Shown here: one piece after another, positions 1-64,000 of the stretch
Layout of the letters: every line of letters starts with the position of its first letter
Position numbering within the stretch: position 1 is the first letter of the stretch
Source of the DNA: Planctomycetota bacterium
GTDB taxonomy: Bacteria; Planctomycetota; PLA2; JAEUHO01
Length of the DNA: 64,000 nucleotides
Reading direction: 5' to 3'
NCBI GenBank assembly: GCA_965222115.1
Contig: CBDCTJ010000007.1
Span: 2,048,001 to 2,112,000 of the forward strand
The notes under the pieces: generated by a model
Seen by the model: only the letters and a program-made list of their open reading frames with translations
Told to the model about the DNA's origin: nothing
Databases searched by the model: none
Position numbers and translations under genes: made by a program

Positions 1-2
1 CG

Positions 3-926
3 GGAGCGCGTGCCGCGGCGTGGGTTGCCGTGGGTGCGTTGCTCATCTCGTTTGCACCCGTACTCGTCAAAGTGATTGTGCCCCACGACATGGGGCCCAC
101 AGCGTGCGCGTTCTATCGCGTTGCATTCGGTGCCGTTTGCCTATTTGGACTGGCTTATTGGGTAGGCAAGCAGATCACGCTCGCCAAACGAACGCTCACG
201 CTGGCCGCAATCGCCGGTTTGGTGTTCGCACTCGATCTTTCGAGCTGGCATCGATCGATTTTACTCTTGCCGCGCACGGGTACGGGACTCGCAACTGTAC
301 TGGCCAATACGCAAGTCGTATGGGTGTCGCTGGTGGGCGTACTTATTCTCGGTGAACGAGGCGGTTGGCGCACAGCGCTTTGTGTCGTGCTAGCACTCTT
401 GGGCGTGGCGTTTGTACAAGGGGTCATTGGCGCCAGCACGATTGGCGTGTCCACCGCAGGCGTCCTCTTCGGACTCGCCACGGGCGTGTTCTACGCCATC
501 TACATTCTCACGCTACGAAAAGCCCAGGCACCGCCATCGCCCGCACCGGTCATCGCATTCATGGCGTGGACGTCTCTGTTTTCGGCACTCTTCCTGGTTC
601 CCGGTGTGCTGCTTTCAAATGAGTCATTCACGATTCCAAATGTGCGCTCGTGGATGTGCCTATTGGCGCTCGCCATCGTGGCGCAAACGATTGCGTGGAT
701 TCTCTTGACGACCTATTTGGCGAAGATCCCTGCAAGTTTGGGTGCTCTATTGCTCATGTTGCAACCCGCCTTCGCGACCTTGTGGGGCGTGTTGTTCTTT
801 GGTGAATACCTGACCGTCTATGAACTGATCGGTATGGCGCTGTTGATTGCTGCGATGTATGTCGGACTATCACGTCCCACTCGCCGAAGTACCGAATCTG
901 TCACTGAATCTGAACCTTTGGCCTGA
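3..926 (+). CDS. DMT/EamA-family transporter, probably 5'-truncated by the window edge
   Basis: About 10 hydrophobic segments with EamA-like motifs (AFYRVAFG, ATVLANTQVVWV, LQPAFATLWGVLFFGE). The frame is open from position 3, upstream of the GTG at 30. Confidence 0.85.
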   Translation, partial: GARAAAWVAVGALLISFAPVLVKVIVPHDMGPTACAFYRVAFGAVCLFGLAYWVGKQITLAKRTLTLAAIAGLVFALDLSSWHRSILLLPRTGTGLATVLANTQVVWVSLVGVLILGERGGWRTALCVVLALLGVAFVQGVIGASTIGVSTAGVLFGLATGVFYAIYILTLRKAQAPPSPAPVIAFMAWTSLFSALFLVPGVLLSNESFTIPNVRSWMCLLALAIVAQTIAWILLTTYLAKIPASLGALLLMLQPAFATLWGVLFFGEYLTVYELIGMALLIAAMYVGLSRPTRRSTESVTESEPLA

Positions 927-1207
927 CCCGTTCCCGTATCCGCTTCGGGTTCAGAAGAGCATTTTGAGCACACACCCAATTCTCATCCAAAGTGCTCAGC
1001 GTCGTTTTGATGAGGACGGCCACGATATCCAAAGACATCGAGAGGGCGCCCTTAGGGCTGCTTCCGTCAGGACCTGACCCGGTTCGAGGCCATCAACCCT
1101 CTGGGTCGTGACCGTCCTCTACAAAACGAGTGGGGTGACATTACGACACCTGAGCATCCTTGTCCCATCCGGTCGCAGGTGAACTTGCTGCCACAATCGA
1201 GGCCACT

Positions 1208-1257
1208 TGACCCCTGCGTGACACCGGGTGACACCGAAAATTGGGGATTTAACACCC
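1208..1257 (-). promoter_or_regulatory. Array of TGACAC-type repeats at about 10-bp period (GTGTCA on the minus strand), candidate MraZ operator
   Basis: TGAC at 1208, 1219 and 1229 (gtgacaccgg gtgacaccga) and taacacc at 1250, upstream of mraZ. Confidence 0.45.
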
Positions 1258-1375
1258 AAATGGGCTCTTAGAGAGCCAATTCCCTGGATCTGTGTCCCGA
1301 TCGTGCGCTACAGTGAGGATTGCGGCCACTCATCTAGGGCTCAATTGAGCGCCAACCGGTGCCTGTAAGCACATG

Positions 1376-1402
1376 GTAAGTTGTTTTTACATAGCAACTT
1401 AC
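1376..1402. repeat. Palindrome GTAAGTTG-N11-CAACTTAC
   Basis: Perfect 8-bp inverted arms in the AT-rich mraZ upstream region. Confidence 0.7.
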
Positions 1403-1420
1403 GAAAATGACCCTTCCTGG

Positions 1421-1456
1421 GGTTTCCAGGTTGTCAAAATGTGTCACAGGGTGTAA
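1421..1456 (+). promoter_or_regulatory. Direct repeats at 10-bp period (ttgtca/gtgtca/gtgtaa), candidate MraZ boxes
   Basis: TGTCA at 1432 and 1442 and TGTAA at 1452, 65-90 bp upstream of the mraZ ATG. MraZ is known to bind short repeats at 10-bp period. Confidence 0.55.
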
Positions 1457-1519
1457 TCTCCTCCCAGACCGCAGTTCTGATCAGGCGATCAGGGCAGGAG
1501 GAGACGGCCAAAGCCGCAT

Positions 1520-1960
1520 ATGACGCTGTTTACCGGCCAACGAGACCACAGCATTGACCCCAAGGATCGGGTCGTAATCCCCTCAACTTTTGCGGACTCC
1601 ATCCGCAAGACGAGTGATGGGGTGGTCTATCTGGTGCCGAGCGAGGGCGATCCGTGTGTGGAGGCCTATCCTGCGGCGGTCTACGAAGCCATGGCCCGGC
1701 AGCAAGTGCCCAATCGATTCGAAGGGGATATGCGCGCAAAGCGCCTGTTCTTTGAGAATGCCGAGCGGGTCGAGCTAAAGGGGCCCGGGCGTATCACGCT
1801 CGCCAAGCGCTTCCTGCCGTACTTCCCGCATCGCAAGGTGCGGATTGCCGGTCTCAATACCTACCTCGAACTCTGGGACCCCGCGACGTGGGAGAAGCAT
1901 GTGGCCGGCAATGGCCCTGTCTATCCCGTGCCAACGTTGTCCATAAAGCGCGAGGACTGA
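1520..1960 (+). CDS. mraZ: Transcriptional regulator MraZ
   Basis: 146 aa with two SpoVT/AbrB-like halves (FTGQRDHSIDPKDRVVIP; AERVELKGPGRITL; LELWD). AGGAGG RBS; first gene of the dcw cluster. Confidence 0.93.
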   Translation: MTLFTGQRDHSIDPKDRVVIPSTFADSIRKTSDGVVYLVPSEGDPCVEAYPAAVYEAMARQQVPNRFEGDMRAKRLFFENAERVELKGPGRITLAKRFLPYFPHRKVRIAGLNTYLELWDPATWEKHVAGNGPVYPVPTLSIKRED

Positions 1961-1999
1961 CTCATTAGCACGAGTCGGGACGATCTTTCTCATCCTCAT

Positions 2000-2887
2000 G
2001 TGCCTGTCATGGTGTCCGAAGTTCTCGAACACCTGCTCGTGGATCAATCGACACGTGGCGTGATTGTGGATGGCACCGTTGGTGCTGGTGGTCATGCGCA
2101 AGCGATACTTGAGGCCGCGCCTCAGATCACATTGCTCGGAATCGATCGGGATCCCGCCATCCTCGCGATTGCGAAAGGACGGTTAGCGCCCTTTGGCGAT
2201 GCCATTCGTCTTACGCACGGTAGCTACGCCGATGTTGAAGCGCACGTAGCGCAACACGGTTTGTCGCGTCCGATGGGCGTGTTGCTCGACGTGGGGGTTT
2301 CCTCGCTTCAGCTCGACACACCGGAGCGTGGCTTCTCATTTGGTGATCCGAACCAACCGCTCGATATGCGGTTTGACGCGACGTCATCCGATGAAACGGC
2401 CGCCGACGTGCTCAATGGCGCGTCGTGGCGCGAACTCGCTGATGTGTTCTTTCATTACGGTGACATCACCGCATCGCGTCCCCTGGCGCGCGCCATTGTT
2501 GATGCTCGTCCGGTGAGAACTGTTGGCGAGTTGCGCGCGGTTGCCGAGCCGATTGTGAGTCGGGGCCGTCGTCACGATGCGATGACGCGCGTGTTTCAAG
2601 CCCTTCGCATTGCGGTGAACAAAGAACTCGAGCACCTCGAACGTGGACTGCGCGAGGCGCTGCGTGTGTTGCAGCCCGCGGGTCGCCTCGTGGTGCTGGC
2701 GTTTCAGAGCGGTGAAGAGCGTGTGATCAAGAAGGTCTTTCACGAGCATCGCAAGACGCATGGCGGTCGCGTATTGACCAAGAAGCCACTACGACCGACA
2801 CCGGCCGAGGTTGCTCGCAATCGACGCGCGCGTTCCACGCGTCTGCGTGCCTTTGAAGTTGCTCCAGATACCACGACAAGCACATGA
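2000..2887 (+). CDS. rsmH: 16S rRNA m4C1402 methyltransferase RsmH/MraW; true start may be upstream
   Basis: DGTVGAGGHA, GIDRD, DVGVSSLQLD..ERGFSF, PLDMRFD, FQALRIAVNKEL, NRRARSTRLR; follows mraZ. Confidence 0.96.
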   Translation: MPVMVSEVLEHLLVDQSTRGVIVDGTVGAGGHAQAILEAAPQITLLGIDRDPAILAIAKGRLAPFGDAIRLTHGSYADVEAHVAQHGLSRPMGVLLDVGVSSLQLDTPERGFSFGDPNQPLDMRFDATSSDETAADVLNGASWRELADVFFHYGDITASRPLARAIVDARPVRTVGELRAVAEPIVSRGRRHDAMTRVFQALRIAVNKELEHLERGLREALRVLQPAGRLVVLAFQSGEERVIKKVFHEHRKTHGGRVLTKKPLRPTPAEVARNRRARSTRLRAFEVAPDTTTST

Positions 2888-2960
2888 GTCGCGACACGAA
2901 CCAACAAGACTAGATTCCGAAACACCAACGCCTTAAGGACCCCGAGACAACACCGCCTTC

Positions 2961-3449
2961 ATGAACTGGGCCACGATCATCGCCGTACTGCTTGCCACCG
3001 TTGCCACGGCCATGGTGGCGGTATGCGAATTCACCGAGATTCGGCGCATTCAATATCAGTCCTATAAGGTGGAGCGCCGCAGCGAACAAACCGAACGACG
3101 CATTCTTCGGTTGCGCGGTTCGATTGAGGCACTGACCACGCCGAGGCGCCTACTTGAGCATTTGGATGCGCCGGCGCCACCCGCGACTTCCATGCCCATG
3201 CCAAATCTCGGGACGCCCACCGTGACGGAAGTGCGTGGCGCATTGTCCGATCCCACACCACCGACTGAAGTACTCGACGAGGCCGCACGTCTTCGACTTG
3301 AGGAATCACAACGACGTGAAGAGGAGCGTCGCCGTACAGCTCCGCAATCGTTTGGCGCTGGACTCCCGCACGGCATGCAAGGGGCTGAGCACTTTGAATC
3401 GAATCGATCCGGCGCAAATCGCTCGGCACCCACAAGGCGGTCGCGATGA
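2961..3449 (+). CDS. FtsL-like bitopic membrane protein with extended C-terminus
   Basis: N-terminal TM helix and coiled coil ending in LTTPRRL; occupies the ftsL position between rsmH and ftsI. Confidence 0.6.
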   Translation: MNWATIIAVLLATVATAMVAVCEFTEIRRIQYQSYKVERRSEQTERRILRLRGSIEALTTPRRLLEHLDAPAPPATSMPMPNLGTPTVTEVRGALSDPTPPTEVLDEAARLRLEESQRREEERRRTAPQSFGAGLPHGMQGAEHFESNRSGANRSAPTRRSR

Positions 3450-5392
3450 GTCGGCGCAACACCCCAACCCGTTTGCCGCGCAGCGTGCCGCTGACGGAGT
3501 ACCGCCGCACGCTTGCTGCAACCCGTCGTTTCCGCACCAACTTTGTGTTCGGGATGTTGTTGGCGTTCTTCTGCCTCATGCTCTTGCGACTTGGCAAGTT
3601 GCAGATTGTGGATGCGCAGATCTATCGCGAGAAGGCACTGGCAAGCCAGTTCGTGTCGCATAAGTTCCGTCCCCGGCGGGGGCGCATCTTGGATCGCCAC
3701 GGCCACGTGATGGCCACGGGACGGCCTGCATTGCGCGTGGACTTGGATCCGCGCACGATTGTGGATCCCGACAACAAGACCGATCCCCGTACGTTTTCCG
3801 TGCTCCTTTCCGATTTTCTCGGCGGCGATCCGAGCCCCGACACCATTTTCCGTCGCATCGATGACGCTCGTCGCTTTGCTCGCGCGAAGGGCACCAAGGT
3901 TACACAGTACGCGCCGCTTGTGGCCAAAGTCGAAGATCCCTTGATTGTTGACCGGCTTGAAGCGTTTCGTTTCACGAGCCGCAAAGGCAAGCAGGCCATG
4001 GGACTGTATGGCGCCGTGGTGTCGACAGTTGAGGGTCGGCTCTATCCCAATGGTTCTTACGCGGCTCACGTCATTGGCAAAGTTCCCCAAGGCAAGAAAG
4101 ACGCGCGAGTAGGTATTGAGGGTACCTATCACGATCTACTTCGCGGTGAAGTGGTGCGTCGGCGCATTGGTCGCGATGCCGGTTGGCGTCGAATGGCCAC
4201 GCCTGCGGACATGCGTGGACATCAGTCACGTGGCGAAGACGTCATCCTCACCATCGATCTTGTTGTTCAATTCTATCTTGAGAGCGCGCTCGATGAATTG
4301 ATGGCCGAGCACAAGTCGTTTCATGCCTGCGGCATTGTGATGGACGTGAAGTCGGGCGAGATCTTGGCAATGGCTAGCCGTCCAACGTTTGATCCCAACA
4401 CGCAGGGCTTCTCAAGCATGAACTACGCGATTCAGGGCATGTATGAGCCCGGTAGCGTGTTCAAGCCTTTTACCGTTGCGCTTGCGCTGCGCGACAAGAA
4501 AGTCGGGCCCAACCAAAACATTGCCATGCCCAGGCGTCGTTCGTTTGAAGGTGATCCCCATCCAATCAGCGACTCCCATCCAGTGGGTGACGGCACCGTC
4601 GAGCGTCTGATTGCACACAGCAGTAACACCGGCGCGGCCGAACTTGGTCATCGCCTCGGTGCCAAACGCATGCAGCAATGGGTGCGCTATCTCTTCCAAC
4701 CGGCGCAACATACGAAAAACAAGCGTGGGACAGGCTTGGGATTGGCCTACGAGAAGGGCTTCCGTCCTGAGCGTTCTCGTTGGACGCTGCACAACGCACA
4801 CCGGGCCTCCTACGGTCAGGGGTTTGACGTAACACCGATTCAGGTGGCGATGGCGTTCTCCGCATTCGCGCGAGTTGATGGGTGCATGGTTCGACCGCGC
4901 ATCGTGTTGACGACGGATCCGGTTCAGCGAGCGGCCCAGCCCGTGGTGGGGAAGCGCGAGCGCGAAGTGATTCAACGTGGACTTCTTTCCTGCACCACGG
5001 AAGGCACGGCGGCAAATGCGTTTGCCGGATGTCTCTACAACGTTGCGGGTAAAACCGGCACAGCGCAGCAGACGGGCCGGTTGCAGGCACATGAGGTCAA
5101 GCTGCGCGGCGAGGGCATCGTCGGCGCCTACAGCAGGTTCAATATCTGCAGCTTCGCGGGCTATGCACCTGCTGCACATCCTGAGGTGCTCGTGTTTGTT
5201 CTCGCCAAGCACCTGAAAGAAGACGAGAAGAGCGGTGGCAAAGTCGCCGCGCCTGCGGTACGCGAAGTGATTGAGAAGACGCTCGCCTATTGGCGTGTAC
5301 CGGCTCGTCCGACGGTTACGGCAGAGTTCGCGCGCGGTGCGAATCGTGATGCGCACCAAGACGTGTTGCCTGCCTTGAGGGGAAGCCGATGA
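3446..5392 (+). CDS. ftsI: Class B penicillin-binding protein (FtsI/PBP3-like)
   Basis: TM helix, RGRILDR, LTID, GEILAMAS.P.FDPN; catalytic motifs SVFK (SxxK), SSN and KTGT. Confidence 0.92.
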   Translation: MSRRNTPTRLPRSVPLTEYRRTLAATRRFRTNFVFGMLLAFFCLMLLRLGKLQIVDAQIYREKALASQFVSHKFRPRRGRILDRHGHVMATGRPALRVDLDPRTIVDPDNKTDPRTFSVLLSDFLGGDPSPDTIFRRIDDARRFARAKGTKVTQYAPLVAKVEDPLIVDRLEAFRFTSRKGKQAMGLYGAVVSTVEGRLYPNGSYAAHVIGKVPQGKKDARVGIEGTYHDLLRGEVVRRRIGRDAGWRRMATPADMRGHQSRGEDVILTIDLVVQFYLESALDELMAEHKSFHACGIVMDVKSGEILAMASRPTFDPNTQGFSSMNYAIQGMYEPGSVFKPFTVALALRDKKVGPNQNIAMPRRRSFEGDPHPISDSHPVGDGTVERLIAHSSNTGAAELGHRLGAKRMQQWVRYLFQPAQHTKNKRGTGLGLAYEKGFRPERSRWTLHNAHRASYGQGFDVTPIQVAMAFSAFARVDGCMVRPRIVLTTDPVQRAAQPVVGKREREVIQRGLLSCTTEGTAANAFAGCLYNVAGKTGTAQQTGRLQAHEVKLRGEGIVGAYSRFNICSFAGYAPAAHPEVLVFVLAKHLKEDEKSGGKVAAPAVREVIEKTLAYWRVPARPTVTAEFARGANRDAHQDVLPALRGSR

Positions 5393-6975
5393 GTGCCGCG
5401 GTGGCCAGCCCCCAAACGCTTGGCGATGTCCTCGACGTTTTGGATGTTCCCAAGACGCAAGGCGTAGATCGTTCGATCGTTGTACGTCAGCTTGCCGATG
5501 ATTCGCGGGCGTGCATCGAGGGCACGGTGTTCTTTGCACGTCGCGGTACGACGAAGGGCGGGGCGGCCTACGTTGAGGACGCCGTCGCCCGAGGCGCTAC
5601 GTTAGTGATCACTGAAGCGTCCTTGGACGCATCCATTCCTCACGTCGTTGTGGACTCGGTGGACGACGCACTTCGGTGCGTAGCCGATCGTTGGTTTGGC
5701 GAACCGCAGACGCGGTTGCAGTTGTTTGCGGTGACGGGAACCAAGGGAAAAACCACGGTGGCCCACCTGCTCGCATCGGGCTTGCGTGCGTGCGGTGTAA
5801 AGACGGCCATGATCGGAACCACGGGACACGACGTGGGTGATGAGGCGATGATCGCCGCCAGCAACACGACGCCCGGCATCCTACAACTCCGCGAACTCTT
5901 GGCGCGCGCCGTCGAGAACGGATGCGAAGCCGCTGTGCTTGAAGTGTCGAGCCATGCCCTCGATCAGGGACGCACGGAAGGACTCGATTTCTCTGCAGCC
6001 ATCTTCACCAATCTCACCAGCGATCACCTCGACTACCACAAGACGCGCGACGCGTACCGCGACGCGAAGCTGCTGCTTTTCAAGGGTCTTGCACCCGACG
6101 CCCACGCCGTTCTCAATCGCGACGACCCCGCCTTTGGTGCCTTTGCCGAGGCCACTCGCGCGGTGGTTACGAGTTTTGGTCAGGATCCACGAGCCGATGT
6201 ACTGGCCTCCGAGCTTGAGCTCACCGCAACACACTCCACGTTTCGCGTGACGGGGTTGGACCATCCGATGCCCGCCTACACGACGAGGTTGGTGGGGCGA
6301 CACAATGTGAGCAATGTGCTGGCCGCGCTTACTTGCTTGCACGTACTTGGTCACGACATGGAGCAAGCGGCGACAGGCATCGCGTCACTATCGTTGGTAC
6401 GCGGACGCTTGGAACGCGTTGAAATTGATGGCACCGAGAGTGACGTTCATGCATTCGTGGACTACGCCCATACCGAAGATGCACTTCGTCAAGTCTTGGA
6501 GTTCCTGCGCGGCGTCGGCGCCCATCCGATCACCGTCGTTGTTGGCTGCGGTGGCGATCGCGATACGACCAAACGTCCGCGTATGGCGCGCGTGGCTGCC
6601 GAGATTGCGCACGCCGTCATTTTCACCAGTGACAATCCGCGGAGCGAGGATCCGCAATCGATTCTCGACGACATGTTGCGCGGGCTCAATCACGTATCTA
6701 GCGGTCCAAGTGGGCGCGTCATGACAATTGTCAATCGCCGCGAAGCGATTGAGCGCGCCATTCTCGATGCACCCGCCGGTTCCACCGTGCTCGTGGCCGG
6801 CAAAGGACATGAGACTTACCAGATCATTGGCAACGAACGCTTGCCATTTTGTGACGTCACCGAAGTGCGGCGCGTACTAACGCTGCGCGCCGGATTATCA
6901 GGCGGTGACGACGACGAACGAGGCGGCGAAAAGAACCGCCGCGATGGGGATCCCCCCAGGGATAGTGAGGTATAG
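5389..6975 (+). CDS. murE: UDP-MurNAc-dipeptide:meso-DAP ligase MurE
   Basis: VTGTKGKTT, EVSSHALDQGR, DHLDYH, VDYAHT, GCGGDRD..KRP.M, DNPR (DAP-type motif), AGKGHE. Confidence 0.96.
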   Translation: MSAAVASPQTLGDVLDVLDVPKTQGVDRSIVVRQLADDSRACIEGTVFFARRGTTKGGAAYVEDAVARGATLVITEASLDASIPHVVVDSVDDALRCVADRWFGEPQTRLQLFAVTGTKGKTTVAHLLASGLRACGVKTAMIGTTGHDVGDEAMIAASNTTPGILQLRELLARAVENGCEAAVLEVSSHALDQGRTEGLDFSAAIFTNLTSDHLDYHKTRDAYRDAKLLLFKGLAPDAHAVLNRDDPAFGAFAEATRAVVTSFGQDPRADVLASELELTATHSTFRVTGLDHPMPAYTTRLVGRHNVSNVLAALTCLHVLGHDMEQAATGIASLSLVRGRLERVEIDGTESDVHAFVDYAHTEDALRQVLEFLRGVGAHPITVVVGCGGDRDTTKRPRMARVAAEIAHAVIFTSDNPRSEDPQSILDDMLRGLNHVSSGPSGRVMTIVNRREAIERAILDAPAGSTVLVAGKGHETYQIIGNERLPFCDVTEVRRVLTLRAGLSGGDDDERGGEKNRRDGDPPRDSEV

Positions 6976-6977
6976 AC

Positions 6978-8408
6978 ATGGAAGCCATTCGTCACTCAGA
7001 CGTGCTGCGCGCAACCGGTGGTGAGCCGGCAGGCCCCGTCGTGGGCGATCCGATGATTCGCGCAGTGACCACGGACAGCCGCGACGTTCCGCCGGGCGCG
7101 CTATTCGTGCCGATTCGAGGTAAGCGTTACGACGGCCACATTTTCGTCGAGCAGGCGTTCCTCAAGGGCGCTGCATTTAGCCTCGTGGCACGCGATGCAG
7201 GATTTACGCGCATTCCTCCCAATGCGATCGTGGTGGGGGACACTACCAAGGCGCTCGGCGACTTGGCGCGTTGGCATCGAAGTCGTTTCGACGTGCCCGT
7301 CGTGGGCATTACGGGCTCGTGCGGCAAGACCACGATTAAGGAAATGCTGCGTCCCATTCTTGGTGAGCGCGTCGTGGTGAGCCACGCCTCGTTCAACAAT
7401 AGCATTGGTGTACCGCTCACCTTGCTGCGCATGAATCGTTCGACACGCGCTTGTGTCGTGGAGATTGGAACCAGTGCGCCGGGCGAGATTGCCTACCTCA
7501 GCAGTATTGCCCGGCCCACCGTGGGCATCCTTTCCAATGTCGAAGAGGCACACCTTGAGGGCCTCGGCAGTGTACGCGGCGTCATGCGCGAGAAAGCTGC
7601 GCTGTTGCGCGCCGTTCCAGAGAGCGGCGCAGCGATCCTCAATGCCGACAACTACTATTGCCGCGAGATCATGTCCACGCTGCGCGGCCCTGCAGTCATC
7701 TCCTTTGGCACATGGGAAGACGCCGACGTCTACGGTCTCGAGGCGCGTCCCACGCGCGATGGCTTTGAGGTGTTGTTGTTTGGCCGAATGCCCATTCGCG
7801 TGCCTGCGCTCGGTATGCACAATGTGTCCAATGCCCTGGCGGCTGTGGCCTGCGGGTTGTGGTTGGGGCGTTCACCGTCACAAGTTGCAAACGGATTGGC
7901 GCACTACAAGACGCCCGCCATGCGCATGAGCCGCGAATCGGTTGGCAGTGTCACGTTGATCAACGACGCCTACAACGCCAATCCCGGAAGCATGGAAGCG
8001 GCGCTACGCGAGTTGGCACTGCGCGATTGTGGCGGACGACGTGTTGCGGTCCTTGGCGACATGTTGGAACTTGGTGACGAGACCGAGCGATTGCATCACC
8101 GTCTCGGTATGCGTGCCGCGCACAAGGCGATTGATCTCCTATGGGCCATCGGTCCCCATGCTGAAGTTGTCGCGTCGGCGGCGATGGACCGCGGCATGCC
8201 CGCCGATCGTGTTCGTTGGCATCAGAGTTTGAAAGAAGCCATGGCCGATCCTGCGTTTGAACCGGAAGCCGGTGACATGTGGCTCTTCAAAGCGTCGCGC
8301 GGTATGGCACTCGAGCACATTGTGGATTTGGTTCGCGAACGCGCCCGCAAAGTGCAGTCGATCCGTGCGCCACAGGGACTGAGTCGCATCAACAAGCCCG
8401 CCGGCTAA
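6978..8408 (+). CDS. murF: UDP-MurNAc-tripeptide:D-Ala-D-Ala ligase MurF
   Basis: ITGSCGKTT, SFNN.IGVPLTL, INDAYNANP.SM, LGDMLELG, KASRG. Confidence 0.96.
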   Translation: MEAIRHSDVLRATGGEPAGPVVGDPMIRAVTTDSRDVPPGALFVPIRGKRYDGHIFVEQAFLKGAAFSLVARDAGFTRIPPNAIVVGDTTKALGDLARWHRSRFDVPVVGITGSCGKTTIKEMLRPILGERVVVSHASFNNSIGVPLTLLRMNRSTRACVVEIGTSAPGEIAYLSSIARPTVGILSNVEEAHLEGLGSVRGVMREKAALLRAVPESGAAILNADNYYCREIMSTLRGPAVISFGTWEDADVYGLEARPTRDGFEVLLFGRMPIRVPALGMHNVSNALAAVACGLWLGRSPSQVANGLAHYKTPAMRMSRESVGSVTLINDAYNANPGSMEAALRELALRDCGGRRVAVLGDMLELGDETERLHHRLGMRAAHKAIDLLWAIGPHAEVVASAAMDRGMPADRVRWHQSLKEAMADPAFEPEAGDMWLFKASRGMALEHIVDLVRERARKVQSIRAPQGLSRINKPAG

Positions 8409-8476
8409 CACGCCGCAAGGCATCGTACGCACTCACTAGGTACGACGCGCGTGGATTCACCCTTGAGGGAGCTTGC

Positions 8477-9913
8477 ATGCTCTATCACCTATTCGGACTC
8501 CTGGCCGATTCGCTGCCTGGTGCCCGTTTGGGTCAGTACATTGCGTTTCGGGCCGCGTTTGCTGCCATCTTAGCGTTTGGCGTCTCCGCGTGGTGGGGCA
8601 AGGGATTCATTGAAACGTTGCGCGAGCGAAAGATCGCGGGCTATGAATCCACGGGCAGCGCGAGTGTGGACGCCAGCCGGCAGCTCAAGGCGAATGTGCC
8701 CACGATGGGTGGTGTGATTCTGCTCATTGGCGTGGGTATATCCGCCTTGCTCTTTGCGCGTTTGGATCTTGCCTTTGTGTGGATACTGCTGCTTTCGTTT
8801 CTAGCTTTCGGTGCGCTGGGTGCTGTAGACGATTGGAAGAAGCTCACCGGAAAGGGCGGACGCGGGTTGCGTGAGCGCCACAAGATGGGCGCGCAATTGG
8901 CCATTGCACTAATTGCACTGTCTTCGATTTATGCGCTCGGCAATATGGAAGACGGCACGTCCTGGCTGCGTGGGCCGAGCATGAAGGAGAATCCCTATCA
9001 GCCCAAGTGGGTAAAGCGCCATGAGGTGGACCCCGGCGAGTCATGGAACTCGATGGCGGCTAAGTACTTAGGCGATGAGCGACGGGCCGCAGAGCTTGCC
9101 GAGCTTAACGGCCTTCCCCGTGAACGGCTCACGCCGGAGATCCTTGCTGCGCCGTGCGACACAAGTACGGGTCCAGCGCTTACGTCACCCACACTGCTTC
9201 CGCCTCTTGGGCGCGAAATCCGTATGAAGGCCGCATGGCCCAATCCGCGCGACCATCACCGCGCCGATGTGCAGATTCCGTTTGCAAAGAAGTTCTGCTT
9301 TGACTTGGGAATACTGTTTATTCCATTGGGCATACTCGTGATTGTCGGCGCGAGCAATGCGGTGAACCTCACGGATGGCCTCGATGGCCTCGCGATTGGA
9401 TCCACACTCACCACTGCCGGATGCTTCGCGGTGATTGCCTACCTTGTGGGGCGCGTTGACTTTTCGCAGTCGCTCTATCTGTTCTACATTCCAGAAGCAG
9501 GTGAACTTTCGATCCTCTGTGCAGCGCTCGTGGGGGGGGCGCTGGGTTTCCTGTGGTTCAACGGATTTCCCGCTGAAGTCTTCATGGGCGACACGGGGTC
9601 ACTGAGCATTGGCGGGTTCTTTGGTGTGTTGGCTGTCATGTTGCGCCATGAGTTTACGCTGTTGATTGCGGGTGGGTTGTTTGTTGCCGAAGCGCTTTCG
9701 GTCATCATCCAGCGCGGCTACTTCAAACGCACCAAACGAGCCGCCATACGACGCGGTGACCCAAATCCCACCGGCAAACGTGTATTTTTGTGTGCACCGA
9801 TTCACCACCACTTCCAAGAACTGAAGTGGCACGAAAATAAGGTCACCATTCGCTTTTGGATCATCTCATTCATCTGTGCGATCGCTGCGCTGGCATCGCT
9901 GAAGGTGCGGTAG
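8477..9913 (+). CDS. mraY: Phospho-MurNAc-pentapeptide transferase MraY with an inserted LysM-like domain
   Basis: PTMGG, AVDDWKK, NAVNLTDGLDGL, FMGDTGS, APIHHHF. ATG 8477 follows GAGGGAG. About 100 extra aa lie at roughly 8950-9265. Confidence 0.95.
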   Translation: MLYHLFGLLADSLPGARLGQYIAFRAAFAAILAFGVSAWWGKGFIETLRERKIAGYESTGSASVDASRQLKANVPTMGGVILLIGVGISALLFARLDLAFVWILLLSFLAFGALGAVDDWKKLTGKGGRGLRERHKMGAQLAIALIALSSIYALGNMEDGTSWLRGPSMKENPYQPKWVKRHEVDPGESWNSMAAKYLGDERRAAELAELNGLPRERLTPEILAAPCDTSTGPALTSPTLLPPLGREIRMKAAWPNPRDHHRADVQIPFAKKFCFDLGILFIPLGILVIVGASNAVNLTDGLDGLAIGSTLTTAGCFAVIAYLVGRVDFSQSLYLFYIPEAGELSILCAALVGGALGFLWFNGFPAEVFMGDTGSLSIGGFFGVLAVMLRHEFTLLIAGGLFVAEALSVIIQRGYFKRTKRAAIRRGDPNPTGKRVFLCAPIHHHFQELKWHENKVTIRFWIISFICAIAALASLKVR

Positions 9914-9916
9914 TCA

Positions 9917-11083
9917 ATGGCGGGATCTACCAAAGCCTCACGGCCACTTTCTCCTGCGGCACTCGACCGCAATGCCAACGCTGCGTATGCCGGTCACGCG
10001 GTCTTGACCATTGCTGTGGGACTCGTGAGCCTCGGCCTGTTGATGGTCTATTCAACGAGTTCTGTCAAGAGCGCCTTCTCCGATAGTCACACACAGGTCT
10101 ATACGCTCTCTCGGCAACTTCAGTGGGTCTTCATCGCTATCGTCGCAGGCGGCATCGCGGCGTGGGCGCCAACTTCGCTCCTGCGCGCTATCGCGAAACC
10201 CGCCATGTTGATTTCGCTCGCTCTCTTGGCCGCAACGCTTCTGTTTGCGCCCGAACGCAACAAAGCCAAGCGATGGCTCTACATCGCGGGAATCAGCGTG
10301 CAGGCTAGTGAGTTCTTCAAGATCGCCGTGCTGTTATTCCTCGCCGATCGCTTGTCGCGCCGAGAACGCGCGCAGTCCTTTGGCGATTCCATGCCCTTTG
10401 CGCCGGTGCTCCTACCGTTGGGCGTGGGGGTGGTATTGGTCCTCCTCGCGCCCGATCTCGGTATGAGCTTGTTCTTGGTTGCTGAAATCGTGGTCTTGTT
10501 GGGGCTTGGCGGCGTGCGCCCCACACGCTTTGTCCCATTGCTGCTCACGTCGCTGCCGCTGATCGTGTTCTATGCCTACACGCGCTTCGGCCACGTGCGC
10601 AAACGTATCGAGCTTTTCTCCAACAACGAAGGCAACAGCCAAGTCCGCGAAGCGCTCATCGCCATGGGTAGCGGTGGGCTCATGGGCGTAGGGCTTGGCG
10701 AGGGCAAACAGAAGCTCGGCTACATCGCCGAGGCCCACACCGACTTCATCTTCGCCGTCATTGGCGAGGAACTCGGTTTCCTCGGCTGCGCCGGCGTCGT
10801 CCTCGCCTTCATGGCCTTCATTTGGTACGGCCGCAAAGTCGCCTGGCACGCCCGCGAAGTCGGCGGCGACGGCTCCCACGGCTTCTACCTCGCCGCCGGC
10901 GCCACCTTCATCGTCTGCTTCCAAGCCCTCATCAACATCGCCGTCGTCACTGCCACCGCTCCAACGAAGGGCGTTTCTCTGCCGTTCATTAGCGTCGGAG
11001 GTAGCAATTTGGTAGTGGCATGTACGTGTGTGGGGCTGATTGTAAATGTGTCGCGGAGGTCGGTGAGGAGGGGGAGGCGGTAG
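9917..11083 (+). CDS. ftsW: SEDS peptidoglycan polymerase FtsW
   Basis: Multi-TM; AKRW, QASEFFK, PDLG, GSGG..G.GLG.G.QK, EAHTDFIFAVIGEELG, PTKGVSLPFISVGGS. Confidence 0.95.
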   Translation: MAGSTKASRPLSPAALDRNANAAYAGHAVLTIAVGLVSLGLLMVYSTSSVKSAFSDSHTQVYTLSRQLQWVFIAIVAGGIAAWAPTSLLRAIAKPAMLISLALLAATLLFAPERNKAKRWLYIAGISVQASEFFKIAVLLFLADRLSRRERAQSFGDSMPFAPVLLPLGVGVVLVLLAPDLGMSLFLVAEIVVLLGLGGVRPTRFVPLLLTSLPLIVFYAYTRFGHVRKRIELFSNNEGNSQVREALIAMGSGGLMGVGLGEGKQKLGYIAEAHTDFIFAVIGEELGFLGCAGVVLAFMAFIWYGRKVAWHAREVGGDGSHGFYLAAGATFIVCFQALINIAVVTATAPTKGVSLPFISVGGSNLVVACTCVGLIVNVSRRSVRRGRR

Positions 11084-11112
11084 ACTTGGGGAACCCCTCG
11101 GTTTGGAAGGTG

Positions 11113-12282
11113 ATGAGCCCGGTGACGATTTCCCCATGGCAGTTAGTCGTCGTTGATGGACCCGACGCGGGCACGAGCTTCGTGTTTGATCGCGAAGCGG
11201 TTGTGTTCGGGCGTGCGGGAACACCCGATCAGGAGCTTCGAACGCCCTCGGATGCACGCATTAGCCGAGAACATGCGGAACTTCGAATCACGGACGATGG
11301 ACTGACATTCTCGTGTCGAGAGGGGCGTGCGCCGTTCGTGGTCGATGGCGAGGAAGTGATGCAGGGGCGCGTGGAATGGGGGCAAGCGTTTGGCGTTGGC
11401 GTGAGCGAGTTGCGCCTTGAACGACGTCATGAGGCACGCGGCGATCGACGCGGCACGTGGCTTCCCCGACGCACACTCGATGAATTTGAGCTCGGCGACG
11501 AGGTTGGCTCTGGCTTGTCGGCGCGCGTCTATGAGGCGGTAGATCGCATGACCAGCAGACCTCTGGCGATCAAGGTGTTTCGACCTGAAATGGCGTTGGT
11601 GGAGCCCATCGTATCGTTATTTTTGAGAGAGTCAGAACTACACGCGGGTCTGCGGCACCCAAACATTGTTCGCACGGTGTGCGTGGGTCGAGATCGCTCA
11701 GAGTTGTTCATTGGCATGGAGTGGATCGATGGATGCAATCTTCGCGAACGCGTGGATGCCATTGGACTCTTGTCGCCGCGCGAAGCTACAGATCTGGCAC
11801 TCGCTATTTTGCCCGCACTGGCCTATACGCATGAGCGTGGCGTCATTCATCGCGATGTAAATCCCAGTAACATCATGCTTGCAGGTGATGAACCTCGACG
11901 TGCAAAGTTAATCGATTTCGGTATGGCTCGATTCCATCAAAATCGAACGAAGGATCAGACGATAACCAACACAGGTGAAGTCCGCGGTACGCTTAGATTT
12001 TCAGCGCCCGAATGCCTCTTAGATGCAAAGCGCGCCGGCCCTGCCGCTGATGTGTTTGGAGTCGGCACGACCCTCTACTATGCGCTTACGGGTAAACCTT
12101 GGTTTGACGATTCGGGTAACAATGAAGATTTTCTTCCAGGGGTGAGTACCGCACGTGTAGTCCCCACACGCGAGCGCGTTCCAGGCGTGCCTAACAAACT
12201 GGCGGACGCAATTGATCGTGCAATACAATTGATGCCGAACGACAGGTGGGACGGGGCCAAGGAAATGTGTGAAGCGCTTTGA
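11113..12282 (+). CDS. FHA domain plus Hanks-type Ser/Thr kinase
   Basis: FHA motifs FGR and ISREHA. Kinase motifs VGSGLSARVY, LAIK, HRDVNPSN, DFG, APE, ADVFGVG. ATG 11113 follows GGAAGG. Confidence 0.9.
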   Translation: MSPVTISPWQLVVVDGPDAGTSFVFDREAVVFGRAGTPDQELRTPSDARISREHAELRITDDGLTFSCREGRAPFVVDGEEVMQGRVEWGQAFGVGVSELRLERRHEARGDRRGTWLPRRTLDEFELGDEVGSGLSARVYEAVDRMTSRPLAIKVFRPEMALVEPIVSLFLRESELHAGLRHPNIVRTVCVGRDRSELFIGMEWIDGCNLRERVDAIGLLSPREATDLALAILPALAYTHERGVIHRDVNPSNIMLAGDEPRRAKLIDFGMARFHQNRTKDQTITNTGEVRGTLRFSAPECLLDAKRAGPAADVFGVGTTLYYALTGKPWFDDSGNNEDFLPGVSTARVVPTRERVPGVPNKLADAIDRAIQLMPNDRWDGAKEMCEAL

Positions 12283-12305
12283 AATGACCTGTGTGAACAC
12301 GCGCG

Positions 12306-13382
12306 TCAGTATAAGAACCTAAAGGCGATCTGCGGAGCGATTGCTTTGGAGGCCGAGTAGTTGGTGTCGTCATTGATTGTGGTCGACTGGGATGAAGACT
12401 GCGCGCTCTGTATGAGTTTGATTCCCGCGAGTTCGAGTGCAGGCGCTACCGATACGGTCCGAATGTTTGCGCCGATTGCGCCAAGTGTTGGAGTCTGCAC
12501 TACGATAAGCTCTGACGCCAAATTCATGATCTTGCTATAGGAGAGGAGCTCGCTGTTGGGCAAATCAAGTATACTGAGGATTGCAGCAGTAAACAGACCA
12601 TGTTTCGGTCCCTCAAACGCGAGTTCATTTTCCGCTGCTGCAGACATTGCAATGAGGTTTGCCTGAATCGGAATGAGTCTCCCGCCTCTTCTAATGGGGC
12701 CTGACGGAATCTTACCTTGCAACAAAAGCGACGCGATTGCGTCGTCCGCGGCCCGCGTTAGCGGCGCCCGTGGGATCGCAGTCCCGCTTTCGTCGATCCC
12801 CGTCATGAGCAGATAGTTCTTAGTCGCATCTATTCCTCCAGGAATTCGAACAGGCGGTCGCTTCGCAATCTGATCGAAGTCGATTGAAATTCCTCGATCC
12901 TGTGGAGCTGCTCCCGTGAGTTGAAGGGGACGCCTCTCATCATCAATAACACCGGCAGCGAAACACGCGTCAGTCACAACAACTACTTCACAATCTTTGG
13001 GGATCGAAACAAGTTTGTTGTGTATAACGTCGTCGAGCAGGACGCCATCGTGGAGACACCAGGCTTCGTCCCAGCCATCTCTGTCTGTGGCCACACCACG
13101 AAGGCTCAGTCCGTGACCCGCGAACGTAATCATCAACAAGTCACCTGGAATTAGCCGCTCGATTGTCGCGTCAATGACATTCTCTACGTTTTCTAGAGTC
13201 GCGTCGTCGCCAAGTACAACCCGAGCTGAGCATCCGACATCATTCGCCCAGTCGCGCATTGCCCGCGCGTCGTTCTCCGCTGATGAGAGTGAAGGCAGAT
13301 AACCCAAGAACACATCGTTAGACACCTCGTTTATACCGATGTGAATCGACCGGCCTTCGTTCCAGGACTGTCTGCGGCTCAT
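12306..13382 (-). CDS. Caspase-family (peptidase C14, metacaspase-like) protease
   Basis: IHIGIN, L..AENDARAM, AT..N, TFAGHG (catalytic His), DGWDEAWCLHD, VTDAC (catalytic Cys), HGLFTAAIL, QTP. Confidence 0.9.
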   Translation of the reverse strand: MSRRQSWNEGRSIHIGINEVSNDVFLGYLPSLSSAENDARAMRDWANDVGCSARVVLGDDATLENVENVIDATIERLIPGDLLMITFAGHGLSLRGVATDRDGWDEAWCLHDGVLLDDVIHNKLVSIPKDCEVVVVTDACFAAGVIDDERRPLQLTGAAPQDRGISIDFDQIAKRPPVRIPGGIDATKNYLLMTGIDESGTAIPRAPLTRAADDAIASLLLQGKIPSGPIRRGGRLIPIQANLIAMSAAAENELAFEGPKHGLFTAAILSILDLPNSELLSYSKIMNLASELIVVQTPTLGAIGANIRTVSVAPALELAGIKLIQSAQSSSQSTTINDDTNYSASKAIAPQIAFRFLY

Positions 13383-13447
13383 CGTTTTTAACTTCAAGAG
13401 CGACAGTTCGGGATGTGGTCAAATTTCGCTAGTCTTGCCTTCATCGA

Positions 13448-13735
13448 CTAGACCTTCACTACAACTAGAGTGTAAGGCCCAGCTTTGCCATTTGATCGAA
13501 TTACCTCTAGAACTGAGTGCGCAGCCACCGTAACGTCGTAGCTGTGCTTCTTAGCATCTCCTCCCACAAATTCATAAATATTTTCTTCGTCAAGAGTCAT
13601 CTGCACGTCCACCTTTCTGTTGCTGTTGAAATACTTTATTCGTACATTTGTATCTTCCCCTAGATCATTTTGCCAAAGCTCGTGTTCATCGTTGTCATCG
13701 GTCTTAACTCTGAGCGTATTTAGTATTTCTGACAT
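13448..13735 (-). CDS. Small hypothetical protein, probably all-beta
   Basis: 95-aa ORF with GAGAGGGA RBS, alternating beta-strand pattern, co-oriented within the module. Confidence 0.7.
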   Translation of the reverse strand: MSEILNTLRVKTDDNDEHELWQNDLGEDTNVRIKYFNSNRKVDVQMTLDEENIYEFVGGDAKKHSYDVTVAAHSVLEVIRSNGKAGPYTLVVVKV

Positions 13736-13751
13736 CTTTGGTGTCCCTCTC

Positions 13752-14582
13752 TTATCGGTCTTTGAAACCGTAGTCGATTAGAATTGGCTCGTCTTTGTCA
13801 GGAGTCGGGCTGTCGCTATGAAGCACGGCGTACTTTCGAAATTCATTGACTGAATAAGGCAAGTCGTGAAGGCCCCAAGTGGCGAATTCCACGTCATCGG
13901 GTCTCCATTGGGTAAACACGAGCCTGGTTCTCACGTATTCAGTGGCAGGAGTAGGAAGCCCCTCGGGCGATGAGCCAGGCGCGGCGTATCCGTTGATTTG
14001 GCCGGGTCGATAATGAAGCCAAATCTCTCGTCCGCCCTCATCCGGTACCCATACCCAAGCTGTTAGCTTCTTATCGTCCGGGCCGAACAGGGGGAGTTGA
14101 TGAACTGCATACGCTTGTCCCTTTTCGAGCTTGTGTCCGTCTCGATTGCCGCCAGGAAATGACGGAGCGGAGGGCCTAGCTACCGTGCACGTCCAGTTGG
14201 CAGAGTTATCATCTACGTTGTGCTTTAGTTTCCATTCCTTCGACGCGTGTGCGCAAAATGCTTCAAGAGTCTCCGCATCTGTAATGGAATGTCCGCTTGG
14301 TATCGAAAACGCATTCGAGTCTGCGACCTTGTCTATGTAAAGAGCTTCACCCGAGGACACATTCGAAAATCGGGATGCCGCGCCGCCCGGATCCTGTGTC
14401 CTATACGCCCATAGTTCGTCCGAAGTTATCGGTCCGTCTGACCAGGCCATTGCTGTATAGAATTGGGGGCGCGGGTCATTTGAGGGGCCTACGCTCAGTT
14501 CGAAGATCCCCTCGTCGATTTGCGGTCCCCGAGCGTCGTCGGATGCGCTACCACGAGCGCGATAGGTAGGGAATTTCCTCAT
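13752..14582 (-). CDS. Hypothetical protein with an apparent internal duplication
   Basis: ATG 14582 with GAGGA RBS (alternative TTG 14612); TAxxW...E(L/I)W..YR occurs twice. Confidence 0.72.
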   Translation of the reverse strand: MRKFPTYRARGSASDDARGPQIDEGIFELSVGPSNDPRPQFYTAMAWSDGPITSDELWAYRTQDPGGAASRFSNVSSGEALYIDKVADSNAFSIPSGHSITDAETLEAFCAHASKEWKLKHNVDDNSANWTCTVARPSAPSFPGGNRDGHKLEKGQAYAVHQLPLFGPDDKKLTAWVWVPDEGGREIWLHYRPGQINGYAAPGSSPEGLPTPATEYVRTRLVFTQWRPDDVEFATWGLHDLPYSVNEFRKYAVLHSDSPTPDKDEPILIDYGFKDR

Positions 14583-14613
14583 ATTCGAGTCCTCATGCTC
14601 CAGATCGTTCAAA

Positions 14614-17600
14614 TCAACGATAGGGCGGCAGCATACTCAAGACCTCTGAGGGAGTCAACACTTCACGGCGCGTGTGTTTGTGTTGAGCCGCATGGGCCCA
14701 CGTGTTTGCCCGCTGTATGATGCCTGGATGCAAATGCTCGTGCTCTTGGGCGACGCACATGAGGGCGGCAGTTTGTGAGGCAATTCCGGGGGGGTGATCT
14801 GACCAGTGTTCAAGAACACGTTTACGTACGAGATTCATGTCTGCAGGAGATCTCCTCTGGCAAACCAGTAAAAGTGCCAAGGCAATATTCTGAAGTGCCA
14901 AACTGCCTGCGGCCCTTCTAAAGCACTCAGCCGCAGTCTGGCAATGATTGCTCGCTCTAGCGTTGCGGCCAGCGCGCCAAAGTATCGCCGCTTCGTTCAG
15001 GAGTATCGCACCGCGGAGTAGGTCGCGGTCCAGCAAGTTGGCGGCGCGAACCAATTCCTTGTCCTCGCAGCTCTCCACATTGCGTCGGTATTTTACCACC
15101 CTGAGTAGCCGTTCGATTCTGGGAATGTTTGCGTGATCTCTACGCTTGCTTGCCAAGACGAACGCTTCGTTCACCAGCGAATCCGCAGTCCCCAGTTCTG
15201 CTGCTTCAGTTGCCGCGATTGCCGCATTGCACAGTGCGGTGACTCTCCCTCGATCCGAAATTGCTCGCCTAGCGGCTCTTCGGTGGAGCCCTACTGCAGA
15301 TTGGTAGCGACCTTCGTGAAAGCGAAGCCAGCCGGTCCAGGCCGCGATCCGATATCTAAGCGCCGGGTTTGGGCCTCTTCGAGCGTATCGTACTGCACTA
15401 GCGATCGTCTCTCGCTGTTGGTCGATCGAATCGCCCCTCCGCGCTGATAGGTTAGAGACTGTGAGGAACAACTCGGTTTGTTTAATCGATTTGTCGCCGG
15501 GGACGTCGTCAAGGGAGTATTGGCGTTCTACCGATTGTTCTTGAAAAGTCGCTCTTGCATGCCGAATGAGATGCTTCCAGAAATTCAGTGAAGATGACGT
15601 GTTCGTGGCTAACTCTAAATGGTACATCGCCACGTCGAGCGATCGAATAGTCGTCAGTCCCAAGGAGGCTTCTACAAGCTCGGGCCAGATCTGCGGTGTT
15701 TGAACGCGAGAGTGTTTTCGCTGTTCACACAGTGCAAGGTTGATCAGGGAGAACGCGGTGCCATATTCGCCAGTTAGAATTCTCCGTTGCGCCGCTACCT
15801 TTGCAGATTGGACTAAGGCGTGTGTATCACCCATCGCCATATATAGGAGAGGTGCTTCAATGGAATCCAGAGGTAGGAGAGTCGCGATCGCCCTGCACCA
15901 CCGATTCTTAGTTTCAGAATCAACTGAGGCCAGATCTGGGCATGGCACTGCAATCCACGCTTTGCGTTCTCGGTCCAAGTCTACCGCCGAAATTCCCTTT
16001 AGTTCGCATATCGCTGAGCGGACGTGCTCCTTGGACATTGAAACGAAAGTCTCAATGTCGCTAGGGTTCAGTCCCGTACCTGCCAAAGTAAGGAACGCCC
16101 ACACGTCCCGTGCGTCAGCACTAAGGTTTTCGACACGCTCTCCAAGTGTCGGTACATAGGCGGGCGGCGACGACACAATGCGTCGTTGCGCACGTGGATC
16201 AACGTACAGCCCATCGTCCCAGGTGGCCAATCCCGCTGCGATCCAACGCTCAATTTCGTGCAGAATCGTCTTGGGGCGGCCTCTGGAGTGCTTCCAAAGC
16301 ACCTCGGAGAGTTCATCCTGTGTAAAGAAGAAGCGGTTGGAGCTCTTAATGAGCGGCCGGATGTCATCTTCGGATAGATAGTGACATTCTTTCGAATTTG
16401 AGCCCTGAGGCGCAACCGTAGACGTCACGAGGCAGGCGAAACCGGAACTCTGTGCAAGCCGTTCTTGCTCGCGTGGGTCCAAGCGATCGAAATCGTCGAC
16501 GAAGAGCGCCGTTGCGGAGTTCAAGGCGCCTATGGCAGAGCCGGGTGCGTGCCACCGAGTTGAAACGCCACTATTCGAGAGCTCATTTGCAGCTTCTTGA
16601 AGCGTTCGGGTTCGTCCTGAACCGGGTCGCCCATAGACATTGATGCTACGTCCCGCAGGCACGGCATCAACAACAGCTTGTATGATGTCTCGCGGGCCCA
16701 GGAAGGGAAGCTCTAGTGTGTGCTCGACACCGAGTGCGCGTTGCAACTCCCGAACGACCGTGTCCATGCTATCTGGACGACGATTGGCGTCGGCACGCAC
16801 CATAGAACCCAGCACATCGCCAATGCCGTCCGGCAGTTCCTTTAGTAGCTTGATACTCTCCAACATCTCGGTGACGGGATCCGTGTCGCCCTGCCCGCGA
16901 CGAAGTCTGCGAATCGCTGTGAGTATCGTCATACCCGCTGCGTAAATGTCGCTGGCTGTGTCGGCGACGGCCCCCGCCATACGTTCAGGAGACATATAGA
17001 GCGGCGTGCCAATAATCACCGCATACTCGCGGTACTTGTCCGGATCGGATTCGTCTTCGGCAATGCCGAGATCCACAATGGTCACTTGTCCATGTTCATC
17101 AACGAGCACATTGCTCGGTTTGAGATCGCGATGCACAACACCCGCAAGGTGGAGTCGGCGCAACGCCTCCATAAATGAAAGCACGCGAGGGAGAAGCGTC
17201 TCTGGATCGTATCGATCGAGGTCGCTCCCAGGAAATCGGGAGCCCTCAACGAGGTTCATGACGAGAAACGCCCAGCCTTCGTGGCGACCATCATCGAGTA
17301 ATTTCACAATTCCGGGAACACGGGCGCGTCGCAGGGTGGCGAGTTCGCGGTCGTAGCGTTTTGACTGACGCTCACTCGTTAGCGCAACGAACTTGACGGC
17401 GACATCCACATCGTCAATCCGATCGTGTGCTTCGTACACCGTACCGAAGGCACCACGGCCCAATTCTTGCTTCAGGGTGTATCGCTTCGCTACAACATCG
17501 CCCGTGGTCGGAAACGAGACGCGGAGTTGCTCCATGTCGCCAGTGCCAGGCGTCTTGAGTAGTGTTTGATCTTCGCTGCCCGCCACGTGTTTAGGGGCAG

Positions 17601-17787
17601 CAGGATCTCGAGTGGCTTCGTCGCGGCGTTTTACCTGATCTTGAAGCGCAAGCAGGCGCAGCGTTTCGCGGCATGTCGATTCGTCGTTGCCACATGCGTT
17701 TTGAACAAAGGCCTCACGCGCATGAACCGCGACGGATTGAGCAGCATCGAGAACCGAAGCTACGCGTTCCCAGTCGGCCTGATCCAT
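14614..17787 (-). CDS. Ser/Thr kinase + P-loop ATPase-like domain + helical/TPR-like C-terminus
   Basis: LGRGAFGTVY, VAVK, HRDLKPSN, DLG, GTPLYMSPE; Walker A-like GRPGSGRT; Walker B-like LFVDDFD; about 400 aa of Ala/Arg-rich helical repeats. Confidence 0.88.
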   Translation of the reverse strand: MDQADWERVASVLDAAQSVAVHAREAFVQNACGNDESTCRETLRLLALQDQVKRRDEATRDPAAPKHVAGSEDQTLLKTPGTGDMEQLRVSFPTTGDVVAKRYTLKQELGRGAFGTVYEAHDRIDDVDVAVKFVALTSERQSKRYDRELATLRRARVPGIVKLLDDGRHEGWAFLVMNLVEGSRFPGSDLDRYDPETLLPRVLSFMEALRRLHLAGVVHRDLKPSNVLVDEHGQVTIVDLGIAEDESDPDKYREYAVIIGTPLYMSPERMAGAVADTASDIYAAGMTILTAIRRLRRGQGDTDPVTEMLESIKLLKELPDGIGDVLGSMVRADANRRPDSMDTVVRELQRALGVEHTLELPFLGPRDIIQAVVDAVPAGRSINVYGRPGSGRTRTLQEAANELSNSGVSTRWHAPGSAIGALNSATALFVDDFDRLDPREQERLAQSSGFACLVTSTVAPQGSNSKECHYLSEDDIRPLIKSSNRFFFTQDELSEVLWKHSRGRPKTILHEIERWIAAGLATWDDGLYVDPRAQRRIVSSPPAYVPTLGERVENLSADARDVWAFLTLAGTGLNPSDIETFVSMSKEHVRSAICELKGISAVDLDRERKAWIAVPCPDLASVDSETKNRWCRAIATLLPLDSIEAPLLYMAMGDTHALVQSAKVAAQRRILTGEYGTAFSLINLALCEQRKHSRVQTPQIWPELVEASLGLTTIRSLDVAMYHLELATNTSSSLNFWKHLIRHARATFQEQSVERQYSLDDVPGDKSIKQTELFLTVSNLSARRGDSIDQQRETIASAVRYARRGPNPALRYRIAAWTGWLRFHEGRYQSAVGLHRRAARRAISDRGRVTALCNAAIAATEAAELGTADSLVNEAFVLASKRRDHANIPRIERLLRVVKYRRNVESCEDKELVRAANLLDRDLLRGAILLNEAAILWRAGRNARASNHCQTAAECFRRAAGSLALQNIALALLLVCQRRSPADMNLVRKRVLEHWSDHPPGIASQTAALMCVAQEHEHLHPGIIQRANTWAHAAQHKHTRREVLTPSEVLSMLPPYR

Positions 17788-17905
17788 GAAACGGCGGTGC
17801 CCCACGAGCGTTGATTCGAGGCACGTACGGTTGGCCCCGACAGATCACATCGAGGCGTGATTGTGTTCAATTGAAGCCTTTAGAGCAAGAGGGTTGTGGG
17901 ATCCG

Positions 17906-19750
17906 TTACCCACCACCCGTCGAAGGGCCTGAGGGCGTTGATCCGGGCGCCGAAGGCGGCGTCTGCACCTTGGGGCCCTTGGATTGGCTGGGTGCTTCAC
18001 GATCGGGACGACCTGGTGAGCCCCTTGGGCGCCAATCGAGGCGGTACGTAAACACGCCATTCTTACGAACAAGCTCACCGAAGGGTGTGCCGATGTACTT
18101 TCGCAAGTGCGTCTTGCGCGCTTCGGTGATCTTCTTGCCGCGGGCCTTGTCGTAGAGCGGCACATTTCGGGGATGTACGTCCTTCGCGTCTTTCGCGGGA
18201 TCTAGATACCACACCGAATCGAGCAGCGGCGTGAGGTCCTTGTTCTTCCATGCATCCTTCGGCAGTCCGACTGCCGCCGCGTAGGCCTCGCCCAGTTGAA
18301 AGCGTTTGACCGAAAGTATGTGATGAAGCAATGCTGCGTCGGCGTAGTAACGACGCTCCCTATCGTCATCGCCCACCGACTCGGCGAATGGCTTGAGCCG
18401 CGTGATGGCGGCGTCGAGTGCGGGAAGTGCTCGTTCGGCGCTCTTCAAGAACTGTTTGTAGTCTTTCTCGTCATGAAACGAAAACGGCATTTCGTTGTCG
18501 CCGCGTACCAATTCCATCTCTCGCGCGGTCCTATAGTTTTTCTCAACGGGCGCGCTGTAGGTGGCGATGCGGACTTTGTGATTGGCAATACGGTGCCACG
18601 CATCGAGTAGTGCGCGGGCGACGTCGCTCCGCGGAATGTCTGAACGTATGTCACGGCGTGAGCGGAGATCGGGCGCAAACATATTGCAGCGGCTGTAGTC
18701 GTAACGGATTTCCGTCCGTCCTGACTTGTTCCATGACCAGAGAATGTAGCGACCGCCGGTCAAGCCCGCGGCGCGCATGAGCGACCACGAGCCAAAGCTT
18801 GACGCCAATGGAAAGAAGTAGTTGTGCAGTGCATCTTCGCGTTGCTTCTCATGGCGGCGATCTTGAAGATCTTCATGCTCACCGGATTCGCCCTTTTTGT
18901 CGCTCTTCTTGCCCTGTTTGCCGTAGCGCGGCTTTTTCGTTGTCTTTCGCTTGGGCGGTGCTGGCAGGCGGGCATGAAATTTCGTCGCCCAATGTGTGCC
19001 GCGATAGCGAAACGGAATATGCGGCCACGCCGTATCGCCACCGTGCCACGGACGATCGTCGTCTTCGGGCCCGAAGGGGCTACGGCTAATGTGGTCGGCG
19101 TAGAGGCGAGACGTGCCATCGGGCATTCGCTCATTGAAATTGGGGGGATAGAATCCGTCGCTCCAGCCGCGTCCGAAACATGCCTCGCTGCCAATCACGT
19201 GGAGCGCATGCCCCTTTTGTCTGAGTAGGCGGTTGAGATCTTCAAGCCCCGCGGTGTCTTCGAAATGCCAGTCGGCAAAGTAGATGATGGTTGCCTTTGA
19301 GTCTCTCAGCTTTGCGATGGACTTTCGAAGCGCAGGGAGCGTGGCAATAACCTTCGTGTCTTTCGCGAGTACGCTCGCGAGGCGCGGCGTGAGTTTGGAT
19401 GGCGTGTTGACGGCCGTTCCCGGTGTCTTGCCAAGTCGGGTCATTCGCCAACGCAGGACTCCATCTGCGTGTTGATCCAATGCGAAGAGTGCGCGGGCAA
19501 TTTCGGGCTCAGCGTGCGCCGTGTAAGGCGTAACGTCCACAACGAAAAGCACGCTCTTACGTCGAGGTTCGAGCGCCACGCGAATCGCCCGCGATAAATC
19601 TTGCTGACCGCGCACCATGACCTTGGCCGCATCGGGCGCAACGCCGCCGCCCTTGGCATCTACAAACGTCGCAACGCGTTCACCGAAGACGGCCGAGGGC
19701 GCAAACGCTAGAGCGAGAACCGTGACACTACCTAAGACGATTCGGCGCAT
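17906..19750 (-). CDS. Exported vWA-like domain protein
   Basis: Signal peptide; FVVDVT (MIDAS-like), IIYFAD, HVIGSEACFG, SFGSWSLMRAAGLTGGRY, resembling planctomycete vWA proteins. Confidence 0.6.
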   Translation of the reverse strand: MRRIVLGSVTVLALAFAPSAVFGERVATFVDAKGGGVAPDAAKVMVRGQQDLSRAIRVALEPRRKSVLFVVDVTPYTAHAEPEIARALFALDQHADGVLRWRMTRLGKTPGTAVNTPSKLTPRLASVLAKDTKVIATLPALRKSIAKLRDSKATIIYFADWHFEDTAGLEDLNRLLRQKGHALHVIGSEACFGRGWSDGFYPPNFNERMPDGTSRLYADHISRSPFGPEDDDRPWHGGDTAWPHIPFRYRGTHWATKFHARLPAPPKRKTTKKPRYGKQGKKSDKKGESGEHEDLQDRRHEKQREDALHNYFFPLASSFGSWSLMRAAGLTGGRYILWSWNKSGRTEIRYDYSRCNMFAPDLRSRRDIRSDIPRSDVARALLDAWHRIANHKVRIATYSAPVEKNYRTAREMELVRGDNEMPFSFHDEKDYKQFLKSAERALPALDAAITRLKPFAESVGDDDRERRYYADAALLHHILSVKRFQLGEAYAAAVGLPKDAWKNKDLTPLLDSVWYLDPAKDAKDVHPRNVPLYDKARGKKITEARKTHLRKYIGTPFGELVRKNGVFTYRLDWRPRGSPGRPDREAPSQSKGPKVQTPPSAPGSTPSGPSTGGG

Positions 19751-19980
19751 GAAGCCTCCCGTTCAGATGGATGAAGCTGCCGCGCCGAGTGCACACCACG
19801 GGGTATGTCACCGTTGCCGGTCGGAGGAGCCTCGGTGGAGGGGTTGCCAACCCTTGGGTTTGTGTTGATATGGGAAATGCCCCGTCGTGGCCACGACGTC
19901 GAGACGAACGTTGGTGTGCAGGCGCCGGACGCCTGGAGGTTGAAATGCTGTACATGATTGAGAACGCCAACCGGACGTCG

Positions 19981-20607
19981 ATGTTTCATCGCGGGATGGG
20001 ACTTGTCCTGGGATGCCTCGGTGCCCTGGCACTCGTCGTGTGCATTGGATGTGGCGACGGCGACAAACATGGGGACCATGATCACTCGCATGGCGACCAC
20101 CATCACGGAGACCATGACCACGAGCATGGCGATCATGATCATAAGCATGCGCACATGGAACACGGTCCGCACGACGGTATGGTGGCCGAGCTCAGAGACG
20201 GGGACGGCAAGAGCGTGGGCTATGTCGAGTTGAAGCTCCACGATGACAAGGGCGATTTGGAACTCTGGATCGCGAAGGACAAGGCCATGAAGAAGCCCAT
20301 GTGGTTTCCGCTTGATGCCAATGTGAACGTGACGTTCGTAAACAAGGACGGTGGCCGATCCGCACGGCTCGCCGTACGTGATCGCGAATCCAATCCCGAT
20401 GAGGATGGCCATTCCCACATCGATGGGACCAACACCGATTACTTCATCTTCCCCGGCGACTCGGGTCAGGACAGCAAATGGCTCATGGGCAAGTCGTTCA
20501 GTGCGCAAGCCACCGTACTGATTGGCTCGGGCGATACGCAATTCCGTTCCGTGACGTTCAAACTCGTGCCGCACACGCATGCAGAGGGTGAGCACGCACA
20601 TAAATAG
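19981..20607 (+). CDS. His-rich putative metal-binding lipoprotein
   Basis: Lipobox-like VCIGC; HGDHDH-type repeats; HGPHDG motif; C-terminal HTHAEGEHAH. Confidence 0.78.
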   Translation: MFHRGMGLVLGCLGALALVVCIGCGDGDKHGDHDHSHGDHHHGDHDHEHGDHDHKHAHMEHGPHDGMVAELRDGDGKSVGYVELKLHDDKGDLELWIAKDKAMKKPMWFPLDANVNVTFVNKDGGRSARLAVRDRESNPDEDGHSHIDGTNTDYFIFPGDSGQDSKWLMGKSFSAQATVLIGSGDTQFRSVTFKLVPHTHAEGEHAHK

Positions 20608-20845
20608 GCCTCATACGAAGGCAAGTCTATTGGCGCCCAGCGCTTGAACTCGTGGCGTCCAATGGGACGGGGCTATGTACTCCCGGATCGAAACGCGTTG
20701 AAAGTGGGTAATTTGTGCCCGAATTCGGGTCTCACGGTGCGACTGATTCTCAGTGTAAGATCGCCACGGCAGCGATTCGAGGCGCGAGGGATAACGTAGC
20801 CGTGCGCGGCGTCCTTCCGTCCTAACGCTGCCGTGGAGGCTATGG

Positions 20846-23800
20846 ATGGTCAAGTGGGCCCTTGATCGGCCGCGCAGCGTGCTCGTGCTCGTGCTTGCCG
20901 TTTGCGTGCTCGGATGGGTCGCCATTCAGCGAACGCCCACCGACATTCTTCCCATGTTCAAGAAGGCGGCCGTCCAGGTCGTGACCTTTTATCCCGGCAT
21001 GCCCGCCGAGATCATGGAGAAGGACATCACCAGCCGCATCCAGCGGTGGACCGGCCAGTCGGTGGGAATCGAACATCAAGAAGCCAAGTCCATGCTCGGC
21101 GTGAGCATTGTGAAGGACTTCTTTCACGAACACGTAGACCCAAACTCCGCCATTTCGCAGGTTACGTCGTATGCGATGTCGGACTTGTTCTACTTACCGC
21201 CCGGTACGGTCCCGCCTATGGTCATGCCGTTTGATCCCACGGCGACGTTTCCCCTGTGTCTCTTGGCCGTGAGTTCCGAGGCCGACTCCACCGGGAAACT
21301 CAAGTACGACGAAACTGCGCTGTATGACATCGCCTACTTCAGCCTGCGCAATAAGGTGCAGTCGATTTCGGGCGTCGTGGCGCCTGCGGTGTACGGCGGT
21401 AAGTTGCGCCGTATTCTCGCGTATCTCGATCCTCAGCGCATGGCCGCCCGTGGCCTGTCTTCCATGGATGTAGTAGACGGCATTCGCGAGAACAACGTGT
21501 TCATCCCGGTGGGGGCGGCGCGACTCGGCGGCGTCGACTACCTGCTCGACTCCAATGCGCTGCCGCCCGCCGTGGAAGACATGAACGACTTTCCGCTCAT
21601 GGCCAAAGACGGCCGTGTGGTACGTGTGCGCGACGTTGCCGATGTCCAGGACTCGGCGCAGTTGCAGTCAAATATTGTGCGCATTGATGGTGCGCGCCAG
21701 GCCTACATCCCCATCTACCGGCAGCCGGGTGCCAACACGTTGGCGATCATTGCCGGTGTCAAAGAAAAGCTTGAGCCCATCAAGGAGCGCTTGCCTGCAG
21801 GCGTAAATCTCGACGTCATCTTCGACCAGTCGGTCTTTGTGCGCAAAGCAATCGACAACCTGCTGCTTGAAATGGCCATTGGCGGTTTGTTGGCCGCTCT
21901 CATGATCCTCGTGTTCTTGCGCAGCGTGCGCACCACGGTCTTTATCTTGCTCCAGCTCCCTATTTCGATTGTTGCCGCACTCCTTGGCCTTTGGGCCACA
22001 GGCCACACCATCAACATGATGACGTTGGGCGGCCTCGCCCTGGTCACGGGCATGATCCTCGATGAGGGCATTGTGTCGGTGGAAAACATCGCTCGACATT
22101 TAGAGATGGGCAAATCGCCGCGACAAGCCGCGCTTGATGGCATGGAGGAGATGGCGCGTCCACGCCTGTTGATTATGGTCACCGTAACGGTCGTGTTCTT
22201 CCCGGTGATCTTCTTGACGGGTGTAGGAAAGTTCCTCTTTACGCCCATGGCCGTGTCGGTCGCGTTTGCGATGCTGGCGTCCTACATCTTCACCATGACG
22301 TTCCTGCCCATGCTTGCGTCGCGGTTCCTCAAGGCGCACAAGGACGAGAATCCTATTGCGCGAGTATTCAAAGGCCTGCTGGACGGACTGACCAAGGTGT
22401 ATCGCGGCCTTTTATCGGCGGCGCTTACATTGCGGTATCTCGTATTGATCGGGGTCGCTGCATTGATGGCGTTTGCTTTCCTCGTGTTGTTTCCCAAGCT
22501 CGGCCAGGAGCTCTTTCCCCAGGTGGATTCGGGTCAGTTCATGATTCGAGTGCGGGAAGAGCCTGGGCTCGCACCGCAAGCCACAGAAGAAACATGCGCA
22601 GGCATTGAAAAGGCGATTCAAGAAGTCATTGGCGACGATCTCGTCAAGATGATTACCAATATTGGCGTGCTCAATGACTGGCCCGCCGCCTATACGCCCA
22701 ATTCCGGTCCCAGCGATGCATTTGTGAGCATTCAGTTGACCGACGACACGTCTCGCCGATCGGTTGCGGAGATTGTCGAAGAGCTGCGCCCGCGACTTCT
22801 GCGCGACTATCCGGGCATCGACTTCAGTTTCGATACCGCCGGGATTCTCACGGCCGCCGTGAACAACGGCGTGCCCGCGCCGATCAATGTGCAGATCGAC
22901 GGTAAGAAGCTTGAAGTCGCCCGCACACTGGCCGAAGAGATTCGTGGCCGCATTTCCGCGCTTGAGGGCGTGCGCGATGCCCGCATTCAGCAGCAGCTCA
23001 ACACGCCGTCCTATAAGATTGAGATCGATCGTGAGAAGGCGTACCTGCTCGGACTCAATGCCGGTGACATTGTAAAGAACGTGGTCACCAATTTCCGGTC
23101 GTCGATCTCGTTTGCCAAGTCCTTCTGGCTCGATCCGGGCAACGGAAACCACTACTTCGTCGGTGCGCAGTACAAGCAAGACGACATGGACTATCGTCAG
23201 GCGCTTGAGGAAACGGTCATCAACCCCGGTGCCGGTGCGCGGCCCATCCAGCTCAAGTCCGTCGCCACGATTGAGCGCGACATCGCACCCTCGGAAGTCA
23301 CGCACTTAAACATTACGCGCGTAACGGATGTATACGCCAACGTCGCTGGCCGCGACCTCGGCAGTGTGGCGAGCGAGGTGGATGAGATTCTTGAGGACAT
23401 TCGTGCCAGTGGCCGCGTGCCTAAGGGCTACGCGATTCACAATCGCGGCGAAGTCACCATTATGCGCGAATCCTTCCGCGGTCTGACGCAGGGACTGATT
23501 CTGGCTGCGATACTCGTCTATCTCGTTATGGTGTTGCAATTCCAGTCGTTCTTGGATCCGTTCATTGTCATGTTCGCGGTGCCGCTGGGATTCGTGGGCG
23601 TTGTGCTCATGCTGCTTTTCACCGGCACAGCACTCAATATTCAATCGATCATGGGCATCATTATGATGGTCGGTATCGTGGTGGCGTTTTCGATTCTGCT
23701 CGTGGAGTTCGCCAATCAACTGCGTGAGAAGGGCATGACCACCCTCGATGCGGTCAAGGAGGCGTCGGTCCAGCGACTGCGCCCGATTCTTATGACATCG

Positions 23801-23977
23801 TTGGCCGCGATTCTTGGTCTCACGCCGATGGCGCTTCATGGCGGCGCCAACATTCCACTTGCTCGCGCGGTTATTGGCGGGGTTGCGGCTGCCACGGTGC
23901 TCACCCTGTTCGTCGTGCCAATCCTCTACGTGATCTTCAAGGGCAAAAACGCGCCCGCGCCAAAGGAGGCGAACTAA
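20846..23977 (+). CDS. RND efflux permease subunit
   Basis: 1043 aa with two large periplasmic domains; NMMTLGGLAL..G..LDEGIVSVENI.RH, RLRPILMTSLA. Confidence 0.95.
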   Translation: MVKWALDRPRSVLVLVLAVCVLGWVAIQRTPTDILPMFKKAAVQVVTFYPGMPAEIMEKDITSRIQRWTGQSVGIEHQEAKSMLGVSIVKDFFHEHVDPNSAISQVTSYAMSDLFYLPPGTVPPMVMPFDPTATFPLCLLAVSSEADSTGKLKYDETALYDIAYFSLRNKVQSISGVVAPAVYGGKLRRILAYLDPQRMAARGLSSMDVVDGIRENNVFIPVGAARLGGVDYLLDSNALPPAVEDMNDFPLMAKDGRVVRVRDVADVQDSAQLQSNIVRIDGARQAYIPIYRQPGANTLAIIAGVKEKLEPIKERLPAGVNLDVIFDQSVFVRKAIDNLLLEMAIGGLLAALMILVFLRSVRTTVFILLQLPISIVAALLGLWATGHTINMMTLGGLALVTGMILDEGIVSVENIARHLEMGKSPRQAALDGMEEMARPRLLIMVTVTVVFFPVIFLTGVGKFLFTPMAVSVAFAMLASYIFTMTFLPMLASRFLKAHKDENPIARVFKGLLDGLTKVYRGLLSAALTLRYLVLIGVAALMAFAFLVLFPKLGQELFPQVDSGQFMIRVREEPGLAPQATEETCAGIEKAIQEVIGDDLVKMITNIGVLNDWPAAYTPNSGPSDAFVSIQLTDDTSRRSVAEIVEELRPRLLRDYPGIDFSFDTAGILTAAVNNGVPAPINVQIDGKKLEVARTLAEEIRGRISALEGVRDARIQQQLNTPSYKIEIDREKAYLLGLNAGDIVKNVVTNFRSSISFAKSFWLDPGNGNHYFVGAQYKQDDMDYRQALEETVINPGAGARPIQLKSVATIERDIAPSEVTHLNITRVTDVYANVAGRDLGSVASEVDEILEDIRASGRVPKGYAIHNRGEVTIMRESFRGLTQGLILAAILVYLVMVLQFQSFLDPFIVMFAVPLGFVGVVLMLLFTGTALNIQSIMGIIMMVGIVVAFSILLVEFANQLREKGMTTLDAVKEASVQRLRPILMTSLAAILGLTPMALHGGANIPLARAVIGGVAAATVLTLFVVPILYVIFKGKNAPAPKEAN

Positions 23978-25477
23978 ATGGACACCACGAAAATGACGCG
24001 CCAACGCAAAGTTGAAGTCGCAGCCGTGCTGTTGCTGGGGACAGTGGTTGCCGGCGCCACCATCTATCACAGCAAGACCGCGCGCGTCACGCGCTATGCG
24101 GAGGCCAAAGATGGTGGGGACGCCGCCACGTCACGTGCGCCCGTCCGTGTGAAAGTGATCAATCCGTCCACCGACAACATTACGCGCATGGTGCGCATTC
24201 CGGCCGAGGTCATGCCCTACCGCGAGGTGATGATCAAAGCCAAGATCGCCGGCTACGTCGCCGTGCCGCCGCTTGAAGTGGGCACGCGCGTCGATCCCAA
24301 GGGTGTGGACGGCAAGCAAACGTTGCTAAAGCTCAATGTGCCCGAGCTCGATGCGGAGCAAGCCACGGCAGAGAGCAGAATCGCAAAGGCCAGTGCGGGC
24401 ATCACCGAAGCCGAACAGGGCGTGACAACCGCGACCCAAGCCGTTGCCCAAGCTCAGCAAATGGTCGCACAAGCAGAGGCGACGCGTGCGAAAGTCGAAG
24501 GTCGCATTCGGCAAGCACAGGCCAATGTGACTGAGGCGCAAGCCGAACTACAGATGCGCGGGATGATCCATTCGCGGCTTGCAGATATCATTGCTAAGAG
24601 CCCCAATCTTGTTGCACAAGACAAGGTCGATGAGGCGAAAGGCAATCTTGAGATCGCCAAGGCTCGGGTCGAGGCCGCGAACGTCGCCGTGCAAGGGGTA
24701 CGCGATGAGTTGCGCGTGGCCGAGGCCGCGGTACGCGGTGCCAAGTCCAAGGTGCTCGCCGCAAGGGCGGATGTCGAGGCGGCCCGCGCGGCGGTGAAGG
24801 CCGTTGAAGCAGGCAAGTCGCTCGAGAGTGCCAAACAGCAGGAAACGGCTACGGTCCTCAAGTACGCAACGATTGAAGCGCCATTCAAGGGCGTGATTGC
24901 AGAGCGCATGGTGGAACTTGGCGAACTCGTGCTCGATGCTTCGAGAAATAGTGGTGCCAAAGCGCTCTACCGGGTCGTCGCCGACGACAAGCTGCGCGTT
25001 CGTTTCTATGTGGCTGCGCCCGATGCGCCCGTGTGCAAGGTCGGTAACGCTGTTGAAATCTACTTTGAAGAACTCAAGATGGAGCCTATCAAGACAAAGA
25101 TTACGCGCATCGCCGACGCATTGGACCCAAGTACGCGCACAATGGAGGTCGAGATCGAGATCGACAATCCGCGGGGTAAAGACGGGGCGCGCATGCTGCG
25201 TGCGGGCATGTTTGCCAAAGTCCACGTGTTCTTGGAAACCTACGAGAACGCATTGGTGGTGCCGGCTCGCTGCGTAACGACGAAGAAGCGAAAGAGTTCC
25301 GTACTTGTGGTGGATAGCGAAAACAAGGTGCGCAAAATTCCCGTCAAGATCGGTGTTGATGACGCGCTTCGCATTCAGATCCTCGATGGCATTGATGCAT
25401 CCGCACGCGTGATTATTGCGGGCGGGAATCTCGTGGCGGATGGTGATGCGGTGGAAGCCGTTTCCGCGAACCAGTAG
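23978..25477 (+). CDS. RND periplasmic adaptor (MFP) with long coiled coil
   Basis: N-terminal TM, KAKIAGYV, long alpha-hairpin, IEAPFKGVI, LDPSTRTM.VEI, LRAGMFAKV. Confidence 0.93.
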   Translation: MDTTKMTRQRKVEVAAVLLLGTVVAGATIYHSKTARVTRYAEAKDGGDAATSRAPVRVKVINPSTDNITRMVRIPAEVMPYREVMIKAKIAGYVAVPPLEVGTRVDPKGVDGKQTLLKLNVPELDAEQATAESRIAKASAGITEAEQGVTTATQAVAQAQQMVAQAEATRAKVEGRIRQAQANVTEAQAELQMRGMIHSRLADIIAKSPNLVAQDKVDEAKGNLEIAKARVEAANVAVQGVRDELRVAEAAVRGAKSKVLAARADVEAARAAVKAVEAGKSLESAKQQETATVLKYATIEAPFKGVIAERMVELGELVLDASRNSGAKALYRVVADDKLRVRFYVAAPDAPVCKVGNAVEIYFEELKMEPIKTKITRIADALDPSTRTMEVEIEIDNPRGKDGARMLRAGMFAKVHVFLETYENALVVPARCVTTKKRKSSVLVVDSENKVRKIPVKIGVDDALRIQILDGIDASARVIIAGGNLVADGDAVEAVSANQ

Positions 25478-25496
25478 CCGCGTAGGAGCACGAGCG

Positions 25497-27002
25497 ATGT
25501 ACGACTGTCCTTTGCGCCACCGAGTTCTTCGCGCAGTTTGTGGTGTCGTCGCACTGATCGCGCTCACCCTTAGCGGCTGTCAAACGGGTGGCGTGCGGCT
25601 CGCCGACCGTATCGGTGCGGGTGCGTCCGTTGCGCAAAGCTGCCCACGCGGCAGTGGCTACGGTTGTCAGATCGGCAACATCATTCGCAACAACTACATG
25701 CTGCGGCAACCTCCCGGAAGCCGCACCCGGCCCGTATTGGGCGCGCCCATTCCCGCAGCACTCGATGTGACCGGCCGTATGCCCATCGATTTGCCCACGG
25801 CGATGCGCTTGGCCTCCGAAGGCAATCTGAATGCTCAGTATGTGCGCGAAAAGGTTCGCGAGGCCCACGCGCACCGAGTACAGGCGGGCCAATGGTGGTT
25901 GCCCACTATTAAGGCAGGCGTCCGATTCAATCGGATCGACGGCGAGGTGCAGGGAACCGAGGGCAACGTCGTCACCGTCCACAAGGAGAACTTGTGGGGT
26001 GGTGTGGGAATCAAGGCCCATTGGGAGCTTGGCGAAGGCAAGTTTCGCGAACTCGCTGCTCACCGTCGCGTCGAAGCGGCCAATATGGCCTGGACGGCTG
26101 GCCAGCGCATTGCCGCGCTCCGCGCCTCCGAGGCCTACGTTGATCTATTGAAGGCGCAGGCCGCGGAGCAAGTGGCCGCCGAATCGGTACAGCTCTTTCA
26201 GAACGTTCTCGGGGAAATCCAAGCCAAGAAAGATGCGGGGGGAGGATTCGAAGGTGACGTTGTGCGGGCGCGCGCGCGTGTTTCACGAGCGCGTCTCCAC
26301 GTGCGTCGTGCGCAGGAGTCTCGACGCGTGGCGTCGCTTCGATTGGCCGAAGTTCTCAATCTTCCCAGCGGCACCGCGCTCTTTGCAACGGAACCATCGC
26401 TGGTTCAGTTGCATCTCGTTCAGGTCCATGTTCCGGTACAGCAACTTGTGGCGCAAGCCGTTGCAACCCGACCCGATGTACGCGAAGCAATCGTTTTGGG
26501 TTCCGCCGCGCGTGCCGAGCAACGCGCGACAACCGAGGGTGTGTATTACCCCGATGTCACATTCGGCTATGAGTCGGGCCTGTTTGGAGATCGCTTCGAT
26601 GGATTTGGCGGTCAAGGACGCTTTGGACTCGCCGTTGAGTGGGAATTTGGCCCCGGCGGCATCGGGGATCGCGCGCGCATGGCCGCGGCAACGTCCCGCT
26701 ACCGCCAGTCGATTCTTCAGCAGCGGCAAGTCGAACAAAAGGTCGCTACCGAAGTGCATGTTGCTCACGCACAAGTGCATGAACGCGCCCAGGCTGTGCA
26801 GATCGCCCAGCAAACGGTTCGCGAAAGCGAGCAAGCGCTATCGCTCTATCGCGAGCGTCAAAAAATTGGTGTCGGTGAACCTCTCGACGCCATCTTGGCC
26901 GAGGAAGCGCTCACCGAAGCCCGCATGGACTACATCAATGCCGTGGGAGGCTACAACAAGGCCCAAGTGCGACTGCTCTATGCGACGGGGCGGTCGCCGT
27001 AG
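25497..27002 (+). CDS. TolC-family outer-membrane factor (lipoprotein)
   Basis: LTLSGC lipobox; OEP repeats (AYVDLLKAQ, RPDV, YNKAQVRLLYATG). Confidence 0.9.
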   Translation: MYDCPLRHRVLRAVCGVVALIALTLSGCQTGGVRLADRIGAGASVAQSCPRGSGYGCQIGNIIRNNYMLRQPPGSRTRPVLGAPIPAALDVTGRMPIDLPTAMRLASEGNLNAQYVREKVREAHAHRVQAGQWWLPTIKAGVRFNRIDGEVQGTEGNVVTVHKENLWGGVGIKAHWELGEGKFRELAAHRRVEAANMAWTAGQRIAALRASEAYVDLLKAQAAEQVAAESVQLFQNVLGEIQAKKDAGGGFEGDVVRARARVSRARLHVRRAQESRRVASLRLAEVLNLPSGTALFATEPSLVQLHLVQVHVPVQQLVAQAVATRPDVREAIVLGSAARAEQRATTEGVYYPDVTFGYESGLFGDRFDGFGGQGRFGLAVEWEFGPGGIGDRARMAAATSRYRQSILQQRQVEQKVATEVHVAHAQVHERAQAVQIAQQTVRESEQALSLYRERQKIGVGEPLDAILAEEALTEARMDYINAVGGYNKAQVRLLYATGRSP

Positions 27003-27026
27003 CTGCACGGCGAACGTTCGAGACGC

Positions 27027-28628
27027 CTAGTTCAACCCGCCGATGCCGTCCGGCGTAGCGAGCACGTGTGTCCATGTGCCGGCTTCAACCGTGAACTCGA
27101 GGCGAACGATGGGGTTCGGGCTACCCGACTCGATGATGGTCGCTAGCGTGGGCCAGCTATTCGCGTCGTATTCGATCGACACGGTGCGTTCGTATAAGTC
27201 GTCGCCGTCATCGTCGTGGTCTTCCATCAGAACGTTTCCGTTGGCGTCGAACACATTGCGCCATTGCTCAGAGATCTGGCCCGACGTCTGGTAGTCGATG
27301 CGAGTCGCATACGTAGCCAAACCCAGATACGTGTTTTTCCGACGCGTGCTGGTGCCACCGATGAGATCGGCAATGACGCTCTCCAATCGACGTCCGTCGG
27401 CATCATAGGTAAATGTCTCACGCGACTCGAGGCCCAAGCCGCCAACCTCTTCGTGTTCGCGCATCGTGAGCAAGCATGCAGCATTCCACGTCATGGTCCG
27501 GCGCTGCTCGACAGAACCATCGTTTCCTTGATCGACTTCGACCATCGTCGGGTTTCTGCGCGTGTCGTACGTAGTGGTCTCCTTCGTCACGCTCCCCGGA
27601 TTGTTGAAGAAGTGAATGTCACTGAGAAGAACGCCAATCGAATCGTAGACCCAGGAGCGCGATTGGGGATCGACTGGACTCCCCGGTTCCTTGAGCGTTG
27701 CAAGGATCGGATACCCCCATGCGTTGTAGCTTGACACGAGCGTGTCCACCACGGCACCGCCGTCCTTGCGTGTTCGCGTCGTGGGGTGACCATTGGACTC
27801 GTAGGTGTAGCTGTACGTCTTACCTTCGGGTGCCGGCTCTTGAAGTACGCGGCCACCAGGTCCGTAGACCCAGTTTTCCACGCGTACGATGGACGAGGTA
27901 CTGAGATCAATGACTTCTACATGTATTCGATTTCCGAGCGCATCATAGGTGCGAGTATCTCGGAAGTCCGCCGTGTCATCATCGTCGATGTCGGCCGTAC
28001 TTTCGCCAATGCGATAGAAGCGATGCTGCACACCCAGATCTCGATAGAGTTGATCAAGCACGACGCCGGTGAGCGGGATGGGGTGTCCTGCACCTCCCCA
28101 TACACCAAGCGCCAGTCCGTCTTTGCGAAGCGTGCGCAGCGCAAGGCTTGAGCGGAACTTGTCTACGGGGAGCGTCAAGTCGAGACCCGCGCCATCGAGC
28201 AGCGTGGAGACCTGAATGCCATTGGAAGGATTGCTGTCGACGTCGAGGAAGTAGATGAGTGTGGCAAGATTGGCGAGTTTGATGAACGCGCTATCGTGTC
28301 GAATCGCATTGCGCGCGTGTCCGTTGGTGAGAGGCAACGTGACGCCGGGACAGAGGTCGAGCAACGTGAGTGATCCGCCTGCGGGAACGCTTCCAAGATC
28401 AAGCGTTCCGACTCGAAAGGTGATCGTCTCACCCGGCATGTAGGTGTACTCACCGGACGCGCCGGTGTGGCCCTGCTGGGTTGGTGTTTCGTAGACCAGC
28501 CCCTCGATCGAGACCCCCGACAACGTGCCGATGGGCGGGCCATCACCGCCACCGCCCCCGCCGCCACCGCAGCAGGGAAGTCCGATGGCCAACGACAATG
28601 CAAGTACGACCCGAGTGGCTAAATTCAT
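27027..28628 (-). CDS. Lipoprotein with adhesin-like N-domain and YD-like beta repeats
   Basis: LPCC then poly-Gly; GLVYET..QQGHT...GEYTY.PGETITFRVG; repeated TYD..GN/YD..G motifs. Confidence 0.72.
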   Translation of the reverse strand: MNLATRVVLALSLAIGLPCCGGGGGGGGDGPPIGTLSGVSIEGLVYETPTQQGHTGASGEYTYMPGETITFRVGTLDLGSVPAGGSLTLLDLCPGVTLPLTNGHARNAIRHDSAFIKLANLATLIYFLDVDSNPSNGIQVSTLLDGAGLDLTLPVDKFRSSLALRTLRKDGLALGVWGGAGHPIPLTGVVLDQLYRDLGVQHRFYRIGESTADIDDDDTADFRDTRTYDALGNRIHVEVIDLSTSSIVRVENWVYGPGGRVLQEPAPEGKTYSYTYESNGHPTTRTRKDGGAVVDTLVSSYNAWGYPILATLKEPGSPVDPQSRSWVYDSIGVLLSDIHFFNNPGSVTKETTTYDTRRNPTMVEVDQGNDGSVEQRRTMTWNAACLLTMREHEEVGGLGLESRETFTYDADGRRLESVIADLIGGTSTRRKNTYLGLATYATRIDYQTSGQISEQWRNVFDANGNVLMEDHDDDGDDLYERTVSIEYDANSWPTLATIIESGSPNPIVRLEFTVEAGTWTHVLATPDGIGGLN

Positions 28629-28836
28629 GATGAGGGGGTCTCCGGAAGAGAGGAACGAAATGAGACGGATGCACTGTTCTTGAGTCGCGTGTCGTCCAAC
28701 AATTTCAAAGAAGTCGAGCGTACGCGTGGGACTTCGTTTGAAACGTGAAGTGACTGGGATGGTGGCGGTGGTCGAAATGCTCACGCGAACGAAATGTGCC
28801 CCTTTGTATCCGGGGTTTGCGAGCTAGCATTCACGC

Positions 28837-30096
28837 GTGATTGCACCCCCCGAGACCTCAGACGCATCGGCAACGACGAAAGGCGTGCGGCCCTGCCGTG
28901 TCCTGTTTGTTGGTGGCGGTACGGCGGGTCATTTGGCGCCCGGGTTCGCACTGAGCGACGCGCTTCAGGCGCTTGGCGTGGAAACGCTGTTCGCCACGCC
29001 GGGCGAGGGTCGAGAGACCGCATGGTTTGCGGGTCGTCCGCCCCCGATTCGTTTGCCGGCTTCGCGCATTCCCCGCACGTGGATGGGCAAGGCTGGATTT
29101 CCCGCGCGCTTTCTCACACAGACGATTCGTTGTGGTCGCTCATTGGGGCGACTCGAGGTTGATTGTGTGGTTGCGTTGGGGGGCTGGCCGTGCGCCGCAC
29201 CTGCCCTTGCGGCATCACGTGCTGGCATTCCACTTGTGTTCGTCGCCGTCGATGCCGTACCGGGCAGAGTCGTGCGCTGGTTGGGAAAGCGTGCCGATCG
29301 CATCTACGTTGCGCATGAGAGCACGCGAGACATCCTGGCATTGGGGGCGCGCGTTGTCGTAACAGGGCCCCTCATTGACACAGATCGACTTGCCTGTCAA
29401 CCCGACACTGCCGCGTTCGGCCTGTCTTCGACCAAGCGGACGTTGCTAGTTACAGGTGGCAGCCTTGGCGCGCTCACGCTGAATCGACGCGTTGTTGCGG
29501 GTCTTGAGCATGCACTGTCGCAAGACGCCTCGCTCATTGATCGACTTCAGGTCATTCATCAAGTGGGTGGCGAAGATAAGGAAACGGAGGCCCACTATCA
29601 GCGTCTCGGCATCCAGCACTTTGTTCGCCCCTTCTTGAGCGATGCGAGCGATCAGTCTATGGGGGCCGCATATGCCGTTGCCGATCTCGCCCTTGCCCGT
29701 GGAGGCGCGAATACCGTGGGCGAGTTGATTGCCACGGTGACACCCGCGGTCGTTGTGCCCTATCCGTTTCATACGGATCGACAACAACACCGAAACGCAG
29801 AGATGCCGGTCGCCGCCGGTGGCGCCATCCTTGTGGAGCAAGCGGACCTATCCCCTGACCGAATTGCGGACGAAATCGTGCCCCTTTTGCTTGATGAAAA
29901 TCAGACCGGCGTGATGCGTGCCGCTCTTGAGGCCCTGCAGGCAAATCGTACGTACAAAGACGCAGAAAAATGCGACGTAGCGAGTGAAACCGCGCGCGAC
30001 TTGATCCGATTCCTAGACATGGGCCCGGAGCCAACGGGAAAGCCCAAGCAATTGGCCCAGCACGCCTCGGGATCGGGAGCCACGAATGTCGGATGA
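28837..30096 (+). CDS. murG: Lipid II GlcNAc transferase MurG
   Basis: GGGTAGH, TGGSLGA, AYAVADL..ARGGA.T..E, VPYPFH.D.QQ..NA. Confidence 0.93.
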   Translation: MIAPPETSDASATTKGVRPCRVLFVGGGTAGHLAPGFALSDALQALGVETLFATPGEGRETAWFAGRPPPIRLPASRIPRTWMGKAGFPARFLTQTIRCGRSLGRLEVDCVVALGGWPCAAPALAASRAGIPLVFVAVDAVPGRVVRWLGKRADRIYVAHESTRDILALGARVVVTGPLIDTDRLACQPDTAAFGLSSTKRTLLVTGGSLGALTLNRRVVAGLEHALSQDASLIDRLQVIHQVGGEDKETEAHYQRLGIQHFVRPFLSDASDQSMGAAYAVADLALARGGANTVGELIATVTPAVVVPYPFHTDRQQHRNAEMPVAAGGAILVEQADLSPDRIADEIVPLLLDENQTGVMRAALEALQANRTYKDAEKCDVASETARDLIRFLDMGPEPTGKPKQLAQHASGSGATNVG

Positions 30097-31630
30097 AGCA
30101 CGCATCATCGTGGGGCAACAAACCGATCGGCATGCCGCCGACCCCATGGATGTTCGACGGTCCGATCCCGTGCCCCAACCCACGCCTACACGTGCAACAC
30201 GCTTTGCCCCGGTACGCCAATCGCGCCCGGCCGGTCCCGACGTCCGCCTGTCCGACGTAAAAAGCGTCTATTTGATTGGCATCGGCGGTGTGGGCATGGG
30301 CGGCGCGGCACGCCTCTTGGCGGCGCGCGGCATTCGTATACAAGGCAGCGATCGCGACCAGGCGCGAGGCGTAGAGAATGTAGCGTCGCTCAGTTTGCGC
30401 GAGCCGGTGCCGGTTCATGCCGAGGCCCAGACGCTCCCCGGCGATGTGGACTTGGTCGTGTTCTCAGCGGCCGTTCCCGAGGTCCATCTTCAACTTCAGC
30501 AGGCCCGCGAACGAGAGATCCCCACTTGGAAGTATTCCCAACTCGTGGGCGCCTTGATGGAAGACCGCTTTGCGATTTGCGTGGCGGGTAGTCATGGCAA
30601 GACCACCACGTCTTCACTGATTGCCTCGGGACTCGTGTCGGTCGATCTCGACCCCAGCTTCGTAATTGGCGGCACGCTGCGGGCATTCGGTTCGGGCGCA
30701 CGTCACGGAAAGGGCACGGCCTTTATCGCCGAGTCTTGCGAATTCGATCGCTCGTTCCACAACCACTTTCCAAGCGTGGCCGTCATCACCAACGTGGACC
30801 AAGATCACCTCGATTACTACGAAGATCTTGCTGAGATTCAGGAAGCCTTCCGGGTGTTTGCCGCACGCGTTCCGGCGGGTGGCAAAGTGATTGTCAACGA
30901 AGCGTTCGCGCCTCTATTCCTGGACGACGATCGCATCCAGGCGCGTATTGAGACGTTTGGCTTCGGTGACGATGCACGCTGGCAAGCGCGCAACCCCCAG
31001 CTCTGTAACGGCGGCTGGCAAACCGAGTTTACGCTCGCGCACGCCGGCATGGATCTTGGCCGCGTGCGCATTCCCTTGCTCGGTCGTTACAACGTACTCA
31101 ATGCCACTGCGGCCGCCGCGGCTATGGCGTCTGCCGATCTGTCCGTGAAACAGATCGCCGATGGCCTAGAGGCCTTTGGTGGCGTGGGCCGTCGCCTGGA
31201 ACTCGTCGCCGACGTCGAAGGCGTGCGCATTCTTGATGACTACGGCCATCATCCGGCCGAGATTCGCGCGGTGATTCGCGCCTTACGACGCCGATACCCT
31301 GAGCGTCGATTGATTATCGTGTTTCAGCCCCACCAGGCGAGTCGCACCCGCTGTTTGATGACCGACTTTGCGGCGGTCTTGGCTGAGGCGAACGAAGTGT
31401 GGATGCCGCCGATTTACTTTGCCCGTGACAGCGAAGAGGAACGTCGTCGTGTGACGTCGGAAGACCTGGCCGCCCACATTCGCAACGAAGGTGGGGCGTC
31501 ACGTACGTTGCCCAATCTGGGCGCAGTGATCGATCACGCGTTACGGCATCTAAATCCACGTGATGTCCTCGTCACCATGGGTGCCGGCAACGTAGATGAG
31601 GTGGCACGTGGTATTGCCGAGCGTCTTTGA
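30086..31630 (+). CDS. murC: UDP-MurNAc:L-Ala ligase MurC with an N-terminal extension
   Basis: IGIGGVGM, GSHGKTTTS, ESCEFDRSF, DHLDYY, DDYGHHP, FQPH, TMGAG. Confidence 0.96.
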   Translation: MSDEARIIVGQQTDRHAADPMDVRRSDPVPQPTPTRATRFAPVRQSRPAGPDVRLSDVKSVYLIGIGGVGMGGAARLLAARGIRIQGSDRDQARGVENVASLSLREPVPVHAEAQTLPGDVDLVVFSAAVPEVHLQLQQAREREIPTWKYSQLVGALMEDRFAICVAGSHGKTTTSSLIASGLVSVDLDPSFVIGGTLRAFGSGARHGKGTAFIAESCEFDRSFHNHFPSVAVITNVDQDHLDYYEDLAEIQEAFRVFAARVPAGGKVIVNEAFAPLFLDDDRIQARIETFGFGDDARWQARNPQLCNGGWQTEFTLAHAGMDLGRVRIPLLGRYNVLNATAAAAAMASADLSVKQIADGLEAFGGVGRRLELVADVEGVRILDDYGHHPAEIRAVIRALRRRYPERRLIIVFQPHQASRTRCLMTDFAAVLAEANEVWMPPIYFARDSEEERRRVTSEDLAAHIRNEGGASRTLPNLGAVIDHALRHLNPRDVLVTMGAGNVDEVARGIAERL

Positions 31631-32486
31631 GCCAGCGCGCCTGTCGGCGCCGCCCTTGGCGACCCGCACGTCACTCAAGATCGGCGGTCGTCCGGAACTT
31701 TTCTTCGAACCTGAAACACGGGACGAAGCCGCCGAGATCATTCGTGCGCTCCGTGAGCAGGGAGTGCCCATCCACTTTTTGGGCGGCGGCTATAACGTGT
31801 TGGTTCGCGACGGCGTGCTGCCCGGTGCGGTCATTACCTCGCGTCGCTTGACCTATACGCGGCGTGAGCGCGACTGCGTTGTGGTCGGGGCCGGTATTTC
31901 GTTTCCGCGTTTGGTACGCAACGCTGCGGCGTGGCACATTCCAACGATCTCCGGTTGTCCAGGCATCCCAGGCCAAGTGGGCGGCGTGATTGCCATGAAT
32001 GCCGGTGGCCGCTTTGGATGTGTCTCCGATGCGCTCCTTGCTGTGGAAGGGGTAGACGACGAGGGCAATCCCTTTGATGTTGCTGTGGACGGATCCGCAT
32101 TTGGCTATCGCACGAGCCCGTTTCTCGGCTGTTTCATTACGGGTGCAACATTTCGACGCCTGCCTAGTTTCGATGAATCCGAAGCGAGAGCTCGCTTTCA
32201 GGAAGCGATGGCTTGGAAGCGCGTGACGCAGCCCCTGAACGTCGCAAGCGCTGGTTGCATGTTCAAAAATCCTGCGCCGAGCCTCTCGGCGGGTCGGTTG
32301 ATCGAGGCCGCTGGACTCAAAGGCGAACGCGTGGGCGGTGCGCAAGTTTCCGATCTACATGCCAACTTCATCGTGAACCGCGGAAACGCTACGGCGGAAG
32401 ATGTATGGCGACTTGTTCGGCGCATACAAGAACGCGTCGAAGAAACCTCGTCCATTGCACTCGAACTCGAAGTGCGAACGTGGTAA
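31596..32486 (+). CDS. murB: UDP-GlcNAc-enolpyruvate reductase MurB
   Basis: KIGG, LGGGYNVLV.D, GIPGQVGG...MNAG, FGYR.S, SAGCMFKNP, HANFIVN, LELEV. Confidence 0.94.
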   Translation: MRWHVVLPSVFEPARLSAPPLATRTSLKIGGRPELFFEPETRDEAAEIIRALREQGVPIHFLGGGYNVLVRDGVLPGAVITSRRLTYTRRERDCVVVGAGISFPRLVRNAAAWHIPTISGCPGIPGQVGGVIAMNAGGRFGCVSDALLAVEGVDDEGNPFDVAVDGSAFGYRTSPFLGCFITGATFRRLPSFDESEARARFQEAMAWKRVTQPLNVASAGCMFKNPAPSLSAGRLIEAAGLKGERVGGAQVSDLHANFIVNRGNATAEDVWRLVRRIQERVEETSSIALELEVRTW

Positions 32487-32529
32487 CGCTCGACAAACCG
32501 GGCTAACACGCCGTAGGAGGGGCACCCTC

Positions 32530-33984
32530 TTGTCCATCTCGAGTCAGTTTGCGCGAACGAAAATCGTTGCCACCGTTGGGCCTGCGTGCGACTCAATTGC
32601 CAAGCTTGAGGGACTCATGCGCGCGGGCGCCGACGTCTTTCGCATCAATGGCGCCCACATCGAGACCGAGGAGATCGAGGGATGGGTCAAGCTCATTCGC
32701 ACCGCCTCCAAGCGCTGCAAAACGCACGCTGCGGTCATGATGGACTTGCCGGGTACAAAAACGCGCGTCGGCGAACTGCTCCCCGACGGCGTGCGCGATC
32801 TCCGAAACGGTGAAACCGTGCGTCTTGTGGATCGCGACGCCTCTTCCGAACAATCAGAGATTCCGGTCGAACCTGGCGCGTTTCTCGAAACGGTCAAGCG
32901 GGGCCACAAGCTCCTGTTGGCCGACGGTCGCATAGAACTCAAGGCCACCCATCGCCGCGGGCGTGTCGTAACCGCCGTCGTCACGCACGGCGAAGTGCTC
33001 ATGAGTCGAAAGGGTGTACACGCCCCCGATTCGCAGGCCGGTCCATCGGTGCCAACGGCACGTGACCGCGCGCTTGCCGCAGCAGCGCTTGCCGCCGATG
33101 TTGACATGCTTGCCCTGTCGTTTGTGAGTGGCTCGGAGGATGTTGTTCGTTTGCGTCGATTGATGAAGCGCGAAGGGCGTCCCCTTGTACCTGTCGTTGT
33201 CAAGATCGAGCGTCGTTCGGCGCTTGAAGTGATTGACGAAATCATGGTGGTGGCAAGTTGTGTGATGGTGGCGCGGGGCGACTTGGGCGTCGAGATTGGC
33301 CCCGAGGCTGTCCCCACGGCCCAGCGAACTATTCTTGCCTCAGCACGGCGTGCCGGACGTCCCGCCGTTGTTGCCACGGAAATGCTCGACTCCATGATCT
33401 CGCGGCCGCGTCCCACACGCGCAGAAGCGCAGGACGTTGCCACCGCCGTTGCGCAACACGCCGATGCGGTCATGTTGTCTGCTGAAACAGCGGTCGGTGA
33501 GAACCCCAAGCGTGCGGTTGCCACTATGAATCACATCTTGTTGGCGGCCGAGCGAGAAGCCGACGAGCCCACCGCGCATCGCCGGTTGCGTAGCGACGAC
33601 AGCGGCCCCGTTATTGTCCCCACGCGACCTGATCAACACGTGGTTCGAGCCGCCGTGGACCTCGCCACCTACACCGGTGCCAGCGCCATGCTCGTGCTCA
33701 CTCGCGCCGGTGCATCTGCATTTCGACTTTCCAAAGAACGTCCGCGCGCACCCATCTTCGCACTCACCTATGACGACGAAGTATGTCGCCGCGTGTCCCT
33801 TTGTTGGGGCGTGCGCGCGCAGACCATTTCACATAAGAAGGACACCAAGGCGGCCGTCGAAGGCGTCCTGGAGTCGTTCCGACGCGCCCGCATCCTCAAG
33901 AAGGGCGACCGCATTGTGCTCGTCAAAGGCGGCGAAAGTGACCCGGCCGGCACCACGACGATGATTCGGTTTGTCACGGTCTAA
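32530..33984 (+). CDS. pyk: Pyruvate kinase
   Basis: RTKIVATVGPA, DLPG.K.R, KIE, MVARGDLGVE, ATEMLDSM...PRPTRAE, DAVMLS. TTG 32530 follows AGGAGG. Confidence 0.95.
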   Translation: MSISSQFARTKIVATVGPACDSIAKLEGLMRAGADVFRINGAHIETEEIEGWVKLIRTASKRCKTHAAVMMDLPGTKTRVGELLPDGVRDLRNGETVRLVDRDASSEQSEIPVEPGAFLETVKRGHKLLLADGRIELKATHRRGRVVTAVVTHGEVLMSRKGVHAPDSQAGPSVPTARDRALAAAALAADVDMLALSFVSGSEDVVRLRRLMKREGRPLVPVVVKIERRSALEVIDEIMVVASCVMVARGDLGVEIGPEAVPTAQRTILASARRAGRPAVVATEMLDSMISRPRPTRAEAQDVATAVAQHADAVMLSAETAVGENPKRAVATMNHILLAAEREADEPTAHRRLRSDDSGPVIVPTRPDQHVVRAAVDLATYTGASAMLVLTRAGASAFRLSKERPRAPIFALTYDDEVCRRVSLCWGVRAQTISHKKDTKAAVEGVLESFRRARILKKGDRIVLVKGGESDPAGTTTMIRFVTV

Positions 33985-36068
33985 CGAGTCAGCGACACGT
34001 TCACGTCTTCCCCGGGTCGGAGCATGATGCGAGCCTCGATCGCCTCGGTTTCGCTCTTCAACCAGGCCTTGAGCGTGAATTCGCCTGACCATTCAGGAGT
34101 AAGTCCGACGACTTCGATGCCCCCCGATTCTATCCAGCCCAACCGCTTGCGGTTGCTGTCATCATAGAGTTCGATTCGCACAAGTTCGCAGCCTTCCGGT
34201 GCCCGCACGTTTAGGGCGCCCGGGTTCCGGAGCAGCGTCACGGTGGGATTGTTCACCAGCTCATCCATGGCAAATGCAAAAAACTGATGACCCGGCACAT
34301 GAAACTCAAGACCACTCATGGCCGGATCGAGCCCTTTCAGAGTGAGCCGACCCGCGACGTCAAGTACAAGGGGCATTCCACGAAGTGCGCCGAGTGTACG
34401 TGGGGGGCCGTTTTTGCCTATTACCGAGACATCCACGGATCGATTCACAATCGCCTCTCTCCGGTCATCAATAAACTGAAGATGGAGCGGCGAGATGGAG
34501 CGAATGAGTCGCACGACAGTCGCCTCGTCTTTTAGCGCATCGTCATCCGGATCCAAGCTGAACTCACCGGAACGTGCTTGTGCGAAACCCTCCGCGTAAA
34601 CGTGCCAGTGTTTATGGCCCTCGTTTGAGAGCGGGTAGAAATCCTTGAAGGACGCAACGCGTATCGTCGCGATGCCATCCACATTGGTCTTCGCCTTGAC
34701 CATCGTTCCATCGGGATGAAGGAACGGAGTGTTGTCGCAAAGAACGCACGTGGCGCCGGCAATCGGCTGGCCTTGATCATCGACCACGCTACAGGTAACA
34801 AGCACCGGTTCACGCTCCGGAAAACGTACAGGATGTTCCAGTGACTCGGGTTGATGCTGATCGTCATCACGGCTTAGTCCTACATTGACAGCAGCACCGA
34901 CGATTGGTCCGAGGGTGTCGCAAAGCACAACAAGCACTTGGGTTGGCTCGTTGTCGCGATTGGCAACGTCGCGTATCGCGTCGTCGAATTCACGATCCAG
35001 GTCTACGGCGAAGGAGCCGTCAACCTTCACAGCCGAGGCGGCGAGGATTTGCGGGACGTGTGGCGACACGCGCCGGCTCGTACGTTCGCGATCGAATGCG
35101 TGATAAACGTGTATCGTGAGCCCATCATCCCGTTCGGCGGCCCATTGAGGAATCTCGCCACGGATTCGAAATGGTCTCGATTTGCTTGATTTGTTGTTGG
35201 AGGCCGAGGATTGATCTCGATCTGATGGCAGCGCCTCGGTTCTACGTGCATACAACGGGTTGTTTCCGGTCGCTTGTTTTGAGCCACGCAACAATCCAGG
35301 TGACGGACTCGAACCGTTGGACGATTTATCGGTCGTTGCGTCGAATCGAGTTTCCGCATCCTTCGCGTCACCCCACTTCGAGGTCAACGGAATGACGCCG
35401 ATAGCAAGACCGAGCACACCGAGGCCGGTCGCGATCTTTGCGATTGGAGGGCGCATGGGGGTCCGGAGGTTTGACAAGGATCCCGATCTCGCTGTGCGCG
35501 CCGCAGGCGTCGAGTTGTGAGTTGATGAGCCGTGGAGCAGGGGCGCGACCAGCGAGCGCCATACGTGGGTGCCACCTTGCGTCCTATCGACTCGCTTGCG
35601 CAACTGGCGAAGCGCACGCTTGAGACGCGTTTTAACTGTGCTCCTGTGCGCTCCTACGAGTTCCGATATCTCTAGCAGGCCAAGTCCCGCGAAGTAGCGC
35701 AGGTACACCACCATCCTGTACTTCGGAGAGAGACGGCCGATTGCGTTCGTGAGTATCTCAACGTCTTCTCGTTCGCCAAAAGATGGCGGGCAAGGATCGT
35801 CCGGCGTTGCACACGTGGGCGGCACGCCTCGCTCCCGAATCGCGTTGCGACGATGCCCTGACCGCAGACGATTGCGGATCGCGGCATATAGGTAGGCGTG
35901 TGCGTTTCCCCTAAGCCGACCGGGCTTGCGCAGTAGCGCGAGCAACACGTCCTGTGAGGCGTCCTCAGCGTCGTGCACACTCGATGCCATCGTGCGTGCC
36001 ACGCGGTTCGCGTAGGACTGTATGTCGTTGCCTTGGGTGTCGTTATCGATAGGGGAATTTTGTGTCAT
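33981..36068 (-). CDS. ECF sigma factor fused to a TM helix and a large extracytoplasmic beta-sandwich region
   Basis: Sigma2 DAEDASQDV; sigma4 LSPKYRMVVYLRYFAGL..EI......STVKTRLKRA; TM at GLGVLGLAIGVI; VVDDQGQPIAGA (carboxypeptidase-regulatory-like). Confidence 0.85.
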   Translation of the reverse strand: MTQNSPIDNDTQGNDIQSYANRVARTMASSVHDAEDASQDVLLALLRKPGRLRGNAHAYLYAAIRNRLRSGHRRNAIRERGVPPTCATPDDPCPPSFGEREDVEILTNAIGRLSPKYRMVVYLRYFAGLGLLEISELVGAHRSTVKTRLKRALRQLRKRVDRTQGGTHVWRSLVAPLLHGSSTHNSTPAARTARSGSLSNLRTPMRPPIAKIATGLGVLGLAIGVIPLTSKWGDAKDAETRFDATTDKSSNGSSPSPGLLRGSKQATGNNPLYARRTEALPSDRDQSSASNNKSSKSRPFRIRGEIPQWAAERDDGLTIHVYHAFDRERTSRRVSPHVPQILAASAVKVDGSFAVDLDREFDDAIRDVANRDNEPTQVLVVLCDTLGPIVGAAVNVGLSRDDDQHQPESLEHPVRFPEREPVLVTCSVVDDQGQPIAGATCVLCDNTPFLHPDGTMVKAKTNVDGIATIRVASFKDFYPLSNEGHKHWHVYAEGFAQARSGEFSLDPDDDALKDEATVVRLIRSISPLHLQFIDDRREAIVNRSVDVSVIGKNGPPRTLGALRGMPLVLDVAGRLTLKGLDPAMSGLEFHVPGHQFFAFAMDELVNNPTVTLLRNPGALNVRAPEGCELVRIELYDDSNRKRLGWIESGGIEVVGLTPEWSGEFTLKAWLKSETEAIEARIMLRPGEDVNVSLTR

Positions 36069-36271
36069 GGAGGAAAGGTCTGTCCCGAGCGCGTCATTGC
36101 TACTACTATCACGCGTGAGCCCGCCCGTGGGGGTCAACGAAATCAGAATTCTTGCACTCATCTGATGGCGACGAGGTGGGTCTCTACAAGTCGATTTTCT
36201 GAGCCCTACGCGCCCGCAGGCTCAAGGAGGCCGCCCGGCTTTTTCCAGCTGTTGCGTATAAAGAATCGGAT

Positions 36272-36757
36272 TTGATGGCTCGCGGCTTGCCAAGAAATCG
36301 GATTCTCCTTCGCTCCAGCGAGCTCCACGAACGCTCAGAGTGGAGGCAGTGGCGGTACCTGCTTCCGGCGTCCGCGATCGTTGACATTCCTCAACACGGA
36401 GTATCGTCAACTGAGTTGAGGTTTGAGCGTGGAGGCATCCTTGAACTCTCATTTCTTGCGCCGTTAAACAAGCGAGGAAACTGGTATGGGGATGACTATC
36501 TGCTAGAGGCCAACCTACGAAATGAGCAAGGCAAGTCCATGCCCGTCAAGTGGTACGACCCGGATCCTAGTGGAGTACGGTACGCGCAATCGGTGCTTAC
36601 TTCTGCAGATGGCTGGACAAGCACGGCTTTGCCTACGGGTCGCTATCAGCTCTTGCTGAAGTCGAGTTTCGAATCCGTTCCGTTGTCGCCCGTGTCGCTA
36701 CGCTTCGAGATCGTGCCTGGGGAGACCACGACAGCGAGCGTTCTGCTTCGAAATTGA
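36272..36757 (+). CDS. Hypothetical protein or fragment with a beta-sandwich C-terminus
   Basis: 161-aa ORF ending LPTGRYQLLL...IVPGETTTASV; no convincing start or signal peptide. Confidence 0.45.
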   Translation: MMARGLPRNRILLRSSELHERSEWRQWRYLLPASAIVDIPQHGVSSTELRFERGGILELSFLAPLNKRGNWYGDDYLLEANLRNEQGKSMPVKWYDPDPSGVRYAQSVLTSADGWTSTALPTGRYQLLLKSSFESVPLSPVSLRFEIVPGETTTASVLLRN

Positions 36758-36997
36758 CGAACCTTGCAGCAATTGGCTTCGCAAGATCTCGGTCTGGATT
36801 CCGGAGCCCGAAGCGAGTTCGAGTTGCATCATGCGAGGCTCTCGGATTCAGTCACGCTTTCCACGCGCGCGACCCTGATGCCTCGCTAAGGTCCACGCCT
36901 CAGTTTCGATTCAGCCACATCGAATCCGTTCGATTCGTCGACTCGTCTTCGACCTGGACCCAAGAACAGTGACCCCCTAGTTTCCCGAGGAGCGTTT

Positions 36998-37735
36998 ATG
37001 CCTGATCACGTAGCACTTGTCACCGGCGGAAGCACCGGCATCGGTCGCGCTATCGCGAAACAGCTTGCCGAAGACGGATACAAGGTAGTTATCACCGGAA
37101 GAAATGAGAAAACGCTGAGCGAGGCGGCAGCCGAGCACACCAACATCGAGTTCATCGTCGCGGATGTTTCCAAACCCGAAGACAACGAGCGTGTGTTTGG
37201 GCATATTCAGGCCCAGCACGGGCGCCTGGACGCGCTTGTAAACAATGCGGGCATCGGTACGCCTGCGCCATTTGCGGAGGCGCCGATCGATCTCTACGAC
37301 AAGATATTCTCGATCAACGTGCGTGGGCTCATCGACACGACCAAACACGCATTGCCATTGCTGACAGAAAGCAAAGGAAGCATTGTGAACATATCTTCGG
37401 TGGTGGGAAATCGACCCATGCCTGGATTCTCATTTTATTCGGCGAGCAAGGCGGCCGTTTCAAGCCTCAGCCGTGCGTGGGCCAAGGAGTTGGCACCGAC
37501 CGGCGTGCGGGTGAACATTGTGAGCCCCGGCCCTATCGAGACACCGATCTTTGACAAAATGGGTATGAGCGATGAAGAGAAGCAGGGCATGGCCGGTCAG
37601 ATCGGCGAGATGGTGCCCATGGCGCGCTTCGGGACCCCGCAGGAAGTCGCCAACGCCGTGTCGTTCCTCACATCCGAAAAGTCGAGCTACGTCACGGGCG
37701 CCAACTACGCTGTGGACGGCGGGTTCGACGCCTAA
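36998..37735 (+). CDS. Short-chain dehydrogenase/reductase
   Basis: TGGSTGIG, NNAG, YSASK, SPGPIETP, VDGG. Confidence 0.95.
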   Translation: MPDHVALVTGGSTGIGRAIAKQLAEDGYKVVITGRNEKTLSEAAAEHTNIEFIVADVSKPEDNERVFGHIQAQHGRLDALVNNAGIGTPAPFAEAPIDLYDKIFSINVRGLIDTTKHALPLLTESKGSIVNISSVVGNRPMPGFSFYSASKAAVSSLSRAWAKELAPTGVRVNIVSPGPIETPIFDKMGMSDEEKQGMAGQIGEMVPMARFGTPQEVANAVSFLTSEKSSYVTGANYAVDGGFDA

Positions 37736-37784
37736 CTACGGCGTGGCGTTGCCGTAGGGGCGACGTCAAGCAACAGCGCACGTC

Positions 37785-39305
37785 GTGAGTATGACAAAGA
37801 CAGTCGTGATTACCGGCGCGAGCGACGGCATTGGCCGGGCGCTTCTTGATCAGTATGCGCGGGAAGGGGCGCGCGTCGTTGGGATCGCGAGGCGTCAGGA
37901 GAGCAATCTCACGTCTGAGCTACCGCCGGGATGTCACTACGTTTCCGTGGATCTCACGGCACCGGACGCGATGCATCGAGTTCGGAATGCCTTTGAGACC
38001 CTTGGGATCTCCGCCGTTGATGTCCTGATTCACAACGCCGGCATTGCGCGCTTTGGCGATCACAGCGTTGAGACTGCAGCTTCGATTCGGGAACAGGTTG
38101 CCGTCAATATTGCGGCTCCGGTTGCGTTCACGCACGCGTTCTTTGGCCATGTTGAACGAGCGAAGGGCGTGATCGCGTTCGTAAGTTCTGTTGTCGAGGC
38201 GTTGCCGTGCGCCGAGTTCGCCACGTATGCAGCAACCAAAGCTGCGCTGACGGGATTCGCTCGAAGCGTTGCAATCGAGAACGAGGACCGCGACGTATCG
38301 ATCGTCTGTGTTCATCCCGGCGCGACGCGCACGGGCATGCACAAGAAGGCAGGCGTTCCCGAGGGGACGTATCGGACCGACAAGTTTTGGGCGGCCGCGT
38401 CCGTGGCTGCTCGCATCCGCCGTGTGATCGCGCGCCGCCGCCGTGCAGCATCCATTGGATTCGGAAACAAAGTAATCCGCGCGCTGGGTCGTCATGCGGA
38501 AGTGCCGTTCGATCGCATCGCTCGCAAGAAGGGACGGCCCGGTGGGGGAGGCAGAGAAGCCAAGCGTTGTCTGATCACGGGGTCGTCGAAAGGAATCGGT
38601 GAGGCGCTGGCCCGTCACTGTCGCGACGCTGGGTACGACGTGCAGGGTGTCGATATCGAGGAACACGCCTCGACATCGACTTGGATTCATGACTTGTCAC
38701 GCGCTGAGGATGTCGACGCACTTGTTAATCGATTGAAAAGCGAGCCTCCGTTTGATCTTGTGATTCACAATGCGGGCATCAGTTGCGTGGGTCGCTTTCC
38801 CTCGACCGACATCGACGCTCAGCTCGATGTACTGCGCGTAAACCTAGAAGCGCCCATTGTGCTCTCTCAAGCCATGCTCGCCAGCGATAAGATTGCTTCC
38901 GGTGGAAGCCTGGTCTATCTGTCGTCATTGGCTCACTTCGTTGGGTATCCGTCGGCCTCTGTTTATGCGGCCACCAAAGATGGGCTCACCAGCTACGCGC
39001 GCAGCCTGCGTGTAGCACTTGCGCCCAAGAACATTCACGTGCTGAGCGTGTTTCCCGGTCCTGTGCGAACCGAGCATGCACGTCGCTACGCACCGCCCGG
39101 CAGCGACGAATCCAGGCGCGCGGATCCCGACGACATTGCACGCGCGACGGTTCGCGCCATTTCGCGTCGTAGGCAGCGTCTTGTTCCTGGGATCGGAACC
39201 AAAGTTTTCGCCAAGGCAGGTCGATGGCTTCCTGGTCCTACGGGGCGCGCCCTTAAGAAGGCGCTGTTGGATAAGTTTGACGACACTACATCGATCACGA
39301 GTTAG
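37785..39305 (+). CDS. Tandem double-domain SDR
   Basis: Two complete SDR units: TGASDGIG/HNAG/YAATK and TGSSKGIG/HNAG/YAATK. Confidence 0.9.
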   Translation: MSMTKTVVITGASDGIGRALLDQYAREGARVVGIARRQESNLTSELPPGCHYVSVDLTAPDAMHRVRNAFETLGISAVDVLIHNAGIARFGDHSVETAASIREQVAVNIAAPVAFTHAFFGHVERAKGVIAFVSSVVEALPCAEFATYAATKAALTGFARSVAIENEDRDVSIVCVHPGATRTGMHKKAGVPEGTYRTDKFWAAASVAARIRRVIARRRRAASIGFGNKVIRALGRHAEVPFDRIARKKGRPGGGGREAKRCLITGSSKGIGEALARHCRDAGYDVQGVDIEEHASTSTWIHDLSRAEDVDALVNRLKSEPPFDLVIHNAGISCVGRFPSTDIDAQLDVLRVNLEAPIVLSQAMLASDKIASGGSLVYLSSLAHFVGYPSASVYAATKDGLTSYARSLRVALAPKNIHVLSVFPGPVRTEHARRYAPPGSDESRRADPDDIARATVRAISRRRQRLVPGIGTKVFAKAGRWLPGPTGRALKKALLDKFDDTTSITS

Positions 39306-39323
39306 CGTTCAGCGCAGAATTAC

Positions 39324-39623
39324 ATGCTTTCGTGGATTACAATTGCGCTGGTGCACTTGATGTTCATTCCGTTTCTCCTATCGATGATCCTCGCCCCGTT
39401 ACTCGTCTTCTGCGTAATGATGTCGAAATCCAAGGGGGCGAGATGCCAGCGTGCACTGGAGTGGGGCCTGGCATTTGGCGTGACAGGCGTCGTGCTGTGG
39501 TTTCTATATGCGGTGATCTTTGAGTCCGGCAACAACCTCGCGCCCGCAATGAGTATCTTAGTTTCCGGCCCCATTGGGTTTCTGATTGGTGTGGCGATTG
39601 GAATCAACCGTGGGGACGATTGA
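39324..39623 (+). CDS. Small 3-TM membrane protein
   Basis: 99-aa hydrophobic ORF; a paralogous C-terminus recurs at 44695-44808. Confidence 0.68.
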   Translation: MLSWITIALVHLMFIPFLLSMILAPLLVFCVMMSKSKGARCQRALEWGLAFGVTGVVLWFLYAVIFESGNNLAPAMSILVSGPIGFLIGVAIGINRGDD

Positions 39624-39749
39624 AGACGTTTACGCGACGCAGATGAGCACTTGTTCGCTAGTCGACAGCGACGTTCGATTGTCGCATGACCTTTCTGTGC
39701 ATTGTTGCCCCGTAGAGCAGCATTCACTCGGTGTGAGAAAATTCACAAG

Positions 39750-40832
39750 CTATGCAAGCGTATTGACGTTGTTGAGCTCGTTGAAGGCACGTTTCAGTCG
39801 CTCGATGAATTGTTGCTCGCCTGCGCGGAGCCACGCGCGGGGGTCGTACTTCTTCTTGTTGGGCTTATCGTCGCCTTCGGGATTACCGATTTGACCCTGC
39901 AAATAGTCACGGTTCGTGGCCTCATAGCATCGCACGCCATTCCAGAAGGCCCATTGCAAGTCGGTATCGATGTTCATCTTGACGACGCCGTAGGAAATGG
40001 CCTCGGCAATATCTTCGGCGCTTGAGCCGGATCCACCGTGGAAGACGAAACTGACCGGTCTGTCGCCCTTCGTCCTGAACTTCTTTGCAACATGCATCTG
40101 GGCATCGCGAAGAATGGTGGGGGTGAGCCTGACGTTGCCGGGCTTGTATACGCCGTGCACGTTGCCAAAGGCGGCGGCCACGGTGAAGCGCGGACTGACC
40201 TGAGAGAGGCGCTCGTAGGCGTAGGCGATCTCTTCCGGCTTGGAGTATAGGTCTTCGACGTTGGCCGACTCGTTGTCGACGCCATCTTCTTCACCCCCCG
40301 TGATCCCAAGTTCGATTTCGAGTGTCATGTCGAGCTTGTGCATCCGTTCGAGATAGCGACAGCAGATGTCGATGTTCTCTTCAATGGACTCTTCCGAGAG
40401 ATCAAGCATGTGGGAGCTAAAGAGGGGGACGCCGTGCGCCTTGTAGTGCGCCTCGCCCGCATCCAGCATGCCGTCGATCCACGGAAGCAGCTTCTTTGCT
40501 GCGTGGTCGGTGTGCAGAATCACGCGTGCCCCGTAGTGGGGCGCGAGGCTGTGGACATGGAGCGCGCCGGCCACACTGCCCGCGACCGACGCTTGAATTG
40601 AGCTCGTGCCAAGGCCCTGGCCCGCATTGAAGGCTCCGCCGCCGCTGGAGTATTGAAGGATCACCGGCGCATTCATCGCCACGGCTGCTTCCATGACGCA
40701 ATTTGCGCTGTTGCTCCCCACGCAATTGGCGGCCGGCAACGCAAAGCCTCTTGCTTTGGCGAGGTCAAAGAGGTCGGTAACCGCCTGGCCGGTAAGGACA
40801 CCGGCAGGGAACCCTTGCTTCTTGTATTCCAT
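39750..40832 (-). CDS. fbaA: Class II fructose-bisphosphate aldolase
   Basis: LHTDH, FSSHMLDLS, EIELGITGGEEDG, AFGNVHGVYKPG, FHGGSGS, KMNIDTD, KYDPR.W. Confidence 0.97.
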   Translation of the reverse strand: MEYKKQGFPAGVLTGQAVTDLFDLAKARGFALPAANCVGSNSANCVMEAAVAMNAPVILQYSSGGGAFNAGQGLGTSSIQASVAGSVAGALHVHSLAPHYGARVILHTDHAAKKLLPWIDGMLDAGEAHYKAHGVPLFSSHMLDLSEESIEENIDICCRYLERMHKLDMTLEIELGITGGEEDGVDNESANVEDLYSKPEEIAYAYERLSQVSPRFTVAAAFGNVHGVYKPGNVRLTPTILRDAQMHVAKKFRTKGDRPVSFVFHGGSGSSAEDIAEAISYGVVKMNIDTDLQWAFWNGVRCYEATNRDYLQGQIGNPEGDDKPNKKKYDPRAWLRAGEQQFIERLKRAFNELNNVNTLA

Positions 40833-41044
40833 ACGCGGAGTTTACGACAATCACGCATCCCTGACGTCCCTACGCGCTGACACCGTATCTCCGGCAAGTT
40901 TTTGCCATGGGCCTTGCCAACAGTTGCCGGCGGGGTCGCCAGCCAGCTTCCCGATGGCGATCAATGCGGCTCGTAGCGAAGGGCATACGAATTGCGGCGC
41001 CTTGTGCAGAACCCAATTCCCGTCTGAAGACTGAAGGAGGCCAT

Positions 41045-42520
41045 ATGAACAACGGCATGCGCAGATCCTATCGATATTCTCGTATGCGAATTGCCATCGT
41101 TGGTGCCGCGATCGCGTTTCTGAGTGCGTGTGGCTCGGGATCCGGCACGCCTTCAGCTGCTGGTGGCGGTGCGCTGGCCCAGAGCGCGAAGGTGATGGCG
41201 TCTGATTTGAATGGCGATGGTGCGTCGGAGATTGTGATATCGGCGAATCGGGATGCATCGCTGCAGGTATTTAGTGCGGATATTGAGGCGACCTACTTCG
41301 ACGCATCGGACGCGCTTGCCAGTTTCGCCATGGCGCTCGTGAACGCTGCGCCTTCCTTCGGTGACGGCGACGCACTCCCCTTTGAGGGTGCTGGTGGCAA
41401 GGGCTCGCTCCTGATTTTCGAGGGCGAGATTGTCGAGGAAACCGATCAGGCTCCTCAGATCACCTCCATTACGCCAACGACTTGTGAAGCCGGTGAAGTG
41501 CTGTGGATTGAAGGCAGCGGATTCCGTACTTCGTCTCACAAGGCTGACGTGCTGGTGGGCAGCGACGCCGTTGAGCCGCTTTTCGTCTTGGCGCGACTGT
41601 TGGTCGTGCAAGTGCCACTGGACACAGTGGAAGGCAACTATGAGGTCGTTGTCCGTCGAGACGGCTTGACGTCCGCTGCCGCGTCAATCGAAGTACGCGC
41701 GACGGCCAAGCCCGTCATCGATCGTGTCTCACCCGATCCGCTCATCCGTGGACGATTCGCGTTGGTGGAAGGCTCGCATCTTGGACTCATGGGCGAGGAC
41801 GTGACTGTAACGGTAGATGGCGTCGAATCTTCATCGGTGTTTGCCTTTCGCGATGCGCTCTTTTTTGTGGTTCCGGAAGATGCGGAAGGCGGCAATCTTG
41901 TCATCACGCGCGCTGAGACGGCCTCGGATCCCTACCCTGTCACGATAGCCGACATGCCTGCATTGGCCATTACCAAGCTGGTGCCCAGCTCGGCACCCAT
42001 TGGCGCCGTGGTGATCATTGAAGCAACAGGAATAGACTTTCACGCGGAATCCGTTCCCACGGCGAAGATTGGGAGTGTAGCGCTGCCGGTCATTGGTGTT
42101 GCTCCCGATCGAATTGAAGTGATTGTCCCGGAGGGGGCATTGTCTGGTGACGTCACGATTGCGCAGGGCGATGACACAAGCAATGCGGTCGCTTTTCGTG
42201 TCCGGGATCGACAAGCGCCTCAAATCACTTCTGTGAATCCTGATCCAATCGAGCCCGGTGGTGTCATGGAAGTGGCCGGCGTAGACCTCATAGATCTAAG
42301 TGACGCCGCGTCGAACGGCGGAGGTGGCCCACCCGATATGTTAGGCACAACGACCGTAACTGTTGGTGGCGTCGATGCCCCCTTCGCGTTTCCCGCCAGC
42401 GGGAATCTCGTTGTGTTGTTGCCATTTGAACTTACGTCCGGCACTGACGTCGCGGTAGTTGTAACGGTGGGCGAGCAGTCATCGGAGCCGTTCACCGTTT
42501 CGGTAGCCGACTCAGGCTGA
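41045..42520 (+). CDS. Lipoprotein with four IPT/TIG-like domains
   Basis: FLSAC lipobox; repeated P.IT.(I/V).P...G..V.IEG units; AAGGAGG RBS. Confidence 0.82.
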   Translation: MNNGMRRSYRYSRMRIAIVGAAIAFLSACGSGSGTPSAAGGGALAQSAKVMASDLNGDGASEIVISANRDASLQVFSADIEATYFDASDALASFAMALVNAAPSFGDGDALPFEGAGGKGSLLIFEGEIVEETDQAPQITSITPTTCEAGEVLWIEGSGFRTSSHKADVLVGSDAVEPLFVLARLLVVQVPLDTVEGNYEVVVRRDGLTSAAASIEVRATAKPVIDRVSPDPLIRGRFALVEGSHLGLMGEDVTVTVDGVESSSVFAFRDALFFVVPEDAEGGNLVITRAETASDPYPVTIADMPALAITKLVPSSAPIGAVVIIEATGIDFHAESVPTAKIGSVALPVIGVAPDRIEVIVPEGALSGDVTIAQGDDTSNAVAFRVRDRQAPQITSVNPDPIEPGGVMEVAGVDLIDLSDAASNGGGGPPDMLGTTTVTVGGVDAPFAFPASGNLVVLLPFELTSGTDVAVVVTVGEQSSEPFTVSVADSG

Positions 42521-42670
42521 TATCGCATCGATCGGCCCCGGAATCCTCACATCAGTGGGATGGCGCCACGGAATCGACTTGCGAAGGTAAACGCCTTCGT
42601 GTCCGTTTCTTCCAGTGTGTTCGCCCTGTTTCTCCCTCGCGCACCTCCAACGTGCCTACATCATGCAGCC

Positions 42671-43948
42671 ATGAACGAACGCGACCGTCAGCAGGTCATA
42701 GCATCTGTGTTCATGCGCGAATCAGTGAGGCTGACGGGCATGTTGACGCGCCTGCTCGGGCCGCAGAATGTTGAGCTTGCGGAAGATGTGGTGCAGGAAG
42801 CGTTTCTAGCGGCGTCGAAGCGGTGGTCGGTGACTGGGGTTCCGCAAAATCCAGCGGGATGGCTCATGCGTACGGCGCGTAATCGAGCCATCGACGCGAT
42901 CCGGCGCGAACGGAAGCGACGGCACTTTCCGGAAGACGTCGCATCACTTCTCGGCGAGGAAGCAGCGCGCTCGTCGTTTGACAACTATGCGCTTGACGAG
43001 GATCCGCTACACGACGACACGCTTACGATGATCTTCCTTTGCTGCGGCATCGACGTCAGCGCGGATCAACGCATTACGCTCATTTTAAAATCGCTTTGCG
43101 GCATGCGGGTGTCGGCGATTGCTCGCGCACTGCTCACGACCGAGGCCACCGTGAAGAAGAGGCTGGTACGTGTTCGCAGGCATGTTCGCGGAAAGTCCTT
43201 TGCGCTACCTGCGCATGAAGACGTGCCTCACGCCCTGCGCACTGTACACATGGCGTTGTATTTGCTGTTCAATGAAGGCTACCTGTCCACGTCGGGAGAT
43301 CCCATTCAGCATGATGTGTGCCGGCATGCGATGTTTCTTACCCGCCATTTGACGGATGCGGCTGACTATTCGGACGCGAGCACCCATGCACTGCTTGCTC
43401 TTATGTGTTTTCACGCGGCGCGTTATGTGTCTCGGATGGGCGACGACGGTGCGCTGATTCCCATCGATCAACAGGATCGTGCTTCGTGGGACCGGGCGTT
43501 GCTTGTCGCGGGCTTCAACAGCTTGCAGCGTGCCCGCAACATGGATTCTGGCCATAGCACACGCTACATGCTGGAAGCCGCCATCGCCGCGCAGCACTGC
43601 GCCGCGCGCTCCTTTGAAGAGACCAACTGGACGATGGTGTGTCGTCTCTACGATCGACTGATGCACGTTCAAGGCTCGCCGATCACTGCGCTCAATCGTG
43701 CGGTTGCGATGTCGTACCGCGATGGCCCGGCTGAAGCCATCAAACTGGTGTCGTCCATTCGTGCCGCGTCAAAGAATGGCTATAACGGCCGGGCTGATGC
43801 GGTCTTGGCACATCTTTACGCACGCCTGGGCGACGGTACGAACGCCGAAAGGCACCTCGCAGCCGCTCTTTCCGAAACGAATGCCGAGCACGAGCGCAAC
43901 CTGCTCAAGCGTCAGATCGCGCGCGCTCTCTCGACAACGACGAGCTAG
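42671..43948 (+). CDS. ECF42-like sigma factor with C-terminal TPR extension
   Basis: AEDVVQEAF, P.NPAGWL..TARN.AID, LYLLFNEGY, QDRASWDR, LEAAIAA.H, SPI.ALNRAVA. Confidence 0.9.
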   Translation: MNERDRQQVIASVFMRESVRLTGMLTRLLGPQNVELAEDVVQEAFLAASKRWSVTGVPQNPAGWLMRTARNRAIDAIRRERKRRHFPEDVASLLGEEAARSSFDNYALDEDPLHDDTLTMIFLCCGIDVSADQRITLILKSLCGMRVSAIARALLTTEATVKKRLVRVRRHVRGKSFALPAHEDVPHALRTVHMALYLLFNEGYLSTSGDPIQHDVCRHAMFLTRHLTDAADYSDASTHALLALMCFHAARYVSRMGDDGALIPIDQQDRASWDRALLVAGFNSLQRARNMDSGHSTRYMLEAAIAAQHCAARSFEETNWTMVCRLYDRLMHVQGSPITALNRAVAMSYRDGPAEAIKLVSSIRAASKNGYNGRADAVLAHLYARLGDGTNAERHLAAALSETNAEHERNLLKRQIARALSTTTS

Positions 43949-43968
43949 GTTGGGATCGTCACACCGCG

Positions 43969-44322
43969 CTAACCGTAGCACTCCCGCACCATGACGGTGC
44001 CACCGGGATTGTTCTTCAGGAACGGTGTGCCCGCGGCGAGCTTGTTGGCCTCTTCGAGGTCTTTTGCGATGACAACTGAGTAGCCGCCAACCAACTCTTT
44101 GAGCTCGATCATGGCTGCGTCGGTGTTTACGTTGGCTCCATCCTTGGTTACCAGCGAACCATTGGGCGCGAGGCCAGATCCAACGCTTCGAAGCCGATCC
44201 GCCGCGGCCATCTCCTGGCCCCATGTGGACCACGATTCCATCACCGCCTTCATTTCGTCCGGCGTCAGGTTCTGCGCCCAGTTGGGATCTCCACCAAGAT
44301 AGATCAGCATGAAGTCTTTCAT
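43969..44322 (-). CDS. YCII/DGPF-family protein
   Basis: FMLIY, ELKELVGGYSVV.A.DLEEA..LA...P, TVMVRE. Confidence 0.85.
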   Translation of the reverse strand: MKDFMLIYLGGDPNWAQNLTPDEMKAVMESWSTWGQEMAAADRLRSVGSGLAPNGSLVTKDGANVNTDAAMIELKELVGGYSVVIAKDLEEANKLAAGTPFLKNNPGGTVMVRECYG

Positions 44323-44694
44323 TGTGTCGTCCTTCTGTGCCTGTTGTCTGCGGTATCTGCGAGCCCTGACGCCGTCAACAGGCTAGCCGGCGTCGCGCTT
44401 CTACCCCAATGACGAGTGGGGATGGGGAAGGGAGACACAATTCGCCCGAGAATCAAACAATTGAGGAAGGAGCCTGGATCTAAGCGGCAGTCAGGTGACG
44501 GCCGGCATCTCGGAAGCGATTCGATCCGCGAGGACAAAGTGGCGCAGACGGACAAGGCAGACAAATTACGCGACCGCCGTGCCTATCGTGAACAGGTCGC
44601 AGTGAATTCGAGTCTCGACGATTACAGAGAGCTAGTTGGGTTGCATACCTCCCCAACCATCTGCCGTGCCACCGAATTCTCTGGCGAGAGCTTC

Positions 44695-44808
44695 AAGATC
44701 TTTTTCGATCCAGAGAACAACCTTTCGCCCGTCCTGAGCTTCGTTTTGTGCGGCCCACTCGGGTTTTTGTTGGGCGTGTTGATTGGGATCAATCGACGTG
44801 AAGATTGA
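44695..44808 (+). pseudogene. 3' remnant paralogous to the 39324-39623 membrane protein
   Basis: FDPENNLSPVLSFVLCGPLGFLLGVLIGINRRED* versus FESGNNLAPAMSILVSGPIGFLIGVAIGINRGDD*; the upstream sequence is unrelated. Confidence 0.65.
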
Positions 44809-45110
44809 CGATGTTTGTTCCGTGAAGCCAAGCCATGTTGGGTTTAACCTGTACTTGGCTCTGACACTGGTAGTCGTTCGTCACCGCCGCCCTGTCAGGG
44901 GAAGTCCAATGGGGGATGGCCGCCCAGGGCTCTGCGCCTCTGTAGCTAGGTGCCACTGCGCGAGGTAAATGGCGTACGACTACAACTGAGCGATCACATT
45001 CCACGAAAAGTGTGGTTTTTCCACCACACCGTATCCCTCGCGAAACATGTAGTTTTGGTCCCGAATTCGTGTTTGTCGTATCCTGGCACGTTCGGAATCT
45101 GAGGTGTCTC

Positions 45111-46343
45111 ATGCGAACGGCTCTCCCCTGGATCCTCGTCGCTCTGTTCGCCGGCTTGTGGATCGGATCGATCGTATTGGTGGAGAAGGAACCGATGCCT
45201 CGATCGAGTCAAGGCGTTCCCGATGTAAGCGCCGACGGCTCGGATGAGCTCGCCGAACTTCGTTCCGCCGTGAACGAGCTACGGAAAGAAGTAAGATCGC
45301 TTCGCGAAGAACACGTAGACCGACGAATGCCCGTGCTACAGGCGTCAAACACGAAGCGAGCGTCTGCATCGCATTCGGCCACGCCGAGAAGCGAGTCCTT
45401 CAAGAAGCGCGAAGAAAAGGCTCGAGTGAACCGAGCGAGGCGGCAGCGAGACGTAGAGGCTGCGGCGATCCGTAAGAAGTGGAATGATGACATCCGCTCG
45501 CTCAAGGACGCGTCCGCGCGGGAATTCGCCCTGCGTGAGATGCGCGCTGCCTTCGACGGCGAGAATGATGTGCGCAGACTCGCTGCACTTCGGCTCGCGC
45601 GGTGGATCGGCAACGTTGAGTTCGATCGTGCCGATTGGCGCGGTGCCATTCTTCCTCATGCAAGAAATGGGGATCCTGAGGTTCAGATTGCCGCGCTCAT
45701 CGCATTAGCCTACGTGCAACCCGAGCACGCCGACTTGGATCTTTGGTCCGAGGTTATCAAGCATGCCGATAGAGAGAACGGGGAAGAGGTTGCCCATGCG
45801 ATTGTACGCGCGTCTGGAGGAATCATCCGGGGCACGACAGCTGACGCCGTATTACATCTGTTGCGCGACGGAACCAACACCAAGAAGGCGTTCGTCATCC
45901 GCGGACTTCAGGGCGGCAGAGAGTGGGACGAAGCTGTCGAGGCACGCTTGATAGAGATCGCCCGAAATGCGCCGGCGCGCGATTACGATTCCGTATACTA
46001 CTTTCACTTCATCACGTCGCGTCTTGATCCCAAATCGGATGAAGTGATCGAACTCATGCTAGAGAAGATCGAAGAAGGCAAGTCCGAGATGGCCGCGATC
46101 ATGCGAGGATTCCGCATCGGCCTGGATGACCGACAAGCGGAGCTTGTTGCCGACAAGCTGCTCGGTTACGCGGAGAACGCTGGTACGTCCCACAAACTGA
46201 AGGCGATCGCTGACGGACTGAAGAACGTCGTACGTCCGCAGCACATTCCGCGACTCGAAGCGCTTGCCAAAGGCGACAATGTCAGCGTATACGCCCAACG
46301 AGCCCTAAATGGTGCCATCGATGCGGCTCAGCGGCGGCGCTGA
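45111..46343 (+). CDS. Membrane-anchored helical (HEAT-like) repeat protein
   Basis: N-terminal TM, coiled coil, repeats such as DVRRLAALRLA and DPEVQIAALIAL; GAGGT RBS. Confidence 0.72.
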   Translation: MRTALPWILVALFAGLWIGSIVLVEKEPMPRSSQGVPDVSADGSDELAELRSAVNELRKEVRSLREEHVDRRMPVLQASNTKRASASHSATPRSESFKKREEKARVNRARRQRDVEAAAIRKKWNDDIRSLKDASAREFALREMRAAFDGENDVRRLAALRLARWIGNVEFDRADWRGAILPHARNGDPEVQIAALIALAYVQPEHADLDLWSEVIKHADRENGEEVAHAIVRASGGIIRGTTADAVLHLLRDGTNTKKAFVIRGLQGGREWDEAVEARLIEIARNAPARDYDSVYYFHFITSRLDPKSDEVIELMLEKIEEGKSEMAAIMRGFRIGLDDRQAELVADKLLGYAENAGTSHKLKAIADGLKNVVRPQHIPRLEALAKGDNVSVYAQRALNGAIDAAQRRR

Positions 46344-46477
46344 CGAAGCGGTCGCCGGTCCGGACGCGATTTCACGCACGCCAATTCGCGTGAACCTTGG
46401 TTCGGTCTTTCGATGCGCACCGCGCGAATCAGAGATTCGCTTGAACAGGGTTCGCTTCGCTCACCCTTAGCTATCGG

Positions 46478-46903
46478 CTTTGGCTCCTTCGGAGCCTCTT
46501 CCTCCTGAACCACTCCCATTGACAGCCGCAACCGAACATGGGGCTGCGCTTGGTGACCTTGGTGTCCTTGGCGAGAGCCTCTTCTTCAAACTGCGTCCCA
46601 CCACCGAAAGCTCACGTCCCAGCCAAGACGCGCTTCCCGACGCTTGCGCTTCGTTTCTTTGAGTTCTTTGTGTGAGCCTCTTCTTCTTCAAGCTGCGTCC
46701 CGCCACCGAATGCGCACGACCCCGCCAAGACGCGCTCCCTGACGCTTGCTCCCCTTGATCGTAGTCATGGAACGCAGTTTCCGCATGCCGGGTGGCGCTT
46801 GGTGCCCTTGGCCTTTCCTTGGTGAGAGCCTCTTCTTCTTCAAGCTGCGTACCACTACCGAATGCTTCCGACCCCCCCCCAAGATGCGCTCCCCAACGCT
46901 TGC
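46478..46903. repeat. Three imperfect direct repeats of about 75 bp plus one partial copy, between convergent genes
   Basis: Core GAGCCTCTTCTTC..CTGCGT..ACCGAA..CCAAGA.GCGCT..ACGCTTGC at 46575, 46674 and 46826, each preceded by CTTGG/CTTTG mini-repeats. Confidence 0.85.
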
Positions 46904-46935
46904 ACCATTACGAACTCTGGGTTTTTGCGCGCGTC

Positions 46936-48777
46936 TCACGCGTCCGGCATAATCCCCTGTTCAACGCCAACGTAACGACCTTCCATCACCCGTTGTGCAA
47001 GTCGGCGCGAGTGGGCGTCTACGCTGTACTTATGGCGACGATTGTCTTTGATGCGGGCGCGGGCGTAGCGGCAGTAGAGATCGGCGAGTTCAATGGAGGG
47101 CTCGTCGCCGCGTGATGCAGCGCGCGAAATGGTGGCGGCCATGGCCGTGAGCTCGGTGCCTTCGTCCACGATGCGGCCAACAAGGGCCTGCCGATGTTCG
47201 AGCTTGGGACCAAAGCGAACCATGGCGTGGAATATGCGACGTGCAAGACGACGCGAGCCGCTGCGAACATATCGCCAGTGTTTCTTGAGCGCGGGTGGCA
47301 TGTCCGATGGCGTGCCGAATGTGGGCAGCCAGCGTTTGAGATACCACCACGGATACGTCGCGGCACACTTGAGAAACGCCTTGGCGCGTGCTCCGAAGGG
47401 TGCTGAGGGTTTAGCGAATGCGCCGGCCTTACGAAGGTGGGGGTCGAGCGCTTCGCGCGCCAGAAAGAGGCGCATGACTTCGCTCGTTCCTTCCACGATG
47501 CGGTTAAGGCGCGCCTCGCGGAAGATGCGCTCGACCGGTGCATCGGACTCGCCGCGTGCGCGCAAAGACTCTGCAGTTTCGTATCCACGACCACCGCGAA
47601 TCTGAACAGTGCGGTCTGCAATGGCGAATACGTGTTCCGAGCAAAAGAGCTTCGCCATGGCGGCTTCAATACGAATGTCGGACTCGCCATCGTCGGCAAG
47701 CGCCGCGGCGTAGTCGCTAAACGATTCCATCGCAAACGTGTGCGCCGCGATCCATCCCACTTGCACGGCTACTGCCTCGAGTTCGCCAATCTTCTCGCCC
47801 CACTGTTCGCGTTCGTCGATCCATGTGCGGACAATGCGCAGGCACGTCTTTGCAACCGCCGTATTCGTGGCAGGTAACGTCAAACGTCCCGTGTTGAGCG
47901 TAATGAGTGCGAGCTTGAGTCCATTGCCCTCTTCCCACAACAGATTCTCTTTGGGGACGCGCACATTGTTGAATCGCAGGAGGCCGCTGTGAATCCCACC
48001 GTAGCCCATGAAGTCGCAGCGATGCACGACCTCAAAGCCCGGTACATCCGTGTCCACGATAAATGCGGAAATCTGTGGACGCGGCTTTCCGCGAATCACC
48101 TTCTCGGGTGTGCGCGCCATTACGATGATCGTGTCGGCCTTTGGCCCGTTGGTGCACCAGAGTTTCTCGCCACTGAGGATCCATGCTTCACCGTCCTCCG
48201 TGGGCGTGGCTCGCGTCTGCATACGCGCCGGGTCGCTTCCTGCTTCTGGCTCGGTCAGCGCAAACGCGCTCAATTTGTCGCCTGCCATGGCGGGCAAGTA
48301 CTTGTCCTTCTGTTCTTTCGTACCAAACAACTTGAGCGGCGTACTCACGCCAATGCTCTGGTGGCCACTCATCCATATGGCCGTGCTGCCGCACCATGAA
48401 CCCACAAGTCCAACCGTGCGATTGTAGTTGGTCTGACTGAAGCCCAGGCCACCGTACTGCTTGGGGATCTTCAATCGAAACGCGCCAAGCTCCCGCAGGC
48501 GCTTCATAGCCTTCTCGGGAATCTCGCGATCGCGATCGACCGCGTCGGGATCAATCTCTTCGCGCAAGGCCGCTTCGAGTTTTTGAAGCAGCGGGTCGGC
48601 GGCGGCGCGATCGGCGGCGTCCTGTTCGGGAAACGGATGTACCAACTCGGACCTAAGCGACCCCAGAAAGAGCCCCGCTGCGAACGATGGATGACTCTGC
48701 TCGCTTTCGCGTGCGTCTTCAACCACTTCCATGGCCTCCGCCCGTGCATCGGATGGCTTGGGCGTGGACGACTTCAT
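46936..48777 (-). CDS. Acyl-CoA dehydrogenase (long, VLCAD-like)
   Basis: IPKQYGGLG, HQSIG, AFALTEPEAGSD, GEKLWCTNG, LNTGRL, QIRGGRGYE, RIVEGTSE. Alternative start at 48834. Confidence 0.95.
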   Translation of the reverse strand: MKSSTPKPSDARAEAMEVVEDARESEQSHPSFAAGLFLGSLRSELVHPFPEQDAADRAAADPLLQKLEAALREEIDPDAVDRDREIPEKAMKRLRELGAFRLKIPKQYGGLGFSQTNYNRTVGLVGSWCGSTAIWMSGHQSIGVSTPLKLFGTKEQKDKYLPAMAGDKLSAFALTEPEAGSDPARMQTRATPTEDGEAWILSGEKLWCTNGPKADTIIVMARTPEKVIRGKPRPQISAFIVDTDVPGFEVVHRCDFMGYGGIHSGLLRFNNVRVPKENLLWEEGNGLKLALITLNTGRLTLPATNTAVAKTCLRIVRTWIDEREQWGEKIGELEAVAVQVGWIAAHTFAMESFSDYAAALADDGESDIRIEAAMAKLFCSEHVFAIADRTVQIRGGRGYETAESLRARGESDAPVERIFREARLNRIVEGTSEVMRLFLAREALDPHLRKAGAFAKPSAPFGARAKAFLKCAATYPWWYLKRWLPTFGTPSDMPPALKKHWRYVRSGSRRLARRIFHAMVRFGPKLEHRQALVGRIVDEGTELTAMAATISRAASRGDEPSIELADLYCRYARARIKDNRRHKYSVDAHSRRLAQRVMEGRYVGVEQGIMPDA

Positions 48778-48942
48778 GGGGATCGTGGTCTCCGAACGTT
48801 TGGAAGCGAGCTTGAATCTTCGCTTGGGATGCACATGCCGCAGTCAAAATTTGGTCCTGTTGCCGCTACGGAATTGACCGCTCTGAACAGATGTACACGA
48901 GGGCGAGCGTCGATTCGGGCGCACTTCATGTAGGTTGTGTGT

Positions 48943-50490
48943 ATGTCGCTGCGCACGAAATTGCTTGCCGCCGTCATCGGACTCCCGGTGGCCGTTGTGC
49001 TGCTCGCTTTGATCGTTTTGATGCGCTCTGAATCGACGGAACATACGCCCGCCAGCGCGATCGAGCACTCGGTTCGCGAACTCATGCGTGAGTGGGAAGC
49101 CGCGCGCGAGTCGGCGCCAGAGGGAGTGGAGGGAGCTGCATCGCGGCGTCGACACCAGCAGGCCCTGCGTCGCTTCTTGAAGCGTGTTCGGGAGCTTGAG
49201 CAACAGGGGCAATTCACGGAAAGCTTTATCGTGCTCATGCCACGTCCGGCTTCTGAACAGGCGACGTTCGATATCTGGACACTTAGCGGCTACTTGGACA
49301 CGAAAATCCGCGGCGGTGATGACGACGAACCCGATGTGCGGGATCCGGAGTTGAAACGTCAGCTTACAGAGTGGGCACAGGGTGCGTTTCGCGGTGGATT
49401 TCGATTTCGTGACTCGCATGTCGCGCTGGCCGGTCGCCTTAAAGTGGACGATCGCCACTACGTAGTCGTTGCCCGATCGCACGATCATCGCGCAGCCATG
49501 CGCCGCGTCTATTGGTTGTTGATTGCCGGCGCGTTGCTGCTGGCTGCCATTGCCTATTGGTTAGTGTCGCGGTGGGTCACTCAGCCGCTTAGACAACTCG
49601 GCGACGCGGCGAATCGCATTGCGCATGGAGACTATGAACTGGGCATCGATCCCCAAGGTCGAACCGACGAGTTTGGCCAAGCGCTGCGTGCACTCAATCA
49701 TATGTCCGGAGAGATTGCCGAGTATCAAGGCCACTTAGAAGACCGCGTGATGTCGGCCCTCGGTCGCATGAAAAGCGCCGAGAAGCACTTGACCGTGGCG
49801 CAACGACTCGCCGCAACCGGAAAGCTCGCGGCCGGACTCGCACACGAGATCAACAACCCCCTGGGCGGCATGCAAAATGCCGTTCGCGCGCTACGACGGG
49901 GTGATATGGACGCTGAGAAGACCGAAGTGTATCTGGGCCTTATTGGTGATGGGCTCAGTCGCGTTGAGCAAACGGTCAAGCGCTTTCTTGCATTCTCACC
50001 TCGCCGCATGGACGCACGCGCGTGTGACTTGTCTACGGTGGTTCGCAAGGGACTGGCCCTAGCCGAGCACCGTGCTGAGCGCTCCCACATCGTCGTCAAA
50101 GAGGAACTCGCGCCGGAAGGCGAGGCCATGGTCTATGGGGATTCCAATGAGTTGCAGCAAGTGGCGTTGAATCTCTTTCTCAATGCTGTTGATGCCGTTG
50201 CCGCGCAAAAGGAGCCCTTCATTCACATTCGCGTTGCGGCCCAGGGCGAAGAAGTCGTGTTGCGCGTGGACGACAATGGCGTGGGCATGACGGAAGAGGA
50301 TCAAGAGCGCTGCTTCGATATGTTCTTCACCTCCAAGTCGGTGGGGGAAGGAACCGGGATGGGACTGGCCGTGGTGCACACCATCATTACAAATCACGGC
50401 GGGCGCCTGGAGTTGCGGAGTCAGCCGGGTGAGGGCACGAGCTTTCAGGTGATCCTGCCCAGAGAACATACGGAGCAGGGATCGAGGTGA
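48943..50490 (+). CDS. Membrane sensor histidine kinase (2 TM, HAMP, HisKA, HATPase)
   Basis: GLAHEINNPL, QVALNLFLNA, DDNGVGM, FFTSK..GEGTGMGL. Confidence 0.95.
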   Translation: MSLRTKLLAAVIGLPVAVVLLALIVLMRSESTEHTPASAIEHSVRELMREWEAARESAPEGVEGAASRRRHQQALRRFLKRVRELEQQGQFTESFIVLMPRPASEQATFDIWTLSGYLDTKIRGGDDDEPDVRDPELKRQLTEWAQGAFRGGFRFRDSHVALAGRLKVDDRHYVVVARSHDHRAAMRRVYWLLIAGALLLAAIAYWLVSRWVTQPLRQLGDAANRIAHGDYELGIDPQGRTDEFGQALRALNHMSGEIAEYQGHLEDRVMSALGRMKSAEKHLTVAQRLAATGKLAAGLAHEINNPLGGMQNAVRALRRGDMDAEKTEVYLGLIGDGLSRVEQTVKRFLAFSPRRMDARACDLSTVVRKGLALAEHRAERSHIVVKEELAPEGEAMVYGDSNELQQVALNLFLNAVDAVAAQKEPFIHIRVAAQGEEVVLRVDDNGVGMTEEDQERCFDMFFTSKSVGEGTGMGLAVVHTIITNHGGRLELRSQPGEGTSFQVILPREHTEQGSR

Positions 50491-50607
50491 CCTGTTGGTG
50501 TTTGTTCAGGCACCTGAATAGCCTGATTGGCAGCAATTTGTCCTCGAATCAACGCATCTCAAGGTGCCCTCAGGTAAAACAGGGGGACTGTCTATAGGAG
50601 GGATGCC

Positions 50608-51264
50608 ATGTCCCGTCGCGATTCGAATTCAATTGGCCACGATTCCAGATCAGACAGCCAAGATGCCGGTAGCCGCAGCATCGGGCCCAAAGCCGCGCTT
50701 TGGATTGGCTTTCTGGCTGGTGGATGGTTGGCCACGCTCGCCTTCGTCTTCCTACCTGGATCGCTTGGCCAGGGTAACGCCTCGATCTTCCCCGCGGCCC
50801 ATGCGGAAGACCCGCCGCTTGGTGGCGAGAATCCCGGCAAGAATCCTGGATTGGGTGGGCTACTTCCGGGTGGCACAACCGATTCGCGCCCGCGGGGCAT
50901 TCCAAATCCCGGCGGTGGCACATCCGATTCGAATCGGCGTGCGATAGCGCTGTCGGCCTCGGTGGGCGGCGGCGAAAGTGCCGTGTACTACTTCGATACA
51001 GTGGCCCAGCGCCTGCTCGTCTATCAATACCGGGGCCGCCTCGTGAGTGGGGATCGCCCGCTCGGGAAGAATGACCGCGGCGGCCTGCGCTTGCTGGCGG
51101 CACGGCACATCGACCTAGATCTCAAGCTCAGCGCCTATCGCGATCTCTCCGAGCGCACACGGCGCGAGCTCAAAATCATGATGGACGCTGAGAAGGAGGG
51201 GAAGAAGCCCCCCAAGAAGTTCAAGCGCCCTCCCACCAAGGAAATCGAGATCGGCGACGATTAG
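50608..51264 (+). CDS. Hypothetical exported or membrane-anchored protein
   Basis: AGGAGG RBS, TM segment, Gly/Pro linker, beta-rich core (VYYFDT..QRLLVY, LRLLAARHI..DL). Confidence 0.75.
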   Translation: MSRRDSNSIGHDSRSDSQDAGSRSIGPKAALWIGFLAGGWLATLAFVFLPGSLGQGNASIFPAAHAEDPPLGGENPGKNPGLGGLLPGGTTDSRPRGIPNPGGGTSDSNRRAIALSASVGGGESAVYYFDTVAQRLLVYQYRGRLVSGDRPLGKNDRGGLRLLAARHIDLDLKLSAYRDLSERTRRELKIMMDAEKEGKKPPKKFKRPPTKEIEIGDD

Positions 51265-51508
51265 AATCTGTCGGAAGAGGCAGCGCCCGTTTGGCCTCCG
51301 TCAGGTGCTCGCCCTGGGACGCCCTCAGATCCTTCCGTTCTGATGCGATTTCGACTACGCTCTGGCCCAGGAGGCGGGTTGTCACGGTTCGGTCTCGAGC
51401 GGTGGTAACGTTAAGGAGGGCCGCGAGTGCGCGGTCCATGGCGGTTGTCGCATGACGGCGAACGCCGGTAGTTAATCTGCCCCGAGTTTTTTCCCTTGGG
51501 AGTTCAGC

Positions 51509-52195
51509 GTGGCCAAGTCCAAGAGCGGTGAGTTTTACAGCTTCGACGAAGTCCTTCGACAGCTCAACATTGATGAGAATCGGCTTAAGCGCCTCGTATC
51601 GGAGGGCGAAGTTCGCGCCTTCCGCGAGGGCGGTCAGATGAAGTTCAAGCGCGGCGATATCGACACGCTTGCCGGTCGCTCCGGTCGCGGCAGCCACACA
51701 TCGGAAACGTCGCTCACCGAAATCAGCCTTGAGGATGACAATGCCTCCACGCGCCACGTAGGCGCATCGGTCGGCGAGACGTTGGCCGACGATCTTTTGG
51801 AAGAGCCCGATATCTCAGCCACGGGTGGCTTGCGCACCGCCGAGATTTCCAGCCAAGACACCTTCATCGATCAAGAAGGTGTGGGTATGTCCACTGAGCC
51901 CATCGATTTCACCGGCGACGACATGCTCGACGACGATGATGACATCGACATTGGCGTGGACCGCCCCTCGTCGCGTCGTTCTGCAGAACGTCGTCCTCAA
52001 CAGCGTCGCGTCTACGTCGAAGAGGATGAGCGCACGCACCCCATGTTGTTGCTCTGCATGCTTCTTGCCGCACTGCTCGGCCTCTATGCTTGGCTCACCA
52101 CCATTTCCATTGGTCGCGGCCAGTCCAACTCCATGACCGAGTTCGGTGCCAAGACGTTCGGGCCCAAAGAGCACCCGGCCAATCTCAAGAAGTAG
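51509..52195 (+). CDS. Excisionase/MerR-like HTH protein with acidic linker and C-terminal TM
   Basis: FYSFDEV...L.I....LKRLVSEGEVRAFREGGQMKFK..DID; Asp/Glu-rich middle; LLLCMLLAALLGLYAWL. Confidence 0.8.
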   Translation: MAKSKSGEFYSFDEVLRQLNIDENRLKRLVSEGEVRAFREGGQMKFKRGDIDTLAGRSGRGSHTSETSLTEISLEDDNASTRHVGASVGETLADDLLEEPDISATGGLRTAEISSQDTFIDQEGVGMSTEPIDFTGDDMLDDDDDIDIGVDRPSSRRSAERRPQQRRVYVEEDERTHPMLLLCMLLAALLGLYAWLTTISIGRGQSNSMTEFGAKTFGPKEHPANLKK

Positions 52196-52235
52196 CGCTC
52201 GTACCAACCGGTTGCCCTGTCCTACGGTCTAGGCT

Positions 52236-53510
52236 GTGGTCGTGTCGATCTCGGTACGCCATGGCTTGACTTGCCTACTTTGCCCGATGTTGCTTATCGG
52301 AGCCATCGTTTCGGTTGCGGCGGCCGAAGATCCCAAGGCGGTTCGAGCCGTATCAGCGCTTCGCAAGCTTGTCTTGAGCGATGATCTCAATGGCGCTGAG
52401 CAGACCGCGCACGATGTGATGTCGCAATGGCCGGCAAGCCGCCATGCGAAGTGGAATGCCGCCTATGTGCACGCACGTCGCGCCAGTCGCGCACTGCATG
52501 AGCGCCGTGGATCGGACGCGCTGGACGAAGCCCACAAGGCACTCGAGCTTCATCCGGGTCGTGTGCGCTACCTCACGCTGCTGGCCCGCGCGCAATTCAT
52601 GGAGGGCGAGCAGATCGCCGCCGACAAGAGCGTTCAAAACATCTTGGATCGTGCGCCGCGTTATGCGCCTGCTCTGCTGCTGGCTGCCGACGTTGCTGAA
52701 CGTGCGGGTGATTTCGAACGTGCGATCGCTTCCATTTCTGATTACGCCGCGCTGAGACCTGATGATGCCGAGCGCCTTGCGAGTCGTATGGCGGAACTTG
52801 AGCGACGCAAGACCACGGAAGCCACGTACTTGTCTCACTCAAGTGGCAACTTTGACGTTCGCTATAGCGAAGAGGCGGACGCTGAAACGGTGCGACTTGC
52901 GATTACGTTGTTGGAGAATGCCTACAGTCAAGTGACGGCCGACTTGGGGATGCAGCCCAAGACGCAAGCCACGGTCATCCTCTATGCGGATCGAGAGTTT
53001 CAAACGGTCACGCAGGCCCACGGTTGGGTGGCCGGACTGTATCGCGGCGGCACGCTCAAATTGCCACTGAAGAATCTCACGGCGCATCGCGACCGTGCGG
53101 CACGCATTCTCACGCATGAGTTTGTGCACCATGTGTTGCGCGAGCAATCGCCCAAGCTCCCCAGTTGGCTTCATGAGGGCATTGCGCAGTATCTCGAGCA
53201 ACCGCCAAACAACCGCCACGCGCGTTGGCAGGAAGTCACGGCGCGCTTGCGTCCGCTGAAAAAACACGTGCTCAGCGCCAAACAGCTTTCGGGCGTGCGC
53301 ATTAGTGCCACCAAGAGTGGTGCCACCGCCAATCTTCTGTACGCCCAGTCTCATGCGATTGTCGGATGGTTGATTGATATGCGTGGACTTACGAGTTTCC
53401 CCGACTTTGCACGTGAGCTCGCGCGCGGACCCAACCTCGATGATGCGGCCAAGAAGATCTATGGCGGCACGTGGTCGGAGCTTGTGGCGGCCTGGAAGGA
53501 ACAGCTCTAA
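52236..53510 (+). CDS. Exported TPR plus clan MA (gluzincin-like) metallopeptidase
   Basis: Signal peptide, TPR-like helices, HEFVH and WLHEGIAQY. Confidence 0.85.
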   Translation: MVVSISVRHGLTCLLCPMLLIGAIVSVAAAEDPKAVRAVSALRKLVLSDDLNGAEQTAHDVMSQWPASRHAKWNAAYVHARRASRALHERRGSDALDEAHKALELHPGRVRYLTLLARAQFMEGEQIAADKSVQNILDRAPRYAPALLLAADVAERAGDFERAIASISDYAALRPDDAERLASRMAELERRKTTEATYLSHSSGNFDVRYSEEADAETVRLAITLLENAYSQVTADLGMQPKTQATVILYADREFQTVTQAHGWVAGLYRGGTLKLPLKNLTAHRDRAARILTHEFVHHVLREQSPKLPSWLHEGIAQYLEQPPNNRHARWQEVTARLRPLKKHVLSAKQLSGVRISATKSGATANLLYAQSHAIVGWLIDMRGLTSFPDFARELARGPNLDDAAKKIYGGTWSELVAAWKEQL

Positions 53511-53587
53511 CGTCGGTTGAATGCCACCGAGTGTGTTCGACGAACTTTTGGACTGTTACCGAATCGAGTCGTATGCGTAGAAGGGGT

Positions 53588-54391
53588 ATGAACCAGCCCA
53601 AAGTCACGCCGCCCCAACCTGCTTACGCCAAGCGTCCCGCGAAGTCCGCTCCGAGCGGATCACATTCCGTGGCGCCTCCAGACGCGCCGAAAACTCCCGC
53701 AAACACCTTGGCGGTCGATGACGCGACGGATTCTGCAACGACGTTGCCGCAAGCGGTGCTGGAACGCGGCGCGAAGGACCTCTCGCACACTGAGCTTCTG
53801 GAGATCCTCGTCTACTCGCGCGGTGGCCCCAAGGCGGCGCGTCAGTGCGCGCGGGGCCTCATGTCGATCTTCGAGTCCCCCGCGGGCATCGCTTCGGCAA
53901 CTCAGGAAGAGCTCACGTCGGTTGCGGGCGTTGGGCCGGTGATCGCCGGTCGCCTCATGGCAGCGTTTGAGTTGGCACGACGTGCACGTGAAGAACCCAT
54001 CGCCCGTGGATCTCCCCTTCGTGCGAGTTCCGAGATCTTTGGTGCCTTTCACGAACGCATGCGTGAGCTTAAGAAGGAGCGCTTCTTGATCGTCATGCTC
54101 GATGGAAAGAACCGCGTGATCCGTGAAGACCTCGTGTCGGAAGGCATCCTCACGGCCAGCCTCGTGCATCCCCGAGAGGTATTCTCCCCGGCCATTCGCG
54201 CCTGCGCCGCAGGCATTGTACTGGTCCACAACCATCCCAGCGGAGACCCCGAACCCAGTCCCGAGGACATTGAGATCACCAAACGCCTCTCCACGGTCGG
54301 GGAACTCATCGGCATCCGTGTGCTCGACCACGTCATCATTGGCGACGGGAGATACGTGTCGTTCTTAGAACGGGGACTGATTAGTGTGTAG
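53588..54391 (+). CDS. radC: RadC (JAB/MPN domain) protein
   Basis: LS..ELL.IL, HhH GVGP, VHPREVF, HNHPSGDPEPS.ED, LDHVIIG. Confidence 0.95.
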   Translation: MNQPKVTPPQPAYAKRPAKSAPSGSHSVAPPDAPKTPANTLAVDDATDSATTLPQAVLERGAKDLSHTELLEILVYSRGGPKAARQCARGLMSIFESPAGIASATQEELTSVAGVGPVIAGRLMAAFELARRAREEPIARGSPLRASSEIFGAFHERMRELKKERFLIVMLDGKNRVIREDLVSEGILTASLVHPREVFSPAIRACAAGIVLVHNHPSGDPEPSPEDIEITKRLSTVGELIGIRVLDHVIIGDGRYVSFLERGLISV

Positions 54392-54453
54392 ACACGCGCG
54401 AGGCATGGCGTGTCCCAACGCGTGCGAACCACTGGCAGCACGCGCATGCAAAC

Positions 54454-55329
54454 TCAATGTCTACGCAGTCGCTGAGATACCGCATCGCACCAATTGTCGA
54501 TCGCGCCATCGGGATCGCCGCATTCTGCGACGTAGAGATAGGGCTCAATGAGCTCAAGCTCAACGAGTGCTGGACCGGATTCCATGGGCACGAGATCGAC
54601 TCTTGCATAGAGCAACGGAGGAATCTCAAGGAGGTTGCGTGTGATCCGGAGTACTTGCTCCGCCACGTCGCGTTCGGTTTGTGAAGGCTCGTAGGAGCGC
54701 GTCATGCCTCCGAGATGTTCTTGCACGCGAAAGTCCCCCGGCGCCGGCGTCTTGACCACCGCATGCGAAAACGAACCGCCAAAGAACATGAGCGATCGCT
54801 CGCCTTCCGCTTCGATCTGTGCCACATACGGTTGGACCAGGACGGGGCCGCTTTCTAGCAACGCGTGGAGATGAGACGTTGCTTCTGGCGCAGTCGAACT
54901 CAAGTGACGCTGCGTGCCTCGCGCCCCAGCCGACATGGCAGGCTTGATAACGATCGGACCACGTACTGTGAGCGGCGTGTCAACGTGTGTAACAAGTTGC
55001 GTCGGCACGATGGGCACGCCCTTGCTTTCAAGTTCGAGCAGGTACGCCTTGTTCATGTTCCACGCCACCGTCTTGGCGTCGTTGAGCAATTGGCACACTT
55101 CGTCTGTACGGCAAGTCCAAGCGAGAAACTGCTCGATATGGTCAAGGTAATTCCATGTCGAGCGTACGATGACTATGTCGACGTCATGCCAAGGCAGATT
55201 AGGTTCGTCCCAGCCCCAAACGGCGGTTGCGAAACCTCTGCGGTTCATGGCCGCGGCGAGCGCATCCGTTTCGGATTCTGGATGCGGCAACGAGCTGGCC
55301 GTCGCTAACACGACCCGCGGCGAGTTCAT
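54454..55329 (-). CDS. ATP-grasp (RimK/glutathione synthetase-like) ligase
   Basis: RSTWNY, WN..K.YL, VIKPA, QPY, GERSL, GDFRVQ...GG, YARVD, ELELIEP. Confidence 0.88.
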   Translation of the reverse strand: MNSPRVVLATASSLPHPESETDALAAAMNRRGFATAVWGWDEPNLPWHDVDIVIVRSTWNYLDHIEQFLAWTCRTDEVCQLLNDAKTVAWNMNKAYLLELESKGVPIVPTQLVTHVDTPLTVRGPIVIKPAMSAGARGTQRHLSSTAPEATSHLHALLESGPVLVQPYVAQIEAEGERSLMFFGGSFSHAVVKTPAPGDFRVQEHLGGMTRSYEPSQTERDVAEQVLRITRNLLEIPPLLYARVDLVPMESGPALVELELIEPYLYVAECGDPDGAIDNWCDAVSQRLRRH

Positions 55330-55341
55330 GGGAATGGGCCC

Positions 55342-57372
55342 CTACGCCTTTGCGGGAAATGCGCTGAGATCTCCTTCGTCGGCCTCATCCGCTTCGTCTT
55401 TGGCTCGAACGATTTTGCTCTCAATGATGGCGAATGCAGAGCTCATCACCATATAGAGCGCCAACGCGGCCGTGTAGTTGTAGAGAATCACGGCGAAGAT
55501 GATGGGTAGCCACTTCATCATCTTCATTTGTTGGGCCTGTTGCTCGTCGGCCGGTTTGGGCATGCTGCGCGTGTGCCAGATGGACAGCGCCACCATGATG
55601 AGCGGCAAGATATTGAGGGATCGAATGTCGAGAATACCCAAGTTGAGAACGCTGCCGCCGAAATCGATCAACTTGTCGGGTCCCGACAGGTCATCGATCC
55701 AAAGGAAGGGCGCGCCACGCAGGGTGTATTCCACGCGCAACGCCGAGAAGAGCGCAAAGAAGATGGGAATCTGAATGAGCATCATGAGACAGCCGGTGGG
55801 GAAGCCCACGCCGTTCTCGCGATAGAGCTTCATCTGCTCGTCGCGCAACTTCTTGGGATTCTTGGCGTAGCGTTCTTGGAGTGCGGCCACTTTGGGCTTG
55901 AGCTTGGCCACCCGCTTGCCGTAGCGACGCATGGAGAGCTGGTTCTTGATTGAGATGGGCATCATGGCGCCACGCACGCAGAGCGTCATCAGAATCACAC
56001 CCACGCCCGCGCTTCCAAACAGATTGCGCCAGAAGTCGTAAAGCCACAGCAGAAACTTGGCTACGAAGTCGAACGCGCTCGGATAGGTAATGACCGAGTT
56101 CAAGGGCTTGTAGGCGTCTTGACCCAGCACGTCGCGCGCAAGGGGACCGGCGAAAATGTTTAGCTCAACGGGTGCGGCGCTGGCATCTTGCTCTAGAATT
56201 GGAAGTTGAAGTGTGATCCACGAAAATAGCGCGCTTTCCGCACCGGGTTTTACGCGCTTGGCGGCATAGTTGTCTTTGCCAACGATGTCACGGCCGCGTT
56301 CGTCCTTCATGTACTTGATGATGGCTTCTTCCATCAATCCACGCTTGGCGGCTTCTTCTCCCGTGGCCCAGAATGCCGTGATGGGGGGTTCATTGGCGCC
56401 GCGCTCTGCGCCGTAATACAGCAATGCGAAATAGTGTGAGCGTGATCCCAATACCCGCAGCCGCTTGGGCTGTGTGCCGCGCAAGTCCAGTTCGTGGTAT
56501 TCGAGTCCAAACTGGTGCGTATCTTCTACATCTTCCGTATCGGATGTGCGTTTGACGATAGCGCTGGGTGTTGCAAACGCGCCTTTGAAAATCTCGCGAT
56601 ACTGCGATGCGGATACGAGCATGTGCAGAGGCAGCACCGCGTCGGGCGCCCCGTCCTGCTTTTCACCGGCGCGGCGCGCCTCCATGCGCAACGTAATATC
56701 GAATCGCTTATCCCCTTGGCCCAACACCCATTGCTTGCGAAGCGTTATGCCGTTGCCCATGTCAAAGGTGTAGACCACGTCGCTGGCGCCCGTCTTGGCT
56801 TCAGTGGCCGAGTCGCGCGTCCAGTGGAGCCTACGCAGGGGTCCCGGCAAGACATCGCGTCGACTGGCTTCACCCGGCGCGATCCGTCCACCCACATCGA
56901 TGTCGTCCAGCTGACCGATTTGCATCGTGGGATCCTTCGGAACCACGAGATCGATGGGTGTCTCTTGATCAGCCTCGTCGGCACGCAGCAGCCGAATGTG
57001 AGAGATCGCGCCGCCCAAACTCGTAAATCCGACTTCCAGCTCGGTGCTCTTCAGGACGGCGTCCGATGCGGTTACGGCATGTTGTGGATGCCTTGAATCG
57101 TCGACCACCGGTCCCTTCGTAGACGCACCACCATTGGGCTTGTCGTTCGTGGGGGGCGTGTTCGGGTCACGTGGCGTGGACGGGTCGTCCCCCGACGGGT
57201 TGGATACCGACGTGTCGTTGCCTGCTTCCCCGTTGACAGGTTTCCCATTGGAGGTGTTCTCTGCGCTCGCGTCCTGCTTCTTTGGCGGCGGACGCAAATG
57301 ATTCATAAGCGCCGAGTACCCGGAGATCGCGAGAAACGAGAGCACGATGGCCAGCAACATCCGGCGTTCCAT
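55342..57372 (-). CDS. yidC: Membrane protein insertase YidC
   Basis: MERR.LLAI.LS; large periplasmic domain; MKLYRENGV...GCL..LIQIPIFFALF, FLWIDDLS.PD, QQ.KMM. Confidence 0.95.
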   Translation of the reverse strand: MERRMLLAIVLSFLAISGYSALMNHLRPPPKKQDASAENTSNGKPVNGEAGNDTSVSNPSGDDPSTPRDPNTPPTNDKPNGGASTKGPVVDDSRHPQHAVTASDAVLKSTELEVGFTSLGGAISHIRLLRADEADQETPIDLVVPKDPTMQIGQLDDIDVGGRIAPGEASRRDVLPGPLRRLHWTRDSATEAKTGASDVVYTFDMGNGITLRKQWVLGQGDKRFDITLRMEARRAGEKQDGAPDAVLPLHMLVSASQYREIFKGAFATPSAIVKRTSDTEDVEDTHQFGLEYHELDLRGTQPKRLRVLGSRSHYFALLYYGAERGANEPPITAFWATGEEAAKRGLMEEAIIKYMKDERGRDIVGKDNYAAKRVKPGAESALFSWITLQLPILEQDASAAPVELNIFAGPLARDVLGQDAYKPLNSVITYPSAFDFVAKFLLWLYDFWRNLFGSAGVGVILMTLCVRGAMMPISIKNQLSMRRYGKRVAKLKPKVAALQERYAKNPKKLRDEQMKLYRENGVGFPTGCLMMLIQIPIFFALFSALRVEYTLRGAPFLWIDDLSGPDKLIDFGGSVLNLGILDIRSLNILPLIMVALSIWHTRSMPKPADEQQAQQMKMMKWLPIIFAVILYNYTAALALYMVMSSAFAIIESKIVRAKDEADEADEGDLSAFPAKA

Positions 57373-57493
57373 CGTTTGACTCCTTTAGGTTGGTTGCGGC
57401 GCTGTACCCGCGATGGCGCCAGAGTGTACGTCTCACCGAGAGGGTGGTTTCAGATTGCCCGAGCGGTATCGATTCCCGCGTTTGCGTGTCGAT

Positions 57494-58252
57494 TTATCGC
57501 CCTACTAACAGCCGATCAGCCAGGAAATTGGGAATGCGCTCCTCGGCGTAGATCTTGTCCACCGTGGCTTGGATGTCGTACTCAATGCGGTGAAAGCGCA
57601 CAATGTTGCCATCGAAGGTCACGTATGAGGCGCGTGAGTCACCGTCTCGAGGCTGCCCCACACTGCCCGTATTGATCAGAATCTTGCGATCCCCAAGCTT
57701 GCGTATGTCGATGGCACCACCGACCTGTTCGGGCGAAGCGTGTTTCATATCCGATGTGTAGATGTGCGGCACATGACTGTGGCCAATGAAACAGACCTTT
57801 TTGATCAACTCGAAGATGCCTTGAATCTTCTCCTTGTTGCGAATGTCGGCCGGCATGACGTATTCGCGGGTGGGCGTGCGCGGGCTGCCATGCGTGTACA
57901 TCACATCTTCGTCTTCGACAATCTGTTGCATCGTGCCGAGAAAGTTCCAGAGATCGTAGTTCTCGGTGCGCTCAAACTCGGTGCTATTGAGCTGATCTTT
58001 GGTCCACTCAAGCGACGCGCGCGCTTTGGGGTTGAAGTCTTCGCCGTAAAACATGACGGCCTCTTCATGGTTTCCCATGATGGCGACTTCACTTTGAAAG
58101 AGCATTTGCAGGCACTCACGGGGATTGGGCCCGTAGCCAATAATGTCCCCAAGGCAGATAATTCTGTGCGCACCCCTACTCGAGGCGTCGTCGAGTACTC
58201 GTGTTAGCGCCTCGGTATTGGAGTGGATGTCGGCCAGAATCGCAATCGTCAC
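57494..58252 (-). CDS. Metallophosphoesterase (calcineurin-like)
   Basis: ADIHSN, LGDIIGYG, GNHE, HGSP, GHSH, NTGSVGQPRDGD. GTG 58252 follows AGGAG. Confidence 0.92.
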   Translation of the reverse strand: MTIAILADIHSNTEALTRVLDDASSRGAHRIICLGDIIGYGPNPRECLQMLFQSEVAIMGNHEEAVMFYGEDFNPKARASLEWTKDQLNSTEFERTENYDLWNFLGTMQQIVEDEDVMYTHGSPRTPTREYVMPADIRNKEKIQGIFELIKKVCFIGHSHVPHIYTSDMKHASPEQVGGAIDIRKLGDRKILINTGSVGQPRDGDSRASYVTFDGNIVRFHRIEYDIQATVDKIYAEERIPNFLADRLLVGR

Positions 58253-58526
58253 GAACGTCTCCTGAACATCGGCAGCGAGCCGGAGAAAATCGCCCAAGAC
58301 GATGTCCGTTCCACCAATGTGGGCCCAAGCCGGTGGGCGCTCGGGGCGCATGATCTTAGCCGGGAGGCAGCCGGGCCACCCTCCCAAGAGGGAGGCATTT
58401 GACGTTGTTCCGACGCCCACCCCGCGTTGGCTGCTTCCTCAGCCCACCCCGCCGTTCGGTTTGGCCTGCGTGGCACGCGCGCCGATTGTCTCGGGAGAGG
58501 CCTATGACGTGCAGTCCCACCAATTG

Positions 58527-58574
58527 CAACAACAGGTGGGGGTGGTAGGCTTTTGTCACCACGACAGGTAGTGG
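58527..58574 (+). promoter_or_regulatory. Tandem NrdR boxes
   Basis: CAACAACAGGTGGGGG (58527) and CCACGACAGGTAGTGG (58559) resemble acaCwAtATaTwGtgt, lie 32 bp apart start to start and are upstream of nrdR. Confidence 0.7.
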
Positions 58575-58701
58575 TCCCGGAAATCCGCGGTTGCGCGCCT
58601 CGCAGGGAGCCGCCGACCGTCTGCCCGGGCTGCTTCCATACCGCCTGGCGGTGAGTTCGTGCCCACGAGGGTAGACGCGGAAGTTCCGTGTCGCGGGAGG
58701 C

Positions 58702-59199
58702 ATGATGCGCTGTCCTTTCTGCAAAGAGGACGACGACAAGGTCATTGACTCGCGCGCAAGTGGCGATGGCTTTGCCATTCGTCGCCGGCGTCATTGCCAG
58801 GGCTGCGACCGTCGCTTCACCACCTATGAGCGGATTGAGGAAAGTCCGCTGCGGGTGGTCAAGAAGGACCAACGACGCGAACCGTTTGAACGACGCAAGG
58901 TCCTTATGGGCTTGCTTCGGGCGGGCGAAAAGCGCGCGTTGTCCATCCAAACGCTCGAAGACATCACCGAGCGCGTGGAAAACCGAATTCTCGAAAACTA
59001 CGACGCGGAAGTACCCGCCGAATACATCGGGGAGTTGGTTATGGAAGAGCTCAAGAAGGTGGACCAAGTCGCCTACGTCCGATTCGCATCCGTGTACCGA
59101 GACTTTCAAGACATTAGCGAGTTCATGGAGGAACTCAAATCCATGCTTGCAAAGAAGGGAATACGAACGCGTCCGTCCAATCGGACACGCGATTCGTAG
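58702..59199 (+). CDS. nrdR: Transcriptional repressor NrdR
   Basis: MRCPFC...KVIDSR...IRRRRHC..C..RFTTYE; ATP-cone; VAYVRFASVYR.F. Confidence 0.98.
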   Translation: MMRCPFCKEDDDKVIDSRASGDGFAIRRRRHCQGCDRRFTTYERIEESPLRVVKKDQRREPFERRKVLMGLLRAGEKRALSIQTLEDITERVENRILENYDAEVPAEYIGELVMEELKKVDQVAYVRFASVYRDFQDISEFMEELKSMLAKKGIRTRPSNRTRDS

Positions 59200-59410
59200 C
59201 TAGGCAATCCGTCCCACCAGTCAGTCCCACCAATCCATGTCCATCCATTCCATGCGCCGAGACGGAAGGGTCTGGTGCGTCCCACACAAATCACATCGCG
59301 AACATGACGAAACCATTGAGGGAGAACGATCGCTTGATCGACCGCCACGCCCACTCCGATAACGTCCTTCCAATTGGTGGACGTGCGATGGGCCCATGGG
59401 ATGCCCACGC

Positions 59411-61819
59411 GTGAAGTACGAACACGGGCGACAAGTTCGTAAGCGCGACGGCCGGTTGGTCCTCTTTGAGCGCGGCAAGATTGCCGACGCGATCTTTCGG
59501 GCTGCCAAGTCTGTGGGCGGGGAAGACCGCTTTCTTGCCGAACAACTCGCGGGCATCGTGGCGCATCGGGTCATTACCACTGTCCGATCGGTGCCCACCA
59601 TCGAAGACATCCAAGACGCGGTGGAAAAGGTCCTCATTGAGGCCGGACACGCGCAAACGGCCAAGGCATACATTCTCTATCGCGATCGCCGTGCCCAAGC
59701 GCGAGCAACGCGGTGCGTCATTGACGATGCCGAGGGCGCTGCCATTGGCGCCACGTTCGTGGGAGGTGACGACGCGTCGCTACGGCGTTTCTCAAAGTCC
59801 GAGATTGCGAACGAAGTGGCGGGGGCGGACGGACTCGACAATCGCACGGCGGAAGACGTTGCGCGCTCCGTGGAAGATCGCATCCTGCGCTCACCGTTCA
59901 AACGCATCTCGCAACAGACCTTGGTGTCGCTGGTGCGCGCCGAATTATTCGACCGCGGCCATCTCACGCGGTACGGCGAAGCCGCGGTGCTCCACGATGC
60001 ACGTTTTGCCGCGCGTCATGTCCTGGCGTTTGGCGATGAAACGCGTGCACCGCGTGCATCCTCAATCGATGTCGATGGTGCGACGGCGACGCACGGATTC
60101 GCACGCGAACCTTCGCCGTTGGCCGTGCGTTCCAATCCCGGCGCGCGACTTGAATGGCTTGGTGAGCACGTGCTTGGCACACACGTTCTTTCTCGCGAAC
60201 TGTCGCCTGCAGCTATGGAGGCGCATCGACTCGGCGATATCCATTTTTATGACGTCGGAAGTCCGTTTCGACTCACAGCGTTGAGTCTGGATGCCGTTAC
60301 GGCGTGCGCGCCGCTTCTTTCGGGCAACGAGTTCTCTCGTGACCATGCCCCTTTGCGGGCATTTCATGCCCTGTCATCGGCCGTACTTGCCTTCGCTCCC
60401 CTCACGTCACGAGGCCTGTCACTTGAGCACGTGAATGTGTTTCTTGCTCCCTTTGTCGATCATCTCGATAGTAGCGTCTTGGCCGAGTCGATTCGTGCGT
60501 TCTACCTGTCCCCCGCATTGATTGCACCGCGCTTTGGCGCCTCGGCAGGGCGAGCGTCGAGCGCCACAGTGGAATTGCTGCTAAGTGAGTCAGTTCCCTC
60601 TTGGCTCCGCGACGTGAAAACACCGGGCCCTGCTGCGCCGGGACGCACCTTCGGCGACTTTGACGACGTCGCCGAGCGCGTGGGGACGATGATGTTACGC
60701 GAGCTCGATGCGCTGCGACAACGTCGTCATCCTCCCGCGGTACGCGTGGCGGTGGTTGCCACGCGCGACTCGGGCGAAGTCAGCTCTTCAAACGGGTCGT
60801 CACGTGAGTCCCTCAGGAATGAAGCGCTCCGACACGCAGCTCGGGGCTGTGAACTTGCCGTTGCCATCGACGAGGTCCGGATGCCGCGACGTGGCCCCCT
60901 GTGGTTTCGCGTTGCCGAGCACGAAGTGGGGGATCCGTTTCGGTTCGCTCGCGGCGATGTGACCATTGGAAGTCTTGCGGCAGTCAATATTCGCGCCGTT
61001 GTCAAGCGCGTTGGCCGTGCAGGTGTAGACGACGTTCTGCGCGAGTCGAAGCGGTTGATGACGTTGGCACTCGAAGCTGCGGTGTTTCGCAAGCAAGTAC
61101 AACGCGCATCCAGCGCTCAACCGGGAGGGGCACTTTACGGCGTGCGCCGCGAACGTGATCCATTGGCAGATATCGACGACGCGTTTCATGTCATCGAGTT
61201 GGTTGGGTTGGATGCCTGTGCTCGGGTAGAACCTGGTATCGATCCCATCGAGGCAGTGGAATGCGTGCGAAATGCACTTACCGCGGCGCTTGCGCACGAA
61301 GCGGCAGCACGCGAGCTGCGCGCCGTCTTGATCGAGAACGCTCACGATGAATCGCGCACACGATTCGCCGCGCTCGAGTTGGTGCGCTTTGATCGCGCGG
61401 CCCATGCCACCGTGCGTGAGCCTGTTCGCGCGGCCAATCGAAGTAGCACAGACCCAAGTTCTCCTATGTATTCATTCGCCTCGGGATCATCAAAGCCAGT
61501 GTCCTCAAAGTCAGTGCCATTAGAGCAAGGGTCGCCTAAAATTGAGCGCACCTACACCGGGTTCGAGTCCAATGCATCGCCCACACTTGGCTTGTCCTCG
61601 TCCGTCGCTCGTTTAGACACCTTCATGCCTGCCGGACGACTGGTTGGCTACGAATTGCGCATGAATGCCGAGTCACCACCCCATACGACCGAGTTGCGTG
61701 CCCAACTGGAGCGTGCGTTCGGTGATCCATCGGCCTTCGCATTTCGTGTGACACCGTGGCCACGACGCTCGATTCTTCGCTCGCGTTCCGGGTCCTACGG
61801 TGCTGACGGGGAGGCCTAA
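59411..61819 (+). CDS. ATP-cone protein, degenerate class III ribonucleotide reductase (NrdD-like)
   Basis: VRKRDG..V.F...KI..AI, IEDIQD.VE..L, AKAYILYR; second ATP-cone; AHRLGDIHFYD, VNVFLAPF, RFAALE. No CxxC pairs or finger-loop Cys. Confidence 0.75.
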   Translation: MKYEHGRQVRKRDGRLVLFERGKIADAIFRAAKSVGGEDRFLAEQLAGIVAHRVITTVRSVPTIEDIQDAVEKVLIEAGHAQTAKAYILYRDRRAQARATRCVIDDAEGAAIGATFVGGDDASLRRFSKSEIANEVAGADGLDNRTAEDVARSVEDRILRSPFKRISQQTLVSLVRAELFDRGHLTRYGEAAVLHDARFAARHVLAFGDETRAPRASSIDVDGATATHGFAREPSPLAVRSNPGARLEWLGEHVLGTHVLSRELSPAAMEAHRLGDIHFYDVGSPFRLTALSLDAVTACAPLLSGNEFSRDHAPLRAFHALSSAVLAFAPLTSRGLSLEHVNVFLAPFVDHLDSSVLAESIRAFYLSPALIAPRFGASAGRASSATVELLLSESVPSWLRDVKTPGPAAPGRTFGDFDDVAERVGTMMLRELDALRQRRHPPAVRVAVVATRDSGEVSSSNGSSRESLRNEALRHAARGCELAVAIDEVRMPRRGPLWFRVAEHEVGDPFRFARGDVTIGSLAAVNIRAVVKRVGRAGVDDVLRESKRLMTLALEAAVFRKQVQRASSAQPGGALYGVRRERDPLADIDDAFHVIELVGLDACARVEPGIDPIEAVECVRNALTAALAHEAAARELRAVLIENAHDESRTRFAALELVRFDRAAHATVREPVRAANRSSTDPSSPMYSFASGSSKPVSSKSVPLEQGSPKIERTYTGFESNASPTLGLSSSVARLDTFMPAGRLVGYELRMNAESPPHTTELRAQLERAFGDPSAFAFRVTPWPRRSILRSRSGSYGADGEA

Positions 61820-61929
61820 GTGCGGTCTGCTTTTTGCACAATTTTCGCCCGTCAAAGCTGGCCCGTGGATGCTCTACCGAGTGGATCTGGATTAGACTGT
61901 TCGGGCGGAGCTGATTGCGCGGCGACGTG

Positions 61930-62004
61930 CCTGTTCAAATTCAACCTGTTCAAATTCAATCTGCTCAATTTCAAAAGACTCGTTTTCAACAGACTCGTCT
62001 TCCG
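61930..62004 (+). repeat. Five imperfect 15-bp tandem repeats upstream of smc
   Basis: cctgttcaaattcaa x2, tctgctcaatttcaa, aagactcgttttcaa, cagactcgtcttccg. Confidence 0.85.
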
Positions 62005-62063
62005 GGTTCTGCGTACACGCCGTTTTGATGGGCCGCGTACTTGTGTGCTGAAGAGGGCAAGCA

Positions 62064-64000
62064 ATGAAGATTAAGCGCCTCGAGATTCACGGCTTTAAGT
62101 CCTTTGCCGACCGGCAGGTCTTTGAGTTCGACGACGGTATCTCGGCCATTGTGGGTCCCAACGGCTGCGGCAAGAGCAACGTAGTGGACGCCATCAAGTG
62201 GGTCTTGGGCGATATGAGTCCACGCAGCCTGCGTGGCAAGCGCATGGAAGACGTGATCTTCGCGGGGAGTCGCACGCGCAAGGCGCTGCCACGGGCCGAA
62301 GTCACGCTGATCCTCGATAACGAATCGGGCCTCTTGCCCACCGAACACACGGAAGTGGCTGTTACGCGTCGCCTGCACCGTTCCGGCGATAGCGAGTATC
62401 TGCTAAATCGTGCGACGTGCCGCTTGCGTGATATCCGTGAACTCTTCCTCGACACTGGGCTTGGGCAAGAAGGCAACAGCATTATGGAACAGGGTCAAAT
62501 CGACGCCCTGCTGGCTGCCAATCCCGCCGATCGACGAGGCATTTTCGAAGAGGCCGCGGGCGTGAGCCGCTACAAGCAGCGCCGCAAGGAGGCCGCTAGT
62601 CGCTTGCAGCGCACGGGCGATAATCTTGAGCGTCTGCGCGATGTTCTTGAGCTTGAAGAAAAGCGCCTGCGGTCACTCAAGAATCAGGCCGCCAAGGCGC
62701 GTCGTTTTCAAAGTCTTCGCGAAGAGCTCGCAAAGAAGCGCGTATTGCGAGCCGTTGTTCGCTACCGCGATTTGAGCGCGCAACGTGAGATTGTTGCGAA
62801 GGAGGTTCAGGCGCTTACGGATCGCGAGTCCGAGGCCGCGGGTGAACTGGCCTCTATCGAAGACGCCGCCAAGCAGACCGCCGAGAAGCGTGAAGCGGCA
62901 CAGCAAGCGGTGTTTCAACTGGAGTCGACCATTGCCGGCGCCGCCGCCGACGTTCGATCCGCCAAAGATCGCGCCGAATATGCCACGCGCGACATTGCCG
63001 ATTTGCGCGAACGCATTTCCACGCTGGAAGAGCAAGCAACCGCATCTCGCACACGGGCCGAGGCCTTGCGCACCGAGATCGCAACACTTGAGGCTGTTTC
63101 CTTGACGGCGGCAGAGCGCACGGAAGCTGAGGCCGCGCGCATGAGCGCGGTGGAGTCCGAACTCGCCGGCATCGATCGTGAAGTGAGTCGTATTCGTGAT
63201 GCGCATGACGGCGCAAAACGCGATGCGCTGAATGCACTGAGTGGGCTGGGCGAGTCGCGCAATCTCGAGACCGAGTTGCGCACGGAGCTCAAGCAGGCCG
63301 ATGCGCGTTTGGGGCGATTGTCGGAAAATCGCGCCGAGTTGCGCGTACGAGAAGAGCAGATTCAAAGCGAGATGCGGGAACTCCACACTCTCGCCGCAAG
63401 TTTGGAAGAAGACACCCGCGCACGCGCCGAGGCCCTCGAAGCCGCCGAGCACGAGCGTGCCCGGCTGGTGGCCCAGTTGGAAGCCAAGACCGAGGCGCGC
63501 AACCGCGCGGTGGAAGAACGCGCGACGAAACGTGCGCGTTTGGAAGTACTCGAACGCCTGGCCGCATCGCGCGAGGGGATGGATGCCGGTGCCAAGTTGA
63601 TCATCGATGCGGTTGCCAACCAATCCGTGGATCAGCACGGCGCGCGCGATGGCGTGTTGGGCATACTTGCCGATTTGATTGAGCCATCCCCCGAAATCGC
63701 GGCCGAACTCGATTTGCGCATCGGGCATGCCGGCGGCGCGGTCGTGGTTCGCTCGGCCGAGGACGCGCTGCGCTGGATTCGTTGGTTGCGCGAACATGGC
63801 GATGGTCAACGTGCGCGCTTTCTTTGTCTCGATCTCTTGCGTCGCGCCATTCATCCAAACGAGTCAGAGAGTTCGGATGGGTTGCAAGTGGCCGCACCTC
63901 GAGCGCTGCGAGATGTGGTTCGCTCTGTAGTTGCGAGCACGCGCGTGGTAGAGAATCTAGAAGCCGGGATTCGTTCCTTTCGCGACCACGGCGGCAACGC
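62064..64000 (+). CDS. smc: Chromosome segregation protein SMC (runs off the window)
   Basis: Read directly from the DNA: MKIKRLEIHGFKSFAD, IVGPNGCGKSNVVDAIKWVLG, RGKRMEDVIFAG, FEEAAGVSRY, coiled coil, hinge-like GVLGILADLI. Confidence 0.96.
   Translation, partial: MKIKRLEIHGFKSFADRQVFEFDDGISAIVGPNGCGKSNVVDAIKWVLGDMSPRSLRGKRMEDVIFAGSRTRKALPRAEVTLILDNESGLLPTEHTEVAVTRRLHRSGDSEYLLNRATCRLRDIRELFLDTGLGQEGNSIMEQGQIDALLAANPADRRGIFEEAAGVSRYKQRRKEAASRLQRTGDNLERLRDVLELEEKRLRSLKNQAAKARRFQSLREELAKKRVLRAVVRYRDLSAQREIVAKEVQALTDRESEAAGELASIEDAAKQTAEKREAAQQAVFQLESTIAGAAADVRSAKDRAEYATRDIADLRERISTLEEQATASRTRAEALRTEIATLEAVSLTAAERTEAEAARMSAVESELAGIDREVSRIRDAHDGAKRDALNALSGLGESRNLETELRTELKQADARLGRLSENRAELRVREEQIQSEMRELHTLAASLEEDTRARAEALEAAEHERARLVAQLEAKTEARNRAVEERATKRARLEVLERLAASREGMDAGAKLIIDAVANQSVDQHGARDGVLGILADLIEPSPEIAAELDLRIGHAGGAVVVRSAEDALRWIRWLREHGDGQRARFLCLDLLRRAIHPNESESSDGLQVAAPRALRDVVRSVVASTRVVENLEAGIRSFRDHGGN

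Follow-up and report, generated by a model that had tools for sequence, protein, structure and literature searches.

MraY catalyzes the first step of peptidoglycan synthesis that takes place at the membrane, is a drug target, and has its active site on the cytoplasmic side. Its periplasmic face has only recently been proposed to take regulatory input (PMC10914600). The locus described here lies in a 64,000-nucleotide stretch of a Planctomycetota genome (the window) and raises the question of what some 100 extra residues are doing in an MraY protein, at a place where the chain should face the periplasm. An initial annotation of the DNA had read them as a LysM domain inserted into the enzyme, and we asked how well this reading holds and what such a domain might do.

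An mraY gene with an in-frame insertion

mraY is present in a single copy in the window and is the sole locus of the genome above the cut-off of TIGR00445 (192.05), a curated threshold of an NCBIfam equivalog model. We set its start at the ATG at 8477, instead of the upstream GTG at 8279 given in the list of open reading frames, since the N-terminus MLYHLF lines up with the starts of relatives and of 4j72. The insert splits the TIGR00445 match at model position 119 into two pieces, the first stopping at the genome position that corresponds to window position 8950 and the second starting at that of 9263. In a phmmer alignment to solved Aquifex aeolicus MraY, query residues 1 to 148 pair with 4j72 chain positions 7 to 152 and residues 266 to 478 with positions 165 to 365 (chain positions being native A. 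aeolicus numbering plus 6), so that ~117 query residues stand in place of ~12. The insert comprises ~105 extra residues (aa 159 to 263, window positions 8951 to 9265) between TM4 and the periplasmic β-hairpin. Translated in frame, it reads ...RHEVDPGESWNSMAAKYLGDERRAAELAELNGL...LPPLGREIRM..., then IPFAKKFCFDLG; the additional residues of the initial annotation are real and those that it quoted match, although its first coordinate, 8950, misses the frame by one base. Table 1 lists the features of the locus.

Table 1. Features of the mraY locus in window coordinates
Feature	Positions	Strand	Residues and basis
murF	6978..8408	+	TIGR01143 396.6 bits vs 288.6; upstream neighbor of mraY
mraY CDS	8477..9913	+	478 aa plus stop; TIGR00445 327.6 bits vs cut-off 192.05
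MraY N-terminal part, TM1 to TM4	8477..8950	+	aa 1-158; aligned to 4j72 7-152
Insert, first flank	8951..9004	+	aa 159-176, DGTSWLRGPSMKENPYQP; common to LysM-less sister family
LysM core, strand 1 to helix 2 (predicted)	9005..9112	+	aa 177-212, KWVKRHEVDPGESWNSMAAKYLGDERRAAELAELNG; model elements and hhalign to LysM
Variable expansion of helix 2-strand 2 loop	9113..9205	+	aa 213-243; poorly conserved
LysM strand 2 (LGREIRM) and second flank up to HHRA (predicted)	9206..9265	+	aa 244-263; model, conservation
MraY periplasmic β-hairpin	9266..9310	+	aa 264-278, DVQIPFAKKFCFDLG; 4j72 alignment restarts here
MraY TM5 to TM10 and cytoplasmic loops	9311..9910	+	aligned to 4j72 165-365
ftsW/SEDS glycan polymerase gene	9917..11083	+	directly downstream of mraY; TIGR02614 299.9 bits (below 337.5 cut-off) and RodA/SpoVE models

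The catalytic residues of A. aeolicus MraY are D117, D118, D265, and H324, according to passages of PMC4790310. Query residues D118, D119, D372, and H443 align to these four and are invariant in 60 sequences, in keeping with the initial annotation, which had called the catalytic motifs intact; D118 and D119 sit at the cytoplasmic end of TM3, and in the TM5-TM10 part D300/D303, D372, and H443 to H445 occupy invariant columns. The hairpin is likewise marked by residues invariant in the 60 sequences (Q266, P268, K271, D276, L277, and G278). An AF2 model of the whole protein (pLDDT 77.3) has the ten-helix PNPT fold, with N-terminal helices at 22-50, 79-93, 99-124, and 133-159 and hairpin strands at 264-266 and 273-276. 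Its best Foldseek match was 8g01_A (E 9e-21, TM-score 0.88 on target length), the first 15 listed rows (ranks 1 to 24) were all MraY, and in the ESM Atlas the whole protein matched plain MraY clusters only, with scores of 0.82. Alignment and model thus indicate that the catalytic residues and fold of MraY are intact.

Passages of PMC4790310 place the N and C termini and the β-hairpin of solved MraY in the periplasm. The cytoplasmic active site includes, in the query, D118/D119 ahead of TM4 as well as the NLTDGLDG loop that follows TM5, which puts the TM4-TM5 connection on the opposite side. The insert, lying between TM4 and the hairpin, is therefore assigned by homology only to the outer side of the membrane, in agreement with the initial annotation, and the LysM domain would be on the periplasmic face of MraY.

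The insert as a divergent LysM domain

Pfam assigned no family to the window insert at E ≤ 10, and 0/21 inserts of the family reached the PF01476 gathering cut-off of 20.9 bits, which is an annotation threshold and no structural definition of LysM; the best scored 20.6, and 12 of the 21 gave sub-threshold PF01476 matches. Phage_tail_X (PF05489; cut-off 22 bits) was matched below threshold in 4/21 members, at best with 16.5 bits, and the insert alone had no usable match in the ESM Atlas. As these single-sequence scores fall under the Pfam cut-off, we speak of a divergent LysM-type domain. An HMM scan accordingly recognized the window protein as MraY (PF00953 and TIGR00445) but missed PF01476; 37 listed database entries, the window protein and 36 relatives, carry PF00953 only, and the MraY-LysM architecture is overlooked by standard annotation.

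Profile comparisons point to LysM. When a profile of the 21 inserts was aligned by hhalign with 16 Pfam-delimited LysM segments, the probability was 98.5% (E 3.6e-15, 50 aligned columns). A search with the profile of insert plus hairpin retrieved 1534 proteins at E ≤ 1e-3 from 1.84 billion representatives. We checked 23 of the best 150 of these matches with Pfam: 19/19 that were not of MraY type contained PF01476 above the cut-off, and the remaining 4 were three MraY-type proteins and one 99-aa fragment. The best matches among those checked were ordinary multi-LysM wall proteins, one with a muramidase domain. Similarly, in 401 Planctomycetota genomes, 12/12 core-only matches examined were Pfam LysM, and in 11 the score exceeded the cut-off. 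The characteristic motif positions are kept as well: G-[DE]-[ST]-[WLF] precedes helix 1, with S/T in 17/21 members, and in the same alignment (A1, insert numbering) A36 in helix 1, A50, and N53, which ends helix 2, are invariant, while G87 in strand 2 is conserved at 90% or more.

Modeled alone, the insert folds as β-α-α-β, like LysM domains, which span ~45 to 65 residues (AF2, pLDDT 76.8; strand 22-25, helices 32-40 and 43-52, strand 89-92), and the same elements recur in the full MraY model, where block-mean pLDDT ranges from 65 to 90 over residues 161-250. The first flank there forms a strand at 168-171; R165, P173, and Y174 vary little or not at all, and its motif RGPS.KP.PY also occurs in the sister family f2. 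In the core, strand 181-183 and helices 190-198 and 201-210 are modeled with block means of 90, 87, and 88 (residues 181-210), and A194, A208, and N211 show little or no variation. Strand 2 is at 247-249, with G245, H261, and R262 nearly invariant. In the loop that links helix 2 to strand 2, pLDDT dips to its block minimum of 65. This is the extra internal loop of the initial annotation, which appears in the hhalign alignment as a gap of 23 residues; its mean pairwise identity is 0.22, and it is missing from 12 of the 21 aligned members and carried by the window protein and 9/21.

In a peptidoglycan-binding LysM domain the ligand site is formed by the loop joining strand 1 to helix 1 together with the one joining helix 2 to strand 2, according to passages of PMC4083421. 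The expanded loop is thus half of the canonical glycan groove, and an observation against a glycan role is that the expansion could cover or reshape this groove.

Compared with 48,161 chains, the insert model gave top Z scores of 6.0 to 5.6 (best neighbor Z 6.0, rmsd 2.3, 58 aligned), and LysM folds made up almost the whole of the first 33 rows; Foldseek against the PDB returned nothing at E ≤ 1e-3, and its weak rows were LysM folds. Among the top neighbors, LysM-like domains for which no glycan role is known, from phage and contractile-injection baseplates and from Kbp (8kea_J, Z 6.0; 9gtp_P, Z 5.7; Kbp, Z 5.6), tie with the glycan-binding LysM of a Thermus NlpC/P60 protein. In a PDB profile search, 9gtp_P, a "LysM domain-containing protein," was the best match (E 0.0059). 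By analogy with these baseplate and Kbp domains, the LysM fold might serve as a protein-protein or structural module that docks a periplasmic partner, such as a SEDS-PBP pair, or a second MraY protomer. The expanded, variable groove loop and the sub-threshold Phage_tail_X matches in four members would fit such a module. On the other hand, the insert retains the motif positions found in glycan-binding LysM, the best profile matches are wall proteins, and no partner came to light; we consider docking rather unlikely. Altogether, profile, fold, and motif positions support the initial annotation and indicate that the insert is a single divergent LysM domain.

Distribution and selection

The insert was found in 24/25 genomes of family f1, an uncultured lineage, across many genera, and was not seen in sister family f2, which has a loop of 46 to 54 aa at the same site, or in the other Planctomycetota families sampled. 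All 36 homologous clusters match the insert stretch, 35 of them over 99 to 100% and one 383-aa entry over 89%. Because independent assemblies hold the same insert, it is no assembly chimera, a possibility that the initial annotation had raised; its GC content (0.575 to 0.59) is the same as that of its surroundings. The one f1 genome without it, G012, has a Pro/Ala-rich linker instead and nests inside the f1 tree with a local support of 0.98, which means that the domain can be lost. A frame-shifted LysM hidden in G012 was rejected, as the other two frames hold no remnant.

In the non-loop part of the insert, dN/dS ranged from 0.08 to 0.57 and was <1 in 14/14 pairs; in all 14 it exceeded that of the remaining protein. 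The faster evolution of the insert, and the fact that f2 and G012 do without LysM, would be expected of a passenger that entered an already lengthened loop and is tolerated with little or no function. Nonetheless, the insert is in frame, its LysM core residues are conserved in relatives of many genera, and dN/dS stays below 1 throughout, so that we regard a mere passenger as improbable. These comparative sequence data indicate that purifying selection maintains the LysM insert across a single uncultured family.

Among the best 150 of the 1534 profile matches, MraY parts were found only in P0039, P0044, P0047 (a fragment), and P0079. This part of the list is full of multi-repeat LysM proteins, and a single-LysM MraY of another phylum would rank lower. 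Within the Planctomycetota sampled, the design appears to be confined to f1. The initial annotation knew of no described MraY-LysM fusion, and none was found in print at the level of search results either.

Gene neighborhood and FtsZ

mraY is surrounded by wall-synthesis genes, namely those for a class B PBP, murE, murF, and ftsW. No Pfam-level LysM gene was found in the window's own cluster. A separate LysM gene in the dcw cluster of the sister family was considered and rejected, since 0/18 LysM matches lay on the mraY contig (5/5 f2 genomes).

The initial annotation had also suggested that the insert offers an FtsZ-independent way to localize wall synthesis. FtsZ_C was found in 0/41 genomes (G000 and f1, 0/24; f2, 0/11; five other families, 0/5), and MreB was found in 40/41. 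Because the insert is confined to f1 and FtsZ_C was found in none of the 41 genomes, with or without it, the distribution of the insert does not follow FtsZ loss; the argument is not specific, and a tie between insert and FtsZ loss was rejected.

A proposed role near the membrane

The likeliest function of the domain would be binding of peptidoglycan-type glycan near the membrane. Our best overall explanation, to which we give about an even chance (~0.5), is that a periplasmic LysM domain on an intact MraY binds membrane-near glycan and couples precursor supply to wall growth. The domain would retain the usual LysM activity, binding GlcNAc-containing glycan of the peptidoglycan type. Its ligands would be nascent or lipid-linked strands leaving the SEDS/PBP polymerases, with ftsW as the next gene, rather than the mature sacculus; short segments tie the domain at both ends, which makes membrane-proximal glycan the more plausible target. 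Such binding would hold MraY, and with it the cytoplasmic-side synthesis of lipid I, where glycan is polymerized, so that precursor supply would be coupled in space to wall growth. Lone LysM modules usually bind weakly, which counts against this reading.

More doubtfully, the LysM domain could be a periplasmic sensor wired into MraY, such that bound lipid-linked or nascent glycan sets the rate or place of the first membrane step. If so, it would be a natural, hard-wired form of the extracytoplasmic feedback control lately proposed for MraY, and a means by which a bacterium without FtsZ would confine precursor synthesis to places of active growth. In a strictly allosteric version, the domain would capture the sugar head of externalized lipid II or of short lipid-linked oligomers and signal to the active site. 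The location of the insert on the periplasmic face suits this version; however, LysM recognizes GlcNAc-X-GlcNAc, according to passages of PMC4083421, so that the lipid II disaccharide alone would be a poor ligand, and we think allosteric sensing of this kind unlikely.

A natural MraY with a glycan-binding-type domain outside is a concrete construct for testing whether precursor supply is tied to events beyond the membrane. The domain lends itself to deletion, exchange, or mutation; the sister family and the one member without it provide natural controls.

Comparison with known systems

The window MraY shares with canonical MraY (A. aeolicus 4J72; Escherichia coli 8G01/8TLU) its family, the catalytic Asp and His residues, the ten-helix fold, and the gene position between murF and ftsW. 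The solved proteins, however, have ~12 residues where it has a predicted LysM domain of ~105 residues, and its last cytoplasmic loop is also longer, by 12 residues.

With the LysM domains of peptidoglycan hydrolases (Enterococcus faecalis AtlA, 2MKX; Thermus NlpC/P60, 4UZ2; MltD, 1E0G), the insert shares the β-α-α-β fold, the motif positions, and profile homology. Those domains are terminal repeats on soluble enzymes, whereas the window LysM is a single copy within a polytopic membrane enzyme; it differs further in scoring under the Pfam cut-off, in a more extended turn from helix 1 to helix 2 (YLGD..RA type), and in the 23 additional loop residues. The LysM-like domains of baseplates and of Kbp/YgaU (8KEA, 9GTP, 7AEB, 7PVC) are the closest structures by Z and include the closest solved sequence but, unlike the MraY insert, belong to soluble assemblies or cytoplasmic proteins.

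The extracytoplasmic regulatory site of MraY for externalized lipid II consists of a lipid cavity where the two protomers of the dimer meet (PMC10914600). In both cases the periplasmic face of MraY would be informed of the state of wall precursors; that site involves no added domain, whereas the window MraY would carry a discrete domain of the glycan-binding type elsewhere on the same face.

An intact MraY with a predicted periplasmic insert

The mraY gene of the window stands in a dcw-type gene row on the plus strand. In the ORF list it starts at GTG 8279, within murF, and overlaps the end of that gene by 130 bases; because conservation sets in at ATG 8477 with the N-terminus MLYHLF, matching relatives and solved MraY, we took mraY to start there, 69 bases past the murF stop. 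The 162-aa ORF, in the usual ftsL position between rsmH and the class B penicillin-binding protein (PBP) gene, matched no family in Pfam or NCBIfam, and neither murD nor murG was found after mraY or ftsW in this cluster. Directly after ftsW, in murG's usual place, lies an FHA and Ser/Thr protein kinase gene; as listed, the two genes share 64 bases at the end of ftsW. Two further genes, for a caspase-family protein and a second Ser/Thr kinase, are located just downstream.

Features of the mraY region, in window positions
Feature	Positions	Strand	Remark
rsmH	2000-2887	+	
ORF, 162 aa	2961-3449	+	usual ftsL position
Class B PBP	3446-5392	+	
murE	5389-6975	+	
murF	6978-8408	+	
mraY	8477-9913	+	478 aa, start at ATG 8477
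LysM-type insert in MraY	8951-9265	+	105 aa, in frame
Second addition in MraY	9734-9769	+	aa 420-431
ftsW/SEDS gene	9917-11083	+	
FHA and Ser/Thr protein kinase	11020-12282		
Caspase-family (Peptidase_C14) protein	12306-13397	-	
Ser/Thr kinase	14614-17805	-	1062 aa

The enzyme is complete, and the extra piece is an insertion. mraY scored 327.6 bits against the MraY equivalog model TIGR00445 (cut-off, 192.05) and is the sole locus above that cut-off in its genome, which is 90.3% complete. In the alignment with A. aeolicus MraY (4j72; chain positions are native numbering + 6), D118/D119, D372, and H443 align with D117/D118, D265, and H324, named as catalytic in PMC4790310, and these positions showed no variation across the 60-relative alignment. 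A full-length AlphaFold2 model built with a 60-sequence alignment (pLDDT 77.3, pTM 0.77) matched E. coli MraY (8g01_A) with a Foldseek E of 9e-21 and a TM-score of 0.88 (target length).

The TIGR00445 match is broken at model position 119, its pieces ending and restarting at window positions 8950 and 9263, and residues 1-148 and 266-478 align with 4j72 chain positions 7-152 and 165-365. The insert adjoins TM4 (model helix 133-159) and the hairpin (strands 264-266 and 273-276). The initial annotation had placed a LysM domain in an extracytoplasmic loop at 8950..9265; the residues it quoted are indeed the 105 encoded in frame there, while its start lies one base off frame. According to PMC4790310, the MraY crystal structure is made up of ten helices, with a beta-hairpin in the periplasm and periplasmic N and C termini. 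Since the loops of the active site that precede TM4 and follow TM5 are in the cytoplasm, the TM4-TM5 connection must be periplasmic; by homology to solved MraY, the insert is predicted to lie in the periplasm.

The insert is a divergent LysM domain

Alone, the window insert had no Pfam match even at E<=10. We give the results for an alignment of 21 complete inserts, all from the window's own family, taken from MraY collected in relatives. Single-sequence Pfam scans yielded LysM matches in 12 of the 21, all under the gathering cut-off (best, 20.6 bits versus 20.9, E 4.4e-4, model positions 1-43), and sub-threshold Phage_tail_X matches in 4; in members with a long loop, the Pfam match was limited to LysM model positions 1 to 30-36. 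Profile-to-profile comparison by hhalign with 16 LysM segments gave a probability of 98.5% and an E of 3.6e-15 over 50 columns; the segment borders were Pfam's, but as the insert profile had served to retrieve the 16 proteins in the first place, the set is not independent of it. The match spans insert residues 23-95 with a single 23-residue gap in the loop that links helix 2 to strand 2.

A search of 1.84 billion representative proteins with a profile covering both insert and hairpin gave 1534 matches at E<=1e-3, 63 of them at E<=1e-10. When 23 among the best 150 of these 1534 were scanned with Pfam, 19 carried PF01476 above cut-off, 3 were of MraY type, and one was a 99-aa fragment; the low E-values of these 19 sum over 3-8 repeats. 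Across 401 Planctomycetota genomes, the insert profile also gave weaker, core-only matches (profile ~22-76) in other ORFs; all 12 examined were Pfam LysM, 11 above cut-off, and none was MraY. Among PDB sequences the best match was 9gtp_P (E 0.0059), titled "LysM domain-containing protein" and belonging to the baseplate of an injection system in Streptomyces; next came 4uz2 (E 0.015), with the paired LysM domains of an NlpC/P60 endopeptidase from Thermus.

The predicted fold agrees. The insert model built with the 21-insert alignment (pLDDT 76.8) begins with a strand (22-25); two helices (32-40 and 43-52) follow, then an additional short helix (62-66) and a final strand (89-92). The same elements are present in the full-length model. 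Foldseek found nothing at E<=1e-3, its weak rows being LysM folds. Exhaustive structural alignment against 48,161 chains gave 40 at Z>=2, the first 33 nearly all LysM or LysM-like: 8kea_J led (Z 6.0, rmsd 2.3, 58 aligned), then 9gtp_P (Z 5.7), 4uz2_A (Z 5.6), and Kbp 7pvc (Z 5.6), with AtlA, MltD, Ecp6, CEBiP, and P2 gpX lower. For a domain of 50 residues, Z values this modest are to be expected, and what counts is the LysM enrichment rather than any single score.

In the 21 inserts, the turn leading into helix 1 has the pattern G-[DE]-[ST]-[WLF], with S/T in 17; an Ala in helix 1 and the Asn at the end of helix 2 never vary, and the strand 2 Gly occurs in at least 90%. Taken together, profile matches, predicted fold, and motif positions bear out the LysM assignment and support a divergent superfamily member that falls under the Pfam threshold and is missed by standard annotation. 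In a 5.8-billion-protein collection, all 37 entries (the window protein and 36 relatives) are annotated with PF00953 only.

Distribution and selection

MraY was present in 41/41 genomes searched. Within the window's family, 20 relatives gave a continuous full-length match, three whose ORFs are truncated at contig ends (G014, G016, and G007) still contain the LysM insert, and the 401-genome profile search added one more (G381), so that 24 of 25 relatives carry it, plus the window. Full-profile matches in that search (E 1e-23 to 1e-40) came from this family only (16/16 sampled, along with the window). Scanning the species genomes of GTDB for a sequence pattern yielded 25 loci, all in MAGs titled Planctomycetota, Planctomycetia, or uncultured Planctomycetales; these overlap the other genomes counted and are not independent. 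In the sister family, all 11 genomes matched in two pieces or one partial piece, and the five loops inspected (46-54 aa) share both flanks (RGPS..P.PY and P..DHR.D) without LysM. At the Pfam level, no stand-alone LysM gene turned up in the window's cluster, nor did one on the contigs that carry mraY in five genomes of the sister family. In the 60-sequence MraY alignment, insert length is 78-108 residues in 56/56 sequences of the window's family type and 46-54 in the 4 of the sister type; four contig-cut ORFs of the former, one cut ORF of the latter, and P0020, a 383-aa database protein, were excluded from this and the 21-insert alignment. The window's genome is an outlier in its family: its mraY locus has 60% G+C versus 67-76% in its relatives' loci L002-L025, and its MraY forms a long branch close to the family root.

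The exception, G012 (85% complete), has no LysM. Its ORF starts at a contig end and has a 36-residue Pro/Ala-rich linker between both conserved flanks (locus L025, G012:C320:1-2413, bases ~75-290), and no LysM remnant was found in the other reading frames. The locus has 76% G+C; the first ~25 codons of the contig are unlike TM4, and the contig start may be unreliable. In a FastTree tree of the C-terminal 212 residues (29 sequences, sister-family root), which is short and has unresolved deeper nodes, G012 groups with two insert-bearing members (local support, 0.98). This points to secondary loss.

Within the insert, mean pairwise identity was 0.51 for the LysM core, 0.54 for either flank, and 0.22 for the expanded loop; elsewhere in the protein it was 0.65 (TM1-4) and 0.76 (C-terminal part). 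Nei-Gojobori dN/dS ranged from 0.08 to 0.57 for the non-loop insert (74 codons, 14 pairs) and from 0.05 to 0.34 for the rest of the protein, the insert value being higher in 14/14 pairs, with dS near saturation in several. The LysM domain is constrained, though less than the enzyme. That it is a tolerated passenger, absent from G012 and evolving faster than its host yet constrained, seems very improbable.

FtsZ and wall synthesis

The insert had been proposed as a possible FtsZ-independent means of localizing wall synthesis. FtsZ_C (PF12327) was found in 0/41 genomes: the window's, 24 of its family, 11 of the sister family, and five from five other families (search control, 13/14). Lack of FtsZ is known for the phylum, as PMC5147048 also states. 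Since these relatives generally lack FtsZ and the insert is confined to one family, it cannot be the general answer to FtsZ-free growth, and the proposal has no specific support; the insert may be one lineage's addition. MreB occurs in 40/41 genomes. PF00912, the glycosyltransferase domain of class A PBPs, was detected in 11/41, all of the insert-bearing family: 10 of 24 relatives and the window's genome (G000:C1:436106-436564), with 0/11 in the sister family. Some insert-bearing genomes gave no PF00912 match.

Possible function

Our analyses show that MraY, itself intact, bears a LysM-type domain, placed on its periplasmic side by homology; one family conserves this domain, and the window's genome has the wall-synthesis genes. 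According to PMC4083421, peptidoglycan-binding LysM domains recognize a GlcNAc-X-GlcNAc unit through the strand 1-helix 1 turn and the helix 2-strand 2 loop. By analogy, the MraY domain probably binds peptidoglycan-type glycan. Because short, partly structured segments join both its ends to the membrane protein, it would be expected to reach no more than a few nanometres from the membrane. Given the distance separating membrane and wall, the mature sacculus would then be a less favored ligand than strands that are nascent or lipid-linked and come from the SEDS/PBP polymerases. Glycan binding would then hold lipid I synthesis beside active polymerization.

Three observations speak against the groove being a canonical one for glycan: in the window protein and 9/21 aligned inserts, the helix 2-strand 2 loop is enlarged by a variable stretch of 23-30 residues, Pfam scores are sub-threshold, and G012 represents a natural loss of the domain. 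A protein-docking use of the LysM fold, as in baseplates and Kbp, both among the closest structural neighbors, is unlikely. Somewhat less probable is an allosteric sensor of externalized lipid II, modeled on PMC10914600, in which the regulatory site consists of the terminal helices and the periplasmic helix, not the loop that holds the insert. We prefer glycan binding near the membrane.

Comparison with known MraY proteins

Among the full-text matches listed for MraY plus LysM, no MraY-LysM fusion was evident from titles or abstract beginnings, the top matches concerning the phage M lysis protein named LysM; those listed for planctomycete LysM and peptidoglycan held nothing on MraY. The text of PMC10632474 and that of PMC5147048 mention MraY and not LysM, and the former reports that mraY1 and mraY2 of Planctopirus limnophila are not essential. 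The protein represents a new domain architecture, a known enzyme combined with a known module, which has so far been seen in a single uncultured family of planctomycetes. Compared to A. aeolicus MraY, ~117 residues of the window MraY replace ~12 at the insert, and a second, smaller addition of 12 residues, several of them nearly invariant in the family, extends the last cytoplasmic loop.
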